Source of the DNA: a virus | Reading direction: 5' to 3' (one strand) | DNA length: 64,000 bases | IMG/VR virus record: IMGVR_UViG_3300027747_002198 | Coordinates: 64,001 to 128,000 of that record | Shown: piece after piece, positions 1 through 64,000 of the stretch | Numbering within the stretch: position 1 is the first letter of the stretch | How the letters are laid out: each line of letters opens with the position of its first letter | The notes under the pieces: model-generated | What the model was told of the DNA's origin: nothing | What the model saw: only the letters and a program-made list of their open reading frames with translations | Database searches by the model: none | Position numbers and translations under genes: made by a program

Positions 1-317
1 TTGTTAAGAACCTTATTGAGGGAGGTGCACAAATCGGTGTTTCTTCTCGTGGTATGGGTTCTTTAAAAAATGTTAACGGTGTAAATGTAGTTCAAGACGA
101 TTTTCATCTGGCCACAGCGGCGGATATAGTAGCAGACCCTTCAGCACCTGATGCTTTTGTACAAGGTATCATGGAGGGTAAAGAATGGATGTTAGTCAAT
201 GGCGTATGGACTGAACAAGATTACTCTCAAGCGGTATCACAAATCCGCAAAGCTTCACAGAGAGATATTGAACAAGTTAGCATGCGTATCTTTGAAAACT
301 TCCTGAAAAAACTTTAA
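1..317 (+). CDS. gp21: prohead core protease, 5'-truncated by window edge
   Basis: Frame open from window start: VKNLIEGGAQIGVSSRGMGSL...ADIVADPSAPDAFVQGIMEGKEW, the conserved gp21 motifs; directly upstream of gp22/gp23. Confidence 0.95.
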   Translation, partial: VKNLIEGGAQIGVSSRGMGSLKNVNGVNVVQDDFHLATAADIVADPSAPDAFVQGIMEGKEWMLVNGVWTEQDYSQAVSQIRKASQRDIEQVSMRIFENFLKKL

Positions 318-318
318 A

Positions 319-326
319 TATAAATA
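319..326 (+). promoter_or_regulatory. T4-type late promoter TATAAATA
   Basis: Exact gp55 late consensus upstream of gp22. Confidence 0.85.
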
Positions 327-354
327 TCCATATCAAATCAAGGAGATTTTCAAA

Positions 355-1584
355 ATGGGAAAATTAACAGAAGCCGCTCAGTCAGTAATTTTGGGTGAAG
401 ATTCAAAATCAATGTTTGACAGCAACATTCGTGCTAAAGCTGGTCAGCGTGAATTAACCAATCCTTTAAAAGTTGGTTCTAGCAAATTACCTACATCTAC
501 TGTTGCTGGTCAACAAGATGTTGGCATGATTGGTCAGTCACCAGAACGTGGTTTGGTTGACGAATTACCAGATTATTTAAAAGGTGTTCCAACAGCAACT
601 CCTCCAGGTGCTACTCCTCCACAAGGTAGTGAAAAAGAAGGCGTTGGCATTACTAAATCACATGGCCCACAAGATACAGAAGGACGCAAAGATATTATGT
701 ACCCAGCCAAATCCGATGCAACCGATTACGAGGACATTCGTGATCGTAAACCTGCTAAGTTGCCTACCAATACTTTTGGTATGAACAAAGGCGCTACATT
801 TCAACATTACGATGGTACAACAGTTGCCGGTACACAATCTATCTCTTACGGTTCTTATGGTGAAGATGTTGAAGCCATGTTACAAGGTGAGGATCTTTCC
901 GAAGAATTCAAATCTAAAGCTGCTACAATTTTTGAAGCTGCCGTTGTTGCTCGTGCTGAAGCAGTTATTGCTGAAGCTGAAGAGCAATTAATTGAAGAAT
1001 TTGAACAAGCTGTAGAAGAAGTCAAAGAAGATTTGGCTGCTAAAGTTGATGACTATCTTAACTACATGGTTGAAGAATGGGTTAAAGAAAACGAAATCGC
1101 TATTAATTCTGGATTAAAATCTGAAATTGTAGAAGATTTTATTAAAGGTTTAAAAGGTTTGTTTGAAGAGCATTACATTGATATTCCAGATGAGCAAGTT
1201 GATGTTGTTGAAGAATTGACTGCTAAAGTTGAAGAATTGGAAGAATCTTTAAACGAACAAATTAATACTGCTGTTCAAATGAAAAAAGAATTGAATGAGC
1301 ATAAAAAAATTGAGGCTATCTACACAGCGTGTGAAGGCCTAACGCAGACCCAAGTAGAAAAAATGAAATCACTTGCAGAAGGTGTTGAATTTGCTACTGA
1401 GGAAGAGTTTGTGTCTAAGTTGGAAGTTATTAAAGAATCTTACTTTAAGAATTCCGTTAAGACCGCAGACAGTTCTGCTTTGGATGATGAAGTTCAAATT
1501 GAAGAAGAAACTAAGAAATCAGTTCATTCTCAGGACGCTTTAATTGAACAAGTCGCAAGAACCATTTCACAAACTAAGAAATAA
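355..1584 (+). CDS. gp22: prohead core scaffolding protein
   Basis: Acidic coiled coil with LSEEFKSKAATIFEAAV and VDDYLNYMVEEW motifs; between gp21 and gp23. Confidence 0.93.
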   Translation: MGKLTEAAQSVILGEDSKSMFDSNIRAKAGQRELTNPLKVGSSKLPTSTVAGQQDVGMIGQSPERGLVDELPDYLKGVPTATPPGATPPQGSEKEGVGITKSHGPQDTEGRKDIMYPAKSDATDYEDIRDRKPAKLPTNTFGMNKGATFQHYDGTTVAGTQSISYGSYGEDVEAMLQGEDLSEEFKSKAATIFEAAVVARAEAVIAEAEEQLIEEFEQAVEEVKEDLAAKVDDYLNYMVEEWVKENEIAINSGLKSEIVEDFIKGLKGLFEEHYIDIPDEQVDVVEELTAKVEELEESLNEQINTAVQMKKELNEHKKIEAIYTACEGLTQTQVEKMKSLAEGVEFATEEEFVSKLEVIKESYFKNSVKTADSSALDDEVQIEEETKKSVHSQDALIEQVARTISQTKK

Positions 1585-1609
1585 AAAGTACCATAATAAG
1601 GAGAATTAA

Positions 1610-2944
1610 ATGTACTTAACAGAAGAACTACAATCTAAATGGGGCGCAGTTCTGGATCATCCAGAATTAGATTCCATTAAGGATCCATACAAGCGTGCCG
1701 TTACAACATTAGTGTTGGAAAACCAAGCACAAGCAATGCGTCAAGATCGTCAACAATTGAACGAATTAAGCGATACTGGTCCTACCAACGTTGCTAGTGG
1801 TGTTCAAAACTTTGACCCAATTTTGATTTCTTTAGTACGCCGTGCTCTACCAAACTTGATCGCTTATGACGTTGCTGGTGTTCAGCCAATGACAGGCCCT
1901 ACAGGTTTGATTTTTGCAATGCGTGCTCGTTACGCTAACCAGACTGGTTCTGAGGCATTCTTCAACGAAGCCAATACAATCTTCTCTGGTAATACTTCAC
2001 AGTATGCACCATACAATAACTATGGTTTCAAAGGTAACTCAACATCTGATACAAATACCAATCCAGTAGCAACTTTAGGTGCTAACAACGTAACAACTGG
2101 TATTGGCATGACAACAGCTAAGGCTGAATTGTTAGGTGCTGACGGTGCTGATGCATTCCAACAGATGGCCTTCTCAATTGAGAAAGTTACTGTAACTGCT
2201 CAATCCCGTGCCTTGAAAGCTGAATACTCTTTAGAGTTGGCACAAGACTTGAAAGCAATTCATGGTCTTGACGCTGAAACAGAATTGTCAAACATTCTGT
2301 CTACAGAAATTTTGGCTGAAATTAACCGTGAAGTTATCCGTACTATCTACAACACTGCTGTTCCAGGTGCTCAGTATGGTACAACAACTGCTGGTTACTT
2401 TGACCTTGATACCGATTCAAACGGTCGTTGGTCTGTTGAGCGTTTCAAAGGTTTGATTTTCCAAATCGAGCGTGACGCTAACGTTATTGCCAAGCAGACT
2501 CGTAGAGGTAAAGGTAATGTGTTGATCGTTTCTTCTGACGTTGCTTCAGCAATGGCAATGGCTGGTGTTCTTTCTTATACACCTGCTCTCCAGTCTGATT
2601 TGCAAGTAGATGACACAGGCAATACATTTGCTGGTATGCTCCACGGTCGTATCAAAGTTTACATCGACCCATACTTTGGTGGATATACATCTAACCAAGA
2701 ATTGGTAACTGTAGGCTACAAAGGTACTTCACCATACGATGCTGGTTTGTTCTATTGCCCATACGTTCCATTGCAAATGGTTCGTGCTGTAGACCAATTC
2801 ACATTCCAACCAAAGATTGGATTTAAGACACGTTATGGAATGGTTGCAAACCCATTCGCACAAGGTCTCAATCCATCTGACGGTATTATTCGTGCTCAAC
2901 AGAACGTTTACTACAGGATTTTTGGAGTTAAAAATTTAATGTAA
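1610..2944 (+). CDS. gp23: major capsid protein
   Basis: GVQPMTGPTGLIFAMR, SRALKAEYSLELAQDLKAIHGLDAE, YCPYVPLQM, FQPKIGFKTRYG. Confidence 0.99.
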   Translation: MYLTEELQSKWGAVLDHPELDSIKDPYKRAVTTLVLENQAQAMRQDRQQLNELSDTGPTNVASGVQNFDPILISLVRRALPNLIAYDVAGVQPMTGPTGLIFAMRARYANQTGSEAFFNEANTIFSGNTSQYAPYNNYGFKGNSTSDTNTNPVATLGANNVTTGIGMTTAKAELLGADGADAFQQMAFSIEKVTVTAQSRALKAEYSLELAQDLKAIHGLDAETELSNILSTEILAEINREVIRTIYNTAVPGAQYGTTTAGYFDLDTDSNGRWSVERFKGLIFQIERDANVIAKQTRRGKGNVLIVSSDVASAMAMAGVLSYTPALQSDLQVDDTGNTFAGMLHGRIKVYIDPYFGGYTSNQELVTVGYKGTSPYDAGLFYCPYVPLQMVRAVDQFTFQPKIGFKTRYGMVANPFAQGLNPSDGIIRAQQNVYYRIFGVKNLM

Positions 2945-2982
2945 GCAAAAAGAAAAGTAAATCACCTCAGAGTGATATTTTT

Positions 2983-3010
2983 AGAGACCTCTTCGGAGGT
3001 CTCTTTTTTT
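2983..3010 (+). terminator. intrinsic terminator with UUCG tetraloop
   Basis: AGAGACCTC-TTCG-GAGGTCTCT followed by a T run after gp23. Confidence 0.92.
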
Positions 3011-3027
3011 GGCTCCTAAATAATAGT

Positions 3028-3558
3028 ATGACTGCCTTAACTAGAACACCTCAAAACACCAACTATGCACAACCGACAAAATTCATGTTGTCGTTTGATA
3101 GATTACCCACGGTTACATACTTCTGTACAGCTGTAAACGTACCAGGGGTGAGTGTAGGACAGGCCCCAATCGCTTTTCCATCGCTGACTGTATACTCGCC
3201 TGGTAACCAGTTGTCCTACAATAATTTTAATATTGATTTTAATGTGGATGAATCTTTGGAAACATGGAAAGAACTGTATAATTGGTTTAAATCTTTTGCC
3301 AGTCCTAATGGTACTGAAGAAAGGAATCGTTTAGGTTCTCAATCCAATCAATATAAAAATACCACAAAACCATGGTATTCAGATGCCACTTTGACTGTTT
3401 TAAATGCTCTTAATAATCCTGTAGTACGAATACAGTTTACCAATATGTTTCCTGTAGGATTATCTGATCTTAATTTTGACACCCAACAATCAGCGGATAC
3501 TATCATGACAGGTACCGCCAACTTTGTATACCAACAATTTGAATTTGTACCAGTTTAA
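3028..3558 (+). CDS. gp3: tail tube terminator / tail completion protein (gp3-like)
   Basis: Tail-tube-like motifs (SDATLTVLNALNNP, FPVGLSDLNFD); typical position between gp23 and uvsY. Confidence 0.8.
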   Translation: MTALTRTPQNTNYAQPTKFMLSFDRLPTVTYFCTAVNVPGVSVGQAPIAFPSLTVYSPGNQLSYNNFNIDFNVDESLETWKELYNWFKSFASPNGTEERNRLGSQSNQYKNTTKPWYSDATLTVLNALNNPVVRIQFTNMFPVGLSDLNFDTQQSADTIMTGTANFVYQQFEFVPV

Positions 3559-3632
3559 TGTAACATAACTATTGCCTTTTAACATGGAGTGTGTTACCGT
3601 GTAGAAAAGCATGTTAACTCTTTGAAATTATT

Positions 3633-4067
3633 ATGGAAAATCTAGAACAAGTATTAGAAAATTGGAAGCGTGATGCAGAAATTGACCAGACCGAACCTGG
3701 TAAAGAACTCATTCGTATTCCACTTCTTCACAACAAATATCTCACAATTCTCACTAAACACAAAATTGCTTCCAAGAAGGCACATTTTGATTATCTCCGT
3801 ATGCGGAAGATTAAATGGGAATACTATACTGGTAAAATGTCGCAAGAAGAATTAGAAGAATATGGATGGCAGCCTTTTCAATTTACCCTCAAATCCGACA
3901 TTACTACATACTTAGAAGCTGATGCAGATTTGATTAAACTACTTGAAAAGAAAGTTTATCATGAAGAAGTAGTATCGGTAATTGAATCAATAATGAGCGA
4001 ATTAAAATCAAGAACATTTCAGTTAAAAGATTTTATTTCTTGGGAAAAATTTATAGGAGGACAATAA
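3633..4067 (+). CDS. uvsY: recombination mediator
   Basis: IPLLHNKYL, KWEYYTGK, YLEADADL motifs; upstream of uvsW. Confidence 0.92.
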   Translation: MENLEQVLENWKRDAEIDQTEPGKELIRIPLLHNKYLTILTKHKIASKKAHFDYLRMRKIKWEYYTGKMSQEELEEYGWQPFQFTLKSDITTYLEADADLIKLLEKKVYHEEVVSVIESIMSELKSRTFQLKDFISWEKFIGGQ

Positions 4068-4246
4068 TGAGCAATGATGATTATGAACATTATATAACTC
4101 ACAACAACAAAAAATATCGTTATGATCCAGATTTTGATTGTTTTTATCCAGTAAATCCTCCTATGAGCCTTTGGGATAAAATTAGTCCTCTTGTAATTTT
4201 TTTGATATTATTAGCGGCATCATTAACAATTGATTATTTTAAATAA
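4067..4246 (+). CDS. small hypothetical protein with C-terminal TM helix
   Basis: ATG overlapping uvsY stop with AGGAGG RBS; hydrophobic C-terminus. Confidence 0.6.
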   Translation: MSNDDYEHYITHNNKKYRYDPDFDCFYPVNPPMSLWDKISPLVIFLILLAASLTIDYFK

Positions 4247-4261
4247 TTTTAGGAGAAAAGT

Positions 4262-4798
4262 ATGTCATCATTAGCGGAAATTTATAAAGAAAATATTGCA
4301 CGACATCCGTATCCATCCGACAAAGGTAGAACACATTGTTATATTGACGAATATTATAACAACGCCTTTGAGTCGTGGCGAAATACCACAAACAACGTTT
4401 TAGAAATTGGTATTCACCATGGTTCTTGTATGGAAATCTGGCGTGAATATTTTGCCAAGGCCAACAAAGTATATGGTGTGGATATTCTAGACCATGGTGT
4501 CCATGTTGAAGGATGTACTTTGGTTTATGGTGATGCTACAAAGCCAGAAACTTTTACTGGCATGGGTAACTTTGATGTAATCATTGATGATGGTTCACAT
4601 TTAACTCCAGATCAAATTAAAACATTTGAAATTTTATTTCCAATGTTAAACAAAGGCGGTGTTTATGTTATTGAAGATATACAAAAATTGGATGAGGAGC
4701 GGCAACAATACCTTTCTTTGTACCCAAATGTTAATATTGTTGATTTGCGTAGCGTCAATGGTTGGTATGATGATGTTATTATAGAATATATTAAATGA
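4262..4798 (+). CDS. class I SAM-dependent methyltransferase
   Basis: VLEIGIHHG motif I, FDVIIDDGSH, GGVYVIED. Confidence 0.85.
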   Translation: MSSLAEIYKENIARHPYPSDKGRTHCYIDEYYNNAFESWRNTTNNVLEIGIHHGSCMEIWREYFAKANKVYGVDILDHGVHVEGCTLVYGDATKPETFTGMGNFDVIIDDGSHLTPDQIKTFEILFPMLNKGGVYVIEDIQKLDEERQQYLSLYPNVNIVDLRSVNGWYDDVIIEYIK

Positions 4799-6288
4799 CA
4801 TTCGATATTACTGTAAATAAAAAAGATGAAGTACATGCCAAAATAAATTGTGAAAAACATATAGCAAAAGAGTTATCTGAGTATTTTACATTCTTTGTTC
4901 CAGGCTATCAATTTGTTCCTGCCTATCGTAATCGAATTTGGGATGGAAAGATAAGACTTTTTAATTTACAGAGTTCCACTTTATATCTTGGACTCATGCA
5001 TTATTTGCAATTGTTTTGTGAAGAGCGTGAATATTCTATTGAGTACCAAGATAACATTGATGTTGAAAATGAATATTCATTATATCACGCCAAAAAATTT
5101 ATTCAAGATTTAAACATACATTCTCGTGGTGAACAAATAGAAGTAAGAGATTATCAAATAGATTCGTTTGTTCATGCCATGCAACGTAAGCGAGCATTGT
5201 TGTTATCTCCTACCGCTTCTGGTAAATCCCTCATCATATATCTTATTTTTCGTCAATTATGCCAATATCAAAAACTTAAAGGTCTTATAATTGTTCCCAC
5301 CACTTCTTTGGTTGAGCAGTTATTTTCTGACTTTGGTGATTATAATGATGGCAGTATGGAGGAACAAATTCATCGTATTTACCAAGGCAAAGAAAAAACC
5401 ACAGACAAACCTTTGACAATATCCACTTGGCAGTCATTGTATAAAATGCCAAAAGAATATTTTGAACAATTTGATTATGTAATTGGTGATGAGGCACATA
5501 ACTTTAAAGCACAGTCACTTACCTCTATACTTACATCCTGTGTAAATGCTAAATATAGAATAGGACTTACAGGTACTTTAGATGGCACTAAAACACACAA
5601 ATTGGTATTAGAAGGTTTATTTGGTCCAGTTAAAAAAGTTATTAGTACTAAAGAATTAATTGATAATCAACAAGTATCGCAGTTTGAAATTAAATGTTTA
5701 GTATTAAAACATTCAGATGAAATTGCCAAAGAGTATAAACAAAAGTCGTATCAAGATGAAATACAGTATCTAATTTCTAATGAAGGACGAAATAAATTCA
5801 TTAAGAATCTTGCGGTTAGCCTTGGTAATAATACATTAATATTATATCAAATGGTTGAAAAGCACGGAGAGGTCCTGTATAATATGATAAAGGATACAAA
5901 GAAAATTGGCAACAGAAAAGTTTTCTTTGTCCACGGTGGAACAGAAACTTCTGACCGTGAAGAAATCAGAAGAATTATGGAGATAGAAAATGATGCAATT
6001 ATCGTGGCCTCTTTTGGTACTTTTTCTACTGGAATTAATATTAGGAATCTTCATAATATTATATTCGCTATGCCAACTAAGTCCACAATTAGGACTTTGC
6101 AAAGCATTGGAAGAGGCCTTAGACAAGCTGATGGAAAAGATATAGCAACATTATATGATATTGCTGACGACATGAGAGTTGGTAAACATATGAACTTTAC
6201 ACTTAAACATTTTGTGGAAAGAGTAAAAATTTATAATGAAGAAAAGTTTCCGTATAAAATGTATAAGATAGGACTAAAAGATGAGTAA
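4795..6288 (+). CDS. uvsW: SF2 DNA helicase
   Basis: SPTASGKS Walker A, DEAH, GLTGT, LQSIGRGLR. Confidence 0.96.
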   Translation: MTFDITVNKKDEVHAKINCEKHIAKELSEYFTFFVPGYQFVPAYRNRIWDGKIRLFNLQSSTLYLGLMHYLQLFCEEREYSIEYQDNIDVENEYSLYHAKKFIQDLNIHSRGEQIEVRDYQIDSFVHAMQRKRALLLSPTASGKSLIIYLIFRQLCQYQKLKGLIIVPTTSLVEQLFSDFGDYNDGSMEEQIHRIYQGKEKTTDKPLTISTWQSLYKMPKEYFEQFDYVIGDEAHNFKAQSLTSILTSCVNAKYRIGLTGTLDGTKTHKLVLEGLFGPVKKVISTKELIDNQQVSQFEIKCLVLKHSDEIAKEYKQKSYQDEIQYLISNEGRNKFIKNLAVSLGNNTLILYQMVEKHGEVLYNMIKDTKKIGNRKVFFVHGGTETSDREEIRRIMEIENDAIIVASFGTFSTGINIRNLHNIIFAMPTKSTIRTLQSIGRGLRQADGKDIATLYDIADDMRVGKHMNFTLKHFVERVKIYNEEKFPYKMYKIGLKDE

Positions 6289-6901
6289 TGTTGATTTACC
6301 AACCGATTCTGGTGATTATGATTTATTATTTCGAGCGGCCACACAAATTGATAATGTGCCAGGAATTGTTTGTGAAATTGGTACTCGCCGTGGTGGAAGT
6401 TTAAAATATATTATTGACGGACTACTAAGTGTTGGAGATAATAATCGTAATGTTATTTGCATTGATCCTTATGGTAATATTGAATACGCAGATTCCGAAG
6501 GACATAAAATTGTAACCGATTACACCAATGATATGAGAAATGAATCTTGGGCAAACATTAATCAATATGTTCAAGGTAAACCGGTTAATGTGGTATTTTA
6601 TTGTTTAGAAGATACCGAATTTTTTAATAGATTTAGTGATGGTGTTCCTTTTTATAATACACATAAAGAAATATTAAATCAATATAGTTTAGTGTTTTTT
6701 GATGGACCACACGACACACCGAGTCTATTTAAAGAATTGGAGTTTTTTTACCCTAGAAGTATTGTAGGTACAAGATACGTTTTTGATGATGTTGCAGGTT
6801 ATCCGCATGATTTGATTCACGATGATTTATTAAAAAATGATTTTGAATTAGTAGAATCAGGACCAGAAAACCGAAAGAAAAGTTACATCAAAATAAAATA
6901 G
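6281..6901 (+). CDS. SAM-dependent methyltransferase (Methyltransf_24/TylF-like)
   Basis: VCEIGTRRGGS, IDPY, FFDGPH, VFDD. Confidence 0.75.
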   Translation: MSNVDLPTDSGDYDLLFRAATQIDNVPGIVCEIGTRRGGSLKYIIDGLLSVGDNNRNVICIDPYGNIEYADSEGHKIVTDYTNDMRNESWANINQYVQGKPVNVVFYCLEDTEFFNRFSDGVPFYNTHKEILNQYSLVFFDGPHDTPSLFKELEFFYPRSIVGTRYVFDDVAGYPHDLIHDDLLKNDFELVESGPENRKKSYIKIK

Positions 6902-6909
6902 GACTAAAA

Positions 6910-7290
6910 ATGGAAAATAATATAAAAATAGTTCGTTTAAAAAATGGTGAAGATATCATTGGCAACTTGTGTAGTAAAGAAAATGGTAACATGGACATTA
7001 CAGAACCTATGAGTGTCCAAATTGTTGAACAAGGTGAACGTAGACCAGGTTTGGTAATGTCACATTGGTTGCCAGTGCAATTAATTAAGAAAAATGAAAT
7101 CACGATTAATTCTCGTGATGTGCTTACGATGTTTGATCCTAATGAAGAATTTTGTGAGTACTATAGCAATACGGTAGAGAAGTTACATGCCGTATTAAAA
7201 GTAAGGGAGTATACAGATTCGTTAACGGATGAAGAACTAGAGGACATTATGGATTCTCTGGAAGAATCTAGAGGACAATCTATTCATTAA
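6910..7290 (+). CDS. conserved T4-like hypothetical protein (Sm-like fold likely)
   Basis: IKIVRLKNGEDII N-terminus, typical of the gene preceding gp55 in environmental T4-like phages. Confidence 0.65.
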   Translation: MENNIKIVRLKNGEDIIGNLCSKENGNMDITEPMSVQIVEQGERRPGLVMSHWLPVQLIKKNEITINSRDVLTMFDPNEEFCEYYSNTVEKLHAVLKVREYTDSLTDEELEDIMDSLEESRGQSIH

Positions 7291-7311
7291 TTTCAAAGGG
7301 GGACATACTCG

Positions 7312-7340
7312 ATAATACATCTTGTCAAGCCCTTTGTCAA
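7312..7340 (-). promoter_or_regulatory. antisense sigma70-type promoter
   Basis: Minus strand reads TTGACA-17 nt-TATTAT (with TG just upstream of the -10). Confidence 0.6.
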
Positions 7341-7373
7341 CAACTTTTTGTGGTAAACTTGAATGAGAATAAA

Positions 7374-7910
7374 ATGGCAAAACAAAAACACTATATTAAT
7401 AACGCTGACTTTTTAAAAGCTTTGGTCGATTACAAAGAAGCAACCAAACTTGCTAAGAGTAATAATACAGCACTTCCTCCAATTCCTAATTACATTGGAG
7501 AATGTTTTATGAAGATAGCAGAAGGTTTATCACACAAACCTAATTTCATAAATTACACCTATCGTGATGAAATGATGTCGGATGGTATTGAGAATTGCCT
7601 ACAATACTTTGACAACTTTGATCCTGCCAAATCCAAAAATCCATTTGCCTATTTTACTCAAGTCATTTACTTTGCCTTTTTACGGAGAATTTCCAAAGAA
7701 AAGAAACAAACATACGTTAAATACAAAGCTACCGAACAAATGGGTATTTTGGATGAACACGAAATGATGGAGTTTGAAGATGGTACCTCAGTACAGTTTG
7801 AATTATATGACAACATTGCTGAATTTATTGAAACTTATGAAGGTACCAAAAAAGCCAAAAAAGATGCGGCAAACAAGAAAAAAGGTGTTGAAAAGTTTTT
7901 AGGAGAATGA
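7374..7910 (+). CDS. gp55: late transcription sigma factor
   Basis: HYINNADF, YIGECFMKIAEGLS, NPFAYFTQVIYFAFLRRI. Confidence 0.96.
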   Translation: MAKQKHYINNADFLKALVDYKEATKLAKSNNTALPPIPNYIGECFMKIAEGLSHKPNFINYTYRDEMMSDGIENCLQYFDNFDPAKSKNPFAYFTQVIYFAFLRRISKEKKQTYVKYKATEQMGILDEHEMMEFEDGTSVQFELYDNIAEFIETYEGTKKAKKDAANKKKGVEKFLGE

Positions 7911-7937
7911 TATAATGAAATTTAGGAGATTAATACT

Positions 7938-8810
7938 ATGAAAATTGTTGAAAATTTTATGTTTTATAATGAGTTTGATATTTTAGAAATCAGACTTAAT
8001 ATTATGGGTGACTATGTTGACCGTTTTAACATTGTTGAAACCGACAGAACACATAGTGGATTACCAAAAGAATTCAATTTAGAAAAACAATGGGATCGGT
8101 TTGCCAAGTGGCATAATAAAATTAATTACATTAAGGTGTCAGGTTTTGAATCCCAACCAAATGCGTGGGATAATGAACGAGCCAATCGTAATCTTGCCAC
8201 ATTAGGTTGGGACGATCTGACTGATGAAGATGTTGTTATCATTTCCGACTGTGATGAAATTACACGACCAGAAGCACTACAGTATATCAGAGAAACAAAC
8301 TTTGATTATTATGCTTTGAAAATGCCAATCTTTTATTTCAAGTTTAACTATATGTTAACCAACGACATGGATGGATTTACCGTGTGGCCCATTGCATATC
8401 GTGGTATTAAAAGTAAAGGTTTAGTGCCATCACAAATGCGTAGGGGTTGGAATGAAACATCTAATCGAGATAGAAGTCATTTTAAAAATGGCGTAGTTGT
8501 CAATCATGCTGGTTGGCACTTTAGTTGGTATGGCGAGAAAGAAGATATTGAACGTAAGATTAAGAGTTATGCTCATACTGAATTTAATAACGATAATGTT
8601 CTAGGAACCTTAGATGTTGATGACTGCATCGCTCGTGGCGATGACCATTTAAAACGAGGTATGATTAAATGGAAAAAAATTCAATTTGATGATTATTTCC
8701 CACAATATTTACGAGATAATAAAGAGAAATATTCAAAGTATATTCTTGAGGATGGTGAACCCATATCCAATTTTATTGAACAAAAATTATTAACTGTTGA
8801 AGGTATGTGA
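7938..8810 (+). CDS. glycosyltransferase family 17-like
   Basis: FMFYNEFDILEIR, SDCDEI, GWHFSW, KIKSYAHTE are GT17 hallmarks. Confidence 0.85.
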   Translation: MKIVENFMFYNEFDILEIRLNIMGDYVDRFNIVETDRTHSGLPKEFNLEKQWDRFAKWHNKINYIKVSGFESQPNAWDNERANRNLATLGWDDLTDEDVVIISDCDEITRPEALQYIRETNFDYYALKMPIFYFKFNYMLTNDMDGFTVWPIAYRGIKSKGLVPSQMRRGWNETSNRDRSHFKNGVVVNHAGWHFSWYGEKEDIERKIKSYAHTEFNNDNVLGTLDVDDCIARGDDHLKRGMIKWKKIQFDDYFPQYLRDNKEKYSKYILEDGEPISNFIEQKLLTVEGM

Positions 8811-9880
8811 TGAAAGTGGCTATTATCACCGACCAACATTTTGGTGCTAGGAATGATTCGATCCATTTTTTGGATTATTATGACAAATTCTATACGAATA
8901 CTTTCTTTCCTATTATCGATAGTAATAACATCGGTACTGTTCTCATACTTGGTGACACATTTGACCGAAGAAAATATATTAATTTCTATTCTTACAAAAG
9001 AGCAAGAGAAATGTTTTTTGATAAACTCGCTCAGCGGAATATCAAAGTCCACATGCTTGCCGGTAACCATGATACCTACTACAAAAATACCAACGAAGTA
9101 AATTCTCCAGAACTTCTATTACAAGAATATACCAATATTGAAGTAATCGATTCACCAAAAACAATTGAAGTATACGATACTAAAATTTGCATGATGCCTT
9201 GGATTTGTCCAGAAAATTATGAAGATAGTATGAGAGAACTGAAGGAGACCGATGCCGAAATTTGTATGGGTCATTTTGAAATTGCTGGTTTTGCCATGAT
9301 GCGTGGCATGCCATCACATGAAGGATTAGATCGTGAACTTTTCAAACAATTTGATATGGTCTTTAGTGGCCACTATCATCATCGTTCAGCTGACGCAAAC
9401 ATTCGTTATCTTGGTAACCCGTATGAGCTCACATGGCAGGACTATAATGATACTCGTGGTTTCCATTTATTTGACTTATCTACTCGTGATTTGGAGTTTA
9501 TTCAAAACCCTAATGTAATGTTTCATCGAATTGTTTATGATGACAAAAAAGAAACTATTACCGAGATTACCAATAAAGATTTAAACAAGTATACCAATAC
9601 TTATGTTAAAGTGGTTGTAATCAACAAAACTAATCCTTATCTGTTTGACCGGTTTATGGAAAATCTTTATAAGGTTAATCCAATCGATATTACCATTGCC
9701 GAGGACTTTACTGACTTGACAGAAGGTGTAGAAGATGATATAATTAATCAAGCAGAAGATACTTTAACCATCATTAACAAATATGTGGATGGTATTTCTG
9801 AAGATAACATTGATAACAATAAACTTAAAAACGTTCTCAAAGAATTATATGTTGAGGCATTGAATACAGAACAGGCATGA
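8807..9880 (+). CDS. gp47: recombination endonuclease subunit (Mre11/SbcD-like)
   Basis: ITDQHFG, GDTFD, GNHD, SGHYH phosphoesterase motifs. Confidence 0.96.
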   Translation: MMKVAIITDQHFGARNDSIHFLDYYDKFYTNTFFPIIDSNNIGTVLILGDTFDRRKYINFYSYKRAREMFFDKLAQRNIKVHMLAGNHDTYYKNTNEVNSPELLLQEYTNIEVIDSPKTIEVYDTKICMMPWICPENYEDSMRELKETDAEICMGHFEIAGFAMMRGMPSHEGLDRELFKQFDMVFSGHYHHRSADANIRYLGNPYELTWQDYNDTRGFHLFDLSTRDLEFIQNPNVMFHRIVYDDKKETITEITNKDLNKYTNTYVKVVVINKTNPYLFDRFMENLYKVNPIDITIAEDFTDLTEGVEDDIINQAEDTLTIINKYVDGISEDNIDNNKLKNVLKELYVEALNTEQA

Positions 9881-11592
9881 TACATTTTCATACTTTACGG
9901 TGGAAAAATATTTTATCCACCGGCAATAGTTTTACCGAAATCAAATTAGATAAATCACCAAATACATTGATAGTTGGCCATAACGGGGCCGGCAAGTCCA
10001 CTATATTGGATGCTTTGTGTTTTGGTTTGTTTGGCAAACCATTTCGTAAAATTAATAAACCCAATTTACTAAACTCAATCAACAACCAAAATGGTGTAGT
10101 TGAGATTGAATTCTCTATTGGCAAAAAAGAATATAAAATCATTCGTGGTATTAAACCTAATGTATTTGAAATTTATCTTAATGGTGTTCTACTAAATCAA
10201 GATGCCGCTTCTAAAGATTATCAAGAGATATTAGAGAAATCAATTCTCAAATTAAACTTTAAATCATTTACTCAAGTTGTTATTCTTGGTTCAGCATCAT
10301 TTGTTCCTTTCATGCAATTATCTCCTGCTGATCGTAGATTGATTATTGAAGATTTACTAGACATTGGTATCTTTTCATCAATGAACGGATTAGTTAAAGA
10401 GAAAGTATCTACAATCAAAGATGCCAACCAAAAAATTAAGTATGAAATGGACTTAACAGCAGAAAAGATTAAACTTCAAAAAGAATCTATTGAAGAACAT
10501 AAGAATCGTAATGATGAAGAAATTACCAAAAAGAAATCTGAAATTGCTACCAGTATAGACCAGAACTTTAAATTACAAAAAGACATTGAGTTGATTCAAA
10601 AACACATTGATGTTCTTCAGAAAAAAATTCAAGATAAACTTTCTGTAGAAAAGAAAAGTAAGAAGTTATTGCAATTAGAATCCAAGATTGAAACCAACAT
10701 TAAGAAAAACGAAAAGGACATTGCTTTCTATGAAGAACACGACAATTGCCCAACCTGTAAACAAATCATTGACGGAGAATTCAAATCAGAACAAGTTGCC
10801 GAAAGAAAATCAAAAGTCAATACTCAACGGGAAGGCCTTACGGAAATCTCCGCGGAGATTACTAAAGCAAACCAGCGAATAGAAGAAATTAATGGAATCA
10901 TCAAACACATCACCAGTCATAACAACGAAATTGTTAAACACACTTCAACCATATCAGCGGTACATGCTTTCATTAATAAACTCCAAAGAGAAGTTGAAGC
11001 TTTGTCTGCCCACAAGGACACACTTGAGGAAGACAATGCTAAACTCCGAGAACTTAGAGAAGAACTTGGAACTTTGGTTAAAAAACAAGAAGAACTAGCA
11101 ACAGAAAAACAATACTACGATTACGCATCTACATTATTAAAAGATACTGGCATTAAAACAAGAATCATAAAACAATACTTGCCTATCATGAATAAGTTGA
11201 TTAATAAGTATTTGACTGCCATGGATTTCTTTGTAAACTTCAATATCAATGAATCGTTTGAGGAAACTATTAAATCTAGGCACCGTGATGAGTTTTCGTA
11301 TGCCAATTTCTCCGAAGGTGAGAAGATGCGTATTGATTTGGCATTGTTATTCACATGGCGTCAGATTGCTAAATTAAAGAATAGTACCAATACCAATCTA
11401 TTAATCCTCGATGAAGTATTTGATTCTAGTTTAGATACAGTTGGTACTGATGAGTTTTTGAAATTGATCTATGAAATGGGTAAAGAAACCAATGTGTTTG
11501 TGATCTCACACAAAGGTGATGTATTATATGATAAATTCCGGAGCATGATCCGGTTTGAAAAGAAAAATAATTTTAGTCAGGTGGCAAAATGA
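9877..11592 (+). CDS. gp46: recombination ATPase subunit (Rad50/SbcC-like)
   Basis: GHNGAGKS, CPTC zinc hook, FSEGEKMRID, LILDEVFDSSLD. Confidence 0.97.
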   Translation: MIHFHTLRWKNILSTGNSFTEIKLDKSPNTLIVGHNGAGKSTILDALCFGLFGKPFRKINKPNLLNSINNQNGVVEIEFSIGKKEYKIIRGIKPNVFEIYLNGVLLNQDAASKDYQEILEKSILKLNFKSFTQVVILGSASFVPFMQLSPADRRLIIEDLLDIGIFSSMNGLVKEKVSTIKDANQKIKYEMDLTAEKIKLQKESIEEHKNRNDEEITKKKSEIATSIDQNFKLQKDIELIQKHIDVLQKKIQDKLSVEKKSKKLLQLESKIETNIKKNEKDIAFYEEHDNCPTCKQIIDGEFKSEQVAERKSKVNTQREGLTEISAEITKANQRIEEINGIIKHITSHNNEIVKHTSTISAVHAFINKLQREVEALSAHKDTLEEDNAKLRELREELGTLVKKQEELATEKQYYDYASTLLKDTGIKTRIIKQYLPIMNKLINKYLTAMDFFVNFNINESFEETIKSRHRDEFSYANFSEGEKMRIDLALLFTWRQIAKLKNSTNTNLLILDEVFDSSLDTVGTDEFLKLIYEMGKETNVFVISHKGDVLYDKFRSMIRFEKKNNFSQVAK

Positions 11593-12140
11593 GTGTATTG
11601 AATGAATATACAAAAGAAAAACATCGTGAAGTAGAATCACATCCATTTGTGCAACATCTATTGACTGGAGAAATTACTCCAGAACATTATGCTTTATTTC
11701 TACAACAGATGTCTATTGTATATTCAAATATTGAATATTTTGCTGAAATATCGCTTTTGTTACAAGATTTGCCTGGTATTAAAAGATCAGATAATATTTC
11801 TGCTGATATAATGGAATTAAATTATAGCGTTGAAAATTCAAAATTTGGATTGCCGGCCACAGAAAAATATAGACAACACATTGTTGATTTATATTATGGT
11901 AATAAAAAGTCATTAATACTTGCTCATGTGTATGTGCGTCACATGGGAGATTTATATGGCGGTAAAGTAATTGCCAAACGAGTTCCTGGTTCAGGTAAAA
12001 TGTACCAGTTTGAAGATAGACCAGGTTTAATCAAAGCATTAAATGCAAAATTATCTATCGATATTGTTGATGAGGCGTTATTAGGATTTGATTTGTCGGC
12101 AGCAATATTTGATGAAATATGGGAGAAAATAAATGAGTGA
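11589..12140 (+). CDS. heme oxygenase
   Basis: TKEKHREVE (proximal His helix) and AHVYVRHMGDLYGG distal helix. Confidence 0.85.
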   Translation: MSVLNEYTKEKHREVESHPFVQHLLTGEITPEHYALFLQQMSIVYSNIEYFAEISLLLQDLPGIKRSDNISADIMELNYSVENSKFGLPATEKYRQHIVDLYYGNKKSLILAHVYVRHMGDLYGGKVIAKRVPGSGKMYQFEDRPGLIKALNAKLSIDIVDEALLGFDLSAAIFDEIWEKINE

Positions 12141-12747
12141 TGTGTTTAAATTTAATACGGAAGATTCTTTAAAAATAGAAACGGCACCGGCACCAAAAGT
12201 CACGGTTCCTATTTTTAATTTGGTATCAGAAAATGATCCAATCTTAAAAGAAGTGATGCCTGAATTTGATTTTGAGAATCCACCAACCGATCCAAATCAA
12301 TTAGCATCTTCATTGGTTGAAACTTGCATTAAACACAATGGTTATGGTTTATCGGCAAATCAATGTGGTTTAAAATATAGAGTATTTGTAATGGGCGCCG
12401 TCAATGATTATGTGGCATTTTTTAATCCAAAGGTTGTGGCAATGTATGATGAAACGCATATGGTGGAAGGTTGTCTTTCTTTCCCAATGTTGGCATTAGG
12501 TATTACTAGACCGGCAGCTATTGATGTTGAATACCAAGATTATACTGGTGCCTTTAAATCGGCACATTATAGTGGCATAAGTGCAAGGTGTTTCTTGCAT
12601 GAATTGGATCATATGAATGGAATAGTGTATACTAGTCGTGCTAAGCCAATGGCATTACAATCCGGCATGAAGAAACGTGGCAAAATTAATAAATTAATTC
12701 AAAAATCACACAAAAGTATTAATAAACTTGAGGCAATATTAAAATAA
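12133..12747 (+). CDS. def: peptide deformylase
   Basis: GYGLSANQ, EGCLS, HELDH motifs. Confidence 0.93.
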   Translation: MSDVFKFNTEDSLKIETAPAPKVTVPIFNLVSENDPILKEVMPEFDFENPPTDPNQLASSLVETCIKHNGYGLSANQCGLKYRVFVMGAVNDYVAFFNPKVVAMYDETHMVEGCLSFPMLALGITRPAAIDVEYQDYTGAFKSAHYSGISARCFLHELDHMNGIVYTSRAKPMALQSGMKKRGKINKLIQKSHKSINKLEAILK

Positions 12748-14072
12748 TGGCTACACCAATTGAATATGTAGAAGAACAATGGCAAAAATGGCAGGAAAAT
12801 AATCCTGTCGATAAGTTTGAACACATCGATGAAGAATCAATGAAAGAAATCCTAATTAAGGATTTGACATACGCTTCTCAAATGGATGTTCGTGAATATA
12901 CCTTATATCAAAAATGGTGTGAGATAAAAGAAAAATATCCTTGTATTGAAAAACAAACACTTTTTGGTATTGAGTATGAACCCAATCAGGAAGATAAAAA
13001 ACGCATTGAAAAAATTAAAAATAACATTTGGATTCCAAAAAGTCCTGATGACTATTTAAATCTTAAACCAACATTAGTTTATACTGACGATTCTAAAATA
13101 GAAAAAGAAGTTAATGCTTTAGGATATGAAATTGAAAACAAAACTAAAAGAAGTGACTTGGCTGAAGAATGGAACACTATTCGTGATTTTATTTCCACAA
13201 TGAAAAACAACTCAAACATCGGCCGTAATTTAAATTTTATTGTTAAAGATGAAGTTACCGGTAAGTATCTTGGTGTAATTTGTATTAGCTCCGATTTTTT
13301 AGATTTAACTCCTAGAGATAAAACAATTGGTTGGTCCCGTGACGTTAAAACACAACAAGGCATGATTAACCATACGGCAATTGGTTCGACCATTGTTCCG
13401 TTTCAACCACTAGGATTTAATTACATGGGTGGCAAACTGTTGGCCCTATTGTGTTTATCTGATGATATTCAAAAATTATGGAAAGAAAAATATGATGATG
13501 TTCTTGTTGGTGTAACGACTACAAGTTTATATGGCAATACTAAATCCAACGGACTTAGCCAATATGATAACCTTGAACATTGGAACAAAATGGGATTCTC
13601 CTCAGGTTCAGTTGCATTTGAACCATCAAGATCAACCAAAAGATTAGTGTTTGATTGGATAAAAGAAAACCACACTCGTAAATATTTTGAATGGTGGGAC
13701 GCAAAAAACAAACAAGGCCTTCCACTTAAACGTGACCACAAAAATCGTTCTTTGAATTTTGCCTATTCTAAACTTGCAATACCTAAAGATAAAATTCGTA
13801 CCGAACATCAACGTGGCATTTATTTCTCTCCTTTGTATAATAATACAAATGAATTTCTCTGTAAACAGATTACAGAAGATAAACTGGTAAAATCATTTGA
13901 TACCAGTAATGAAGCATTATCCAATATATGGAAAGAAAAATATGCCAAAGGCCGTATTCGGCAATTACAAAAAAAGAATACGGTATCCTACGAAACTCTT
14001 TTCTATGACGATTTGATCTATCTGTCATGGGAAGATACCAAAGCGAAATATTTACCACAAGTTGGTCGATAA
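12747..14072 (+). CDS. DUF4338/DruA-like protein (paralogue 1)
   Basis: IVPFQPLGFNYMGGKLLA and TTTSLYG motifs shared with 31815..32924. Confidence 0.6.
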   Translation: MATPIEYVEEQWQKWQENNPVDKFEHIDEESMKEILIKDLTYASQMDVREYTLYQKWCEIKEKYPCIEKQTLFGIEYEPNQEDKKRIEKIKNNIWIPKSPDDYLNLKPTLVYTDDSKIEKEVNALGYEIENKTKRSDLAEEWNTIRDFISTMKNNSNIGRNLNFIVKDEVTGKYLGVICISSDFLDLTPRDKTIGWSRDVKTQQGMINHTAIGSTIVPFQPLGFNYMGGKLLALLCLSDDIQKLWKEKYDDVLVGVTTTSLYGNTKSNGLSQYDNLEHWNKMGFSSGSVAFEPSRSTKRLVFDWIKENHTRKYFEWWDAKNKQGLPLKRDHKNRSLNFAYSKLAIPKDKIRTEHQRGIYFSPLYNNTNEFLCKQITEDKLVKSFDTSNEALSNIWKEKYAKGRIRQLQKKNTVSYETLFYDDLIYLSWEDTKAKYLPQVGR

Positions 14073-14076
14073 ACGC

Positions 14077-14106
14077 TTGACAATACACATATATAAATGA
14101 TATACT
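14077..14106 (+). promoter_or_regulatory. sigma70-type early promoter
   Basis: TTGACA-18-TATACT. Confidence 0.75.
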
Positions 14107-14157
14107 GTGTGAACTTGCTAAAGCAAGGATTTTTTAACTTTACTATGGAGTATTACT

Positions 14158-14427
14158 ATGAGCAAGAATTTATCTGCTAAAGAAAAGATGTTGGCTGCTT
14201 TACAAAAGCAAGAAGGTTACAACACTTTTACTGTCAAACAAGCACAACGCCGTTTCGGCATTACCAATGTTACAGCACGCATTGACGAACTCCGTCAAGA
14301 AGGTCATGTAATTTACACCAACAAGAAAATTGTTGATGGTAAGAAAGTTGCTTTCTACCGTATGGGTAAGCCAACCAAAGCTTTGGTTAAGGCAGCACTC
14401 AAGTCTGGTTATTCACTAGCTGCTTAA
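14158..14427 (+). CDS. small winged-helix DNA-binding protein
   Basis: TVKQAQRRFGITNVTARIDELRQEGHVI HTH-like pattern; own promoter and terminator. Confidence 0.65.
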   Translation: MSKNLSAKEKMLAALQKQEGYNTFTVKQAQRRFGITNVTARIDELRQEGHVIYTNKKIVDGKKVAFYRMGKPTKALVKAALKSGYSLAA

Positions 14428-14432
14428 GTTGT

Positions 14433-14458
14433 AAGAGGGGATAATACCCCTCTTTTTT
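14433..14458 (+). terminator. intrinsic terminator
   Basis: AAGAGGGG-ATAATA-CCCCTCTT followed by TTTT. Confidence 0.85.
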
Positions 14459-14476
14459 ATTATTTTTGGAGAACAA

Positions 14477-15295
14477 ATGGAAATTTCAATTAAAAAAGAA
14501 GAACTACAAAAGAAAAGTTTGTTTGTAGCTACACCAATGTATGGTGGCATGAATCATGGACTATACATGAAAGCATGTTTAGATTTACAAGGCCTTTGCA
14601 TGCAGTATGGTATTCAGGTGAAATTTTCATTTCTTTTCAACGAATCATTAATCACTCGTGCTCGTAATTATTTGGTTGATGAGTTTATTCACCGTTCAGA
14701 TTGTACTCACCTATTGTTTATCGATTCTGATATTCATTTTAACCCACAAGATGTGGTTGCTTGTTTAGCATTAGACAAAGATGTTATTGGTGGTCCTTAT
14801 CCTAAGAAGGCAATCAAATGGCGTTCAGTAAAACGTGCCGTTGAAAAGAATCCTGATATTGATCCAGGTATGTTGGAAAAAGTTACTGGTGATTATGTTT
14901 TCAATCCAGTTAAAGGCACCGCACAATTCTCAGTAACAGAACCACTTGATGTATTAGAAATTGGTACTGGTTTCATGATGGTCAAACGTGAAGTATTTGC
15001 AAAGATGGAAGAAGCATATCCTTCTATTCGTTATAAACCAGACCATGTAGGTCAAGCACACTTTGACGGTTCTCGTTATATCCACGCTTTCTTTGATACA
15101 GTTATTGATACAAAAGAATCGATTACTGGTGGCGGCTCGGATCGTTACCTATCAGAAGATTATATGTTCTGTCAGATGTGGCGTAAAATCGGTGGTCAAA
15201 TCTTCTTGTGTCCTTGGATGAAAACATCACACATTGGTACATATCACTTCCAAGGAGATATGCCAGCTGTGGCTAATTTTGTTGGAGAAATGTAA
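14477..15295 (+). CDS. GT-A-fold glycosyltransferase-like protein
   Basis: FVATPMYGG, NESLITRARN, LLFIDSDI (DxD), GTGFM, LSEDYMFC. Confidence 0.7.
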   Translation: MEISIKKEELQKKSLFVATPMYGGMNHGLYMKACLDLQGLCMQYGIQVKFSFLFNESLITRARNYLVDEFIHRSDCTHLLFIDSDIHFNPQDVVACLALDKDVIGGPYPKKAIKWRSVKRAVEKNPDIDPGMLEKVTGDYVFNPVKGTAQFSVTEPLDVLEIGTGFMMVKREVFAKMEEAYPSIRYKPDHVGQAHFDGSRYIHAFFDTVIDTKESITGGGSDRYLSEDYMFCQMWRKIGGQIFLCPWMKTSHIGTYHFQGDMPAVANFVGEM

Positions 15296-15783
15296 TGTCG
15301 TATCAAGATATTAAACCTGGTGATGTTTTTAAAAAAGTAGAACCTAATCACAAGTATAATTATTTTAGTGATGATACGGCTCTATTAGTTAAAGAAGCTC
15401 CTTATCATCCAGGTTATGAAAGTGCATCTTCACAAGATATAATTAAATCATCACAAACTGCCACAACAGGCGGCCGTAAATTTGATGGAGGCAAGTTACA
15501 ATATGGTTTGCTTCCACCAAACGCATTAAAGGCAACAGTAGAGATTTTAACTTTTGGTGCAGAGAAGTATGAGCCAGATAATTGGAAATGGGTACCCGAT
15601 TCTAAGCGTAGATATTTTGATGCCATGCAACGGCATATGTGGGCTTGGAAATCTGGTGAACAAAATGACCAAGAAACTGGTAAGAATCACTTAGCACACG
15701 CAATGTGCTGCTTGATGTTTTTGTATGAACATGATACAATTGATTTTTTAAATAATGGAGAAGCAAATGAAGTTGTCAAATGA
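15295..15783 (+). CDS. DUF5664-like dATP/dGTP diphosphohydrolase domain protein
   Basis: GRKFDGGKLQYGLLP, GAEKYEPDNW, DQETGKNHLAHAMCCLMFL. Confidence 0.8.
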   Translation: MSYQDIKPGDVFKKVEPNHKYNYFSDDTALLVKEAPYHPGYESASSQDIIKSSQTATTGGRKFDGGKLQYGLLPPNALKATVEILTFGAEKYEPDNWKWVPDSKRRYFDAMQRHMWAWKSGEQNDQETGKNHLAHAMCCLMFLYEHDTIDFLNNGEANEVVK

Positions 15784-16447
15784 AACACTATCCGTATTAC
15801 AAAACTTTGCCAAATTAAATTCAGGTATTGAATTTAAACAAGGTAGTAATATTAAAACTATCTCAACTGGTAAAACAGTTCTTGCCAAGGCAACACTAAA
15901 AGATTCTTTTCCACAAGACTTTTGTGTATATGATTTGAATCAATTTTTGGTTGTTTATAATCTTAGCAAAGATACTGAAATTGATTTTGATGATAAGAAT
16001 GTTATTTTCAAATCAGGAAAAGATGGTCGTAGTAAAACCAAATATCGTAAATCACAACGTGATGTTATTGTTGTTCCACCAGAAAAAGAATTAACTTTAC
16101 CTTCTGTTGATGTGGCCTTTACCTTATCACAAGAAGATTACGAAAGTATCTTAAAAACGGCAAGTACATTACAATCACCACACATTGTAGTTGAATCTGA
16201 TGGCGACAAAGTTTATTTGTCTGCTGGTGATGCCACAAATGATGCCGCTCACGTTAGTTCCATTGAAGTTGCTGAAGGTAATGGTAAGAAGTATAAGATG
16301 GTTTTTATTACAGAAAATTTACGAATGATTACAGGCAGTTATGATGTAGAAATTTCGTTTAAGGGTCTTGCTTATTTTAAAAATAAGAATCAAGATATTC
16401 AATATTGGGTTGCAACAGAATCCAAATACTCAAAATCAGGAGAATAA
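15767..16447 (+). CDS. gp45: sliding clamp
   Basis: MKLSNETLSVLQNFA, F(C)VYDLNQFL; upstream of gp44/62. Confidence 0.93.
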   Translation: MKLSNETLSVLQNFAKLNSGIEFKQGSNIKTISTGKTVLAKATLKDSFPQDFCVYDLNQFLVVYNLSKDTEIDFDDKNVIFKSGKDGRSKTKYRKSQRDVIVVPPEKELTLPSVDVAFTLSQEDYESILKTASTLQSPHIVVESDGDKVYLSAGDATNDAAHVSSIEVAEGNGKKYKMVFITENLRMITGSYDVEISFKGLAYFKNKNQDIQYWVATESKYSKSGE

Positions 16448-16448
16448 G

Positions 16449-16640
16449 ATGTTAGTATATTTTACAGACGCAGTTACAGAACAACAGATTGCAGTTAATC
16501 CAACCTATGTTACAGCAGTTTTTGTTGCTACTGAGGGTGAGATGAAAGGTAAAACGGTTATTGGTTTAATCAATGGGTCAGTTGTAGTTAAAGAAAGTCA
16601 AATTGATGTAGTTGGTGTAATTCAAGGTCAATTAAAATAA
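16449..16640 (+). CDS. hypothetical protein
   Basis: GGAG RBS, 63-aa ORF tightly packed in the operon. Confidence 0.6.
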   Translation: MLVYFTDAVTEQQIAVNPTYVTAVFVATEGEMKGKTVIGLINGSVVVKESQIDVVGVIQGQLK

Positions 16641-16918
16641 TGAGTTTAACTATTCAGACCATTTATGGCACCCTTGATGAGAAAAAACTCAAGGAACTCA
16701 AAGGTGCTATTGAAGAAGTAAATAATTATATGAATGAGATTGAGCATCGCCAAAAACTCATTAAAGAAATTATTGAACTTGCCGCAGATAATTCTAGTAT
16801 TCCCAAAAAGATTGTTAGTCGCATGGCTAAAGTTTATCACAAACAATCCTTTCAAGAAGAAGTTGCGGCACACAAAGAATTTGAATCTTTGTTTGAAGGT
16901 ATTACAGAAGTAAAATAA
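16640..16918 (+). CDS. dsbA: dsDNA-binding protein (T4 DsbA-like)
   Basis: LIKEIIE...IPKKIVSRMAKVYHKQSFQEE pattern. Confidence 0.7.
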   Translation: MSLTIQTIYGTLDEKKLKELKGAIEEVNNYMNEIEHRQKLIKEIIELAADNSSIPKKIVSRMAKVYHKQSFQEEVAAHKEFESLFEGITEVK

Positions 16919-16945
16919 TGTTGTTTTATATTATGGGAGTTGTGA

Positions 16946-17878
16946 ATGAATCATATGCTATGGGTCGAAAAATATCGACCAGCCAAAGTGGAAGATTGCA
17001 TCTTACCGGATGCAATCAAATCCACATTTCAAGAGTATGTCAATAGAAAAGAAATACCGAATTTATTATTATCTGGTACTGCCGGCGTTGGCAAAACTAC
17101 AATCGCAAAAGCTCTCTGTGAGGAAGTTGGTTGCGACTATATTGTTATCAATGGTTCTGATGAGTCTGGTATTGATGTTCTTCGTAATAAAATCAAAAAC
17201 TACGCTTCAGCGGTTTCTCTCATGGGCGGCCGCAAGGTCATCATCATAGATGAAGCAGATTATCTAAATCCTAATTCGACACAACCAGCATTGCGTGGTG
17301 CAATTGAGGAGTTTTCTGGTAACTGTTCTTTCATCTTCACTTGTAACTTCAAAAATCGTATCATCGATCCAATCCATTCTCGGTGTTCTGTCATTGACTT
17401 TAAAATCAATGGTAGTAAACCAAAGATGGCTGCACAATTTTTTAAACGTGTGGAATGGATACTTGAACAAGAGAAAATAACCTATGATAAATCTGTCGTT
17501 GCCGCAGTCATTACGAAACACTTTCCGGACAATCGCCGTGTTCTTAATGAACTTCAGCGATATTCTGTTTCAGGTACAATTGATAAAGGTATACTTTCTA
17601 ATGTTGCTGATATACAACTTGATGATTTATTTAAAGCCTTAAAATCAAAAGATTTTGCATCTACTCGTAAATGGGTAACCTCTAATCTCGATAACGATCC
17701 TGTTAAAATCTATCGTAAACTTTATGATGGTTTGTATGATGTATTGACACCAAATTCTGTACCACAATTGGTTCTTATTTTGGCCAAATATCAATATCAA
17801 GCTGCTTTTGTGGCAGACCATGAAATTAATATGGTTGCTTGTTTAACTGAAATTATGGTAGACTGCGAGTTTAAGTGA
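16946..17878 (+). CDS. gp44: clamp loader large subunit
   Basis: LWVEKYRP, GTAGVGKTT, IIDEAD, SRC. Confidence 0.97.
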   Translation: MNHMLWVEKYRPAKVEDCILPDAIKSTFQEYVNRKEIPNLLLSGTAGVGKTTIAKALCEEVGCDYIVINGSDESGIDVLRNKIKNYASAVSLMGGRKVIIIDEADYLNPNSTQPALRGAIEEFSGNCSFIFTCNFKNRIIDPIHSRCSVIDFKINGSKPKMAAQFFKRVEWILEQEKITYDKSVVAAVITKHFPDNRRVLNELQRYSVSGTIDKGILSNVADIQLDDLFKALKSKDFASTRKWVTSNLDNDPVKIYRKLYDGLYDVLTPNSVPQLVLILAKYQYQAAFVADHEINMVACLTEIMVDCEFK

Positions 17879-18261
17879 TGCCTGATCTATTCAAAGAGAT
17901 CCTGCCGTCAATCCTTGAAACCAAAAAATCTGTATTCCGTGATGAACTAGATTACAAGGATTACAAGCCTTTTATCGTCAACCGAGCCTTGTCCTATCAC
18001 ATGGATTGTGTTCTTTATGTTAATGAATTGAATAAGAACCCATCCATTGATTCGGACATGCAATATTCGTATCTTCTAAATAGTATTAGACCTATGAAAC
18101 GGAAATTTCAACCGTGGCAGAAATCAGAGGTCGATAAGAACCTAGATTGCGTCAAAGAGTTTTTTGGCTATTCAAACGAGAAAGCCAAAGAAGCACTTCG
18201 TATTCTAAATGATGAACAAATCGCTGAAATAAAAAGAAGAACAGATAAAGGCGGAAGATGA
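17875..18261 (+). CDS. gp62: clamp loader small subunit
   Basis: YKPFIVNRALS, FGYSNEKAKEAL. Confidence 0.92.
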   Translation: MMPDLFKEILPSILETKKSVFRDELDYKDYKPFIVNRALSYHMDCVLYVNELNKNPSIDSDMQYSYLLNSIRPMKRKFQPWQKSEVDKNLDCVKEFFGYSNEKAKEALRILNDEQIAEIKRRTDKGGR

Positions 18262-18665
18262 TTAATATTACAGATTTGGTTGAGGTGACACTAGAACAAC
18301 AGGATGATTTCCTCAAGGTTCGGGAAACTCTTACCCGTATCGGTGTTGCATCCAAAAAAGATAAAACTTTATTTCAATCTTGCCACATTTTACATAAGCA
18401 AGGTCGTTATTATATCGTACACTTTAAAGAGTTATTTGCTTTAGATGGTAAACCTACAGACCTTACCGAAAACGACCTTTCTCGTAGAAATGCCATTGCT
18501 AATCTTTTGCAAGATTGGGGTTTGGTAAAATTGGTTAATCCCCACTCCACCAAAATACCAGAACCTATTTTCTTATCTCAAGTTAAGATACTATCCCACA
18601 AAGAAAAACACGATTGGCAATTAGTACCAAAATATAACATTGGTAATAAAGCAAGAAAAGATTGA
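18258..18665 (+). CDS. regA: translational repressor
   Basis: DDFLKVRETLTRIG, QSCHILHKQGRYYIVHFKELF. Confidence 0.97.
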   Translation: MINITDLVEVTLEQQDDFLKVRETLTRIGVASKKDKTLFQSCHILHKQGRYYIVHFKELFALDGKPTDLTENDLSRRNAIANLLQDWGLVKLVNPHSTKIPEPIFLSQVKILSHKEKHDWQLVPKYNIGNKARKD

Positions 18666-18692
18666 CAACCAGTTAGGTTTATGTTATAAATA
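18662..18692 (+). promoter_or_regulatory. superimposed sigma70 and late promoter
   Basis: TTGACA-17-TATAAA, where the -10 is part of TATAAATA (18685-18692). Confidence 0.7.
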
Positions 18693-18748
18693 TACTTGTG
18701 ATATGCTTTATTATCACATTTTAAACACACACACACAAAGGAAATAAA

Positions 18749-19015
18749 ATGTTAAAAACATCAACAATGCCAGAAGTTAAGTTCAGCAAAAACGGATATG
18801 AAATCCGCACAGAAGTCCTCGATATGGCCAAAGGTCTTATCACCGAAGAATACCACTCCAAGTTTGCCGGTTGGGAAATGAGTGCTAAACGTGATGAAAA
18901 AACTGGTCAAATCGTTACTACAGTTGGTATGCCAACATTCCCAGGTCTTGATGAGGTATTAACTGCCGCAGAAAAGATGTATGCGTTTGTTAATACCGGA
19001 TCTAGTAAGAAATGA
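18749..19015 (+). CDS. hypothetical protein
   Basis: AAGGA RBS; KNGYEIRTEVL...AEKMYAFV. Confidence 0.75.
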   Translation: MLKTSTMPEVKFSKNGYEIRTEVLDMAKGLITEEYHSKFAGWEMSAKRDEKTGQIVTTVGMPTFPGLDEVLTAAEKMYAFVNTGSSKK

Positions 19016-19113
19016 AAACTATCAAAAAATTTATTCTTGCCGTTCTTGAGGTTATCCAAGATGCTAGGCAACTACAAACTGAAGAAATGAAAAAGAGGTA
19101 TTTTCAAAGATGA
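19012..19113 (+). CDS. 33-aa small protein
   Basis: ATGA overlap with previous stop; MKTIKKFILAVLEVIQDARQ... Confidence 0.5.
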   Translation: MKTIKKFILAVLEVIQDARQLQTEEMKKRYFQR

Positions 19114-19175
19114 ACAACTGGTGGCCTGTAACCGATGAAGAATGGGAAGAATTAAACTTCCCAAACGGTAAATAG
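19110..19175 (+). CDS. 21-aa peptide MNNWWPVTDEEWEELNFPNGK
   Basis: ATGA overlap, GAGG upstream, ends just before a terminator. Confidence 0.5.
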   Translation: MNNWWPVTDEEWEELNFPNGK

Positions 19176-19176
19176 T

Positions 19177-19215
19177 AAAAGGGACCTTGACTGGTCCCTT
19201 TCTTTATGTTATAAT
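19177..19215 (+). terminator. terminator hairpin overlapping a consensus sigma70 promoter
   Basis: AAAGGGACC-TTGACT-GGTCCCTTT; loop TTGACT is 17 nt from TATAAT (19210-19215). Confidence 0.75.
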
Positions 19216-19224
19216 GGATATATT

Positions 19225-19461
19225 ATGAAAACTTTGAACAAAACTCGACCTGGATATATTGCTAGTACAACTGGTGGTAAAGCTATTCTCAAAAAGGTTC
19301 GTTCTAAAACGAATTCTGACATTTATTATACCTATTCAAATTGGGCAACTAATGAGATTGACGGTATAACTTTTATCCCTGTAGTAAAATCATTGCCCGA
19401 TCCAAAGAAAAATCAGGTAATTCATTATATGCGTAAAGATAATATGGAGTTTATCAAGTGA
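19225..19461 (+). CDS. hypothetical protein
   Basis: ORF immediately after the promoter. Confidence 0.65.
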   Translation: MKTLNKTRPGYIASTTGGKAILKKVRSKTNSDIYYTYSNWATNEIDGITFIPVVKSLPDPKKNQVIHYMRKDNMEFIK

Positions 19462-19667
19462 ATAAGATTCAAAATTGGAATGTGTATCAACGTAGATTAT
19501 TTGAAGCTGGTAGTAAAGACGATATGAAAATTGCTAGAAAATTTTTTCATAATAATAAATGGGAAAATGGATGTCCATTTTTCCTAGAATGGCCTTATTT
19601 GGACATTCCGTCAATGCTGAAAGATAAAATTACACAATATGCTCTAAAAGGACTATATCATGATTGA
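19458..19667 (+). CDS. hypothetical protein
   Basis: GTGA overlap; CPFFLEWPYLDIPSM. Confidence 0.65.
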   Translation: MNKIQNWNVYQRRLFEAGSKDDMKIARKFFHNNKWENGCPFFLEWPYLDIPSMLKDKITQYALKGLYHD

Positions 19668-19833
19668 TTGGTTAATGTATTCGGGTTGTAATATTACTTT
19701 GAAACTAAATCCATTTCATTGGAGAATTTCCTTTAAATATAATAAAACAAATGAAGTATGGGAACAAGATGCTTTAGTAATTGAGCTATTGCCCATCACA
19801 ATTCGTATTTGGTTTGATAATGGTGAATGGTAA
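19660..19833 (+). CDS. hypothetical protein (57 aa)
   Basis: AAGGA RBS; MIDWLMYSGCNITLKLNPFHWRI...WFDNGEW fills the gap between neighbours. Confidence 0.55.
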   Translation: MIDWLMYSGCNITLKLNPFHWRISFKYNKTNEVWEQDALVIELLPITIRIWFDNGEW

Positions 19834-20435
19834 TGATACCAAGAAAAATAAACAATTTTCTCGATAAAGAAAATTTAGAATTACATTTTTTAAAAGATAT
19901 TGTTGATAATGATAGGCGTCTGCGTTTTGGTGGTTCTCTTAGTGATGATGCTATTAAAACATATTTAAAATCTTCTTTTGTGGATTTTGGTATTAACAAT
20001 ATGTGGTTCATTATTGATGTGGAATCACCAGAAACTTTTGGTCGTAAAGTTGTAGCTACTTGCCATGTGAATTATGATTACCGAACAAATACAGCTGAAT
20101 TAGGATTAACTGTTAGTACCGATTATCGTAACCAAAAAATTGGCCAAGAACTGTATAATCGGGGAGTTACATGGGCTCGAATGAAAGGAGCTGAAATTAT
20201 CTTCATGCATTGTTTATCCGAAAATACTACAATGCAACACATTGCTCGTAAGAATGGTATGTCAGTAGTTACGATTGATCCTACAGAAAAACAATCTTCA
20301 ATTAAGGTTGCTAAGAATCCAATTACTGCCGGATATGAAGATACTATCTATGAACAGATGGCTGTTTTTGATATGGTTGTAAGAAACCAAAAATGGTTTT
20401 TTAAGAGTTTTATGAAAGCATTTGGTGTAAAATAA
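19833..20435 (+). CDS. GNAT-family acetyltransferase
   Basis: AELGLTVSTDYRNQKIGQEL acetyl-CoA motif A; CLSENTTMQHIARKNG. Confidence 0.8.
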   Translation: MIPRKINNFLDKENLELHFLKDIVDNDRRLRFGGSLSDDAIKTYLKSSFVDFGINNMWFIIDVESPETFGRKVVATCHVNYDYRTNTAELGLTVSTDYRNQKIGQELYNRGVTWARMKGAEIIFMHCLSENTTMQHIARKNGMSVVTIDPTEKQSSIKVAKNPITAGYEDTIYEQMAVFDMVVRNQKWFFKSFMKAFGVK

Positions 20436-21002
20436 ATGTTTATAAAATTAAAAAACAAATTTATCGTTGATGGAAATAAATTCAATACAGGTAATGAAAT
20501 AGTTAATTATGGTTATAATGTTGATGGCCAATTTAAAGGAATTTCATATTTTAAAGTTGAGGGAAATATCTTTCAGGAAGTTTTAAAAGTTGTTCCGGAA
20601 AGGTATAGAAAAAATTTTGCAATTTCATATATGAAAATTAACGATTTGGTTCCTGCACACACAGATAATAATATATTAACTTCTATTAATTTTTATATTA
20701 AGCCTGGAAATTGTTTGACTCAATTTTATGAACTTAAATATAAAAATATAATTAAAAAAAAACATCCAAGTACAATTAAAAATTATATTGCCGGTGATGG
20801 ATTAACTTTTGATGAAAAAGATTTAAATCCAACGAAAAGTTTTATTGCTGAAGAAAATGACGTGTGGTTATTGGATGTTACAAAACCACATGCAGTTAAA
20901 CCTTTAGGAGAAAATACGGAAAGAATTGCAATTACAGTAGCTTCATTAATTTATGATTATAATTTGGTATGTAAAATGTTAAAAGAAACCGGTAATTTAT
21001 AA
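20436..21002 (+). CDS. cupin / 2OG-Fe(II) oxygenase-like protein
   Basis: PAHTD, WLLDVTKPHAV, ERIAI (HxD...H...R). Confidence 0.55.
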   Translation: MFIKLKNKFIVDGNKFNTGNEIVNYGYNVDGQFKGISYFKVEGNIFQEVLKVVPERYRKNFAISYMKINDLVPAHTDNNILTSINFYIKPGNCLTQFYELKYKNIIKKKHPSTIKNYIAGDGLTFDEKDLNPTKSFIAEENDVWLLDVTKPHAVKPLGENTERIAITVASLIYDYNLVCKMLKETGNL

Positions 21003-21628
21003 TGGAAAGTTTTAGAACTTTTACCATGTACGGAACATCAGAATCAAACACTTCAATTCAAGTTATGGTCGATGGTGTTATTTGTAAAAATGGAGTAGTT
21101 GAGGGTAATAACTTATTTTCTTTTCAGAATAATGTTAAAACCCACGGCAAAGTAGAAGTCAAAATACAGGTAAATAGTGGTAGTATAACACTTGGAAAAA
21201 CCATGGTAACATATCCTACATTATATGCAAAAAATGCATTTGCAAAATATAACAAAGGAACGATAACTTTTCCACAACCTTTTCAATCAAAATATGTATT
21301 TAATTCTGGTATATTAACTAAATTTGATCCGAATACAATTACCATAAAAGACCATTTTCAATTTGACCATGTAACATTTAATGGTCCTAATAATTTTTTA
21401 TTGTTATCAGAGAATGATTTGGAACCAAATTTAAATTTAGATAATTTTTATTTTTATAATAGTGATGATAGTAAAAATTTAAAAATTTTACCAATCTATA
21501 ATTATAAAAATGTTTATGTAAGTTGGTCATCAAAACAAGATAATTTAAAGTGTTTAGATATATTATTAACTGAAATATATGGAACATTTGGGCCGGTAGC
21601 TCAGTTGGTTAGAGCAGAGGACTCATAA
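21002..21628 (+). CDS. hypothetical protein, 3' end overlaps tRNA
   Basis: 208-aa very AT-rich ORF; stop lies in the tRNA anticodon loop. Confidence 0.55.
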   Translation: MESFRTFTMYGTSESNTSIQVMVDGVICKNGVVEGNNLFSFQNNVKTHGKVEVKIQVNSGSITLGKTMVTYPTLYAKNAFAKYNKGTITFPQPFQSKYVFNSGILTKFDPNTITIKDHFQFDHVTFNGPNNFLLLSENDLEPNLNLDNFYFYNSDDSKNLKILPIYNYKNVYVSWSSKQDNLKCLDILLTEIYGTFGPVAQLVRAEDS

Positions 21629-21666
21629 TCCTTTGGTCGAAGGTTCAAATCCTTCTCGGCCCACCA
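21590..21666 (+). tRNA. tRNA with CAT anticodon, probably Ile2 (lysidine-type)
   Basis: Full cloverleaf GGGCCGG...TCGGCCC-ACCA, loop CTCATAA; body resembles bacterial tRNA-Ile2 rather than Met. Confidence 0.85.
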
Positions 21667-21690
21667 TAAATAATACAAAAAAGGAAAAAG

Positions 21691-22053
21691 ATGGAACATT
21701 GGGGAAAACACCTAATTATCGATGCCAAAGGCTGCGATATACAAAGAGCAAATGATCCAGAATATATCAAACATTTTACCAAAGAATTGGTAAGATTGAT
21801 TGAGATGGTTCCTTTTGGTGAACCACAAGTTGTCCATTTTGCGGATGGTGGCGACAAATCTGGATGGACTATGATACAGTTGATTGAAACATCAAACGTC
21901 ATAGGGCACTTCCTAGACCATAATGGAGACCTTTACCTTGATGTATTCAGTTGTAAAGATTTTTCGGAGCATACGGTTATAGGCGCTTTAAAGATGTTCT
22001 TTTCACCAGGTGAAATTAAACATCAAGTCATTTGGAGAGATGCTCGTAACTAA
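21691..22053 (+). CDS. speD: S-adenosylmethionine decarboxylase proenzyme
   Basis: WGKHLIID, LIETSN (self-cleavage Ser), YLDVFSCK. Confidence 0.8.
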   Translation: MEHWGKHLIIDAKGCDIQRANDPEYIKHFTKELVRLIEMVPFGEPQVVHFADGGDKSGWTMIQLIETSNVIGHFLDHNGDLYLDVFSCKDFSEHTVIGALKMFFSPGEIKHQVIWRDARN

Positions 22054-22122
22054 ATAAGTATGTGTGAGTAGTAACGGATTAATGCAATTATTGGGTCAAC
22101 TTATTAGAAGGAGAGACCTAAA

Positions 22123-22635
22123 ATGCAGTTAAGTATAGTCGGTTGTCCCGATAAAAAACATTTCCGGCCGTATGTTAAAAGAGCGGCGCTATTTTACGCA
22201 CAAGAACTTATAAAACCTAAGATGTTGGAAAACATCTTTTTAAGAATTAAATTCAATAGTAAAATGAATGTATACGGATATGCTGAGATTTTAGAGTATA
22301 ATGAAAGCCGTAAAGCAAGAGAATTTCAAATAGAATTAAATCCAAACATTGGTGCGGCAGAAATATTAAAGTGTTTGGCACATGAAATGACCCATATTAA
22401 ACAATACGCTTACAATGAAACCAACGAAACCTTAACTCGTTGGAAAGGTATAAGAGTTGATTCTGATGTGGTAGATTATTGGGTTCAACCATGGGAAATA
22501 GAAGCATTTGGTAGAGAAGTCGGTCTATTTGCCAAGTTTGCAATTAAAGAAAAACTTTGGGATGTATTTTATGGAGTACAAAATCCTGATGGAGCAATAG
22601 AAATTGAAGAATTAGGTTGGAAAGAGCCTATATAA
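22123..22635 (+). CDS. zinc metallopeptidase-like protein
   Basis: LAHEMTHIKQY (HExxH) and PWEIEA. Confidence 0.7.
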   Translation: MQLSIVGCPDKKHFRPYVKRAALFYAQELIKPKMLENIFLRIKFNSKMNVYGYAEILEYNESRKAREFQIELNPNIGAAEILKCLAHEMTHIKQYAYNETNETLTRWKGIRVDSDVVDYWVQPWEIEAFGREVGLFAKFAIKEKLWDVFYGVQNPDGAIEIEELGWKEPI

Positions 22636-22642
22636 AAGAACA

Positions 22643-22717
22643 ATGAAAAATTTACACATAACAACTTCCAATTATTATAATACATCAGGAACATGGTGTA
22701 GTGGGGTTCGTTTGTAA
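22643..22717 (+). CDS. putative attenuator leader peptide MKNLHITTSNYYNTSGTWCSGVRL
   Basis: 24-codon ORF with one TGG codon; its 3' end forms the 5' arm of an antiterminator. Confidence 0.6.
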   Translation: MKNLHITTSNYYNTSGTWCSGVRL

Positions 22718-22777
22718 ATTTTTAAGTAACACAGATTTATACGAACCCAAGTCTAAACAACTTGGGTTTTTTGTTTT
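22704..22777 (+). promoter_or_regulatory. attenuator: antiterminator (22704-22748) overlapping intrinsic terminator (22744-22777)
   Basis: GGGTTCGT pairs with ACGAACCC; AACCCAAGT-CTAAACA-ACTTGGGTT-TTTTGTTTT shares AACCC. Confidence 0.75.
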
Positions 22778-22781
22778 CCGT

Positions 22782-22855
22782 GGCCTGCTGGTGTAATGGT
22801 AGCACAAGGCACTCCAAACGCCTTGGTCGGGGTTCGATTCCCTGGTGGGACGCCA
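22782..22855 (+). tRNA. trnW: tRNA-Trp(CCA)
   Basis: Cloverleaf, anticodon loop CTCCAAA, TTCGATT T-loop, encoded CCA; weak acceptor stem. Confidence 0.85.
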
Positions 22856-22858
22856 ATG

Positions 22859-22913
22859 ATTGTAAAGTTAAAAAACTTTATTGTAAAGTTATTCGTAGTT
22901 GATTGTAAAGTTA
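22859..22913 (+). repeat. three direct repeats ATTGTAAAGTTA
   Basis: Copies at 22859, 22880 and 22902 (21-22 bp period). Confidence 0.85.
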
Positions 22914-22949
22914 AGGTGTTGTGTGGAAACAACAGTATCAAAATGTTAC

Positions 22950-22978
22950 TTGACAGAAAATAGTTTGTCTAGTATAAT
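22950..22978 (+). promoter_or_regulatory. consensus sigma70 promoter
   Basis: TTGACA-17-TATAAT upstream of tRNA-Tyr. Confidence 0.9.
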
Positions 22979-22990
22979 AGTAGTTCAATT

Positions 22991-23074
22991 GGGGTAGAAG
23001 AATCAACGGTGATTCAGCGGCCTGTAAAGCCGCCGCCTCTGGCATGCTTGGTTCGATCCCAAGATACCCCACCA
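22991..23074 (+). tRNA. trnY: tRNA-Tyr(GTA)
   Basis: GCGGC-CTGTAAA-GCCGC anticodon arm, long variable arm, ACCA end. Confidence 0.88.
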
Positions 23075-23181
23075 GATTGTTGTATCAAGTGTAATGATTG
23101 GGTTGAGGACTTCTCGGCCGACAACAACGGAGGTGGCCGTCCCGTTTACATAACGAGCCCCATATTTTTAAGGAGAGTATT

Positions 23182-23400
23182 ATGAAAAAGAAAAATACTC
23201 CCCAACCTCGGAACTATCTTGTCAAATTGGCATTGTTTCGAAAAGCAGGGAGCCATCGTAAGAGTAACAAAGCAGTAAGGCGTAGTGAGAAGTCAAAAAG
23301 AAGTTATTATAGTGAAGTATACTGCCACTTAATACATATATGTGGAGTCCGGCCGGCGCACCTTCCACGGGTCAGCAATAGGTTCGAAACTATTGTGTAG
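23182..23400 (+). CDS. small basic protein, possibly ArfA-like
   Basis: Strong AAGGAG RBS; PRNYLVKLALFRKAGSHRKSNK core; 3' half overlaps a long RNA stem. Confidence 0.55.
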   Translation: MKKKNTPQPRNYLVKLALFRKAGSHRKSNKAVRRSEKSKRSYYSEVYCHLIHICGVRPAHLPRVSNRFETIV

Positions 23401-23419
23401 TGTGCTTCACTATAATAAT
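23303..23419 (+). ncRNA. structured RNA closed by a 23-bp stem
   Basis: 23303-23325 pairs with 23397-23419 (four G-U pairs); internal GCAATAG-GTTCGAAA-CTATTGT hairpin. Confidence 0.6.
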
Positions 23420-23433
23420 TTTGGTCCGCCAAT

Positions 23434-23508
23434 GCCCTTTTAGCACAGCGGTAGTGCAGTGGTTTTGTAAACCAAAGGTCGGGAGTTCAAATCTCTCAGA
23501 GGGCACCA
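23434..23508 (+). tRNA. trnT: tRNA-Thr(TGT)
   Basis: GCCCTTT...AGAGGGC-ACCA, loop TTTGTAA. Confidence 0.92.
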
Positions 23509-23527
23509 AGTATACCGCACAATGTTC

Positions 23528-23556
23528 TTGACAATGTGTATAAGTAATGTTATAGT
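23528..23556 (+). promoter_or_regulatory. sigma70-type promoter
   Basis: TTGACA-17-TATAGT with extended -10 TG. Confidence 0.75.
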
Positions 23557-23565
23557 ATTGAATAT

Positions 23566-23632
23566 GCGGTGTGTAATAGTACGATGTGAGATACCCTCTT
23601 ATATTATCTGAGCAAAGCAGACCACCGCTCCA
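23566..23632 (+). ncRNA. non-canonical tRNA-Gly-like RNA
   Basis: GCGGTG/CACCGC acceptor with TCCA end, but minimal D arm, long anticodon stem and no TTC T-loop. Confidence 0.6.
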
Positions 23633-23652
23633 AATTTTATTAGGGATTTATA

Positions 23653-23814
23653 ATGGCAACTAAAGATAAAACAAAAAAATCTTCAATGACAACCAAAACA
23701 GGTAAGCCTCGTTTAGGTCCTTTAAATGTTGAACAGTTAACTAAATTATTAGATGGTGCTCGTAAGAAACACAAACCAAAAATTTTGAAAGCAATTGCTC
23801 GAAAAGCAGCATGA
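23653..23814 (+). CDS. small basic protein (53 aa)
   Basis: MATKDKTKK...GKPRLGPLNVEQLTKLL; AGGG RBS. Confidence 0.55.
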   Translation: MATKDKTKKSSMTTKTGKPRLGPLNVEQLTKLLDGARKKHKPKILKAIARKAA

Positions 23815-23912
23815 GTTCAAATACAAATCCTTCTTGGGGCAAAACACTAACCAAGAAAGAATTGTTGGATATGCTTGACAGAATTTATGCCAAGCAAAAA
23901 AAAGAAAAGTAA
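23811..23912 (+). CDS. 33-aa hypothetical protein
   Basis: ATGA overlap with previous stop. Confidence 0.4.
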   Translation: MSSNTNPSWGKTLTKKELLDMLDRIYAKQKKEK

Positions 23913-23916
23913 CCTT

Positions 23917-23990
23917 GCGGGATTAGTTTAATGGTAAAACTACAGATTTCCAATCTGTTGTCATCGGTTCGATTCCGTTATCCCGCTCCA
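23917..23990 (+). tRNA. trnG: tRNA-Gly(TCC)
   Basis: GCGGGAT...ATCCCGC-TCCA, loop TTTCCAA. Confidence 0.93.
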
Positions 23991-23991
23991 T

Positions 23992-24067
23992 TCCTCGATA
24001 GCTCAGTCGGTAGAGCAGCAGACTGTTAATCTGTTGGTCCGTGGTTCAAGTCCACGTTGGGGAGCCA
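23992..24067 (+). tRNA. trnN: tRNA-Asn(GTT)
   Basis: TCCTCGA...TGGGGA-GCCA, loop CTGTTAA. Confidence 0.93.
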
Positions 24068-24267
24068 TTGTTGAGAATGTGTGAAAAAGAGTAAGCAATC
24101 CTAACTGTTAAGGAATATCATCACCCTTGAGGTGTCCATCCGAGATCCGGAGATGACTGCTGGCTGAAGCAGTATGAAAGGTGTAATCAAGGGGAGGTCA
24201 GAGCATAGGACGGGTTAAAGACCGCACCGGCGAGAGCCTTTTAAACATAAAACAGTATTCTCAACAA
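24068..24267 (+). ncRNA. unidentified ~200-nt structured RNA
   Basis: Ends pair (TTGTTGAGAATG/TATTCTCAACAA); internal CCCTTGA/TCAAGGG and ACTGC/GCAGT stems; GC-rich; no long ORF. Confidence 0.55.
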
Positions 24268-24299
24268 TGACTATATACTTTATTACATAAGGAATTGAT

Positions 24300-24554
24300 A
24301 TGATAATCGTAGATGAAATGACACCAACAAAAGATAACATCATTGTGGATCGTATTGCTGGTGAAAAAGAAACAGAATCAGGAATTATTTTAAAATCATC
24401 CGATGGACCAGACCGTGCAAAAGTGATTGCTATTGGTCCTAAAGTTGATGAAGTTGAAGTTGGTGATGAAGTATTACTTAACTGGAATGGTGCAGTGAAA
24501 ATTGCTAATGAACGTTATGTAATCAAAATTGAACACGTTGTTTTAATTTATTAA
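24300..24554 (+). CDS. groES: co-chaperonin GroES-like (gp31 analogue)
   Basis: PTKDNIIV, ETESGIIL mobile loop, AIGPKVDEVEVGDEVL. Confidence 0.85.
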   Translation: MIIVDEMTPTKDNIIVDRIAGEKETESGIILKSSDGPDRAKVIAIGPKVDEVEVGDEVLLNWNGAVKIANERYVIKIEHVVLIY

Positions 24555-24559
24555 TCTTG

Positions 24560-24634
24560 CGCGGAGTAGTTCAGAGGTAGAACGCTGGACTCATAATCCA
24601 GAGGCCGTTGGTTCGATTCCATCCTCCGCAACCA
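24560..24634 (+). tRNA. tRNA-Met(CAT), initiator-like
   Basis: CGCGGAG...CTCCGCA-ACCA with C1:A72 mismatch, loop CTCATAA. Confidence 0.88.
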
Positions 24635-24647
24635 ACAAGGAGATAAT

Positions 24648-24791
24648 ATGAGTGTGGTTAAATCAAATACTAAAAAAGTTCCTAATGTTCCTAATATTAA
24701 AAATATAGGACCAAAACCAAACATCAAACCTAAAGGTCCTGTTGCGGCCAAATCTTCAGCACCAATGCGTAAAAGTGGGAGAGGACGATGA
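24648..24791 (+). CDS. small Lys/Pro-rich protein ending RKSGRGR
   Basis: AAGGAG RBS, 47 aa. Confidence 0.6.
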   Translation: MSVVKSNTKKVPNVPNIKNIGPKPNIKPKGPVAAKSSAPMRKSGRGR

Positions 24792-24934
24792 TACAATCAA
24801 AAGGTGTTGATGAGTCAGATCCAGTAAAGAAACAAGATTCTGAAAATGAAGATGCCGAATTCAAACGAATTGAAGATGAGCAATATCGCCAAAAACAATT
24901 AGAAAAAGTTAGAAACTTGACACGTTGGCCATAA
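24788..24934 (+). CDS. 48-aa hypothetical protein
   Basis: ATGA overlap, GAGG RBS. Confidence 0.5.
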   Translation: MIQSKGVDESDPVKKQDSENEDAEFKRIEDEQYRQKQLEKVRNLTRWP

Positions 24935-25007
24935 TGGCATAAGGCGTATAATACGCCATCAGCATTAGATACACATTATAATCTACCATGTAATCTATGG
25001 GTGTCAT
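24909..25007 (-). CDS. 32-aa hydrophobic peptide
   Basis: Minus strand TAAATA late-like element, GAAAGG RBS, MTPIDYMVDYNVYLMLMAYYTPYAIMANVSSF. Confidence 0.4.
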   Translation of the reverse strand: MTPIDYMVDYNVYLMLMAYYTPYAIMANVSSF

Positions 25008-25099
25008 AATTGAACCTTTCTTTTGGTATATAAGTATTTATCTCTTTACAACCTTTTCTGGTTGTTATATAATAATGAAATATTTTGAAAGGAAATAAC

Positions 25100-25414
25100 A
25101 TGGCAGATATTAAATTATTTAAACTATTCACCAATGAAGAAATCTTGGCTGAAATTGAATCTGAATCTGAAACCGAATATGTATTATCTAATACTGTAGG
25201 CGTTTCAGTTGTTCGTCAAAAAGATGGAACACCAGGTGTTGGTTTTATTCCATTCCCTCTACACGCAGAACAAAAAACAAATTCCACATTTGTATTGAAT
25301 AAGAAAAGTGTATCTTATTCTTATGTTCCTGCTCAAGATTTTATTGATAATTATAATTCTATTTTTGGATCAGGCATCGTCCTTCCACCAGCAAAAACTT
25401 TAATCAAAGGTTAA
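25100..25414 (+). CDS. conserved hypothetical protein preceding DNA polymerase
   Basis: IKLFKLFTNEEILAE, YNSIFGSGIVLP. Confidence 0.7.
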   Translation: MADIKLFKLFTNEEILAEIESESETEYVLSNTVGVSVVRQKDGTPGVGFIPFPLHAEQKTNSTFVLNKKSVSYSYVPAQDFIDNYNSIFGSGIVLPPAKTLIKG

Positions 25415-25415
25415 A

Positions 25416-27950
25416 TTGAGTAACTTCTACACTAATGTACAATGCTTTGGTAGTAATATTCTCTATCGAGGCATTAAAGATGGTAAAAGAATAAAAGCAA
25501 GGATCGAGTATTCTCCATCTTTGTTTTTGCCGTCTAAAAGAATCACCAACTTCACCTCACTCGAAGGTGATTATCTCGACCAAAAAATCTTTGGTACCAT
25601 CCGTGAAGCGAGAGATTACATCAAGCAATTTGAAGGTGTTTCTGGTGGTGTGAAGATTTATGGTCAAACCCGTTTTGAGTATGCGTATATTGCAGACCAA
25701 CACACAGGTATGGTTGATTACGACCAAGATAAAGTTCTTATTGCTGTAGTCGATATTGAGGTCGGTTCTGAAAATGGATTCCCTGATCCATACAAAGCAA
25801 ACGAACCAATCACAGCTATTTGTATCAAATATGTCAATGGTCCAACTTATGTGTTTGCTTGTGGTGATTATGTTAAACAAGGTGATGAGAATTATGTGAA
25901 ATGTAAAGACGAATATTCTATTTGCAAACAATTTATGGCTTTGTGGACAAATAAATGTCCTGATATTCTAACTGGTTGGAATACTAAGTTTTTTGATGAG
26001 CCTTATTTGATTAATCGTTTCCGTAAAATTCTTGGTGAAGATGAAACCAAGAAACTTTCTCCATGGAATTATATTGGCGAGCGTAAAACAACAATCAATG
26101 GACGCCAGTTAATTGCCTATAACCTGATGGGTGTTGAATCACTCGATTATATTGAATTGTATAAGTGGTATGCTCCTGGCGGAAAGTCACAAGAATCCTA
26201 TCGTTTAGATGCCATTGCTCAAGTCGAATTGGGTGAAGGCAAAATCTCTTATGATGAATATGATAACTTGCACTCATTGTATCGATTAAACTTCCAAAAA
26301 TTTATTGAGTATAATATCAAAGACGTTGAACTCATTATTAAACTTGAAGAAAAGTTAAAGTTACTCGAATTGGGAATAACTTTGGCCTATGATACCAAAA
26401 CAAACTTTGAAGATATCTTTGCTCAAACTCGTATGTGGGATTCTCTAACATATTCTTATCTGTTTGAAAAGAATATTATTGTTCCTCCTAGAATTACCAA
26501 AGAAAAAGATGGTATGTTTGAAGGTGCTTATGTTAAAGTACCACAAGTTGGTTTACATAATTGGGTTGCATCGTTTGACCTGAATAGTTTGTATCCGCAT
26601 TTGATGATGCAATACAATATTTCTCCTGAAACTTTGATTGAGCCTGAAAATTATTCAGATGAAATGCGTGAGATTTTATCTCAAGGTGTTTCTGTTGATA
26701 AGATGCTGTACAAAAATGTGGATACTTCCAAACTTAAAGGTGCAACTCTAACCCCTAATGGACAATTCTTCCGTACCGATATTCAAGGTTTCTTGCCCAA
26801 AATGATGGAAGAAATGTATACTGATAGAAAGAAGTTTAAGAAGTTAATGTTGCAGGCAAAACAGGAATATGAAAATGAAACTGATGAATCTAAAAAATAT
26901 GAAATTGAAAAGCGAATTGCTAAGTACAACAATATTCAGTTGGCCAAAAAAGTGTCCCTTAATAGTGCTTATGGTGCTTTGGGCTCTCAGTACTTCCGTT
27001 TTTATGATTTGCGTATGGCACTTGGTGTTACTACTGCTGGCCAACTTTCCATCAGGTGGATTGAAAATAAACTTAACGATTGGATGAACAATCTATTAAA
27101 AAGTGAGAAAGATTATGTTATTGCGTCCGATACTGATTCGATTTACCTCAACCTTGGTCCATTGGTTAATAGCATTGTTAAATCAAAGATTGAAACTCCT
27201 AAAGTTATCTCCATCATGGACCGTATTTGTGAGGATAAGATTCAACCTTATATTGACAAGAGTTATCAGGAGTTGGCAGAGTATGTGTGTGCATATTCTC
27301 AAAAGATGGAAATGAAACGTGAGGGTTTGTCCGATAAAGGAATCTGGACCGCCAAGAAGCGATATATTCTAAATGTTTATAACAATGAAGGTGTTCAATA
27401 TAACGAACCACAACTCAAGGTGATGGGTTTGGAGATGATTAAATCGTCTACACCATCGGTTGTTCGTGATAAGATGAAATCGCTTATTAAGATTCTTGTA
27501 TCTGGCACAGAAGATGATGTACAATCATTTATTGCAGAGTTTAGAGAACAATTTAAACATCTACCTGTAGAGGAGATATCTTTTCCTCGTGGTCTGAATG
27601 GGCTAAATACCTATTCACATGCGGTGACCTTATACACTAAAGGTACACCAATCCATGTAAAAGGTGCAATTCTATATAATCATAAATTGAAACAAATGGA
27701 ACTCACCAAAAAGTACCCACTCATTCAAGAAGGCGAGAAAGTTAAGTTTACTTATCTAAAAATGCCAAACACATTTAAAGATAGTGTTGTTTCATTTCCT
27801 AGTAGATTACCTGTCGAATTTGATTTACAAAAGTTTATTGATTATGATACACAATTCGAAAAAACATTCTTGGAACCGATCAAAGTAATTCTTGATTGTA
27901 TGGGATGGAAAACAGAAAAATGTAGTTCAATAGAGGACTTTTTCTCATGA
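25416..27950 (+). CDS. gp43: family B DNA polymerase
   Basis: DIEV exonuclease, SFDLNSLYP, KVSLNSAYG, SDTDS motifs; TTG start. Confidence 0.98.
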   Translation: MSNFYTNVQCFGSNILYRGIKDGKRIKARIEYSPSLFLPSKRITNFTSLEGDYLDQKIFGTIREARDYIKQFEGVSGGVKIYGQTRFEYAYIADQHTGMVDYDQDKVLIAVVDIEVGSENGFPDPYKANEPITAICIKYVNGPTYVFACGDYVKQGDENYVKCKDEYSICKQFMALWTNKCPDILTGWNTKFFDEPYLINRFRKILGEDETKKLSPWNYIGERKTTINGRQLIAYNLMGVESLDYIELYKWYAPGGKSQESYRLDAIAQVELGEGKISYDEYDNLHSLYRLNFQKFIEYNIKDVELIIKLEEKLKLLELGITLAYDTKTNFEDIFAQTRMWDSLTYSYLFEKNIIVPPRITKEKDGMFEGAYVKVPQVGLHNWVASFDLNSLYPHLMMQYNISPETLIEPENYSDEMREILSQGVSVDKMLYKNVDTSKLKGATLTPNGQFFRTDIQGFLPKMMEEMYTDRKKFKKLMLQAKQEYENETDESKKYEIEKRIAKYNNIQLAKKVSLNSAYGALGSQYFRFYDLRMALGVTTAGQLSIRWIENKLNDWMNNLLKSEKDYVIASDTDSIYLNLGPLVNSIVKSKIETPKVISIMDRICEDKIQPYIDKSYQELAEYVCAYSQKMEMKREGLSDKGIWTAKKRYILNVYNNEGVQYNEPQLKVMGLEMIKSSTPSVVRDKMKSLIKILVSGTEDDVQSFIAEFREQFKHLPVEEISFPRGLNGLNTYSHAVTLYTKGTPIHVKGAILYNHKLKQMELTKKYPLIQEGEKVKFTYLKMPNTFKDSVVSFPSRLPVEFDLQKFIDYDTQFEKTFLEPIKVILDCMGWKTEKCSSIEDFFS

Positions 27951-28879
27951 CATATCTAGTATTTCTTGCCGCATTTCTGTTGTCAGGAATATCGGCATAT
28001 TATTCCGTTATCGGTTTAGCAGCGATATTTTCTGGTGCGTTTTGGCCTGTAGTTTTTATGGGTTCTGCATTAGAATTTTCCAAACTCGTAACCGCCTCTT
28101 GGTTATATCGTAATTGGAAAACAATACCAATATTATTAAAAACTTATCTAACTATTGCCGTAGTAGTCCTTATGCTCATCACCTCGATGGGCATTTTTGG
28201 CTTCTTGGCTAAATCTCATATTGATTCTACATTAGATGCTGGCGCAAATACAGTAGAACTCAAAACATTAAATCAACAACAGAAAATTGCAGAAGATAGA
28301 TTAAACTACCTTCTTGCTCGTGCCAAGGATCCATCAACGGCAAGTAATCGTTTAGATAAACAAATTCAGGACACACAAAAAGAACTTACCGATATTAACA
28401 AGAAACGCTTGCCACTTTTAAAAGAATCCAATAAACTTGTAGCAGATGTTGGCCCAATTAAATATGTGGCAGATATGTTCTTTGGTGATGGAGATGGTGC
28501 ATTGGACAAAGCAGTACGAATGGTAATCTTTGCTATTATGCTTGTGTTTGACCCGCTGGCTGTGTTATTATTGATAGCAGGAAATATATCATTAAAGGCA
28601 AAAGATGAGAAAGAAGAGGTTTCAATTCCCGTTTCGGTATCTGAACCTGTTGAGTTGCATAACGAAGCAATTCAAAGAGATGAGGAACGGGAGAGTGATA
28701 AGATTGAAATACCCAAAGAAAACATTACTTCAATCGAGGAGAATGGCCAACAGGAATTTGAAAAGGTAACAATACAAGTAGGACCAGGCAGATATGAAGA
28801 ACACATACTTCCAAAAAAATTAGAACCTAAGTATGATTATAACGATGAATTTGCATTTCGTGAAAAGGAAAATAAATGA
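27947..28879 (+). CDS. membrane protein with coiled coil
   Basis: N-terminal TM helices, VGPIKY, VFDPLAVLLL. Confidence 0.7.
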   Translation: MTYLVFLAAFLLSGISAYYSVIGLAAIFSGAFWPVVFMGSALEFSKLVTASWLYRNWKTIPILLKTYLTIAVVVLMLITSMGIFGFLAKSHIDSTLDAGANTVELKTLNQQQKIAEDRLNYLLARAKDPSTASNRLDKQIQDTQKELTDINKKRLPLLKESNKLVADVGPIKYVADMFFGDGDGALDKAVRMVIFAIMLVFDPLAVLLLIAGNISLKAKDEKEEVSIPVSVSEPVELHNEAIQRDEERESDKIEIPKENITSIEENGQQEFEKVTIQVGPGRYEEHILPKKLEPKYDYNDEFAFREKENK

Positions 28880-29955
28880 GTATTCTTGATAAAATTAAAA
28901 AGAATAGTAGTATTAAAGATTCTGCTATTCTATCCAAGTCAAAATTCTTTACAAATAAAGATATGATACCTACCGCAATTCCCATTATTAATGTGGCGTT
29001 GTCTGGTAAATTGGACGGTGGTTTAACACCAGGTCTTACAATGTGGGCAGGTCCATCAAAACATTTTAAGACCGCTTTTTCACTTTTGATGGCAAAATCT
29101 TATTTAGACAAATATCCCGATGCGGCTCTTTTATTCTACGATAGTGAGTTTGGTACTCCTCAGAGTTATTTTGACAGTTTTGGTATCGATACCGAGCGTG
29201 TATTGCACACTCCCCTTACAGATATTGAACAACTCAAATCCGACATTATGCAACAACTTTCGAATATTGATAGGGGTGACCGATTAATTATTGTTGTCGA
29301 TTCTATTGGTAATTTGGCATCAATCAAAGAAGTCAATGATGCACTCGATGGCAAAACTGTTGCTGATATGACTAGAGCTAAATCAGTTAAATCATTATTC
29401 AGAATGGTTACACCACATCTTTCAATCAAAGATATTCCAATGATTGTAGTAAATCACACTTACATGGAAATTGGAATGTTCCCTAAAGCAATCGTTGGTG
29501 GTGGAACCGGTTCATATTATTCTGCTGATAACATTTTCGTATTAGGTCGTCAACAAGAAAAGGAAGGTACCGAAGTTGTTGGATATAATTTTATCATTAA
29601 TGTTGAAAAGTCTAGATATGTTCGTGAAAAGTCTAAAATTCCTGTTACCGTATCTTTTGATGGTGGTATTAGTAAGTGGTCTGGTCTACTTGATATTGCC
29701 TTGGATTCTGGCCATGTGGTTAAACCCACTAACGGGTGGTATGCCAAAGTTGATTTAGAAACTGGTGAAGTTGATGAAAAGAAATATCGAATCAAAGATA
29801 CCGACACTAAAGAATTTTGGTTACCAATTTTAAAACAAAAATCCTTCAGAGATTATATTGAAAAAACATATAGTATTTCTAATGGAAATATTATACAAGG
29901 CGATATTGATGAAGCGTTTGAAATTGAAACAACAAACGGAGTAGAAGATGATTGA
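28876..29955 (+). CDS. uvsX: RecA-like recombinase
   Basis: GPSKHFKT, FYDSEFG, DSIGNLAS. Confidence 0.96.
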   Translation: MSILDKIKKNSSIKDSAILSKSKFFTNKDMIPTAIPIINVALSGKLDGGLTPGLTMWAGPSKHFKTAFSLLMAKSYLDKYPDAALLFYDSEFGTPQSYFDSFGIDTERVLHTPLTDIEQLKSDIMQQLSNIDRGDRLIIVVDSIGNLASIKEVNDALDGKTVADMTRAKSVKSLFRMVTPHLSIKDIPMIVVNHTYMEIGMFPKAIVGGGTGSYYSADNIFVLGRQQEKEGTEVVGYNFIINVEKSRYVREKSKIPVTVSFDGGISKWSGLLDIALDSGHVVKPTNGWYAKVDLETGEVDEKKYRIKDTDTKEFWLPILKQKSFRDYIEKTYSISNGNIIQGDIDEAFEIETTNGVEDD

Positions 29956-30268
29956 AGGTGTTGATTATTGTTTCATCTATCCCAAAGATGATGCAAGCTC
30001 GGTACATATTAAATTCTTAGAAGGACCTTATAAAGACACCATGTTCAAATATGGCAAAGTAAAGTTTGAGGAAAAGAATGATTTAGTCTATTTACTTTTT
30101 GGTTACGATGTGTTAGAATCCACCGTAGATAAACCAAAGAAATTGGAAAAAGATGAAACATTTAAGAATTACATTGGTGATTTACTTGTCGAACTTATGT
30201 CGGCTAACATTGAGCAGGAAATAATTGATGAAACTGGAACAGACGATATTAAAAACCCTGATTTATAA
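29948..30268 (+). CDS. hypothetical protein (gp40 position)
   Basis: Between uvsX and gp41. Confidence 0.6.
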   Translation: MIEGVDYCFIYPKDDASSVHIKFLEGPYKDTMFKYGKVKFEEKNDLVYLLFGYDVLESTVDKPKKLEKDETFKNYIGDLLVELMSANIEQEIIDETGTDDIKNPDL

Positions 30269-31619
30269 TGAAGATTATTTACGGAAAGTTTTACCATTCC
30301 TAAAATCTGATTATTTTTCGGATAGTGTTGAGAAAGTATTATACCATGAGATTACATCATTCACAGAAACTTATAATAACTCACCATCGATTGAAGCAAT
30401 TAGTATTGCCATCAAAGAAAGGCGTAATCTTACGGCTGACGAAGTTGAGAGATGTGAAACTTATCTACAAGAAATTGAGGTTAATAGTAAAACAGAAGCC
30501 GAGATTCAATGGCTTGTTGATAAGACAGAGAAGTTTTGCCAAGAGAAGGCCATATACAATGCAGTATTGGGGTCTATTTCAATTCTCGATGGCAAGGACA
30601 AAAATCATGACAAAGGTCAGATTCCCAAGATATTATCGGACGCCTTGGCCATTTCATTCGATAACTCAGTAGGACACGATTACTTACAGGACTCAGATGA
30701 TCGATTTGAATTCTATCATAGAAAAGAGGAACGAATTCCTTTCGACTTGGAATACTTCAACAAGATTACAAAAGGTGGTCTGCCAACTAAAACTCTCAAT
30801 ATTGCTCTTGCTGGGACTGGTGTTGGTAAATCACTTTTTATGTGTCATGTGGCTGCAGGAGCAATGGTACAAGGCAAAAACGTATTGTATATTACGCTTG
30901 AAATGGCTGAAGAAAAGATTGCTGAACGTATTGACGCAAATCTTCTCAATGTATCACTAGATGATTTAATGGACTTACCAAAGGATATGTATGACAAAAA
31001 AGTTAATCGTGTTCGTGAAAAGTGTACTGGTAAACTTATCATTAAGGAATATCCAACCGCTTCAGCGTCTGTCACTCATTTTAGGACTTTACTAAATGAA
31101 CTTAATCTCAAGCGTTCTTTTGTACCTGACATTATATTTGTTGATTATCTTAATATCTGTTGTTCTTCCCGTATTAAGGCTGGTGCGAATATTAATTCCT
31201 ACACTTATGTCAAGAGCATCGCTGAAGAGCTTAGAGGATTGGCGGTTGAGTATAATGTTCCTATTGTATCTGCTACACAGACTACCAGAAGCGGATTTAC
31301 GAGCAGTGATCCAGGACTTGAAGATACGAGTGAAAGCTTCGGACTTCCCGCCACGGCAGACTTAATGTTCGCTTTGATTTCTTCTGAAGAACTAGAAGAA
31401 CTTGGGCAGATTATGGTGAAACAATTAAAGAATCGATATAATGACCCAACATTCCATAAACGATTTACTGTTGGTGTTGACCGAGCAAAGATGAAATTAT
31501 ACGATATTGAACAATCAGCACAAAAAGGCATTGCAGATGCTGGCCACGACAAACCTCTAAACACATTTGGTACCAGAGAAGAAAAATCTAAAAAATCATT
31601 TGATGGATTTAAAGTATGA
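30228..31619 (+). CDS. gp41: replicative DnaB-like helicase
   Basis: AGTGVGKS, ITLEMAEE, VDYLN, SATQTTR, QLKNRY. Confidence 0.97.
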   Translation: MKLEQTILKTLIYNEDYLRKVLPFLKSDYFSDSVEKVLYHEITSFTETYNNSPSIEAISIAIKERRNLTADEVERCETYLQEIEVNSKTEAEIQWLVDKTEKFCQEKAIYNAVLGSISILDGKDKNHDKGQIPKILSDALAISFDNSVGHDYLQDSDDRFEFYHRKEERIPFDLEYFNKITKGGLPTKTLNIALAGTGVGKSLFMCHVAAGAMVQGKNVLYITLEMAEEKIAERIDANLLNVSLDDLMDLPKDMYDKKVNRVREKCTGKLIIKEYPTASASVTHFRTLLNELNLKRSFVPDIIFVDYLNICCSSRIKAGANINSYTYVKSIAEELRGLAVEYNVPIVSATQTTRSGFTSSDPGLEDTSESFGLPATADLMFALISSEELEELGQIMVKQLKNRYNDPTFHKRFTVGVDRAKMKLYDIEQSAQKGIADAGHDKPLNTFGTREEKSKKSFDGFKV

Positions 31620-31828
31620 GAGAAACACACAAAAGAACAATAGTAAGAATGCTTAGTTATAGAATTACAGCTTGGTTATTTACTATTCTGTGGACATATT
31701 TAATTACCGGTGATATTGGTAAATCGACAGGATTTGCTACAATATTACATATTTTATTAAGTGTAGATTATTATATTCATGAACGAATTTGGTTAAAAAT
31801 CAAATGGGGTACAAATGATTCTAACTAG
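31616..31828 (+). CDS. DUF2061-like small membrane protein
   Basis: ETHKRTIVRMLSYR...YYIHERIW. Confidence 0.7.
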   Translation: MRETHKRTIVRMLSYRITAWLFTILWTYLITGDIGKSTGFATILHILLSVDYYIHERIWLKIKWGTNDSN

Positions 31829-32924
31829 AGAACAAGCACTACATGTATCAAAAGTATTCCATGATTATTTTAGTAACATGGGAAGTACCGAAGAATACAT
31901 GCGTGACGAGAAGTTGAAGAATCTTGATAATATACCATCCTCATTATTTCCACCAGAAGATGATTTGTTCTCTGACTTCTCTATGCACCCAAAAGATATG
32001 GATATTGAAGTTTGTGAAATTGATAATTCACAATGGGAAACGTTACTTGCTATTACCAGTTCACATATCAACAAAGCACCAGTTGGTAAGAATGTTCAAT
32101 TGGCAGTAAAAGAACGGAACTCAGGAAAGATTCTAGGATTTATTCGGTTGGGTTCACCAGTTATCTATATGAAACCTCGTAATGAACTCTTGGGGCAAGT
32201 TTGGATTCAACAGGAAGATACAGCCAAACGATTCAATACTGCTTGTGTTATGGGATTTGTAATTGTACCAGCACAACCATTTGGATTTAATTACCTAGGT
32301 GGTAAACTTCTATCTGCCATTTGTACCAGTCATACTGTGAGAGATATTTGTAATAAGAAATATGGTATGAATGTGTGTTTATTTGAAACTACCAGTTTGT
32401 ATGGAAGTACAAAGTCTGTATCACAATACGATGGCATGAAACCCTATATTCGTTTCCGTGGTTTGACTGAATCTGATATTGTGCCAATGATGCACGGTGA
32501 ACGATATCACGACTTAAAGAACTTTGTGGAGAATATTACTGGAGATTTATTGGCAGGAGATACTTCAAGTACTAGTAGAAAACTAAGAACCTTTACCAAG
32601 ATTATAGCTTTAACTAAAGCAGCTTTAAAGGGGAGTTCTGAAGGGGAGGCATTCCTTTTAACGATTGAGAACGCCAAAAGGTTGACAGAAAAGAAAAGAT
32701 ATTATACATCCGATTTTGGGTATAATAACTCCGTTGATTATATGAACTGTAAAACTGATACATTGGTTCCTGGTCCTAATTATGAGAAACATGAGTTAAA
32801 GAACATCATTGAGTGGTGGCGGAGCAAAGCTATAAATAGATATGAAACCCTTAAATCTGAGGACAGATTAAGAACAGAACTTGAAGTATGGACTTCAGGT
32901 AAAGAAATTCAAATTATAAGATAA
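31815..32924 (+). CDS. DUF4338/DruA-like protein (paralogue 2)
   Basis: IVPAQPFGFNYLGGKLL, FETTSLYG, SQYDG. Confidence 0.6.
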   Translation: MILTREQALHVSKVFHDYFSNMGSTEEYMRDEKLKNLDNIPSSLFPPEDDLFSDFSMHPKDMDIEVCEIDNSQWETLLAITSSHINKAPVGKNVQLAVKERNSGKILGFIRLGSPVIYMKPRNELLGQVWIQQEDTAKRFNTACVMGFVIVPAQPFGFNYLGGKLLSAICTSHTVRDICNKKYGMNVCLFETTSLYGSTKSVSQYDGMKPYIRFRGLTESDIVPMMHGERYHDLKNFVENITGDLLAGDTSSTSRKLRTFTKIIALTKAALKGSSEGEAFLLTIENAKRLTEKKRYYTSDFGYNNSVDYMNCKTDTLVPGPNYEKHELKNIIEWWRSKAINRYETLKSEDRLRTELEVWTSGKEIQIIR

Positions 32925-34214
32925 ATGGCAGATACCACTACTTTAGCTGAGGCCTCACAAGCACTTTTTTGTTCCTTGGCGGACTATGTTTTATTAAAAA
33001 GAGAAAAATTAGATATAGTTTTTGATGTGGATAATGCTGCCACATATCCAGGTTTTAAATTACTTTGGGAAAATAATAAAAAATTACCCGATTCAATAGA
33101 ACACATATACAATAACCATACAGATACTCCACAAGCCAGTTTACCTGTTTTGGAAAAGTTTTTAGAAAAGAATGTGGATTGGTACGAATCATCAGTATTG
33201 ATTGCAAAAAAACTTGTATCTGATATTGATAAAGTATTAGGAAAAACTACAGGAATTAAAAAACCTAAAGCCAGTGAAATTTGGTTTGTTCGTGGTGACG
33301 ATACTGTAATGAAAAACATTCAAATTTTATTTGATAAAGCCAATGCAACAGCTAAAGCCATTAATAAAGTTGATGACATAGGCGCTAAAGGTATAGTATT
33401 TGGTGATATTAATAAATGGAGTCCTGCCGATATTTACTTTGCTTCGGATAAAGCCAGAGATAAAATTCAAAAAACTGTAGATGCAAATTCCAATAAAACA
33501 GGATTTATTTTTTCAAGTTTAAATATACTCATCAGCGATTTAATTGAACAAGGACAATTATTGCCTTTATCACTCAAAAAACAAACAAAAGAAGTTACAT
33601 TACAAAAAGTTAATTTTAGTCGTCAAGATGAATTAAAAGTAATTTCAAAATATGAATATAATGGAACAAGTCCTTGGAAACCATACAAAATAAATCAACC
33701 ACAAACTAGAGATATGAAGATTTATTTTAATCCGAACAGTCCAAAAGATTATATTAAAGTGAAACACGATGTATCTGGTGGTGCTTTTAAATGTGACGTT
33801 GTTTATGCTGGTGCTGAAGCTCGAGCAGGTTCTTTAGCATCTATTGAAATATTTTCAGCATTGGTTGGTGTAATTGATTCTAAGTTTGCCGGAGAAATTA
33901 AAAAAACTTTTGATGAAGGAAATAAAATATATAGAAAAGAGTTGGCTGCGTGGTTGAAAAAGTATGCAGGATCTAAAAAACCAGAACTTGAAAAAGATAG
34001 TGTAACTGGTAAAAATAAAAAAACTCCGCTTAGAGAATTATTTGAAAAAGAACGAGCAGAATTGAGTGCATTGAACGTTATCAATAAAATTATGCCAAAA
34101 ATTAAAAATTGGCTAAATCAAGATAAAGATAGAGCAGATAGTTTTGTTCGTATCATTTATGAATATTCAACTTCTCGAACAAAAGATTCAGGTAAATTTG
34201 TTATAGCAAAATAG
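32925..34214 (+). CDS. hypothetical protein (possible PD-(D/E)xK nuclease fold)
   Basis: NKWSPADIY...LLPLSLKK pattern. Confidence 0.55.
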   Translation: MADTTTLAEASQALFCSLADYVLLKREKLDIVFDVDNAATYPGFKLLWENNKKLPDSIEHIYNNHTDTPQASLPVLEKFLEKNVDWYESSVLIAKKLVSDIDKVLGKTTGIKKPKASEIWFVRGDDTVMKNIQILFDKANATAKAINKVDDIGAKGIVFGDINKWSPADIYFASDKARDKIQKTVDANSNKTGFIFSSLNILISDLIEQGQLLPLSLKKQTKEVTLQKVNFSRQDELKVISKYEYNGTSPWKPYKINQPQTRDMKIYFNPNSPKDYIKVKHDVSGGAFKCDVVYAGAEARAGSLASIEIFSALVGVIDSKFAGEIKKTFDEGNKIYRKELAAWLKKYAGSKKPELEKDSVTGKNKKTPLRELFEKERAELSALNVINKIMPKIKNWLNQDKDRADSFVRIIYEYSTSRTKDSGKFVIAK

Positions 34215-34222
34215 GATAAATT

Positions 34223-34501
34223 ATGGCACTAATTGATTTTGATAAACTCTCTAAACAATATGAAGATGATAATGACTTTGGATTCTCTGCCGTTTCGGAA
34301 GAAGAATACAATGCTGTCATCAATAATACCACAAAAACTGCTGAGGATTACAAGGCACGGCTTGCCGAAGTAGAAAAGATTGTGATACCCTTCCTTACAA
34401 AACTTCATTCTACTGGAGATAAAGAATACATATATTGGCCTAATCGTAAACCGGTTATCGAAAAACAAATTGAAAGAATATTGAAACTAACAAGAGATTA
34501 A
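34223..34501 (+). CDS. hypothetical protein
   Basis: DFGFSAV...IIPFL-like...YIYWPNR. Confidence 0.7.
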   Translation: MALIDFDKLSKQYEDDNDFGFSAVSEEEYNAVINNTTKTAEDYKARLAEVEKIVIPFLTKLHSTGDKEYIYWPNRKPVIEKQIERILKLTRD

Positions 34502-34503
34502 TT

Positions 34504-35217
34504 ATGTCTGCTACTGTGATTATACCAACGACTGGAGTGCCAGAAGTTGTTGATGCTGTAAAGTCTGTTTTAAATCAAACTTATCCTACTGATTGTTATG
34601 TGGTCATCGATGGTGATGACTATGTTGATAAAGCTGTTGAATTATTAAAACAATTTGATGGTAATGAACGATTCCATATTACTGCTTTACCTGTCAATGT
34701 TGGTGCCAAAGGTTTTTATGGCCACCGAATCTATGCAGCATTTACCCACCTTATTAATACTAATTATGTTATGTGGCTCGACCAAGATAACTGGTTGGGT
34801 AATCGTCATGTGCAAGAATGTGTTGAAACAATAGAAGCCAGAAATTTAGATTGGTGTTACGCTTTACGACAAATACATCATAAGAGTGGAGATTTTGCTG
34901 CCTTTGATGATTGTGAATCTCTAGGTAAATGGCAATCGTATCACGGAATAAATCATATAGATACTAATTGTTATTGTGTTAAAACAGAAGTAGCAACAAA
35001 AATTGCAAGTGTGTGGCATGGTGGCTGGGGGCAAGATAGAGTATTCTTATCCACAATTTCTCAATACTTTCCAAAATTTGATTGCACAAATGAATATACG
35101 GTACATTACCGTGTAGATGGTGGCAGAGGTTCTGTAACATCAGAATTCTTTGAAAATGGAAATAAAATAATGAATGAAAAATATAATGGAGTTTACCCAT
35201 GGCGCAAAAAGACCTAA
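34504..35217 (+). CDS. glycosyltransferase family 2
   Basis: TVIIPT, SVLNQTY, VVIDG, LDQDN. Confidence 0.85.
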   Translation: MSATVIIPTTGVPEVVDAVKSVLNQTYPTDCYVVIDGDDYVDKAVELLKQFDGNERFHITALPVNVGAKGFYGHRIYAAFTHLINTNYVMWLDQDNWLGNRHVQECVETIEARNLDWCYALRQIHHKSGDFAAFDDCESLGKWQSYHGINHIDTNCYCVKTEVATKIASVWHGGWGQDRVFLSTISQYFPKFDCTNEYTVHYRVDGGRGSVTSEFFENGNKIMNEKYNGVYPWRKKT

Positions 35218-36056
35218 TTATTGGCGGATTTACAGGATACAATTATAATCAACTAAAACCATGGGTCGAATCAATCGATGACTGTGGTTTTACTGGTGAC
35301 AAAGTGATGGTGGTTGGTGATGCCTCACAAGAAACTATCGGTGAACTAATCAAAAGGAACTTTGTTATTGTTCCAATGATGAGAATCAATGCTCCTGTTC
35401 ATGTAGCACGATTCTTATCAATCTACGACTTTCTCAAAGCACATTATAACCGATATCGTTATGTGGTTACCACAGACGTTAAAGATGTTATATTTCAAAC
35501 TAATCCAATGGTTTGGTTAGAAAATAATTTAGGCAGTTCCCAATTGGTTGCCGGTTCAGAAGGAATGAAATATAAAGATGAGCCATGGGGTAATGAGAAT
35601 CTAATGCAAACTTATGGTCCGTATGTACATGAGTTGTTCAAAAATAATAAAATCTACAATGTTGGAACAATCGGTGGTGATGCAGAGTATGTTAAAGATA
35701 TGGTGTTTAATATTTTTTGGAACGCAATCAACCGACCTATTCCTATCTGTGATCAAGCGGTTTATAATGTTCTAATTCAAACACAACCTTTCTTTGATGC
35801 AACAAAATTTGCCGACCAACAAGATGGTTGGGCTTGTCAAGCAGGCACAACAGTAGATCCATCCAAGATTGAACAGTTTAGACCTTTCTTAACCGAGAAA
35901 GAACCAATCTTTGAAGATGGTATTGTAAAAACTTGTGATGGTGTTCCGTTTGCTATTGTGCACCAATATGACCGAGTACCGGAATGGAAGAAATTTATTC
36001 AAGAGAAGTATAAACAAGAAGAACCCGAAGCATTTTTCACTTATAGGACAACATAA
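35199..36056 (+). CDS. GT-A-like glycosyltransferase
   Basis: TDVKDVIFQTNP, DQAVYN, IVHQYDR. Confidence 0.6.
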   Translation: MAQKDLIIGGFTGYNYNQLKPWVESIDDCGFTGDKVMVVGDASQETIGELIKRNFVIVPMMRINAPVHVARFLSIYDFLKAHYNRYRYVVTTDVKDVIFQTNPMVWLENNLGSSQLVAGSEGMKYKDEPWGNENLMQTYGPYVHELFKNNKIYNVGTIGGDAEYVKDMVFNIFWNAINRPIPICDQAVYNVLIQTQPFFDATKFADQQDGWACQAGTTVDPSKIEQFRPFLTEKEPIFEDGIVKTCDGVPFAIVHQYDRVPEWKKFIQEKYKQEEPEAFFTYRTT

Positions 36057-36058
36057 TC

Positions 36059-36589
36059 ATGGATTTTGAACAATTATATCAAGAAGCTTGTGCCAAAGAA
36101 ACTGACATCTTTGAACATTTACCTGTATTATCAGATTTGACTTCACAATGTAAACACGTTACTGAACTTGGTGTTGGTTGGGCTCAAAGTACCCGAGCAT
36201 TTCTCCGTCACGATGTTGAATTACATAGTTATGAATTGATGCCACAACCTGGTATTGTCGAGTTTTTTGAACAGGCAAAAGCCGCTGGACGAAATGTTTA
36301 TTTGCATATTGATGATACTCGTAAAGTTGAAATTGCACCTACAGAATTGTTGTTTGTTGATAGTTTACATATTTACGAACAAGTACAAAAAGAATTACAA
36401 TTACATGCTGATAAAGCAAGTAAGTATCTTGTATTCCATGATACAACATCTTATGCTGTTAATGGTGAATTTGGTGGCAAAGGTATTTGGCCTGCTATTC
36501 AGGAGTTTATGGATACACATCCAGAATGGGAATTACTTGAACGCAGAACTAACAATAACGGACTAACAACTTTGAAACGAGTTGCATGA
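36059..36589 (+). CDS. SAM-dependent methyltransferase (Methyltransf_24-like)
   Basis: [19 protein letters not shown]. Confidence 0.75.
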
Positions 36590-37509
36590 AAAAAATATTA
36601 GTGACTGGTGGTGCCGGATTTCTCGGTAGCCACCTTTGTGATAAATTGGTATCTCAAGGGCATCATGTGCTTTGCGTAGACAATTATTTTACCGGCAGCA
36701 AACAAAACATACAACTTCTTTTGAATAAACCAAATTTTGAAATTATTCGTCAAGATATTTGTTTTCCTCTTTATGTTGAAGTTGATGAGATTTATAATCT
36801 TGCTTGTCCGGCTTCGCCTGTACACTATCAACACGACCCAATCCAGACAATGAAAACAAGCATCTTGGGTGCATATAATATGTTAGGTTTGGCGAAAAGA
36901 ACTGGCGCAAAGATTCTGCAAGCATCAACATCGGAAGTCTATGGTGATCCACTTGTTCATCCACAAACAGAAGAATATTGGGGTAATGTAAATCCAATTG
37001 GTATTCGTTCTTGTTATGATGAAGGCAAGCGTGCCGCAGAAACTTTGTTTATGGATTATAATCGCAAACATAACGTGGCCACAAAAATTATTCGTATTTT
37101 CAATACTTATGGTCCTAGGATGTCACCTAATGATGGCCGAGTTGTTAGTAACTTCATTACACAAGCGTTAACAGGTAAAGATATTACAATTTATGGTGAT
37201 GGTTCACAAACAAGAAGCTTTTGTTATGTGGTTGATTTGATTGATGGTATGATGAAGATGATGGATTCAAAAGTTGCTGGGCCAATTAATCTAGGAAATC
37301 CAAATGAATACACAATGTTAGAGTTAGCTGAAAATGTTATTAAAAAAACCAAATCAAAAAGTAGAATTGTTTTTCACGAATTGCCTGAAGATGATCCAAA
37401 ACAAAGGCAACCCAACATTACAAAAGCAAGAGAATTATTAAATTGGAAACCATATTATGATTTAGAATATGGTTTACTTGAAACAATACATTATTTTAAA
37501 TTATTATGA
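36586..37509 (+). CDS. UDP-glucuronate decarboxylase (UDP-xylose synthase)
   Basis: [46 protein letters not shown]. Confidence 0.9.
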
Positions 37510-38240
37510 GCATATCTTTTTTCCATATCGCATCAGTATATCCTAAAGCAACCGATGTAATCATAGAGAATGTTAGAAAACATCATCCAAATGATTATTA
37601 TTTTTTGGCTGTCGATGGACTCAGAATGAATTACTTCAATACATCTGACAAATATTTTTGTGATACTATTATCTATGGCCAAAAGATTGGTGGTCCTGTT
37701 CCACCATATGGTTTTACTTTAGAGAAAACTATTGAGTTCTTTGAGAGATTCCGTAGGGCTTGCCGAGGCGCTAACACATCACATATAATAATGATGGAAG
37801 ATGACGTATTGATTACTAAACCTATTACAGTTAATCCTGAATGGGAACATGTGGGTGCTGATACACGAATTGGTAATCATTTACCAGATTTTCTTCTTGA
37901 TATGATTGAGATACATTCTGGCAAACGGCCAATACGAACACAATATGGTGCAGGCGGCGGTTCAATTTTTAAAGTATCAACTTTTTTGGAACACTATGAA
38001 AGAAACATTCAATGGTTCAAAAACAACTTTAATATTATTCAAACAATGTATCCGACAATTGGTTATGTTGACTGCTTTATGAATGTTTATTATTGGTTAG
38101 CCGGTAAAGATTATTCTGCTAATCCACACAGAACAGATACACATAACCATCAGCCAGGATTTGATTATGAGGCCTTTATAAGTAATCAACCAAGTGAAAT
38201 TGAAATTATTAACAATTACAAGAAATACTATTATGAATGA
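37506..38240 (+). CDS. GT-A-like glycosyltransferase
   Basis: IIMMEDDV motif; glycan cluster context. Confidence 0.55.
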
Positions 38241-39033
38241 ACTTACTATTGTAACGGCCTTCTTTGATATTGGTCGTGGTGAATGGACTCCTGATAAAGG
38301 TTTGCCTTCTTACCTACAAAGAACAACCGATACTTATTTTGAACGATTTGGCCACATGGCCAAACTTGATAATCACATCATCGTTTATACCTCTAATGAT
38401 TTTGTTGACCAAATCAAAGAAATTCGTGGTGACAAACCAACAACAGTTCTTACAGTTGATTTTCCTAATTCTTTTGTTAAACTCCGTGAAGAAGTTTCTC
38501 GTGTACAAAAAAGTCCAGAATATCAAGCAAAAATAAATCCCATGCAAGTACGAAATCCAGAATATTGGAACGCTGACTACGTTATCGTCAATGCTTTAAA
38601 ATCATCTTTTGCAACACAAGCTATTCAAAGAGGAGTTGTTGAAACCGAAATGTTGGCTTGGTTAGATTTTGGTTATTGTCGTGACGAAGATACACTTAAC
38701 GGTGTAACAAACTGGCAGTATCCATTTGATAAAGAAAAAATTCATTTCTTTAATATTAAAGAATGGGTTGAAGGCACATACATTCAAAATGTAATTGCCA
38801 ATAATGATGTACATATTACAGGACCAATGATTGTCGCCAGCAAAGAAAATTGGCCAGTATTGGAACAATTAGTGCACCATAGTATCAACGAACTATTAAA
38901 GAATGATTTGATTGATGATGATCAAACTTTATTATTGATGTCATATTTACAAAAACCAGAATTATTTGAATTACATTTCCTCAAAGATAATTGGTTTGCT
39001 GCTTTTAAGGATTATCATGCTGATATATGTTAG
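38233..39033 (+). CDS. HtrL/YibB-family protein
   Basis: TIVTAFFDIGR, NPEYW, AWLDFGY, DDDQ. Confidence 0.8.
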   Translation: MNELTIVTAFFDIGRGEWTPDKGLPSYLQRTTDTYFERFGHMAKLDNHIIVYTSNDFVDQIKEIRGDKPTTVLTVDFPNSFVKLREEVSRVQKSPEYQAKINPMQVRNPEYWNADYVIVNALKSSFATQAIQRGVVETEMLAWLDFGYCRDEDTLNGVTNWQYPFDKEKIHFFNIKEWVEGTYIQNVIANNDVHITGPMIVASKENWPVLEQLVHHSINELLKNDLIDDDQTLLLMSYLQKPELFELHFLKDNWFAAFKDYHADIC

Positions 39034-39736
39034 TTGTACCGGTAATCTAGGAGATTTTGCTAACGCATTACCTGTTATTTCAGGTTTATCATTATACGAC
39101 AAACGGCCAATCGATTTGGTCATCAAAGGTGAGATGCGTAAGTTTAATGGAATCAAAGAACTACTACTTCAACAACCTTGTATTAATTCGGTTGAATTTG
39201 ATGATGAAGTTTATTTCAATGGCGGAATTAATTTAAGTTCTTGGACTCGCATGGACCAAGATGATTCCAATCGACCAATTGAAACTTGCCGTTACGAAAA
39301 TTGGATAAGAGATAATTACAAATTAGATTTTAAGGTCGATGATGATTTTGAACTTCAGTTCACTCCAATGGAAGTTGAAAATACAGGCGATAAAACAGTT
39401 ATTGGTGATCGATGGAATCATGCAACAATCGACACTCGAAGAAAAACAAATGTGGTTGAACACGGAGCAAATCCGGATCCAGCAAAAGTATTCTATTTGG
39501 ACTATACAAAACCAATTTGTTACAATTTGTCGATAATTAAAAATAGTCCTCGACATTTTGTTACAACTTTTACTGGCATTGGTATTCTTGCTGATCTAAT
39601 GAATAAAGAAACCATTTGTTGTTGGGACGAAGATATGAGGATGTGGGATGGACATCCTGTTGAATACGACTTCATCCGCCATTACTATGGCAATCGTAAA
39701 TCAAAACTTGTTTATGTGAAAGATTTAGTAATATGA
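39017..39736 (+). CDS. GT9 (heptosyltransferase)-like protein
   Basis: NLGDFANALP, FVTTFTGIGILA. Confidence 0.5.
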   Translation: MLIYVSCTGNLGDFANALPVISGLSLYDKRPIDLVIKGEMRKFNGIKELLLQQPCINSVEFDDEVYFNGGINLSSWTRMDQDDSNRPIETCRYENWIRDNYKLDFKVDDDFELQFTPMEVENTGDKTVIGDRWNHATIDTRRKTNVVEHGANPDPAKVFYLDYTKPICYNLSIIKNSPRHFVTTFTGIGILADLMNKETICCWDEDMRMWDGHPVEYDFIRHYYGNRKSKLVYVKDLVI

Positions 39737-40440
39737 TTATTAATATTCGTAAAGGTGTTTTCGGCGATTGCATTCGTGGTGGTGATTTAGTTGCTATTGG
39801 AAATGTAGTAGAGCATTTAAGAAAAGTTAATAACAATCCTAACATTAGATTTTGGATTGATCCAAAAGCAACTAGTTCTGATAGATATGTTCAAGATTTT
39901 CATTCATTTTTAATTGCTATGACAGATTATTTTTCCTCATTTGAAGGCCAAGAAGAATTGCCATGGCGTAGAATTAATCTTTGGGATTTTCGTGATATCT
40001 CTGGTGATTTGGTTAAAATACCAAACACTAAAGAAATGAAAAAGAAAATTGTAATCTTTCCTTTGACAGATGCTCCATACAATCAATGGCGTAATTGGCC
40101 ACCACATCTATTATCAGAATTAATTAAAAAGTACGATGGTGAAGAATATAAAGATTATGTTAAAATAATTTGTTCTAAAAATTCAGCATATTATGGTGAA
40201 GAATGGACTTGTAGTACCGATATAATAGATAATCTAAACCATATTATGGATGCCGAAATCTTTGTTGGTGGTGACACAGGAACAACACATTTTGCATTTG
40301 CGCTTGACAGAGCACCTAAAGACCTGTTATACTATGGATCCAGTCGAGCATTGGTGCATACATTACCTTTCTATTTACTACAAGGTAAAGGTAAAGTTAC
40401 AAATTATTGGTTGGATTTTGAGGGCTCAAAATGGCAATAA
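39733..40440 (+). CDS. GT9-like protein
   Basis: GGDLV, RNWP, FVGGDTGTTHFA. Confidence 0.6.
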   Translation: MIINIRKGVFGDCIRGGDLVAIGNVVEHLRKVNNNPNIRFWIDPKATSSDRYVQDFHSFLIAMTDYFSSFEGQEELPWRRINLWDFRDISGDLVKIPNTKEMKKKIVIFPLTDAPYNQWRNWPPHLLSELIKKYDGEEYKDYVKIICSKNSAYYGEEWTCSTDIIDNLNHIMDAEIFVGGDTGTTHFAFALDRAPKDLLYYGSSRALVHTLPFYLLQGKGKVTNYWLDFEGSKWQ

Positions 40441-41084
40441 ATGATACAGCAGCAATTGTTACCGCTTTTTTTGGTAACAATGAAAATTTCTTTTATAAAC
40501 AAAACATGGCTAGAACTCTATGTAGAAACATAAAACGTTCTGATATATTTACTTGTTTGGCTTCACACTCCACTATTGATGAGAAAACTCAATCTTACAC
40601 TAATATTTCAATTTATGATGCAGACAATAGTTTTCAGATTAATGGAAAACCAAACGTAACACACAATCATGGTGTGGCAGAGTTAACTTCAATGCACAAT
40701 GCAGTAAATGCCCTTAAACGATTTGGTTTTAAATACATTATCAAATTTCCATTTGACATTGTTCCTGAAATGGATTTTACTAAACTAATAGACGATTGCA
40801 AAGCAACAGGTAAAAAATTAGTAACGGGAAGATGGGACAACGATATTACTATTGGTACTTTTGCCTTCTTTGCTGAAATTGACTTTTTCTTAGAAACATT
40901 TTCACTCGATGAAATATATCGGTGTGACAAAGATTTAGAATATGCTTGGTTTGATTCGGTAAATGAAAAAGGTTTATTGGAACAAGTACATTTTTGTAGT
41001 GGTTATAATAATTTTATGGGAAATAATATGACACAATATTCAGAAGGTGCTGGCACGAAAGTGTTGCAGTATCCATTTAGATGA
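40431..41084 (+). CDS. hypothetical protein (glycan cluster)
   Basis: HNHGVAEL, YIIKFPFD. Confidence 0.55.
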   Translation: MAINDTAAIVTAFFGNNENFFYKQNMARTLCRNIKRSDIFTCLASHSTIDEKTQSYTNISIYDADNSFQINGKPNVTHNHGVAELTSMHNAVNALKRFGFKYIIKFPFDIVPEMDFTKLIDDCKATGKKLVTGRWDNDITIGTFAFFAEIDFFLETFSLDEIYRCDKDLEYAWFDSVNEKGLLEQVHFCSGYNNFMGNNMTQYSEGAGTKVLQYPFR

Positions 41085-41773
41085 AAACACTTGGTATAAC
41101 TTGTATTGACGCTTACACATATACTCCTACAATAAAAGCGTTAAGAAAAACATTAGAAACACTAGATGGTTTATTTGATATTAAAACGGTATATTGGTTT
41201 AGTGACATTGACTTTCCTGAACCAATTGAGTATAATGTTAATTGGGTCAAAGTTAACCGATTTAAGAAATATACTGATGAATATAATTATATCACACTTA
41301 AACTTTTACCACATGTTGCAAAAGAAGATTATAACCTAATCATTCATGCTGACGGTTTTGCCGTTAATCGTGATGCGTGGGATCCAAAATTCTTAGAATA
41401 TGATTATCTTGGTGCTCGTTGGCCAAGTGGCGGTGTTGGCAACGGAGGTTTCTGTTTGCGTAGTAAAAAATTACTTGACGCTTTATTAGAACTAGAAGTA
41501 GGTTATAAAACATCCGATTTTCCTCAGGATGTTATAAACAATTATGAAAACTATGTGTTTGATGCATTTGGTGATAAAGTTATTCCGGAAGATAACACTA
41601 TTTGTAAAATTTATAGGCCGACACTTGAACAGAAATATGGCATCAGATTTCCTGATGGAGATATCATAGATAAGTTTAGTATTGAACACAACATGAGTTC
41701 TCCTTGGCTAGGAAAAAGCTTAGGTTTTCATGGAAAACATGGCGTAGCAACACATTATGGAATTGAACTATGA
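41081..41773 (+). CDS. DUF5672-like GT-A protein
   Basis: FLEYDYLGARW, VGNGGFCLRSKK, PED, FSIE, GFHG. Confidence 0.75.
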   Translation: MKTLGITCIDAYTYTPTIKALRKTLETLDGLFDIKTVYWFSDIDFPEPIEYNVNWVKVNRFKKYTDEYNYITLKLLPHVAKEDYNLIIHADGFAVNRDAWDPKFLEYDYLGARWPSGGVGNGGFCLRSKKLLDALLELEVGYKTSDFPQDVINNYENYVFDAFGDKVIPEDNTICKIYRPTLEQKYGIRFPDGDIIDKFSIEHNMSSPWLGKSLGFHGKHGVATHYGIEL

Positions 41774-43065
41774 ATGAAAATAAAGAAATTACCCAAAAAA
41801 TTATTGAAGCATTATCACAGTCGGTTAGACCAAAGTATGTAAAAAATTACGATGACTTTGAAGAAGGTCAATATGTGCAATACTCCGGTCAGCTTTGGGA
41901 TGACAAAGAAGTTTATGCGGCTATTGATGCAATACTACATGGCAGTTGGGTTGTTGCAGGTGAAAAGGTTGCACAATTTCAAAACAAGTTTAGCAAAAGA
42001 TTTAATGTAAAATATTCTCACATGGTAAATTCAGGCAGTTCTGCTGATTTAATTTTGGTTGCCGCAGCCAAAAAGAGATTGCAATGGAATGATGATGATG
42101 AAGTTATTGTATCACCGGTCGGATTCCCAACAACTATCTCAAGTATTGTACATAATAAGTTAAAACCTGTTTTTGTTGATATCGAATTGAATACACTCAA
42201 CTTTGATGTGAATTTAATTGAGAAAAAGATTACAAGTAAAACAAAAGCGATATTTGTTTCTCCCGTTCTTGCTAATCCTCCAGATATGGACAAGTTGGTT
42301 GAAATCTGCAAGAAACACAACATAGTTTTACTCGGCGATAATTGTGATTCTTTAGGTACTCTATGGAAAGATAAATTGATTACCGACCTGTATTATGCTT
42401 GGTCAACATCATTCTATCCTGCACACCATATCAGTACAGGTGAAGGCGGTATGGTGTGTTCTAATGATGAAGAATATATCAAAGAAGCAAGAAGTTTTTC
42501 TTGGTGGGGCCGTGACTGTTATTGTGTTGGTGCTAATAATCTTTTAGAATGTGGTACTTGCGGAAAACGATTTGATAATTGGTTAGATGATTATGATGGT
42601 ATCATTGACCACAAATATGTGTTTACCAATATGGGGTACAATCTTAAACCCTTAGATTTGCAAGGTGCGATTGGTATTGAACAGTTGAAGAAGTTTGATT
42701 TCTTAGAAGGCTCACGCAGAACATATAAAGAAAAAATACAACAATATATTGAATCTAATATTGATGAGGTTCGTGTTATTCGAGCAACTAAACATTCTGA
42801 TCCGTCTTGGTTTGGAGTTCCAATTTATTGTGAAACACAAGGATTAAAAGAAATGTTGGTTTCACATTTTGAAGAAAACAAAATTCAAACAAGAAACTAT
42901 TTTGCTGGAAACATTTTGTTACATCCTGGTTTCAAACATTTAGATGATTACAAATTGTATCCAAACTCAAACTTAGCATTAAGCAATGTGTTCTTTCTAG
43001 GTTGCTCTCCATTATATAATGAAAAGATATTACACTATATTGAAAAGGTCTGTAAAAAATGGTAA
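41770..43065 (+). CDS. rfbH: CDP-4-keto-6-deoxyglucose 3-dehydratase (RfbH/DdhC, DegT family)
   Basis: SFYPAHHISTGEGG (His in place of the Schiff-base Lys), WGRDCYC...CGTCGKRF Fe-S motif, YDHKY-like, GYNLKP. Confidence 0.85.
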   Translation: MNENKEITQKIIEALSQSVRPKYVKNYDDFEEGQYVQYSGQLWDDKEVYAAIDAILHGSWVVAGEKVAQFQNKFSKRFNVKYSHMVNSGSSADLILVAAAKKRLQWNDDDEVIVSPVGFPTTISSIVHNKLKPVFVDIELNTLNFDVNLIEKKITSKTKAIFVSPVLANPPDMDKLVEICKKHNIVLLGDNCDSLGTLWKDKLITDLYYAWSTSFYPAHHISTGEGGMVCSNDEEYIKEARSFSWWGRDCYCVGANNLLECGTCGKRFDNWLDDYDGIIDHKYVFTNMGYNLKPLDLQGAIGIEQLKKFDFLEGSRRTYKEKIQQYIESNIDEVRVIRATKHSDPSWFGVPIYCETQGLKEMLVSHFEENKIQTRNYFAGNILLHPGFKHLDDYKLYPNSNLALSNVFFLGCSPLYNEKILHYIEKVCKKW

Positions 43066-43889
43066 ATCTATTTGGTAAAGGTTTTGTTGGCCTTAGATAT
43101 TGTGAAATGGTACCTGAGGTCCGAGCAAACCAAAGAAATGATTATGATGTTTGTGAAAAAGATGTACTTTACATGATATCAACAATTCATAACTATCATG
43201 TTTGGACCAATCCTTATCTAGATATTGAAACTAATTTATCGACACTTATAGAAGTATTAGAATCATTTAGAAAATTTGATGGTGGTGGTACATTCAATTT
43301 TATTAGTTCTTGGTTTGTTTACGGTACGGTACCTTTGCCAGCGAGAGAGGATGCTCATTGTGATCCTAAAGGATTTTATAGTATCACCAAACGAACAGCA
43401 GAACAATTACTAATATCTTATTGCGAAACATATAAATTAAATTATAGAATTATTCGTTTACCCAACGTGTTAGGCGAAACAGACAGTAAAGTTTCAAAAA
43501 AGAAAAACGCATTACAATATATGTTGCGTCAAGTTCAAAGTAATGAAACATTAAGTTTGTATGATGGTGGCCATGCACTTAGAGATTATATGTATGTGGA
43601 TGATGTTGTCCGAGCAATACATTTGATTCTAGAAAAAGGTAATCAAAACGAAATCTACAATATTGGTACTGGAGTTGGAGTATCAGTTAGACAATGCCTT
43701 GATTATGCTATAAAAAAGATAAACTCCACTTCAAAAATCGAAGTAATAGAACCGGCCGAGTTTCACAAAGTGGTACAAACGGTAAATATGGTAATCGATA
43801 ATACCAAAATTAAGAACCTAGGATTCTTGCCAAAATACACAATTTATGATATAATTGACAGGTTGTTAGAGAAAAACCCAACAATTTGA
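43059..43889 (+). CDS. NAD-dependent epimerase/dehydratase
   Basis: GKGFVG, FISSWFVYG, YSITK, RDYMYVDD. Confidence 0.85.
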   Translation: MVNLFGKGFVGLRYCEMVPEVRANQRNDYDVCEKDVLYMISTIHNYHVWTNPYLDIETNLSTLIEVLESFRKFDGGGTFNFISSWFVYGTVPLPAREDAHCDPKGFYSITKRTAEQLLISYCETYKLNYRIIRLPNVLGETDSKVSKKKNALQYMLRQVQSNETLSLYDGGHALRDYMYVDDVVRAIHLILEKGNQNEIYNIGTGVGVSVRQCLDYAIKKINSTSKIEVIEPAEFHKVVQTVNMVIDNTKIKNLGFLPKYTIYDIIDRLLEKNPTI

Positions 43890-43945
43890 CGAGTATATAT
43901 CTAACCCAACCTTTTGATGGTTTGGTGGTGTAGTTTCAAAAGTTG

Positions 43946-43953
43946 TATAAATA
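43946..43953 (+). promoter_or_regulatory. T4-type late promoter TATAAATA
   Basis: Exact consensus at the head of the putative internal-protein block. Confidence 0.8.
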
Positions 43954-43997
43954 AGCAATCGGCAACCAAAGTGTGTTGCATATCTAGAAGGAAATTA

Positions 43998-45170
43998 ATG
44001 AGGTCTTTTACAAGCTTTCTTACCGAAGAAGTTGAGGGTGAAAAACTCAAGCATATAACTCATGCTGAAGATAGACCATTACAACATGGCGCCAAAGGTT
44101 TTACCCACGCATATAATGCTATGCAACAAGTTCACGACCATATTAAGTCTGGTGGAAATAGTTCTGCTTTGACAATGAAATATGATGGTTCTCCTGCTGT
44201 GGTATTTGGTCGTCATCCAGAAAATGGCAAGTTTTTTGTAGCTAGTAAATCTGCCTTCAACAAAAATCCAAAGTTAAATTACACCCACGATGACATCGTT
44301 AAGAACCATGGACACGCACCAGGCCTCGTAGAAAAACTCCACTCAGCATTGAATCATCTTAAAAAAATAGCACCTAAAACTGGTGTATACCAAGGAGATT
44401 TGATGTATTCTGAGGGAGATAAAACCGATACCAAAAAAGGTGTTTCTTTTACCCCAAATACCATTACCTATACCGCCAAAGATGAGCAGGCAGATAAAAT
44501 TCGTAAATCTAAATTAGGCGTTATTGTTCACACGCAATATCACGGTAATAATATTCAAACTATGGGTGCCGATCCACATCCAGATTTGCATAATTTTACA
44601 CAGCACCCCGATGTATGGCATAAGTCAGCTAATCATGATACGAAACATATACATTATTCTGAGGAAGATCAAAATCAATTTAAATCCCATCTAGATGCTG
44701 CTAAAAAAATACATGACGAACATAAAAAAAACATGTACAAGGCAACAGAACCCCATCGTGGCGAAGCAAGTCACTTAGAAACATATATTAACCATACTGT
44801 TAGGACCGATGAAACTCCTACTTCTGCTGGATTAAAGAAACATATTCAATCCAAATATGATAAAATGGCTAGTAAGTTAAAAACACCTGCGGCCCAAAGC
44901 AGAAAAAATACTGAAGCAAAATCACATATGAATTATATTGATGCTAATAAGCAACACTATGATAATCTTTTAGCTATGCATAGCCATTTACAAATGGCAA
45001 AAAATGTGTTGGTATCTACACTAAATCAACATGAAGGTGGACTCGAACATCATATTGACAGCAAAAGAAGTGGTCCTGAAGGATTTGTTGTTAATCATGC
45101 CGGAGAGCCAACTAAATTGGTTGATAGAAAAGAGTTTGCTAAAGCTAATTTGTTAAAGGTGAGAAAATGA
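43998..45170 (+). CDS. conserved T4-like hypothetical protein (DUF6267-like) with capsid-targeting-like N-terminus
   Basis: KYDGSPA, FFVASKS, QGDLM, PEGFV, KLVDR; starts MRSFTSFLTEE. Confidence 0.7.
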   Translation: MRSFTSFLTEEVEGEKLKHITHAEDRPLQHGAKGFTHAYNAMQQVHDHIKSGGNSSALTMKYDGSPAVVFGRHPENGKFFVASKSAFNKNPKLNYTHDDIVKNHGHAPGLVEKLHSALNHLKKIAPKTGVYQGDLMYSEGDKTDTKKGVSFTPNTITYTAKDEQADKIRKSKLGVIVHTQYHGNNIQTMGADPHPDLHNFTQHPDVWHKSANHDTKHIHYSEEDQNQFKSHLDAAKKIHDEHKKNMYKATEPHRGEASHLETYINHTVRTDETPTSAGLKKHIQSKYDKMASKLKTPAAQSRKNTEAKSHMNYIDANKQHYDNLLAMHSHLQMAKNVLVSTLNQHEGGLEHHIDSKRSGPEGFVVNHAGEPTKLVDRKEFAKANLLKVRK

Positions 45171-46171
45171 AAAATTTATTTGATGTAATTGATCGTGAAT
45201 TAATCATTGAAGCGGTCGGCCGTGGATTTCTTACATCTTCAGGTTTGGATTCCGAACGGCAAGAAAAGAAGTATATTGATCCTCATATCGGTGGAACCGA
45301 ATATACTCATGAATTAGGCAAAGCACACAAAGATATTCCTGTTGGTTCTAAGTTGAGATTAACGGGCAAAGAAAGAATTGAAGGCAAGTTGCATGTACGA
45401 GCTATTAATGACGCAACTAGAGAAGAACATTTAATACCTGCATCAAAGATACATAAACCAGGTGAAGCACCAAAGAATAAAGGCTTGGATTATGAAACTC
45501 AAACTTTTCAGAGATTTCAAAGAGCAGGTATTACACCTTTAGACGCAAAGAGTGCAGGTTCAACTGGTGGCACCGATGTTACTATTGTTAATAAAAAGAA
45601 AAAAACAACACACAAAGGTCGTATTAAGAGTGCTGAAGATTTAATCCACGGAGAAGTAAAAGAAGGTGTGACGGCAGCTATGGGTCAACTAACAATACAC
45701 CATGATCCAGCTAAAGGTGGTTGGCATGTTGGAGATAAAGCAAAAAATTTAAGGCCAAACTACGCCAAAGCAATTGAAGATGCGGGTATCATTAAAATGA
45801 TGAATAAAAAATATAATCCCGATAAACATGATATACCAACAACTGCAAGTGGTCGTGCCAAATCGATTAGTATTAAACATCCTAATTTAGATCCGGCCGT
45901 ACATTATTTAAATGACCATCATGTTCATGTATTGCATGTTGGTAGTGGTTATGGAACATATAAAGTGGGCGAAAAAGATCCTACTGGCCACGGATTACCA
46001 GCAGTTTCAGGCAAAGGCGAATTTATAGTTCGTGAAAAACAAGCAGGCAACAAAAAGGCAAGGACTGTTATGTTCAAACCTGACGGAGTAAAAGGCTTAA
46101 ATAAAAGCCATGTGAATCTAGATGATGACGAACATTTAGAACATTTTGCAAAAACATTAGGACATAGATGA
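45167..46171 (+). CDS. hypothetical protein
   Basis: 334-aa ORF with 4-nt overlaps on both sides. Confidence 0.7.
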   Translation: MKNLFDVIDRELIIEAVGRGFLTSSGLDSERQEKKYIDPHIGGTEYTHELGKAHKDIPVGSKLRLTGKERIEGKLHVRAINDATREEHLIPASKIHKPGEAPKNKGLDYETQTFQRFQRAGITPLDAKSAGSTGGTDVTIVNKKKKTTHKGRIKSAEDLIHGEVKEGVTAAMGQLTIHHDPAKGGWHVGDKAKNLRPNYAKAIEDAGIIKMMNKKYNPDKHDIPTTASGRAKSISIKHPNLDPAVHYLNDHHVHVLHVGSGYGTYKVGEKDPTGHGLPAVSGKGEFIVREKQAGNKKARTVMFKPDGVKGLNKSHVNLDDDEHLEHFAKTLGHR

Positions 46172-48045
46172 AATCATTCTTACAGCTTATCGAAGAACAA
46201 GAAGCCACGAAGAAACCCGTGGTAATGGCCTTTGGTCGGATGAACCCTCCAACAACAGGTCATTTGAAATTAATTGATAAAGTTAAATCGACCGCAGAAA
46301 AAATGGGTGCCAAGCACACCGTTGTGGTTTCACACTCACAAGATTCCAAAAAGAATCCTTTATCTACTGAACAAAAAATTAAACATCTAAAACGGTATTC
46401 ACCAGGAACACATTTTGAAGCGGCTTCTAAAGATCAACCAACAATATTGCATCATGCTTCTCGATTACACACAGCTGGTCATGATCATTTAGTTGTGGTC
46501 GGGGGTTCTGACCGAGTTAAAGAAATGCACGATTTATTACACAAGTATAATGGTGTTGAAGGTAAACACGGACATTTCAATTTTAAGAAAATAGAAGTTC
46601 GTTCCGCTGGTCATCGTGATCCTGATGCCGAAGGCGCAGAAGGCATGTCTGGTACCAAAATGAGAGAACATGCAAAAAATAAAGATTTTTCATCTTTCCG
46701 TCAAGGTGTTCCAGGTCATGTTTCCGACCAACACGCCAAAGAACTGATGAATGATGTCCGTAAGGGTATGGGATTAAACGAACAAGTAAACCGTGGACAA
46801 TTTAAAGCTATTTTTGTTACCGGCGGTCCTGGTTCTGGTAAAGATGTTATTATTCGTGAAGCTATTGCCGAATCTAAAGCCGTTGAAATTAACTCGGTAC
46901 AAGCATTTGAATATCTTGCCGATAAACAAAAACTATCAGAAAAATCTGGTGACTTCCGTAGAGAATCTATTCGTAATCGTGGTCCATTAATAATTAATGG
47001 TCCAGCAGACGATAAGGATCGTATTCTCTATATCAAAGAAGAACTAGAAGATTTAGGTTACTCGACCTTGATGATTTTTGTTGAGGCTTCTAATGAAGCC
47101 AGCCAAGAAAGAAATAGCAAGTTATCTAGAATGATGGTCGAATCCATACGTCAGGACAAATGGTTGAAGTCTAAAGAAAATTTTAAATTATATAATCAAT
47201 TATTTGATGATTTTATTAGTTTTGACAACAATAAATCCATCGAATATATAGAAGAAGATATAACAAATACTTACCACAACATTAATACTTTTATTGATAA
47301 TAAAGTACAAAATGAAGTCGCTTTTGACTGGTTAGAAAAGCATAATAGGTTAAATAAAGGTAATATCTTCAAGGAAGAAAAAAATGTTCAAAAAATTAAT
47401 AGATTTCTTAAAATTAAAACCGGTGGCCCCAAAGCAGACGGTCCAGCCTCCATTCCCGCTGACAACAGAGCAGGCAGCCCAAACTCAGACAACGTTAAGT
47501 GGGACGCCAACAAAAGAACAAAAACCTACACGTTCGGCCAAAACGCCGGAGTCTACGCAGAAGCCCAAACGCCCACGCTCGCCAAAAGGTCAGAGCCAAA
47601 AGAGCCCAGCTTCCAACAAGATAAAGAAAAAACAAAGTTAAAGAAACGTGGTGATAGAACAATAAGCCCAGCTCGTGTTGGTCGACCAGATGGTATTGGC
47701 CAAGAATATGATACACGAGCAGGTGGTCAAGGTGCTGCAGCGGGCGCCGGACTTGGCCAGAATGTAGGCGAAACGATAGAATATAGTAACGCAAGTCAAA
47801 ATGGTACAACAATGCTTGGGGCTAAGTTAGAACCAAATCCATTAACGGAAAAGAAACCATTTAAGAAGTTTAGAAAGAATATTAAAGAATTTAATGGGTA
47901 TCAAAATGATACCGAATCCGGTCTTGGTGGAGTATTAGGCGGCGCAAGTAACAAAGAAGGTATGGATTCATATAAAGATACATCGAGAAACATACAAAAC
48001 GATTATGGTCTTAAAATAAAAAAGAAAAAGAAACAGGAGAAATAA
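46168..48045 (+). CDS. cytidylyltransferase-like (HIGH) domain fused to a P-loop kinase domain
   Basis: FGRMNPPTTGH, VVGGSDR, GMSGTKMR, then IFVTGGPGSGKD. Confidence 0.8.
   Translation: MKSFLQLIEEQEATKKPVVMAFGRMNPPTTGHLKLIDKVKSTAEKMGAKHTVVVSHSQDSKKNPLSTEQKIKHLKRYSPGTHFEAASKDQPTILHHASRLHTAGHDHLVVVGGSDRVKEMHDLLHKYNGVEGKHGHFNFKKIEVRSAGHRDPDAEGAEGMSGTKMREHAKNKDFSSFRQGVPGHVSDQHAKELMNDVRKGMGLNEQVNRGQFKAIFVTGGPGSGKDVIIREAIAESKAVEINSVQAFEYLADKQKLSEKSGDFRRESIRNRGPLIINGPADDKDRILYIKEELEDLGYSTLMIFVEASNEASQERNSKLSRMMVESIRQDKWLKSKENFKLYNQLFDDFISFDNNKSIEYIEEDITNTYHNINTFIDNKVQNEVAFDWLEKHNRLNKGNIFKEEKNVQKINRFLKIKTGGPKADGPASIPADNRAGSPNSDNVKWDANKRTKTYTFGQNAGVYAEAQTPTLAKRSEPKEPSFQQDKEKTKLKKRGDRTISPARVGRPDGIGQEYDTRAGGQGAAAGAGLGQNVGETIEYSNASQNGTTMLGAKLEPNPLTEKKPFKKFRKNIKEFNGYQNDTESGLGGVLGGASNKEGMDSYKDTSRNIQNDYGLKIKKKKKQEK
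47384..47641 (+). CDS. putative overprinted small protein
   Basis: AAGGA RBS, amphipathic MFKKLIDFLKL N-terminus; host-frame codon bias inverts over this interval. Confidence 0.45.
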   Translation: MFKKLIDFLKLKPVAPKQTVQPPFPLTTEQAAQTQTTLSGTPTKEQKPTRSAKTPESTQKPKRPRSPKGQSQKSPASNKIKKKQS

Positions 48046-48046
48046 A

Positions 48047-49705
48047 ATGTTTGGTCCGAAAAAAATATCTCAATCTTTGATTGATGCAGTTTTAAAAGTA
48101 ACAGAAGATAAAACTGAAGTTACTCAAGCACCTCAATTATTAGATGAGGCAGATAAGGTACCTACACCAACAGGTATGAAAGTATATGGTTCCCGTTACG
48201 GAAATTCTGCCAAAGCTCGTAGAGATCAAACTAAAGCTGCCGTTGACACATTAAAAGGTCCTAAGGACAAAGAATTAATTAAAGATGATGAAATAGACGA
48301 AACTGGTTTTCATAAAGCTGCTCACGGCGCCAAAAAGGCAGGTCAGTCCCATTTTGAGTTTCAAGGCAAAAAATATCCAGTTACAGCAAAATCTCATGCT
48401 GAAGCCGTTGAAGAAGAAGGCGATTGTGTAACCAAACCCCAGGCAAAAGATATTGCTAAGAAAGAAGTTGGCAAGCACGAAAAAGGCATGCACGGCAAAT
48501 CAGGTGAAGTTGCCAAGCACGAAAAGAAAATGCACAAAGAAGGTATGTCGTTTAAAGAACGTTTACTTGAGCGTGAAATGACTTCTGCTGAATCTCGTAA
48601 AAAAGAAAAGATTGTTATGTCCATGAAGGACAAACAAGAGTATTTCAAGAAAAAATATGGTAAGCGTTGGAAAGAAGTAATGTATGCTACCGCTACTAAG
48701 CAAGCTATGAAAGAAGAAATTGAAGATTTAGAAGATGATGTTGAAGAAATACAACAAGAAGCGGTTAAGAAGTCTGATGTTCCAGCTTTCTTACGCAAAA
48801 TGCGTGGTGACAAGCCATTGACAATGAAAGATGTTAAGTCTGGTGACAAAGATTCTATTTCACACAAAGATAATCTTGCTAAAGCTCGTAACGAAGAATT
48901 CGAATTAACTGAAAAAAATGATTCGCATACTCATGCCGCTCACTATGAAAATGAAAAGGGTGAATGGACTGGCATGAACTTGTTTACGGCTAAAGATGAT
49001 ACTGATGCCATCAAACAAGCTCAAGCAAAATGTAAAGAAGGTTGCCGTCTATCTAAAGTAGAACGCCACACAACAGTTAAAGAAGATGTTGAAGTTATTC
49101 AAGATAAAAATGGACACAGAACTACAACGGATATGTTGAGTGGTCGCCATGAAGGCGGAAAGTTAAATTCATTTAAAAACTTTAAAGTGAATTTAGTAGT
49201 TAGTGGTGAAGAAGAAATTCCTACAGAAGTTGATAGAGGTGAAGATACTAAAGAAAAACAAAAGATCACTACTAATCCTGGCCCAGTAGATATTAAGTTT
49301 GATGATAAATTGGTAACGCCTCCACAGAAATATTTTTCTAGTCAAAAAGCCGTTACGAGTGAAGAAGTTCGTGGTGAGTTGAAGCACATTCGTTCCAAAG
49401 AAAAAGCAATGCGTAATAAAGAAGTAAGTCAATTTGCTTCACACAAAGCTACAAAAACCACACAGCAAGAAGAAGAAGTTCAAGAAGCTAAAGATCCACA
49501 TATGGATGCCGGCGTTGGTTCCCAACCAGATTTTGCTACCGAAAAAGTTATTGCTGGCGTAGATGGTTGGAAGAAAGTACAGAAGAATGTACAAGATAAA
49601 TCTGGTGCAGTTCATACTCCACATTCTCGTGCTAAAGATTTAGCTCGCCAAGCATTCAAAAAAGTTAAAAGTGAAATGTTAGGTAAAGCGCCAGGGAATA
49701 ACTAA
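48047..49705 (+). CDS. highly charged modular protein, probable internal head protein
   Basis: Repeated LLDE/LLE/LTE/VKE motifs resembling gp21 cleavage sites; KHEK..H repeat. Confidence 0.6.
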   Translation: MFGPKKISQSLIDAVLKVTEDKTEVTQAPQLLDEADKVPTPTGMKVYGSRYGNSAKARRDQTKAAVDTLKGPKDKELIKDDEIDETGFHKAAHGAKKAGQSHFEFQGKKYPVTAKSHAEAVEEEGDCVTKPQAKDIAKKEVGKHEKGMHGKSGEVAKHEKKMHKEGMSFKERLLEREMTSAESRKKEKIVMSMKDKQEYFKKKYGKRWKEVMYATATKQAMKEEIEDLEDDVEEIQQEAVKKSDVPAFLRKMRGDKPLTMKDVKSGDKDSISHKDNLAKARNEEFELTEKNDSHTHAAHYENEKGEWTGMNLFTAKDDTDAIKQAQAKCKEGCRLSKVERHTTVKEDVEVIQDKNGHRTTTDMLSGRHEGGKLNSFKNFKVNLVVSGEEEIPTEVDRGEDTKEKQKITTNPGPVDIKFDDKLVTPPQKYFSSQKAVTSEEVRGELKHIRSKEKAMRNKEVSQFASHKATKTTQQEEEVQEAKDPHMDAGVGSQPDFATEKVIAGVDGWKKVQKNVQDKSGAVHTPHSRAKDLARQAFKKVKSEMLGKAPGNN

Positions 49706-49706
49706 T

Positions 49707-51155
49707 ATGACAAAGTTATCACAAACATTAAAATTTGTTGTTAAAAAGCCTGCTGATAAGGTAACTTTTGGTACCGATCCAAAAGATCCTTGGTCCGCAA
49801 AAGCAGGTATTAACGAAGGTGCACTTGAACAATACTTGAAGTCTAAAGGTATTAATCCTGAGTATGTGAGCAAAGATCAAAAGATTGCTTACGCCAAATC
49901 AATGACATTTCTTAAATGGAAAGCTGAACATCAATTTGAAGAAGTTATTCCTGAGAGTATGGTGATTGCTCCTTCTATAACACACAAGAAAAAAGCAGAA
50001 ACACAAAAGTCTGCTCATGCTCATAAAGAGATTAAAACTCCTCGTGGGCCAGGAAGTCACAATGAAGGTAAAGGGTCACAAATGACCCAATTAACACCTG
50101 AGTCAGTTTCACAAGAAATTCATGGTGAAGCAAAGAAACCTAAATTGACAGCTTTAGATAAATTCCGTAAATCATCTGCTGAGCGCCAAAAGAAACATGA
50201 CGAGATTGAAAAGAAATCTGGTGGTATGACTTCTGCTATTGATCGTTTACAGAAACACATGAACAAAGAAGAAGTTGAACAGATTGATGAACTGAATTAC
50301 GATACAGTTAAATCGCTTTACACCAAGCGTAGAACTATTCGTGATTTACCAAGTAAGAAATCTAAAGATGTTAAAGTAAAAAATGTAAGTACTTCCATTT
50401 CTCGCTTGGCTGGACACAAACCAACACAAAATCAACCATTCGACAAAGTTGATAAAGGTACACATTTTGAATTGGTTCCAAAAAACGAAGAAGTTGAAGA
50501 ACTCGATGAACTCAAAAAAGATACATTAAAATCTTATAGAGATAAATCAATGGCCAGTTTAAAAAATGCTCGAAAAAATCGTGATGCGGCAGAACCTGGT
50601 AAAGATATGTCCAAAGGTTTTGCTGATTTGCATGCAAAATCTGACGCTATTGCTAAAAAGAGAGCAAAAGGATTGTCCGGTTACCTACAACGTAAACATG
50701 GCATGAAACCTGGTTATCCTGATGAGCGTAAAACAACTTCTGAAGATGTTGGTGATCCCAAGGCCGCTGTAAATGCTGACGGTCAACCAAATCCACAACT
50801 TGAGCCAGTATCCGAGAAGAAGAAACAAATGTCTAAATCTGCTCGTATGATCAAGGCATTATATAAGAAAAAAGGCGTGGTCAAAGAAGATATGCACGAC
50901 CATGAAAAAGAAGATAAATCGGTAGCCGCCTACGGTAAGAAACCAAAGGTAGATAAAGCCGATAAAGATGATAGCAAAGGTGAAAACAAACCACAGGCAG
51001 CTATGACGTTAACTGGTGGTAAAACCTTGACTGGTATCGAGAGAGATACTGTCGAGATTGATCCTATGATGAGAAATCGTCCAGGTCAACCTGATGTAAC
51101 CAAAAAGGATGACAAAAAAGACGGTAAAAAAGAAGATAAGAAGAAAGATAAATAG
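49707..51155 (+). CDS. highly charged modular protein, probable internal head protein
   Basis: EEVEQIDEL and EEVEELDEL modules. Confidence 0.6.
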   Translation: MTKLSQTLKFVVKKPADKVTFGTDPKDPWSAKAGINEGALEQYLKSKGINPEYVSKDQKIAYAKSMTFLKWKAEHQFEEVIPESMVIAPSITHKKKAETQKSAHAHKEIKTPRGPGSHNEGKGSQMTQLTPESVSQEIHGEAKKPKLTALDKFRKSSAERQKKHDEIEKKSGGMTSAIDRLQKHMNKEEVEQIDELNYDTVKSLYTKRRTIRDLPSKKSKDVKVKNVSTSISRLAGHKPTQNQPFDKVDKGTHFELVPKNEEVEELDELKKDTLKSYRDKSMASLKNARKNRDAAEPGKDMSKGFADLHAKSDAIAKKRAKGLSGYLQRKHGMKPGYPDERKTTSEDVGDPKAAVNADGQPNPQLEPVSEKKKQMSKSARMIKALYKKKGVVKEDMHDHEKEDKSVAAYGKKPKVDKADKDDSKGENKPQAAMTLTGGKTLTGIERDTVEIDPMMRNRPGQPDVTKKDDKKDGKKEDKKKDK

Positions 51156-51188
51156 TACTATAACCGAGGCTAATTAAGGAGAAAAAAG

Positions 51189-51845
51189 ATGCCATCATGG
51201 GGAAATACAGACGCTGCGAATAGTATTCCACTATTTGCACAATTCAGAGAAGTAGCTCCTTCTCTATATTTTATAACCGCTAATAACACAATTGCAGGAA
51301 ATACCATTGTATTAACATCAAGCACTGGTCTGTCCACAATTGCAAACGGATCTTACGTTTACGCTATTGAAGCTAACACGGCCGCAACTGCTAACGTTTC
51401 ACGTTTGGCTAAAGATTTGTCATATGTTGACCAAAATGACATTGATTTTTATCGTTCAAATAACGTAATTACAAACGCAAATACTCTTGGATCATATATT
51501 CAGTTGAATAATAACCTTGCTGGAAACTTACAAGGTGGTTCACAAATTTTCATTGGTACTACAGTACCACACGATGCCACCAAATATGAAAACGTTAACG
51601 ATGTTATTTTAGTAACAGCTGGTCGTTTAGCTAATACTAAAGGCACAACTGGTGCTGCTGGTTCAGATACATCAAATACACTTATTGGAAGCACAAATAG
51701 TGGATGGAATCGTATTACTCGTAAGATCAACAACGATGGTACAGTACGTTTCTTGAAAGAAACTTTGGTTTGTCTTGCTAGTCCAGTTGCTTCTAATGCA
51801 TCATCTGCTAACACATCATCTAATGCTATTTTTGGTGGACTGTAA
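51189..51845 (+). CDS. probable virion structural protein
   Basis: MPSWGNTD...GW...GTVRFLKETLV; Asn/Thr-rich; ATAAATA late-like element upstream. Confidence 0.6.
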   Translation: MPSWGNTDAANSIPLFAQFREVAPSLYFITANNTIAGNTIVLTSSTGLSTIANGSYVYAIEANTAATANVSRLAKDLSYVDQNDIDFYRSNNVITNANTLGSYIQLNNNLAGNLQGGSQIFIGTTVPHDATKYENVNDVILVTAGRLANTKGTTGAAGSDTSNTLIGSTNSGWNRITRKINNDGTVRFLKETLVCLASPVASNASSANTSSNAIFGGL

Positions 51846-51870
51846 TACTACATTATAAAGGTTTTTGATT

Positions 51871-52815
51871 ATGAAAGTGTTGTTTCATACACACACATTG
51901 AATTATCGTGGTACTACAGTAGCAATTTTAGATTATGCTCGTTACAACCAAGAAGTATTAGGTAATGAAAGCGTTGTTTCTTATTGGGCTGATGGTCCAG
52001 TAGGAAACGATGCTGGTAACGAAGCACCAATGATTGAAAAGTTTAAATCGGAGTTTGAATTAAGACCAGCAACTGGTGGCAATTTGACTCCGATTTGTAA
52101 CGATATAGATGTAGCATATTTTATAAGGTCAGGAGAAGTTGAACCTCTTCCGAATGTTAAAACGGCCGTACATGCTGTATTCGGTCATAGGACTCCACAC
52201 GGAGATTCGTATGCCTATATTTCTGAGTGGTTAGCAGAGCATAGGTGTAAAGATTTAAATCTTCCTTATGTTCCACACATAGTTAATTTGCCCAAGCCTG
52301 ATGCAGATTTTAGGCAACGATTAGGCATCAACAAAGATAAAATTGTAGTTGGTAGATTGGGTGGCCACACCACTTTTGATATTGGTTGGGTTCATTCTGC
52401 TGTACGCAGGGTATTGGAATCTGATTCAAGATTTGTATTTGTGTTTTTAAATACGGCTAGGTTTATGGATCACCCTAATATTATCTATTTGGATCCAATC
52501 CATAACATGCAGGAGAAGTCAAACTATATTGATATGTGTGATGCCTTCTTACACGCTAGGTCAATTGGAGAAAGCTTTGGTTTATCAGTATGCGAACCAT
52601 TATTCCACAACAAACCAACATTTGCCTTTAATGGTGGTGACGATAAACACCACATGATGATATTAGATGGAACAGGTCTACTATATAATGATGAAAACGA
52701 CCTGGTTACGAAGCTATTAAATTTAGAATCTTTTGATAAGGATTATCATTCATTAGTTGCCAAATTTAATCCTACCACGGTTATGGGTAAGTTTAAAGAA
52801 GTGTTTTTAACATAA
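51871..52815 (+). CDS. GT-B (GT4-like) glycosyltransferase
   Basis: RGTTVAILDYA, DAFLHARSIGESFGLSVCE. Confidence 0.8.
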   Translation: MKVLFHTHTLNYRGTTVAILDYARYNQEVLGNESVVSYWADGPVGNDAGNEAPMIEKFKSEFELRPATGGNLTPICNDIDVAYFIRSGEVEPLPNVKTAVHAVFGHRTPHGDSYAYISEWLAEHRCKDLNLPYVPHIVNLPKPDADFRQRLGINKDKIVVGRLGGHTTFDIGWVHSAVRRVLESDSRFVFVFLNTARFMDHPNIIYLDPIHNMQEKSNYIDMCDAFLHARSIGESFGLSVCEPLFHNKPTFAFNGGDDKHHMMILDGTGLLYNDENDLVTKLLNLESFDKDYHSLVAKFNPTTVMGKFKEVFLT

Positions 52816-52827
52816 ATAGGTTAATGA

Positions 52828-53214
52828 ATGTTTGATGACTTGAATGATGACAATTTCATGATATATGCAATGAAGTGTTATAACTCACCTAATTGCATTA
52901 TGTCAGAATTTGAAAATGATATCAAAAGAACCAAATATCTAAAACGATTATTTCGTAGATATAAGGTCACAAAAAGTTTAAAAGAACGATTGATTTTAAA
53001 TCACATTATTCTATTGAATAATGTTTTTGGCCACGAAGCAGTAGCAAGAATTTTATTCTATAGAATTGATGAACGTGATTATGATGTTTTAAAAACATTT
53101 TTGATGTATTTAAATATTATGCCAGATGCAATTTACGGTATCAGAGGAAAAACAATACACACCGCTGATATTCCCTTAGACGAAAATATTGTAGAAATAT
53201 TGGTAAAGATATGA
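52828..53214 (+). CDS. conserved T4-like hypothetical protein
   Basis: FMIYAMKCYNSP, KYLKRLF, RLILNHIILLNNVFG. Confidence 0.75.
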   Translation: MFDDLNDDNFMIYAMKCYNSPNCIMSEFENDIKRTKYLKRLFRRYKVTKSLKERLILNHIILLNNVFGHEAVARILFYRIDERDYDVLKTFLMYLNIMPDAIYGIRGKTIHTADIPLDENIVEILVKI

Positions 53215-53903
53215 TAACATTTAAACAATACTTAAACGAAGTCGCCAAGCCCACAGGAGATTTAAAGAAGGCCTGCTGGAAAGGATATACTGCTGTTGGC
53301 ACAAAACAAAAAAACGGCAGAACAGTTCCTAATTGTGTACCAGAAGGTCATGTTGAAGAATTGGAAAAAGGTTTAAAACAATTAGATAGTCACGATTATG
53401 ATACGATTCATAAATTAATGATGGGTATATGTAAAGAACATGGAGTTTCTGGTGAAGAATTACACAATGATTTTAAATCTAAACATGGCAAAACTCCTGA
53501 TAATTGGATTAAAGAAGAAGTTGAATTGGAAGAACTATTCGATATTCTAGAAGAAGTAGTTGATGGTATTGCAGAAGAAAACAATATTGATCCAGATATT
53601 CTTTGGGAAAATCTTGAAGATGTATCCGATGAAGAACTGTATGAAACTGCTGCTTGGCGCCGTAAAGAAGGCAAAAATCCTACTGGCGGTTTAAATGCCA
53701 AAGGTATTGCATCTTATCGTAGAGAAAATCCAGGTTCCAAATTAAAGAAAGCTGTTACAGGTAAAGTAAAACCTGGTAGCAAAGCTGCAAAGCGTAGAAA
53801 ATCATTTTGTGCTCGCATGGGTGGCATGAAAGGCGCAATGAAAAAACCAAATGGCGAACCTACAAGAAAAGCACTAGCTTTAAGAAAGTGGAAATGCAGA
53901 TGA
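53211..53903 (+). CDS. probable internal head protein
   Basis: MITFKQYLNE N-terminus; CWKGY..VPNCV module; GGLNAKG...RRKSFCARM...ALRKWKC module. Confidence 0.65.
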   Translation: MITFKQYLNEVAKPTGDLKKACWKGYTAVGTKQKNGRTVPNCVPEGHVEELEKGLKQLDSHDYDTIHKLMMGICKEHGVSGEELHNDFKSKHGKTPDNWIKEEVELEELFDILEEVVDGIAEENNIDPDILWENLEDVSDEELYETAAWRRKEGKNPTGGLNAKGIASYRRENPGSKLKKAVTGKVKPGSKAAKRRKSFCARMGGMKGAMKKPNGEPTRKALALRKWKCR

Positions 53904-54175
53904 AATCTTTTAAACAATATTTGGATGAATCTGGTCGTTGCTGGACAGGTTATAAACCTGTAAGGGGCAAAAAAGCATTTTCTAAAGGTTCATGTGTCAA
54001 AGAAGATGGCATGGGTGGCGGCGCAGTTGCCGCAGGACCAACTAATGTAGTTGGTGGTGGAGCAATCGCCGGTACTGGTGGTAAAGGTGGAGAACCTGGT
54101 GTTGATTTAAGAAAGAAAAAGAAAGTTGCAGATCCACGGATGCCAATGGGCATGGGTAAACGAAAGGACTTCTAA
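53900..54175 (+). CDS. small probable internal head protein
   Basis: MKSFKQYLDE N-terminus, CWTGY module. Confidence 0.6.
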   Translation: MKSFKQYLDESGRCWTGYKPVRGKKAFSKGSCVKEDGMGGGAVAAGPTNVVGGGAIAGTGGKGGEPGVDLRKKKKVADPRMPMGMGKRKDF

Positions 54176-54427
54176 GTGATCGAAATCCAAGATAGAATTA
54201 GAGAAAAGTTTGGATTAGAAGCGGAAGTCGTTGAAGCAGCAAATGTACTATTTCTGAGAGTTCAAGGTTTGGATAACGTATCTCTTGCTGAATGGATTAG
54301 AATAGAATTCCATAACGTATATGTTAGTGTAAAAAATAGAAGAACATTTGAGTTTTCAGACGATGGATGGATTAAAATAGAAAAAAATGATAACAGTAGA
54401 TCAAATACAGAAGATACTGCCACATAA
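54176..54427 (+). CDS. hypothetical protein
   Basis: AAGGA RBS, GTG start. Confidence 0.5.
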   Translation: MIEIQDRIREKFGLEAEVVEAANVLFLRVQGLDNVSLAEWIRIEFHNVYVSVKNRRTFEFSDDGWIKIEKNDNSRSNTEDTAT

Positions 54428-54992
54428 TACATCACCAGATACTTTATGTTCGGTTTTAAATGGGATATTACCCAGGTATGAAATTAATACAAAAAATCGT
54501 ATCGCTGGATTTTTGGGACAATGTGCTGTTGAGTCGGCTGAATTTACTAAATTTCAAGAAAACTTAAATTATAGTGCACAAAGTTTAATGAAAGTTTGGC
54601 CTAAGCAATTTCCTAATGTTGATATAGCAAATCAATACGGCCGCCAGCCAGAAAAAATTGCCAATCGAGCTTACGCAAATAGATATGGCAATCGTGATGA
54701 AGCAAGCGGTGATGGATGGTTATATCGTGGTCGTGGTGCTATACAAACAACTTTTCATGACAACTATAAAGTATTTGCAGTTTCTATTGGAATGCCATTG
54801 GACAAAACAGTTGCTTACTGTGAATCTTTATCTGGTGCGGTAGAATCTGCTTGTTTTTATTGGAAAATGCACAATATTAATCAAGCGTGTGATGCTGATG
54901 ATATTGACGACATGACACATAGAATTAATGCAGCTAAGCTAGATTTAGATAAAAGAAAAACATATTACGAAAAGGCTAAGTCGGTATTATGA
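54387..54992 (+). CDS. glycoside hydrolase family 19 endolysin
   Basis: FLGQCAVES, ENLNYS, GDGWLYRGRGAIQTT, THRIN. Confidence 0.9.
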   Translation: MITVDQIQKILPHNTSPDTLCSVLNGILPRYEINTKNRIAGFLGQCAVESAEFTKFQENLNYSAQSLMKVWPKQFPNVDIANQYGRQPEKIANRAYANRYGNRDEASGDGWLYRGRGAIQTTFHDNYKVFAVSIGMPLDKTVAYCESLSGAVESACFYWKMHNINQACDADDIDDMTHRINAAKLDLDKRKTYYEKAKSVL

Positions 54993-55594
54993 TGGGGATA
55001 TTACTTTGGTTGTTTAATTACATACCGACATTCATTATATACATGATGTTTGCATTAGGTATCGTGCTTTATCTTTTTTCCGAATCGTTTACAATTCGTA
55101 TTGTCCAATTTATTCCAACAAGTGTTCTAACACCAGCATTAATTAGAATAATTGGTATTGTGGTAATGGGTATAAGCATATTTTTATTAGGCGTATCTTT
55201 TAGTGATACAGAATTTAAAAAAGAAATTGATAAAAAAAATGCTGAAATTGCAAAAATAAATGATGAGGCAAAAAACATTTCGGCACAGATAACAACCAAG
55301 TACATTTATAGAGATAAGATTATTAAGGAGAAGGGTGATGAAATCATTAAGTATGTCAGCACTAAAAATGATGCTGATTGTAACCTGCACAACTCTACTA
55401 TTGAGTTGCTCAACGCTGCCGCAAAAAACAACCTTCCCAATCCCACCAGAGCAATTGATGAAACCGGCTCCGGAGTTAACCTTAGTGCCGTTGAAGGAAC
55501 AGTCATCGAAAACTACAACAAATACCACGAAGTAAAGAATCGATTAGATTTATTGCAAGAGTGGGTGCAAGAACAACAAAAGAATAATAAATGA
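54989..55594 (+). CDS. inner-membrane spanin (Rz-like)
   Basis: N-terminal TM helices, periplasmic coiled coil, LQEWV C-terminus; follows endolysin. Confidence 0.65.
   Translation: MMGILLWLFNYIPTFIIYMMFALGIVLYLFSESFTIRIVQFIPTSVLTPALIRIIGIVVMGISIFLLGVSFSDTEFKKEIDKKNAEIAKINDEAKNISAQITTKYIYRDKIIKEKGDEIIKYVSTKNDADCNLHNSTIELLNAAAKNNLPNPTRAIDETGSGVNLSAVEGTVIENYNKYHEVKNRLDLLQEWVQEQQKNNK
55338..55535 (+). CDS. outer-membrane lipoprotein spanin (Rz1-like), embedded out of frame
   Basis: AAGGAG RBS, lipobox LLSC, Pro-rich mature part (FPIPPEQLMKPAPEL). Confidence 0.7.
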   Translation: MKSLSMSALKMMLIVTCTTLLLSCSTLPQKTTFPIPPEQLMKPAPELTLVPLKEQSSKTTTNTTK

Positions 55595-55839
55595 ATCAAA
55601 TATTAAAAGACTTGTTGACTGGCAAAGACGGCAAAACCCACGACATTGCTCGATGGTCTTGGATGATTTCTATGCTTGCAATTCTTGTTGGCGCAGGTTA
55701 CGAATTAGCACATTCAGCTACCGTAAGTTTAAGGGAGTTTGCAGAATCAATAGGTATTATTGCCGGTGCTCATGGTGCAGCCGTAATGTTAAAAAAAGAT
55801 GCTGAACCCCAAGCAGAAGAAGATACAACAAATAAATAA
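55591..55839 (+). CDS. holin-like membrane protein
   Basis: Two hydrophobic helices, charged C-terminus, within lysis cassette. Confidence 0.5.
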   Translation: MNQILKDLLTGKDGKTHDIARWSWMISMLAILVGAGYELAHSATVSLREFAESIGIIAGAHGAAVMLKKDAEPQAEEDTTNK

Positions 55840-55848
55840 GAGAACGTT

Positions 55849-56265
55849 ATGGCAGACAATGTTATACAATTAAAAGTTGATGTGGAAGTATTAAAAACTC
55901 AAGTGACCACATTAACTTCCCTTTGTACAAAAATGGATACGGTTATTGAGAAACTTGTGGACCAACAAGAAAAATATACCGCACAAATTTACAAAGATAT
56001 GGAAAATCGTAGAATAGAAAAGAATGCCGAGATCAAAGAGATACACGACCGCATTGATACTGTTATAGATAAAGTTCAAATTACCGAATTGCGTATTATG
56101 GATGAAATTAAACAGTTGCGAGCAGAATTAACCAAACGGCAAGAAAAAGATTCCGGCAAATTAGATAATATCTCTAGTAGAAACTGGATGATTGTTGGTG
56201 GTATTATTGTTATGGCATATATTATTAGTCATGCGGTACAAATCATAGATCACTTGACAAAGTAA
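55849..56265 (+). CDS. coiled-coil protein with C-terminal TM anchor
   Basis: Heptad pattern, WMIVGGIIVMAYII. Confidence 0.65.
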   Translation: MADNVIQLKVDVEVLKTQVTTLTSLCTKMDTVIEKLVDQQEKYTAQIYKDMENRRIEKNAEIKEIHDRIDTVIDKVQITELRIMDEIKQLRAELTKRQEKDSGKLDNISSRNWMIVGGIIVMAYIISHAVQIIDHLTK

Positions 56266-56282
56266 TAATATTGTAGTATTAT
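56254..56282 (+). promoter_or_regulatory. sigma70-type promoter for primase
   Basis: TTGACA-17-TATTAT. Confidence 0.7.
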
Positions 56283-56290
56283 TGTACATT

Positions 56291-57301
56291 ATGAGCATAT
56301 ACATTGATAGAGCATTTTTGCTTCGGGTTTCCCCGAAGCTTTTACGATTCACACAGAAAAAGGAAGACCTTTATAACTTCCGGTGTCCTCTGTGTGGAGA
56401 TTCTCAAAAAAATAAAACTAAGGCCCGAGGATTTGTTTTTCGTAAGAAAGACGATTACTTCTACATGTGCCACAATTGTGGAGTATCCACCACTTTTTAT
56501 AATTTCTTAGATAAAGTTGATCCTTCATTAACTAAACAATATGCTTTGGAAAGATATAAAAATGGGACACAAAACAATAACACCAAAACGCCTGAATTTG
56601 AACAAGCAAAAACGGAAAAACCAATCTTTCGTAAAAAATTATCATTGGAATCAATTGACTCGTTACCAGAAGAACATTTTGCTAAGGCATATGTTCAATC
56701 GAGAAAAATTCCCAAAGATTTCCATTCGCAACTATACTTTGCGCCAGATTTCCGTAAATTCATTCAAGAACTTAATGTCGAACAAGAAGGCCTTAAAGAA
56801 AATGACCAAAGGCTCGTTATTCCATTCTATGATACGGACAAAAACCTCATTGCGGTTCAAGGTAGGGCTCTCGGTGAGTCCAAACTCCGTTATATCACAA
56901 TCAAGATTAACGAAGATGTTTCCAAAGTCTATGGACTCGATAGGATAGATCAGGAGAAGATGATCTATGTGGTGGAAGGTCCTATTGACAGCATGTTTCT
57001 AGACAATGCTGTAGCCACTGCGGATTCTAACTTGGAATCAATCATAAGTACATTTAACAAATCTAAAATTACTTTGGTGTTTGATAACGAGCCAAGAAAT
57101 AAAGAAATTGTTAAGAAAATAGAGCACGCCATTGACAATCATTTTAATGTTGTTGTTTGGCCAGAATTTCTTGAAGAAAAAGATATCAATGATATGATCC
57201 TGTCGGGTTTTTCATTGGATGAAATTCGAGATATTATAGATAAAAATACCTTTCTCAATTTGAGAGCAAAAATGGAATTCATTAAGTGGAAAAAGATATA
57301 A
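56291..57301 (+). CDS. gp61: DNA primase
   Basis: NFRCPLCGDS..CHNCG zinc ribbon, VVEGPIDS, FDNEPRN TOPRIM, KDINDM. Confidence 0.96.
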   Translation: MSIYIDRAFLLRVSPKLLRFTQKKEDLYNFRCPLCGDSQKNKTKARGFVFRKKDDYFYMCHNCGVSTTFYNFLDKVDPSLTKQYALERYKNGTQNNNTKTPEFEQAKTEKPIFRKKLSLESIDSLPEEHFAKAYVQSRKIPKDFHSQLYFAPDFRKFIQELNVEQEGLKENDQRLVIPFYDTDKNLIAVQGRALGESKLRYITIKINEDVSKVYGLDRIDQEKMIYVVEGPIDSMFLDNAVATADSNLESIISTFNKSKITLVFDNEPRNKEIVKKIEHAIDNHFNVVVWPEFLEEKDINDMILSGFSLDEIRDIIDKNTFLNLRAKMEFIKWKKI

Positions 57302-57756
57302 TTGGGTGGATAAAACGAATTTCCGAAAAGCATGATGAACTTGGTGGATTTGCTATTTGTCCTTTTGCAAGAAAGGCACTCAAAGAGAAAAAAATATTTT
57401 GGTCATTCATAGGTTATGAGCCCTCAGCTTACATAAGTAGGTATATGGAGATGATGAATGAAGATTATGAGGTGGTGCTATTTTATAATCTGAAAAAAAA
57501 CTTAACCGATCAGGACTGCATTGAATTAATCAATAAACTCAATAACAAATTCCCCAATATAGTATTTTTAAAAGACCATCCTGATAATCCCGGATTTATC
57601 AATGGCATTAACACCAGCAATGGTGAATATCCGGTAATTATTGCTCAACCAAAAGGAAAATTAATTGATGCTAGGCTTGCTTTAGAGAAAACAAAGTATT
57701 ATGATGTATGGAGTGATGAATATAAAAAAGAAATTTTGGGTTACGGCCAATCATAA
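57286..57756 (+). CDS. hypothetical protein (DUF1415-like)
   Basis: ICPFA, DHP, ARLALEKTKYYDVW. Confidence 0.55.
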   Translation: MEKDIIGWIKRISEKHDELGGFAICPFARKALKEKKIFWSFIGYEPSAYISRYMEMMNEDYEVVLFYNLKKNLTDQDCIELINKLNNKFPNIVFLKDHPDNPGFINGINTSNGEYPVIIAQPKGKLIDARLALEKTKYYDVWSDEYKKEILGYGQS

Positions 57757-57784
57757 GTTTGTAAATCGGAAAATATAAAATAAA

Positions 57785-58402
57785 ATGTTTTATGAAGAAA
57801 ATAATTTTTTTTCGGAAGAAGAACGTATTGAAATAAAAAAAAGAGTATTAGAATTAAAAGAACATTGGGAAGTAGTTGGACCTGATTTTTTTACTCTAGG
57901 AGAATCAATATATTTACTGGAACAAAAAATACCAACTAAAATAAATGAAACGACTAAGAAAATTGTAATTGATAATTTTGGATGGATAATTGAAAGGATA
58001 TGTAAAAATATAGAAAAAATAACGAGCATTAAAACAATTATCCATCCAAAATTACCATCTCCAGGATTTCATATAAGTAAATTACCGTTTGAGTTTAAAA
58101 CTAGAAGATTTCACCAAGATTCATCTATACTAAAGTTTGATAAATCAATTGATTTCAATACAGTACATTCGGTGTTATTATTAATAGAAAAACCTAGTTA
58201 TGGGGCTTGGTTGGATTATAGATTTGAAAACAAAGATGAGGTACAAAAATATTATTATGAATATGGAAAATTTATTAGTTGGAAAAGTGATCTGTATCAT
58301 AAGATAGGTAATTTAAAATGTTTACCTGAAGAACACAGGATAACATTACAATGTCATTACGGTTATAGTAGTGATATGAAAAAGAATTTAGTTTATTTTT
58401 AA
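57785..58402 (+). CDS. 2OG-Fe(II) oxygenase-like protein
   Basis: FHQD...YHKIG...RITLQCH. Confidence 0.6.
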   Translation: MFYEENNFFSEEERIEIKKRVLELKEHWEVVGPDFFTLGESIYLLEQKIPTKINETTKKIVIDNFGWIIERICKNIEKITSIKTIIHPKLPSPGFHISKLPFEFKTRRFHQDSSILKFDKSIDFNTVHSVLLLIEKPSYGAWLDYRFENKDEVQKYYYEYGKFISWKSDLYHKIGNLKCLPEEHRITLQCHYGYSSDMKKNLVYF

Positions 58403-58434
58403 TAATATACAATAATAAAAAAGGCAAAGCTCGT

Positions 58435-60222
58435 ATGGAATATCTAGGTATCAATATAGATTTAGAAAGAGATAAACTGTTTGATGAATTGGGCATCAGA
58501 CGATTAAAAGAAAGTTACATGAAAGAAAATGAAGAAAGTCCACAACACAGATTTGCATACGTCAGCAAAACGTTCAGTTCCAACCCAGAGCATGCCCAAC
58601 GATTATATGATTATAGCTCTAAACATTGGTTATCTTATAGCACTCCCATTCTTAGTTTTGGTCGTTCTAAGCGTGGGATGCCTATATCGTGTTTCCTTAA
58701 TTATATCGAAGATACTGCGGAGGGATTAGTTGATAACTTATCAGAAACTAACTGGCTCTCTATGCTTGGCGGTGGTGTTGGTATTGGTTTTGGTATTCGG
58801 TCTGCCGATGATAAGTCTACTGGCGTTATGCCGCATCTTAAAATTTATGATGCAAGTTCTCTTGCTTATCGCCAAGGTCGCACTCGCCGTGGCAGTTACG
58901 CCGCTTATCTTAATATTTCTCATCCTGATATCATTGCGTTCCTAGAAATAAGAAAACCAACGGGTGATCCCAATCAGCGGTGTTTAAATCTACATCACGG
59001 TATCAACATTACAGATGACTTTATGGAAATCATTGAAAAGGCTATGTTGGATCCCGAAGTTGATGACTCTTGGACATTAAAAGATCCACACACAGGAGAA
59101 ATTCGTGAAGTTGTGTCGGCTAAACACCTGTGGCAACAAATTTTAGAATTGCGTATGCACACCGGCGAACCATATATTCACTATATCGATACAAGTAACC
59201 GAGAATTACCACAATGGCTGAAGGACAAAGGATTGAAGGTACACCAATCAAATCTTTGTTCTGAAATTATATTACCAACAAATGAACAACGCACAGCAGT
59301 ATGTTGTTTATCTTCTTTGAATTTGGAGACCTATGATGAATGGAAAGACAACAAACTTTTTCTTAAAGACGTTGCTGAGATGCTTGATAACGTGCTTAAC
59401 TACTTTATTGATAACGCTCCTGATAGTATCAGTCGTGCTAGATATTCCGCTGAGCGAGAGCGCTCCATTGGCATTGGTGCTCTCGGCTTTCATGCTTATC
59501 TACAGCGTAACGGAATTGCTTTTGAAGGAGTTATGGCCAAAGTTGCTAACAACAAAATCTTCAAATCAATCAGACGTGGGTTAGATGAAGCAAATCTTGA
59601 ATTGGGTAAAGAACGTGGTGAAGCTCCTGATGCTATTGGTACTGGCCGCAGGTTCAGTCATGTTATGGCCATTGCTCCTAATGCCTCATCTTCCATCATT
59701 ATGGGTAATACCAGTCCATCTATTGAGCCCTATCGTGCTAATGCTTATCGTCAAGATACTTTATCGGGATCATTCTTAAATAAGAATCGTTGGCTCGACA
59801 AAATAATTAAGGAGAAAACAAATGGTAGTGAACAAGATTACGCTGATGCTTGGTCTAGCATTATTGCTAATGATGGTAGCTGTCAGCACCTTGATATACT
59901 CTCTGAAGCAGAACGTGATGTTTTCAAAACCTCAATGGAAATCGATCAAAGATGGGTTATTGAATTGGCTGGCGACCGTCAAGCATATATTGACCAAGCA
60001 CAATCATTAAACCTATTTTTTAGACCAGATGCACATATTAAGTATATTCATGCTATTCATTTCATGGCATGGAAAAAAGGATTGAAAACTTTATACTATT
60101 GCCGTTCAGAGAAGATTGGCAAAGCAGATAAAGTTTCAAAACGTATTGAAAGACAAGTTATTAAGGAGTTAGACATGGAACAAATTGCGCAAGGCAACGA
60201 CTGTATTGCTTGTGAGGGATAA
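58435..60222 (+). CDS. nrdA: class I ribonucleotide reductase alpha subunit
   Basis: PISCFL, SNLCSEI, VCCLSS, IAPNASSS, KTLYY, C-terminal CIACEG. Confidence 0.97.
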   Translation: MEYLGINIDLERDKLFDELGIRRLKESYMKENEESPQHRFAYVSKTFSSNPEHAQRLYDYSSKHWLSYSTPILSFGRSKRGMPISCFLNYIEDTAEGLVDNLSETNWLSMLGGGVGIGFGIRSADDKSTGVMPHLKIYDASSLAYRQGRTRRGSYAAYLNISHPDIIAFLEIRKPTGDPNQRCLNLHHGINITDDFMEIIEKAMLDPEVDDSWTLKDPHTGEIREVVSAKHLWQQILELRMHTGEPYIHYIDTSNRELPQWLKDKGLKVHQSNLCSEIILPTNEQRTAVCCLSSLNLETYDEWKDNKLFLKDVAEMLDNVLNYFIDNAPDSISRARYSAERERSIGIGALGFHAYLQRNGIAFEGVMAKVANNKIFKSIRRGLDEANLELGKERGEAPDAIGTGRRFSHVMAIAPNASSSIIMGNTSPSIEPYRANAYRQDTLSGSFLNKNRWLDKIIKEKTNGSEQDYADAWSSIIANDGSCQHLDILSEAERDVFKTSMEIDQRWVIELAGDRQAYIDQAQSLNLFFRPDAHIKYIHAIHFMAWKKGLKTLYYCRSEKIGKADKVSKRIERQVIKELDMEQIAQGNDCIACEG

Positions 60223-60224
60223 AA

Positions 60225-60803
60225 ATGTCAAAATATTTGTTTGTACACATACCAAAAACGGGCGGAACTTCCGTCCGTGAAACACTCTTTACTATCGAGA
60301 AAGATAATTGGAAAAGAACATTTTCTTTACTTTATCACGATCCCATTTCTTTATTGCGGGAAAACAATTTTATAGATGATGATTGTTTTGTTTTTACCGT
60401 AGTTAGAAATCCTTTTACAAGAGCTTTTAGTTTGTATCAATATCATAAAATAATAGTCATGAATTTTAGTGTAGATAAAAGTGCAGTCGATTCTTGGACA
60501 TTTGAATATTTTTTGGAATGTATAAAAACTAATAAAAATATATTTTTTACACCAACATTGAAATCTACACAATCTTATTTTGTGCGTGATAATAATAATA
60601 ATATTGATGTTAATAAAGTATATAAACTTGAAAATTTGCAAGAACTTTCAAATGATCTTAATGTGCCTATACTAAAACTTAATAAAGGAAATTACACTCA
60701 GTCTGATTATATTAATGCTTATAATGATAAAACAATATCCTTAGTTCAAGAAATATATGCAGAAGATTTTATAAATTTTAACTATTCAACTAACTTTTCA
60801 TAA
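60225..60803 (+). CDS. sulfotransferase family 2 protein
   Basis: FVHIPKTGGTS (PAPS binding), VVRNPFTRAFSLY, YAEDFINFNY. Confidence 0.85.
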   Translation: MSKYLFVHIPKTGGTSVRETLFTIEKDNWKRTFSLLYHDPISLLRENNFIDDDCFVFTVVRNPFTRAFSLYQYHKIIVMNFSVDKSAVDSWTFEYFLECIKTNKNIFFTPTLKSTQSYFVRDNNNNIDVNKVYKLENLQELSNDLNVPILKLNKGNYTQSDYINAYNDKTISLVQEIYAEDFINFNYSTNFS

Positions 60804-60808
60804 AAACA

Positions 60809-61795
60809 ATGATTAAAAAACACGATACACAACTAACATCCGAACGGTCATATTTCAAACCATTCAATTATGCTTGGGCATACGATGCTTGGTTAAAACA
60901 CGAACAATCACATTGGTTACACACAGAAGTTCCAATGCTAGATGATGTTAAAGATTGGAAAAAGAAACTTACAAAAGAAGAAAAACAATTTTTAACACAC
61001 ATCTTCCGATTCTTCACACAAGGAGATATTGATGTCGCCGGTGGTTATGTCAAGAATTATCTTCCTTATTTTCCACAACCAGAAATTCGTATGATGCTCT
61101 TGGGTTTTGCGGCAAGAGAAGCACTACATATTGCTGCTTATTCTCATCTTATTGAAACCTTAGGTCTTCCAGACACCACATACAATGAGTTTATGGAATA
61201 TGCCGAAATGAAAGAAAAACATGACTACGTTATGGACATCTCTGCTAAAAATACTACAAAAGAGAATACTGCAACTCATATTGCTGTATTCTCGGCATTT
61301 ACCGAAGGTATGCAGTTGTTTAGCTCTTTTATTATGTTACTTAATTTTCCACGACATGGCAAAATGAAAGGTATGGGGCAAATTGTTACTTGGTCTATTG
61401 TTGATGAAACGCAACATACGGAAAACATGGTAAAATTGTTCAGAACATATATACAAGAAAATAATGAAATTTGGAACGATGAATTAAAAAGTAAACTTTA
61501 CACCATTGCAGAACGGATGGTAGAATTAGAAGATAAATTCATTGACCTAGCATTTAAGATGGGTGCGATGGAAGATTTATCTGCCGAAGATGTTAAGAAG
61601 TATATTCGTTATATTGCAGACCGCCGTCTAATCTCATTGGGATTAAAAGGTGTGTTTAAAGTGAAAAGAAATCCTCTACCGTGGGTAGAAGAAATGATTA
61701 ACGCACCAACACACACCAATTTCTTTGAGAACAGAGCAACCGATTATGCAAAAGGTGCTTTATCGGGAGATTGGGGTGATGTATGGGCCAAATAA
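60809..61795 (+). CDS. nrdB: class I ribonucleotide reductase beta subunit
   Basis: FFTQGD, EALHIAAYS, TEGMQLFSSF, DETQH, NFFE. Confidence 0.97.
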   Translation: MIKKHDTQLTSERSYFKPFNYAWAYDAWLKHEQSHWLHTEVPMLDDVKDWKKKLTKEEKQFLTHIFRFFTQGDIDVAGGYVKNYLPYFPQPEIRMMLLGFAAREALHIAAYSHLIETLGLPDTTYNEFMEYAEMKEKHDYVMDISAKNTTKENTATHIAVFSAFTEGMQLFSSFIMLLNFPRHGKMKGMGQIVTWSIVDETQHTENMVKLFRTYIQENNEIWNDELKSKLYTIAERMVELEDKFIDLAFKMGAMEDLSAEDVKKYIRYIADRRLISLGLKGVFKVKRNPLPWVEEMINAPTHTNFFENRATDYAKGALSGDWGDVWAK

Positions 61796-61804
61796 GGAAT
61801 ACAA

Positions 61805-61990
61805 ATGACTCAAAAACAATTATCCGGCGATTGCACTAGTTGCGAATCAACTTATAGCATAGCATTTATGGAAGAAATGGTCTCACAAGAATTACCGGAA
61901 CATTGTCCGTTTTGTGGTTCTGAAATAGAAGAACTAACTGAAGAATATACCGAAGAAGAAGATGATTTAGATAATGGAGATTGGGACTAA
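61805..61990 (+). CDS. small zinc-ribbon protein
   Basis: CTSC...CPFCG, acidic tail. Confidence 0.7.
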   Translation: MTQKQLSGDCTSCESTYSIAFMEEMVSQELPEHCPFCGSEIEELTEEYTEEEDDLDNGDWD

Positions 61991-62500
61991 CTTACACTTA
62001 TCGTTGTGCCAACGACCGATGTTTCCTATTGTAGTAGTTATACCACAGTAACGACATTGTTTGTTTGGTACATTTAGGTGTTTCGAAGCTTCAGGTTTAC
62101 CAAACATAGGATTATTTTTTCCTAATTTGGTTAAACTTTTTTTTATATTACTTTCCGGTGAAAACACTGGTTTATGACCTTTTTTAAATGACCCGGAATT
62201 GGTTCTCATTATTTTCATAGGATTAGTTTCACTATCAAAACCACAAGAACTTTTTCTACGGTTCATACATCTTGGTTTACCAAAATGTTCATCCAAGTAT
62301 TTTTGTTCCAAAACTTTGAGTGAATCAATGGAATCTGCGTATTCTATAATTTCTCTGGATAAATTGGATAGTTTTTTTATTTTCCTTACCCAAGTACCAG
62401 AACCCATATAACCATCATTTAGATTTATGGTAGAATGTCTACCATAATAGTAGTTTCCGTTGATGTGGGTTGTCTTATAAATGAAATGATAAATACTCAT
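61967..62500 (-). CDS. free-standing GIY-YIG (Seg-like) homing endonuclease
   Basis: FIYKTT..NGNYYYGRH, YMGSG, NPM/NPMFGK NUMOD3-like repeats, C-terminal CRYC. Confidence 0.8.
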   Translation of the reverse strand: MSIYHFIYKTTHINGNYYYGRHSTINLNDGYMGSGTWVRKIKKLSNLSREIIEYADSIDSLKVLEQKYLDEHFGKPRCMNRRKSSCGFDSETNPMKIMRTNSGSFKKGHKPVFSPESNIKKSLTKLGKNNPMFGKPEASKHLNVPNKQCRYCGITTTIGNIGRWHNDKCKLVPISII

Positions 62501-62558
62501 GCTGACACGGTCCTTTCGTATTAGAGTATGTGCGGATGCCAGTCCGGCGACATACAAC

Positions 62559-62566
62559 TATTTATA
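62559..62566 (-). promoter_or_regulatory. late promoter TATAAATA driving the homing endonuclease
   Basis: TATTTATA on the + strand. Confidence 0.75.
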
Positions 62567-62576
62567 AGAGAACAAT

Positions 62577-62843
62577 ATGGCAAAAACATTCAAACAATTT
62601 GTAGAAGCAATTAATAAAAATGATTTGTTAAAACAATTAGGTGCCAAGTTAAACGATCCTGAGTTTAGAAAACGGCCGGCGGATCCAAATAAACGCTGGG
62701 AGCGAGGAGACCTTTACAAAGGTCCTAGCAAAGACGATCCTTCCTATACTAAGAACTTTGGACACGGCTATCCCGATGTTGGTAGTAATCGTAGTCACAA
62801 CCGAGATGTTGAAAAAAGTTTGAAAAAGAAAAACAACAAGTAA
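62577..62843 (+). CDS. small probable internal head protein
   Basis: MAKTFKQFVEA N-terminus. Confidence 0.55.
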   Translation: MAKTFKQFVEAINKNDLLKQLGAKLNDPEFRKRPADPNKRWERGDLYKGPSKDDPSYTKNFGHGYPDVGSNRSHNRDVEKSLKKKNNK

Positions 62844-63280
62844 TGTCTTGGCAACATAATGGAAATGATTTTACGGAAGATTTGATTGGTAATAATTATG
62901 GATTCGTTTACTTAATTACTAATATAACGAATAACAAAAAATACATAGGTAAGAAATTCTTTTATTCTACCAAAACCAAACAAGTCAAAGGTAAAAAGAA
63001 ACGATACAAAGCACCAAGCGATTGGCAAACTTACTATGGAAGTAGTGCCGAACTAGCTAAAGATGTGTTATCATTAGGTCATGAACAATTCACCCGTGAA
63101 ATTTTACATCTCTGCCAGTCCAAAGGCGAATGTGGTTATCTCGAAGCAAAAGAGCAATTCATCCGTGGCGTCATGGAAACGGATGAATACTACAACAATT
63201 GGATTATGGTACGAGTGAGAAAATCACACATCAAGGAATACAATGCTCGATTATCTCAAAAAGCTCAAGGACGATCCTGA
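62843..63280 (+). CDS. GIY-YIG endonuclease (endonuclease II/DenA-like)
   Basis: GFVYLITN...KYIGKK, SDWQTYYGSS, FTREIL, YYN. Confidence 0.8.
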   Translation: MSWQHNGNDFTEDLIGNNYGFVYLITNITNNKKYIGKKFFYSTKTKQVKGKKKRYKAPSDWQTYYGSSAELAKDVLSLGHEQFTREILHLCQSKGECGYLEAKEQFIRGVMETDEYYNNWIMVRVRKSHIKEYNARLSQKAQGRS

Positions 63281-63596
63281 GGGTCCCTATGACGCAATCT
63301 TTTTTCTACCAGGCGACAAAGAAGGACAAATTCATATAGAGGCTTCATTACTTAAAGAACCGGGCGAACCTTTAGGTGGAAGTTCTATGGGACACACCTA
63401 TCAAGTAGTATTATTTAAAGATGATGCTGAACATGATAAATTATATAATGTTGACCGATTTGAGGCTATATTTTGCGATCCATACGAATACATCTCCAAT
63501 CTAATACCACAGAACTGGTTTGGTATAGTTGTGAGAAAGACTACCACTTCTGGTGACTTTGTACAACGTATATTTGACAAAATGCAAGAAGTGTGA
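63243..63596 (+). CDS. hypothetical protein
   Basis: AAGGA RBS, 117 aa. Confidence 0.65.
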   Translation: MLDYLKKLKDDPEGPYDAIFFLPGDKEGQIHIEASLLKEPGEPLGGSSMGHTYQVVLFKDDAEHDKLYNVDRFEAIFCDPYEYISNLIPQNWFGIVVRKTTTSGDFVQRIFDKMQEV

Positions 63597-63602
63597 TACA
63601 AT
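63574..63602 (+). promoter_or_regulatory. sigma70-type promoter
   Basis: TTGACA-17-TACAAT with extended -10 TG. Confidence 0.75.
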
Positions 63603-63632
63603 AGAATTTTGAAACTATTGAAAGTTTATATT

Positions 63633-64000
63633 ATGATTCTCATTGACTTAAACCAGGTATTACTTGCCGGATTAATGGCACAAATTGCCAATCAAAAAGG
63701 TAAACTAGATGAACATTTAATCCGTCATATGGTATTAAATATCATTCGTAACCATGTTAAGAATTTTAAAACAGAATATGGTGAAGTGGTATTGTGTTGT
63801 GATAACCGTAAATACTGGCGTAAAGAATATTTTCCTTTTTATAAAGCCAACCGTAAAAAGAATCGTGATAAGTCCGATTTGGATTGGCACATGATTTTTG
63901 ATATGCTTGCCAAATTCAAACAAGAACTAAAAGAAAACTTCCCTTATAAAGTATTGGATGTTGAAGGGGCTGAAGCCGATGACATTATTGGTACTTTAGT
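63633..64000 (+). CDS. rnh: T4 RNase H (5'-3' exonuclease), 3'-truncated
   Basis: MILIDLNQ...YWRKEYFPFYKANRK...EGAEADDIIG; not in the ORF track because it runs off the edge. Confidence 0.93.
   Translation, partial: MILIDLNQVLLAGLMAQIANQKGKLDEHLIRHMVLNIIRNHVKNFKTEYGEVVLCCDNRKYWRKEYFPFYKANRKKNRDKSDLDWHMIFDMLAKFKQELKENFPYKVLDVEGAEADDIIGTL

What the first reader, a model, noticed from the sequence alone, without database searches (positions are those of the whole stretch)
22643..22855. Leader-peptide attenuator controlling a phage tRNA-Trp gene (candidate tRNA-depletion sensor)
Seen in sequence: a 24-codon ORF (22643-22717, MKNLHITTSNYYNTSGTWCSGVRL) has a single TGG at 22694-22696. Its 3' end GGGTTCGT..GTAAATT (22704-22720) pairs with GATTTAT-ACGAACCC (22734-22748) as an antiterminator. 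That shares AACCC with a strong terminator, AACCCAAGT-loop-ACTTGGGTT-T-tract (22744-22777). tRNA-Trp(CCA) begins 5 nt later. Established: this is the layout of amino-acid operon attenuators such as trpL. Inference: a ribosome reaching the stop covers the antiterminator arm and causes termination. One stalled with TGG in the A site leaves the G run at about +14 from the P-site codon, just outside the entry channel, allowing readthrough into tRNA-Trp. The phage would then make replacement tRNA-Trp only when charged tRNA-Trp is short, for example after starvation or host anticodon-nuclease defence. Most codons just upstream (ATA, ACA x3, AAT, TAT TAT, GGA) also match this island's tRNAs (Ile2, Thr-TGT, Asn, Tyr, Gly-TCC), so the leader may audit the whole tRNA set. 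I know of no described ribosome-sensing attenuator controlling phage tRNA genes.
Basis: partly seen in the sequence, partly recalled or inferred. Interest (0 to 1): 0.93.

Follow-up and report, generated by a model that had tools for sequence, protein, structure and literature searches.

The report
Leader-peptide attenuator gating phage tRNA-Trp
A tiny translated test gene wired to a switchable transcription stop sits in front of this phage's tryptophan tRNA gene, and related phages rewrite the test gene to match whichever tRNAs follow, so the phage probably makes spare tRNAs only when ribosomes read those codons slowly; I found no published account of this control for tRNA genes.

Summary
Observation confirmed at the stated coordinates; the attenuator reading is well supported by comparison but untested experimentally. 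In 22 homologous elements from related T4-like phages the ORF changes length only in whole codons and keeps TGG exactly seven codons before the stop. The terminator shows compensatory changes. Folding under a modelled ribosome flips from read-through to termination one codon after Trp (entry edge +11 to +13). Codons just before Trp track the tRNAs behind the terminator (p=5e-5; 0.002 within lineages). Across 32 unrelated leader clusters, leader amino acids match the downstream tRNAs (p=2e-4), and leaders of large arrays hold 19-20 amino acids. The same design occurs in cultured phiCbK-like Caulobacter phages, a ready test system. Correction: here only tRNA-Trp depends on the switch; the other tRNAs have their own promoter or lie upstream. 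Ten literature searches and Rfam found no description. This scan has noted the same system on much other DNA (124 notes, at least 103 genomes). No transcript, ribosome or host data; starvation versus anti-defence purpose is open.

The parts
22123..22635 (+). Upstream 170-aa gene of unknown function (HExxH motif); its stop overlaps the -10-like box and ends 7 nt before the leader ATG, so coupling or re-initiation is an alternative way to load the leader
22631..22636 (+). -10-like hexamer (TATAAA; TATAAT in most relatives) six nt before the ATG: probable leaderless start. No consensus -35 here; 6 of 22 relatives have a full TTGACA/T-17-TATAAT promoter at this place
   Evidence: start site inferred
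22643..22717 (+). Leader ORF, 24 codons, ending W-x-x-G-V-R-L-stop
22646..22662 (+). Region 1 (protector arm); 22646-22656 is a perfect 11-nt complement of 22713-22723
22681..22700 (+). Small inner hairpin that includes the Trp codon; present in most relatives with varying partners
22694..22696 (+). Trp codon, invariant in 22/22 homologues, last codon at which a stall leaves the antiterminator arm free in the model
22704..22723 (+). Region 2: antiterminator 5' arm, overlapping the last codons and the stop
22733..22752 (+). Region 3: pairs with region 2 (antiterminator) or region 4 (terminator)
22743..22777 (+). Intrinsic terminator 3:4 with U tract
22782..22855 (+). tRNA-Trp(CCA), the only tRNA between the terminator and the next promoter; stems covary among 15 homologues, 31:39 mispair is shared
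22950..22978 (+). Consensus sigma70 promoter (12/12) that serves the downstream tRNA-Tyr, Thr, Gly, Asn, Met independently of the attenuator
   Evidence: activity inferred
21590..21666 (+). tRNA(CAU), Ile2-like by C4/C5 and a paired 1:72 (own knowledge of TilS determinants); upstream of the leader, so not gated by it

Best explanation
A ribosome-mediated transcription attenuator of the trp/his/ilv type whose output is a tRNA gene. Host RNA polymerase transcribes the leader (from the -10-like box as a leaderless message, or by read-through from upstream genes; inferred). If the leader is not translated, region 1 pairs with region 2 and the terminator forms. If the ribosome runs past Trp it covers the G run of region 2 and the terminator forms. 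If it waits at Trp or at one of the codons just before it, region 2 pairs with region 3, the terminator cannot form and tRNA-Trp is made. The signal is slow decoding of those codons, whether from uncharged, cleaved or scarce tRNA, and the product is the missing tRNA: a negative feedback loop. Shown: sequence, conservation, pairing, codon-tRNA matching. Modelled: the switch point. Inferred: translation, start site, real termination and read-through, and the trigger. This copy is probably a reduced form of the all-20-amino-acid leaders of large arrays (same hairpins and G-V-R-x-stop end; such a leader stands at this position in the nearest relative).
For: ORF: ATG-to-arm distance is 54, 57, 60, 63 or 66 nt in 22 homologues while stop-to-terminator distance is 24-27 nt; stops in the other frames in 14 and 17 of 22. 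All 23 hits of a hairpin-only pattern with a tRNA within 500 nt have such an ORF; for three other patterns 102/108 with tRNA against 26/80 without, p=2e-20. TGG invariant while neighbouring positions show 4-10 different codons. Terminator 98.5% paired, two pairs swapped on both sides in 8 sequences each, 0/500 shuffles; upper antiterminator stem, not fixed by the search, 94% paired. Protector pairing present in all 22, median z -2.1. Folding: mean P(terminator) 0.17-0.30 with Trp in the A site, 0.76-1.0 one codon later, about 1 without ribosome in most. Codons in the 8 positions before Trp served by the proximal tRNA block: 37 against 18.4, p=5e-5; within 5' lineages p=0.002. Relatives picked by the neighbouring protein only: Trp leader with tRNA-Trp 5/5, no leader 3/38; the leader needs 5 changes on that protein's tree, at least 2 forced. 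Broad set, 32 clusters: 95% of block amino acids are in the leader against 73% permuted, p=2e-4; 14 of 22 leaders of large arrays hold 19-20 amino acids against about 15 expected. Same hairpin pattern finds Leu-, Ile/Val/Leu- and aromatic-rich leaders before leuA, a TPP enzyme of acetohydroxyacid-synthase type and DAHP synthase in bacteria. Out-of-sample: Caulobacter phages CcrBL9 and CcrSwift carry matched leaders, one with three-way compensatory change.
Against: If region 1 may pair around a stalled ribosome, the protector wins and P(terminator) at Trp is 0.85 on average, 1.0 in this copy (mode A); the model needs steric blocking or a trailing ribosome. With an entry edge of +14 or +15 Trp falls just past the switch (0.76-0.88). 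Only one Trp codon, where trpL has two. TGG also sits in a small hairpin. 3 of 20 informative homologues have no tRNA-Trp behind the leader (L350, L355, L365), and L053 has tRNA-Trp behind the terminator with no leader. The core of the antiterminator was fixed by the search pattern, so its conservation is circular. Anticodon-level matching is weak in the broad set (z 1.0-2.9) and fails in L372. No -35 in this copy.
Confidence: 0.82

Rival explanations
1. Translation-coupled attenuator that senses overall ribosome loading or speed rather than specific codons; TGG is kept for the inner hairpin or because it is slow, not to report tRNA-Trp.
For: TGG lies in a small hairpin in most homologues; large-array leaders contain nearly all amino acids and so report general slowing; three homologues keep TGG without tRNA-Trp; anticodon-level match is weak.
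Against: The hairpin partner varies and the next codon changes with it (Cys, Gln, Arg, Phe) while TGG does not. Ala, Pro, His, Ser and Leu codons come and go with their tRNAs. In the Caulobacter pair the leader has Trp only where the block has tRNA-Trp.
Confidence: 0.1
2. A plain, leaky terminator ending the upstream operon; the ORF and the alternative hairpin are by-products.
For: No other plus-strand terminator between 19201 and 22743; several relatives have the terminator alone directly after the 170-aa gene (L006, L007, L053, L061, L076-L078).
Against: Does not explain frame-preserving indels, the invariant TGG, three mutually exclusive pairings, or codon-tRNA matching. Terminator-only relatives mostly lack tRNA-Trp.
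Confidence: 0.03
3. The peptide itself acts: a TnaC-like arrest peptide sensing free tryptophan, or a small protein working in trans.
For: 24 residues with a conserved Trp, as in TnaC (own knowledge); conserved G-V-R-L end.
Against: The conserved end is the antiterminator arm (single codons); the rest of the peptide varies freely and follows the tRNA set; arrest at the stop would cover region 2 and favour termination; no Pfam match.
Confidence: 0.04

Closest known systems
Leader-peptide attenuators of amino-acid operons (trpL, hisL, pheL, leuL; multivalent ilvGMEDA and thrL leaders)
   Same: Short ORF, alternative 1:2, 2:3 and 3:4 pairings, intrinsic terminator; stalling gives read-through, and no translation gives termination (his system as described in PMC4046918). 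The same hairpin pattern retrieves bacterial leu, ilv and aro leaders.
   Different: Controls tRNA genes of a phage, not biosynthetic enzymes; one Trp codon at the last effective position rather than a run; region 1 lies 5' of the sensing codons; leader content follows the tRNA block, up to all 20 amino acids; probably leaderless.
pheM attenuator of the pheST operon (own knowledge)
   Same: Leader-peptide attenuation of a translation component, sensing charged tRNA.
   Different: Output is a synthetase protein in a host chromosome, single amino acid.
Anabaena trn operon, repressed by TrcR (PMC8421152, PMC10272220)
   Same: A tRNA array that is off by default and turned on under translational stress.
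   Different: Control is by a DNA-binding repressor at initiation; 'attenuat' and 'leader' do not occur in PMC8421152; not codon specific.
T-box riboswitches
   Same: Terminator/antiterminator switch that reports tRNA charging.
   Different: T-boxes bind tRNA directly without translation; no Rfam T-box match here and the element is a conserved ORF.
Phage tRNAs that counter anticodon nucleases (T5 tRNAs against PARIS/AriB, PMC12409363)
   Same: Phage tRNAs replace depleted host tRNAs, and the amount expressed matters.
   Different: No sensing mechanism is described; the T5 tRNA region is annotated with many promoters and showed no leader-terminator in my scan.

Membership tests
Leader-peptide transcription attenuator (trp/his/ilv type) | Short conserved ORF upstream of the controlled gene | tested here: met
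Leader-peptide transcription attenuator (trp/his/ilv type) | Intrinsic terminator between leader and controlled gene | tested here: met
   (sequence and covariation; termination itself not measured)
Leader-peptide transcription attenuator (trp/his/ilv type) | Antiterminator mutually exclusive with the terminator and overlapping the ORF end | tested here: met
   three-way compensatory change in the Caulobacter pair
Leader-peptide transcription attenuator (trp/his/ilv type) | Protector (1:2) structure giving termination without translation | tested here: met
Leader-peptide transcription attenuator (trp/his/ilv type) | Control codons cognate to the product of the controlled genes | tested here: met
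   cognate to tRNAs instead of enzymes; single codon, not a run
Leader-peptide transcription attenuator (trp/his/ilv type) | Stall at the control codon frees region 2 while masking region 1 | tested here: inconclusive
   met if nothing 5' of the entry site can pair and the edge is +11 to +13; not met if region 1 can pair around the ribosome or the edge is +14/15
Leader-peptide transcription attenuator (trp/his/ilv type) | Leader is translated and read-through responds to charged-tRNA level in vivo | not testable with these tools
T-box riboswitch | Stem I with specifier loop and T-box bulge | tested here: not met
   no Rfam match at gathering or E-value thresholds
TnaC-type arrest peptide | Conserved peptide sequence arresting at the stop, with Rho-dependent termination relieved by the stall | tested here: not met
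   peptide varies; intrinsic terminator; ribosome at the stop favours termination

The most novel reading that the evidence does not exclude
Phages carry a codon-programmable gauge of host tRNA supply: a leader written in the codons of the tRNAs behind it turns those tRNA genes on when decoding slows, and it serves as an inducible counter-defence against host tRNA-cleaving immune systems. This copy is the minimal, one-tRNA form.
Probability: 0.4. Interest if true: 0.95.

Novelty: new variant of a known kind. Interest (0 to 1): 0.85.

Why it matters
Why phages carry tRNA genes, and how they time them, is a long-open question that has become pressing since tRNA cleavage turned out to be a common antiphage defence. 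A leader that mirrors the tRNA set implies the phage measures decoding capacity and makes tRNA on demand, which favours the replacement hypothesis over constitutive codon-bias compensation and gives a direct test. It extends classical attenuation to tRNA genes and to viruses, explains unannotated mini-ORFs and terminators that stand before phage tRNA blocks, and offers compact reporters for depletion of chosen tRNAs. The one-tRNA, one-codon form here is the simplest to dissect; phiCbK-like phages on Caulobacter CB15 give a culturable system.

Tried and rejected
Rfam: no family other than tRNA in the window or in 20 homologous loci. Leader as a decayed copy of tRNA-Trp: two 11-nt likenesses to the D and T arms exist, but the tRNA T arm varies among relatives while the leader arm does not; rejected as chance. 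ORF as a promoter by-product: 10/12 promoter-like matches inside the ORF are at background level (46 found, 44.5 expected). First pattern without terminator and the 15-mer pattern gave mostly chance hits. One terminator pattern did not fit the window itself. No cultured phage matches the element or three metagenomic leaders by DNA; best DNA polymerase matches are about 50% identical cyanophages, so no host could be assigned. No leader-terminator found in the fetched tRNA regions of T5, Ac42, vB_OspM_OC, phiPMW, cr111_1 or the part of DSS3_MAL1 fetched. The one-clade test on the neighbour-gene tree did not finish. L022/L024 entered the broad set although their ORF is the tail of a long gene; one of 32 clusters. 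Proximal blocks of the narrow test were assigned by hand; the His tRNA of L040 was read by eye (that of L350 passes Rfam). Ten literature searches found no description; the phiCbK genome paper does not mention attenuation. The library lacks most subscription papers.

Full report
Setting. The window is bases 64001-128000 of a 161,799-bp virus record with seven tRNA genes, all in this window. Clamp-loader-like and regA-like ORFs (read by eye) upstream, the gp43-type DNA polymerase at 25416, sigma70 promoters and TATAAATA late-type boxes mark it as T4-like. It has no close cultured relative, so the host is unknown.

Observation. Of ten terminator-like sites in the whole genome it has the strongest alternative upstream pairing. 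Three further features matter. Bases 22646-22656 are a perfect complement of 22713-22723, a protector hairpin. A -10-like box ends six bases before the ATG and there is no clear Shine-Dalgarno sequence. A 12/12 sigma70 promoter at 22950 separates tRNA-Trp from the remaining tRNAs.

Close family. From relatives of the upstream gene and from hairpin patterns that do not presuppose an ORF I assembled 22 distinct homologues. The ATG-to-arm distance takes only the values 54, 57, 60, 63 and 66 nt, whereas the non-coding stop-to-terminator spacer takes 24-27 nt; the other two frames hold stops in 14 and 17 of 22. The ATG was looked for in frame with the arm, so the open frame is partly built in, but no element had to be dropped except one cut by a contig end, and all 23 hairpin-only hits with a tRNA within 500 nt have the ORF. 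TGG is invariant at seven codons before the stop while neighbouring positions show 4-10 codons. The terminator has two pairs swapped on both sides in eight sequences each. The antiterminator core was fixed by the search; its upper stem was not and is 94% paired. Region 1 pairs with region 2 in all 22 despite differing sequences (median z -2.1). Six homologues have a complete TTGACA/T-17-TATAAT promoter placing the start at or next to the ATG, which suggests leaderless translation. The tRNA-Trp genes covary in their stems and look maintained.

Switch geometry. Folding each leader with the ribosome as a mask gives termination without a ribosome (P about 1 in most), read-through when Trp or an earlier codon is in the A site (mean P 0.17-0.30) and termination from the next codon on (0.76-1.0), for an entry edge of +11 to +13. 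That range is my recollection of the helicase position on the bacterial ribosome. With +14 or +15 the switch moves one codon earlier, and if region 1 may pair around the ribosome the protector wins (mean 0.85 at Trp). So Trp stands at or next to the last effective position; the model needs steric blocking or a second ribosome on region 1, which a leaderless 24-codon ORF could hold (inference).

Codons follow tRNAs. Seventeen of 20 informative homologues have tRNA-Trp behind the terminator. The tRNAs that accompany it vary (Ala, Ser, Pro, His, Leu), and so do the eight codons before Trp: 37 served codons against 18.4 on permutation (p=5e-5), and p=0.002 when permuting only within 5' lineages (blocks assigned by hand). 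Among relatives chosen by the neighbouring protein alone, 5/5 with the Trp leader have tRNA-Trp against 3/38 without a leader; on that protein's tree the leader needs five changes, at least two forced by well-supported branches, and is interleaved with all-20 leaders and with none. The module is therefore gained, lost or swapped repeatedly. Exceptions: L350 (His, Leu, Arg, no Trp), L355 and L365 (block deleted), L053 (tRNA-Trp, no leader), L372 (Leu matches by amino acid but not by anticodon).

Wider family. Three other hairpin patterns show an ORF ending across the arm in 102 of 108 hits with a tRNA downstream and 26 of 80 without. Over 32 peptide clusters below 40% identity, 95% of the block's amino acids occur in the sensing part of the leader against 73% permuted, and for blocks of ten or fewer amino acids 27% of leader codons are served against 13% (both p=2e-4). 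Leaders of large arrays hold a median of 19 amino acids against about 15 expected. Anticodon-level matching is only weakly above background (z 1.0-2.9). As a positive control, the window's own pattern retrieves from bacterial genomes Leu-rich, Ile/Val/Leu-rich and aromatic-rich leaders before leuA, an acetohydroxyacid-synthase-type gene and DAHP synthase. Scanning seven cultured phage tRNA regions, I found the design in Caulobacter phage CcrBL9: promoter, unannotated 32-codon ORF, terminator with a -33.6 kcal/mol alternative, then seven tRNAs each with a readable codon in the leader. It is conserved in 38 records of Caulobacter and Brevundimonas phages; CcrSwift differs by compensatory changes in arm and both terminator strands, and further blocks have their own matched mini-ORFs.

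What this copy controls. Leader codons 2-18 are enriched for those read by the genome's tRNAs (11/17; p about 0.01 against nucleotide shuffles), and no terminator was found between tRNA-Trp and tRNA-Tyr, so read-through may add to the downstream tRNAs. But those have their own promoters, occur in leaderless relatives, and the Ile2-like tRNA lies upstream. Only tRNA-Trp depends on the switch.

Known and new. It works like the trp/his/ilv attenuators and meets every sequence-testable defining feature, one inconclusively; translation and regulation are untested. It is not a T-box or a TnaC-type peptide. The nearest functional analogue for tRNA genes, the Anabaena trn operon, uses a repressor (PMC8421152, PMC10272220). 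Phage tRNAs are known to rescue infection from tRNA nucleases (PMC12409363), without a described sensor. Ten searches found no report of leader-peptide attenuation of tRNA genes; the library is incomplete. Earlier notes of this scan describe the same system in at least 103 genomes; they are unchecked AI notes, my reading was fixed before I saw them, and I do not count them as evidence.

Verdict. Real, conserved and very probably a ribosome-sensing attenuator of a phage tRNA gene (0.82). New variant of a known kind. Interest 0.85. The counter-defence reading is not excluded (0.4).

Noticed in passing
window 23566-23632 (+): 67-nt tRNA-like RNA with an acceptor-type stem and CCA end, just behind the promoter at 23528; z -2.7, no Rfam match, conserved with stem changes in many of the 80 relatives.
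   Followed up: partly
window 24068-24272 (+): About 200-nt GC-richer structured segment with a long closing stem directly after tRNA-Asn; no Rfam match; z -1.8.
   Followed up: partly
window 23075-23162 (+): Conserved non-coding segment after tRNA-Tyr ending in CCA, also seen in L012 and L021; folding energy not beyond shuffles.
   Followed up: partly
window 22857-22934 (+): Three 15-nt direct repeats at 21-22 nt spacing (rare in relatives, 2 of 80 loci) followed by a TGTTG-N8-CAACA-type palindrome before the 22950 promoter (30 of 80 loci): possible protein-binding site at tRNA promoters.
   Followed up: partly
   Followed up: partly
window 22782-22855 (+): tRNA-Trp has a 31:39 mispair shared by most homologues and a G2.A71 mismatch; anticodon-stem changes of this kind might affect nuclease cleavage (speculation).
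   Followed up: partly
L604:4280-5393; L608:1223-1308, 2104-2333, 4507-4663; L605:2688-2753, 3708-3827: Codon-matched leaders before tRNA blocks in cultured Caulobacter phages CcrBL9 and CcrSwift; a practical test system.
   Followed up: yes
L022 and L024, about 4975-5040: tRNA-Trp behind the same terminator, with the antiterminator arm in the last codons of a long upstream gene instead of a separate leader.
   Followed up: no
L243, L284, L459, L483, L486, L562: Leaders of the all-amino-acid type with no tRNA detected within 500 nt of the terminator; what they control was not examined.
   Followed up: no
L423, L427, L436 and Planctomycete loci L420-L448: Classical-looking amino-acid attenuators (Leu-rich, Met/Cys-rich, aromatic-rich) in Planctomycetota, Balneolaceae, Fibrobacteres and a Patescibacteria MAG.
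   Followed up: partly
window 21691-22053 and 24300-24554 (+): S-adenosylmethionine decarboxylase and GroES-like genes inside the tRNA island; homospermidine-synthase-like gene (read by eye) at the same place in L022-L025.
   Followed up: no
L606:380-636: Very long hairpin before a tRNA-Met in CcrBL9 without a short ORF.
   Followed up: no

What the first reader, a model, noticed from the sequence alone, without database searches (positions are those of the whole stretch)
23182..23419. ArfA-like architecture: small basic ORF whose stop codon is buried in a 23-bp RNA stem
Seen: a 72-aa ORF with a strong RBS and a basic N-terminal core (LALFRKAGSHRKSNK). From codon ~41 it runs into a continuous 23-bp stem (23303-23325 with 23397-23419; four G-U pairs imply RNA-level pairing on the + strand). 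The TAG lies in the 3' arm and the C-terminal residues look unconstrained. Established: E. coli arfA (72 aa, with PLFR...KGSY) is cut by RNase III at a 3' hairpin to give a nonstop mRNA, so ArfA accumulates only when tmRNA is overloaded. Inference: a phage ribosome-rescue factor under nonstop control, located in a tRNA island. Alternatively the stem simply closes an independent ncRNA.
Basis: partly seen in the sequence, partly recalled or inferred. Interest (0 to 1): 0.72.

Follow-up and report, generated by a model that had tools for sequence, protein, structure and literature searches.

The report
Phage mini-gene lacking a usable stop
A very common but unnamed 40-residue basic phage protein is always encoded so that its reading frame runs, without a stop codon, straight into a processed RNA (a long stem here, a tRNA-Lys gene in relatives). 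This is the design bacteria use for the back-up ribosome-rescue factors ArfA and BrfA, although the protein is not detectably related to them.

Summary
ORF 23182-23400 has a strong SD. Its last 33 codons lie in a 26-bp stem (23300-23325/23397-23422, five G·U), and the TAG sits in the 3' arm.

Only the first 40 codons are a conserved, truly coding protein: 586 clusters at 50% identity, no Pfam, NCBIfam or PHROG family. In about 80 distinct phage loci this core is followed at once, with no in-frame stop, by one of two things:
- a perfect 15-26 bp stem of several unrelated sequences;
- a tRNA-Lys(UUU) gene, with the first stop inside or beyond the tRNA, in all three frames.

Maturing that tRNA must therefore leave a stop-less mRNA.

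Genomes carrying the tRNA-Lys type mostly also encode a two-piece tmRNA; the window's phage does not.

ArfA or BrfA homology was tested and not found. Bacterial (35 of 301 Burkholderiales) and two GC-rich phage homologues have ordinary stops.

Best reading: a nonstop-mRNA, tmRNA-gated mini-protein, probably acting in ribosome rescue. That function is inferred, not shown.

First readers of this scan noted the same design on other genomes.

The parts
22950..22978 (+). Sigma-70-type promoter (TTGACA-17-TATAAT, 12/12) that starts the transcription unit tRNA-Tyr / leader / ORF / stem-ncRNA / tRNA-Thr
   Evidence: the next promoter-like site (11/12) is at 23528-23556, after tRNA-Thr, and no terminator-like site lies in between
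22991..23074 (+). tRNA-Tyr(GTA); its 3' processing would set the 5' end of the ORF's mRNA
23075..23181 (+). Conserved structured leader (about 95% identical in 6 other loci) ending in the SD, GGAG at 23172-23175
23182..23301 (+). Conserved coding core, 40 codons (MKKKNTPQPRNYLVKLALFRKAGSHRKSNKAVRRSEKSKR); predicted helix-loop-helix
   Evidence: alignment A1; synonymous-dominated variation; 1432 and 586 homologous clusters; AF2 model
23302..23400 (+). Unconstrained run-on tail of the ORF (codons 41-72 plus TAG 23398-23400), read from the stem and ncRNA sequence
   Evidence: tails differ in sequence, length and frame among close relatives
23300..23325 (+). 5' arm of the 26-bp stem (P1); candidate RNase III-type processing site
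23326..23396 (+). Core of an independent conserved ncRNA module: invariant bulge ACUUAAUNCAUAWA, helix UGYGGAG/CUUCCRCG with a palindromic apical loop, and a variable hairpin P3
   Evidence: no Rfam family
23397..23422 (+). 3' arm of the stem; contains the ORF's TAG
23434..23508 (+). tRNA-Thr(TGT), co-transcribed, 12 nt after the stem

Best explanation
The locus encodes a roughly 40-residue basic helix-loop-helix protein of a large, unnamed phage and Burkholderiales family. It is transcribed with the flanking tRNAs. In phage tRNA islands the gene is built so that the mature mRNA has no usable stop codon: the conserved core abuts a stable RNA that is cut out of the transcript. In most relatives that RNA is a tRNA-Lys(UUU) gene, cut at its 5' end by RNase P. 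In the window's subgroup it is a long perfect stem, probably cut by RNase III as in E. coli arfA; here the stem also closes a separate ncRNA module. Ribosomes would then run to the 3' end. While trans-translation has spare capacity the peptide is tagged and destroyed. When tmRNA is saturated the peptide accumulates. Its most likely job is to act on stalled ribosomes as an ArfA/BrfA/ArfT-like rescue helper. What is shown: the conserved coding core, the absence of a stop before the structure in every tRNA-island homologue, the stop lying inside the tRNA or stem, and frequent co-occurrence with phage tmRNA. What is inferred: the cleavages, tmRNA gating and rescue activity. My odds: about 0.75 that the stop-less design is real and selected, and about 0.35-0.4 that the function is ribosome rescue.
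For: (1) The core is a real gene. In 69 distinct 39-nt segments, synonymous pairwise codon differences outnumber nonsynonymous ones 14247 to 5105. Invariant Ser and Arg residues switch between AGY/TCN and CGN/AGR codons. Third positions vary 0.45 against 0.18 and 0.11. An SD is present in all loci.
(2) In 70 distinct loci plus 9 more from a third phage group, no stop precedes the structure. Class I has a 15-26 bp perfect stem starting 32-47 nt after the Ser codon of SNKA, with the first stop 78-198 nt after it. Class II has tRNA-Lys(UUU) starting 30-44 nt after it, with the first stop 48-135 nt after it, often the tRNA's own nt 8-10. Entry occurs in all three frames, so the stops are accidental.
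(3) Stems of at least three unrelated sequences, and a tRNA, occupy the same position.
(4) The cultured phage BUCT-ZZ01 and Burkholderia tRNA arrays show the tRNA-Lys form.
(5) Permuted tmRNA is present in 7 of 12 class II records, including two near-complete genomes. Nine of 14 tmRNA-bearing ~100-kb records hold the ORF, including all three that are at least 90% complete.
(6) The protein is small and basic, with two predicted helices. arfA and brfA use the same stop-less regulation, and rescue factors of this size are known to be unrelated in sequence (PMC8012679, PMC6299226).
(7) There is one promoter for the whole unit and no terminator before tRNA-Thr.
Against: No detectable similarity to ArfA, ArfB or BrfA. 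Bacterial chromosomal homologues (35 of 301 Burkholderiales) and the copies in phages V45v66 and ACP17 end in ordinary stops, some followed by a separate terminator hairpin, and are not next to translation genes. So stop-less gating is not intrinsic to the family. In class I the stem usually abuts the next tRNA, so RNase P alone would leave the hairpin and its stop on the mRNA; stop loss there depends on an unproven cut inside the stem. The window's own phage and the other class I records held have no tmRNA. Co-occurrence with tmRNA may only reflect large tRNA islands. No expression data could be obtained.
Confidence: 0.5

Rival explanations
1. Ordinary small protein with a sloppy 3' end. It is translated from the unprocessed polycistronic precursor and terminated at whatever stop lies in the downstream stem or tRNA. 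The overlap is genome compaction and the variable tail is tolerated.
For: Every ORF does reach a stop within 16-66 codons of the SNKA serine codon. Relatives in bacteria and in two phages work with ordinary stops. In class I, RNase P cleavage alone would keep the stop on the mRNA.
Against: Not one of about 80 tRNA-island loci has a stop before the structure, although the structure has been exchanged several times and the entry frame varies. A functional tRNA-Lys must be cut at its 5' end, which removes the stop. ORFs that read into tRNA genes are otherwise very unusual.
Confidence: 0.2
2. The stem only closes an independent ncRNA, and its overlap with the ORF in this window is incidental.
For: The module inside the stem occurs in about 26 distinct loci without the ORF (30 in all), each closed by a different long stem and often beside a permuted tmRNA gene. 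Its helix covaries.
Against: Close relatives of the ORF have the same stem base with other inserts, or a plain 4-nt loop, and still lack a stop before it. The ORF-stem relation therefore does not depend on this module. The two readings are not exclusive.
Confidence: 0.1
3. A cis-acting or decoy element. Translating into the tRNA or stem tunes maturation of the downstream RNA. Alternatively, the abundant stop-less message is a sponge that occupies host tmRNA-SmpB or ClpXP. In either case the peptide itself is secondary.
For: The ORF is physically coupled to tRNA-Lys or to stems that abut tRNAs. It sits next to a strong promoter.
Against: Strong purifying selection on the amino-acid sequence, with 11 invariant residues across phage groups and free-standing bacterial homologues, points to a trans-acting protein.
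Confidence: 0.1
4. A tRNA-Lys-linked counter-defence peptide, for example an antagonist of anticodon nucleases that cut tRNA-Lys (PrrC, RloC or PARIS-type), delivered together with a replacement tRNA-Lys.
For: The fusion is exclusive to tRNA-Lys(UUU) in three very different phage groups. From my own knowledge, phage tRNA-Lys genes are known escape devices against such nucleases.
Against: The window's class I phages keep the ORF but have no tRNA-Lys. Bacterial chromosomal homologues are common. The overlap itself explains the linkage. No PADLOC or defence context was examined.
Confidence: 0.08

Closest known systems
E. coli ArfA (arfA/yhdL; Pfam PF03889)
   Same: A small basic protein; the annotated ORF is also 72 codons. 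The 3' part of the ORF is folded into a stem that holds or precedes the stop. ArfA is made from an mRNA truncated by RNase III or a terminator, and so accumulates only when tmRNA is limiting (PMC8012679). Its C-terminal residues are dispensable.
   Different: No sequence or profile similarity, and no KGKGS or KH motif. The conserved part is 40 aa rather than about 55. The gene is phage-encoded, inside a tRNA operon. In most relatives the cutting site is a tRNA gene (RNase P), not a hairpin.
B. subtilis BrfA (YqkK)
   Same: A 72-codon ORF whose stop lies behind a structure (a terminator), giving a stop-less mRNA gated by trans-translation. It is unrelated in sequence to ArfA, which shows that this design arose more than once (PMC8012679, PMC6881298).
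   Different: BrfA's 3' end is made by transcription termination, not RNA processing. No similarity was found in the PDB profile search, although a solved BrfA structure is reported (6SZS, per PMC8012679).
Francisella ArfT
   Same: 40 aa, basic, helical, with a C-terminal KKGGSTNKK stretch (PMC6299226) that loosely resembles KAGSHRKSNKA. It has an ordinary stop, like the bacterial branch of this family.
   Different: This is a resemblance taken from text only. No ArfT sequence was on hand to test, and ArfT is not stop-less regulated.
tRNA punctuation of mitochondrial mRNAs
   Same: Excision of a tRNA defines the 3' end of the upstream mRNA and can leave it without a complete stop codon (my own knowledge; see PMC9674279 for mitochondrial nonstop mRNAs).
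   Different: In mitochondria polyadenylation completes the stop. Here nothing is known that would restore one, and bacteria answer such ends with tmRNA.

Membership tests
ArfA (PF03889) | Sequence match to the ArfA profile | tested here: not met
   hmmscan of 16 members at E<=10 gave no hit. Six-frame search of the whole phage genome gave none, with the E. coli control positive. hhalign against an enterobacterial ArfA alignment gave probability 0.2%. BLASTP found nothing at E<=100.
ArfA (PF03889) | Conserved KGKGS / KH motif that lies in the mRNA channel | tested here: not met
   Alignment A1 has the invariant pattern AG-x-H-x-K-x-NKA-x-R, with no KGKGS.
ArfA (PF03889) | ORF's stop lies in or behind a 3' stem, so the working mRNA is stop-less | tested here: met
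   This holds at the level of sequence and comparison only. Cleavage itself was not testable.
ArfA (PF03889) | RF2-dependent release on nonstop ribosomes; synthetic lethality with ssrA | not testable with these tools
   Needs biochemistry and genetics.
BrfA | Sequence similarity to B. subtilis BrfA (solved structure 6SZS, per PMC8012679) | tested here: not met
   A profile search of all PDB chains at E<=10 returned only two chance hits, neither a rescue factor.
ArfT | Similarity to the Francisella 40-aa ArfT / KGG-repeat family | not tested
   No ArfT sequence was available from a tool. Only the motif quoted in PMC6299226 could be compared by eye. No Pfam family (including the KGG repeat) hit at E<=10.
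Programmed nonstop (tmRNA-gated) genes, as a functional class | No in-frame stop between the conserved coding part and an RNA 3'-end-forming site, conserved across relatives | tested here: met
   Met in 70 plus 9 distinct tRNA-island loci, with no exceptions among them. Exceptions occur only outside tRNA islands.
Programmed nonstop (tmRNA-gated) genes, as a functional class | Product tagged by tmRNA and raised when trans-translation fails | not testable with these tools
Any Rfam family (for the RNA inside the stem) | Covariance-model match | tested here: not met
   cmscan at E<=1 over 21000-25500 and at E<=0.1 over five related loci found only tRNAs and tmRNA.

The most novel reading that the evidence does not exclude
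This would be a fourth, sequence-unrelated family of alternative ribosome-rescue factors, after ArfA, BrfA and ArfT. It is carried by many freshwater and soil phages and by about one in eight sampled Burkholderiales. In phages its stop-less mRNA would be made by cutting out a tRNA (RNase P). That would be the first tRNA-punctuated programmed nonstop message in bacteria or phages. It would let the phage sense tmRNA saturation and keep ribosomes free during infection, often alongside a phage-encoded two-piece tmRNA.
Probability: 0.35. Interest if true: 0.9.

Novelty: new variant of a known kind. Interest (0 to 1): 0.78.

Why it matters
Alternative rescue factors are tiny, evolve independently and cannot be found by homology; reviews expect more to exist (PMC8012679). 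Here the regulatory signature, rather than the sequence, picks out a very large unannotated family: 586 clusters at 50% identity.

If the reading holds, three things follow:
- Phages would be shown to manage ribosome rescue themselves.
- It would give a new way of making a programmed nonstop mRNA, by tRNA excision.
- It would supply a candidate rescue factor for Burkholderiales, which mostly lack ArfA (3 of 301 sampled).

It would also offer a simple genomic rule for finding more tmRNA-gated genes: a conserved ORF core that abuts a tRNA or long stem without a stop. Even if the function proves different, the conserved stop-less ORF-tRNA-Lys fusion needs an explanation.

Tried and rejected
- Homology to known rescue factors: Pfam, NCBIfam, PHROGs, a PDB profile search (21), hhalign against ArfA (36), and BLASTP against ArfA and ArfB (57, 58) found nothing.
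- ESM Atlas pointed to DUF7230 at sub-threshold scores. The DUF7230 profile does not match the genome.
- P0209, a 720-aa hit of the profile search, is a eukaryote-like AT-hook repeat protein (KRKAGRPRKSNK), a chance motif match.
- tmRNA reading of the locus: ARAGORN and Rfam find no tmRNA in the window's genome. The ORF has its own SD and ATG, so it is not a tag frame.
- Terminator reading of the stem: no terminator-like site was called, and tRNA-Thr downstream has no promoter of its own.
- T-arm or tRNA-like reading of the hairpin with the GGTTCGAAAC loop: this hairpin is variable among copies of the module.
- Phyletic complementarity with ArfA in Burkholderiales is uninformative, because ArfA is nearly absent there (3 of 301).
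- Blastn of the region against cultured phages found no match.
- No complex prediction was run. The host is unknown, and binding of such factors to release factors occurs on the ribosome.

Full report
**1. What is in the window**

The window belongs to a complete 161.8-kb T4-like phage genome with terminal repeats. Its DNA polymerase is about 50% identical to those of cyanomyophages. The genome has seven tRNA genes and no tmRNA.

The ORF at 23182-23400 (72 codons, TAG) follows GGAG at 23172-23175. It lies between tRNA-Tyr (22991-23074) and tRNA-Thr (23434-23508).

A perfect sigma-70 consensus promoter (22950-22978) precedes tRNA-Tyr. The next promoter-like site comes only after tRNA-Thr (23528-23556), and no terminator lies between them. 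The unit is therefore promoter, tRNA-Tyr, 107-nt leader, ORF, stem with ncRNA, tRNA-Thr.

RNAfold confirms the long stem. It is 26 bp (23300-23325 with 23397-23422) with five G·U pairs, so the pairing is at the RNA level on this strand. The TAG lies in the 3' arm. Only one other inverted repeat of comparable quality exists in the 64 kb.

**2. The gene is real, but only its first 40 codons**

A scan of viral contigs gave 51 loci, and a profile scan gave 80 more.
- The first ~40 residues are conserved. In A1 the invariant residues are R10, N11, L16, A22, G23, H25, K27, N29, K30, A31 and R33.
- Everything after residue ~40 differs in sequence, length (42-190 aa in the databases) and even frame.
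- Variation in the core is what a protein-coding gene shows. Third positions vary most. Synonymous pairwise codon differences number 14247 against 5105 nonsynonymous. Invariant Ser and Arg residues are encoded by both codon families.
- The family is large: 1432 clusters at 90% identity and 586 representatives at 50% identity.
- It has no name in Pfam, NCBIfam or PHROGs.
- AlphaFold predicts helix 12-22, a GSHRKSN loop and helix 30-39, with mean pLDDT 73.

**3. The conserved design**

I classed 70 distinct loci and 9 more from a third phage group. In every one, the conserved core is followed at once by a very stable RNA, with no in-frame stop between them.

*Class I* (the window's close relatives):
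- A perfect 15-26 bp stem begins 32-47 nt after the Ser codon of SNKA.
- The first stop lies 78-198 nt after that codon, in the loop, in the 3' arm or beyond.
- At least three unrelated stem sequences occur. Loops range from 4 nt to ~100-nt inserts.
- In about 22 of 33 loci the stem's 3' end abuts the next tRNA within 0-2 nt. In the window the gap is 12 nt.

*Class II*:
- A tRNA-Lys(UUU) gene begins 30-44 nt after that codon.
- The first stop is inside or beyond the tRNA, often the tRNA's own nucleotides 8-10 (TAG or TAA).
- The ORF enters the tRNA in all three frames, so these stops are accidents of the tRNA sequence.
- Class II occurs in ~100-kb phages, ~160-kb T4-like phages, a 347-kb phage, the cultured Synechococcus phage BUCT-ZZ01, and Burkholderia tRNA arrays.

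Because a tRNA must be cut at its 5' end by RNase P to work, each matured tRNA-Lys necessarily leaves the upstream ORF without a stop. This step follows from the sequence plus established tRNA biology.

For class I the equivalent step is a cut inside the stem by RNase III, as in arfA. That is an inference. RNase P alone would leave the hairpin, with its stop, on the mRNA.

**4. Link to trans-translation**

- A permuted, betaproteobacterial-type tmRNA (RF04321 / RF01850) is encoded in 7 of 12 class II records. These include the complete 347-kb genome and a 93%-complete one.
- Of 14 ~100-kb records that I reached through the ncRNA module or tmRNA, 9 also hold a divergent member of the ORF family. 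All three that are at least 90% complete do so. The ORF lies mostly 4-9 kb from the tmRNA.
- Class I records, including the window's complete genome, have no tmRNA.

This association fits a role connected with ribosome rescue. It could also merely reflect large tRNA islands.

**5. What it is not**

No similarity to ArfA, ArfB or BrfA was found by any method:
- the Pfam ArfA model against 16 members and against the whole genome, with the E. coli control positive;
- a PDB profile search;
- hhalign against an ArfA alignment, probability 0.2%;
- BLASTP.

The likeness of KAGSHRKSNKA to ArfT's KKGGSTNKK (PMC6299226) is only a resemblance. The locus is therefore not a member of the ArfA family. The claim is that it is built like arfA and brfA. 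Those two are themselves unrelated to each other, and reviews expect further such factors (PMC8012679).

**6. A branch with ordinary stops**

- The profile finds chromosomal homologues in 35 of 301 sampled Burkholderiales genomes.
- These are 50-65 aa, with a slightly longer tail that mostly ends in acidic residues and an ordinary stop. In several a separate terminator hairpin follows the stop.
- Their neighbours are not translation genes: LemA in Thiomonas, dapA downstream in four loci, dapF upstream in three.
- Variovorax phage V45v66 has an ordinary stop and no tRNA nearby.
- The Acidovorax phage ACP17 copy also ends in an ordinary stop and lacks an obvious start codon.
- ArfA is almost absent from the sampled Burkholderiales (3 of 301), so a complementarity test says nothing.

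This branch shows that the protein can work with a normal stop, as ArfT does. It also shows that the stop-less form is a specialisation of the tRNA-island copies.

**7. The stem also closes an independent ncRNA**

- The sequence inside the window's stem (23326-23396) recurs in 36 viral loci, 30 of them distinct. Most lack the ORF. Each is closed by a different 11-27 bp stem.
- The alignment shows 31 invariant columns.
- The consensus is a three-way junction:
  - a variable P1;
  - GCC/GGU plus UGYGGAG/CUUCCRCG, with the Y-R pair covarying (22 C-G, 6 U-A);
  - an invariant 14-nt bulge ACUUAAUNCAUAWA;
  - an apical loop that nearly always holds a 4- to 6-nt palindrome (for example CCGG, CUCGAG, GCGCGC, CUGCAG), which suggests loop-loop dimerisation;
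  - a variable hairpin P3.
- It often lies directly beside a permuted tmRNA gene.
- It has no Rfam family.

Close relatives of the window's ORF keep the same stem base but carry other inserts or none.

**8. Mechanism proposed**

The tRNA operon transcript is processed. The ORF's mRNA ends at the tRNA-Lys 5' boundary, or within the stem. Ribosomes reach the end with an empty A site. tmRNA-SmpB tags the ~40-45 aa peptide for proteolysis. When rescue capacity is exhausted the untagged peptide accumulates and acts on stalled ribosomes. Exhaustion is plausible during infection, when host mRNA decays or tRNAs are attacked.

Rival readings, given with odds in the report sections:
- an ordinary gene with a sloppy end;
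- a cis-acting or decoy message;
- a tRNA-Lys-linked counter-defence peptide;
- a purely incidental overlap with the ncRNA.

**9. Prior knowledge**

Full-text searches found no description of a phage-encoded ArfA-like factor, or of stop-less ORFs fused to tRNA genes in bacteria or phages. Other first readers of this scan noted the same design (a 53-aa ORF, a 15-bp hairpin, abutting tRNA-Cys) on other genomes. I examined that locus type directly (L020-L037).

**10. Verdict**

- The architecture is strongly supported by comparison.
- ArfA homology is rejected.
- Function is inferred.
- Novelty: a new variant of a known kind, namely a tmRNA-gated stop-less mini-gene. Two elements are new: an unannotated protein family, and 3'-end formation by tRNA excision.

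Noticed in passing
window 23326-23396; also L042:3010-3105, L051:2975-3098, L231-L265: A conserved three-way-junction ncRNA with an invariant 14-nt bulge and a palindromic apical loop (possible kissing dimer). There are 30 distinct copies in viral contigs, often directly beside permuted tmRNA genes. No Rfam family matches it.
   Followed up: partly
window 23075-23169: The leader between tRNA-Tyr and the SD is about 95% identical in six other loci. It is predicted to fold as UUGUUGU/ACAACAA closing two hairpins, followed by an invariant GCCGTCCCGTTTACAYAACGAGC. In L007 a tRNA-Met is inserted between it and the SD. It may be a separate sRNA or a 5'-UTR element.
   Followed up: partly
window 23560-23652: After the promoter at 23528-23556 there is a block (ATGCGGTGTGTAATAGTACGATGTGAGATACCC...) that recurs nearly unchanged in L001, L002, L010 and L012. 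Here it precedes a 53-aa basic ORF (23653-23814); in L012 it precedes a tRNA-Gly.
   Followed up: no
window 24063-24078 / 24257-24272: Another long inverted repeat (16 nt, 94%) closes 178 nt right after tRNA-Asn. It may be a further stem-closed RNA module in the tRNA island.
   Followed up: no
L043-L050, L136:2697-2790, L184, L209, L290, L291 (just after tRNA-Lys): In class II loci the tRNA-Lys is followed by a long stem (for example CCATATAAAAACACATT...AATGTGTTTCTATATGG) that encloses 40-100 nt of varied content, some with T-loop-like hairpins. Stem-closed modules seem to be a general building block of these tRNA arrays.
   Followed up: no
L269, L271, L274, L276 (dapA downstream); L227, L229, L270 (dapF upstream): Two bacterial subgroups of the family sit next to lysine-biosynthesis genes, while the phage copies are fused to tRNA-Lys. 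This lysine coincidence is unexplained.
   Followed up: partly
L051:3064-3414 and 20 viral records (G320-G342): Phage-encoded two-piece, betaproteobacterial-type tmRNAs are frequent in these freshwater phage contigs. The tag in L051 is ANDSKYTLAA.
   Followed up: partly
window 21691-22053: An S-adenosylmethionine-decarboxylase-like ORF (Pfam AdoMet_dc, E 7.6e-18) lies inside the tRNA island.
   Followed up: no
L135:2498-2644 (Acidovorax phage ACP17): An unannotated homologue with no ATG/GTG/TTG start in frame near the conserved core. It overlaps the start of the next gene, and may be decaying or unusually initiated.
   Followed up: partly
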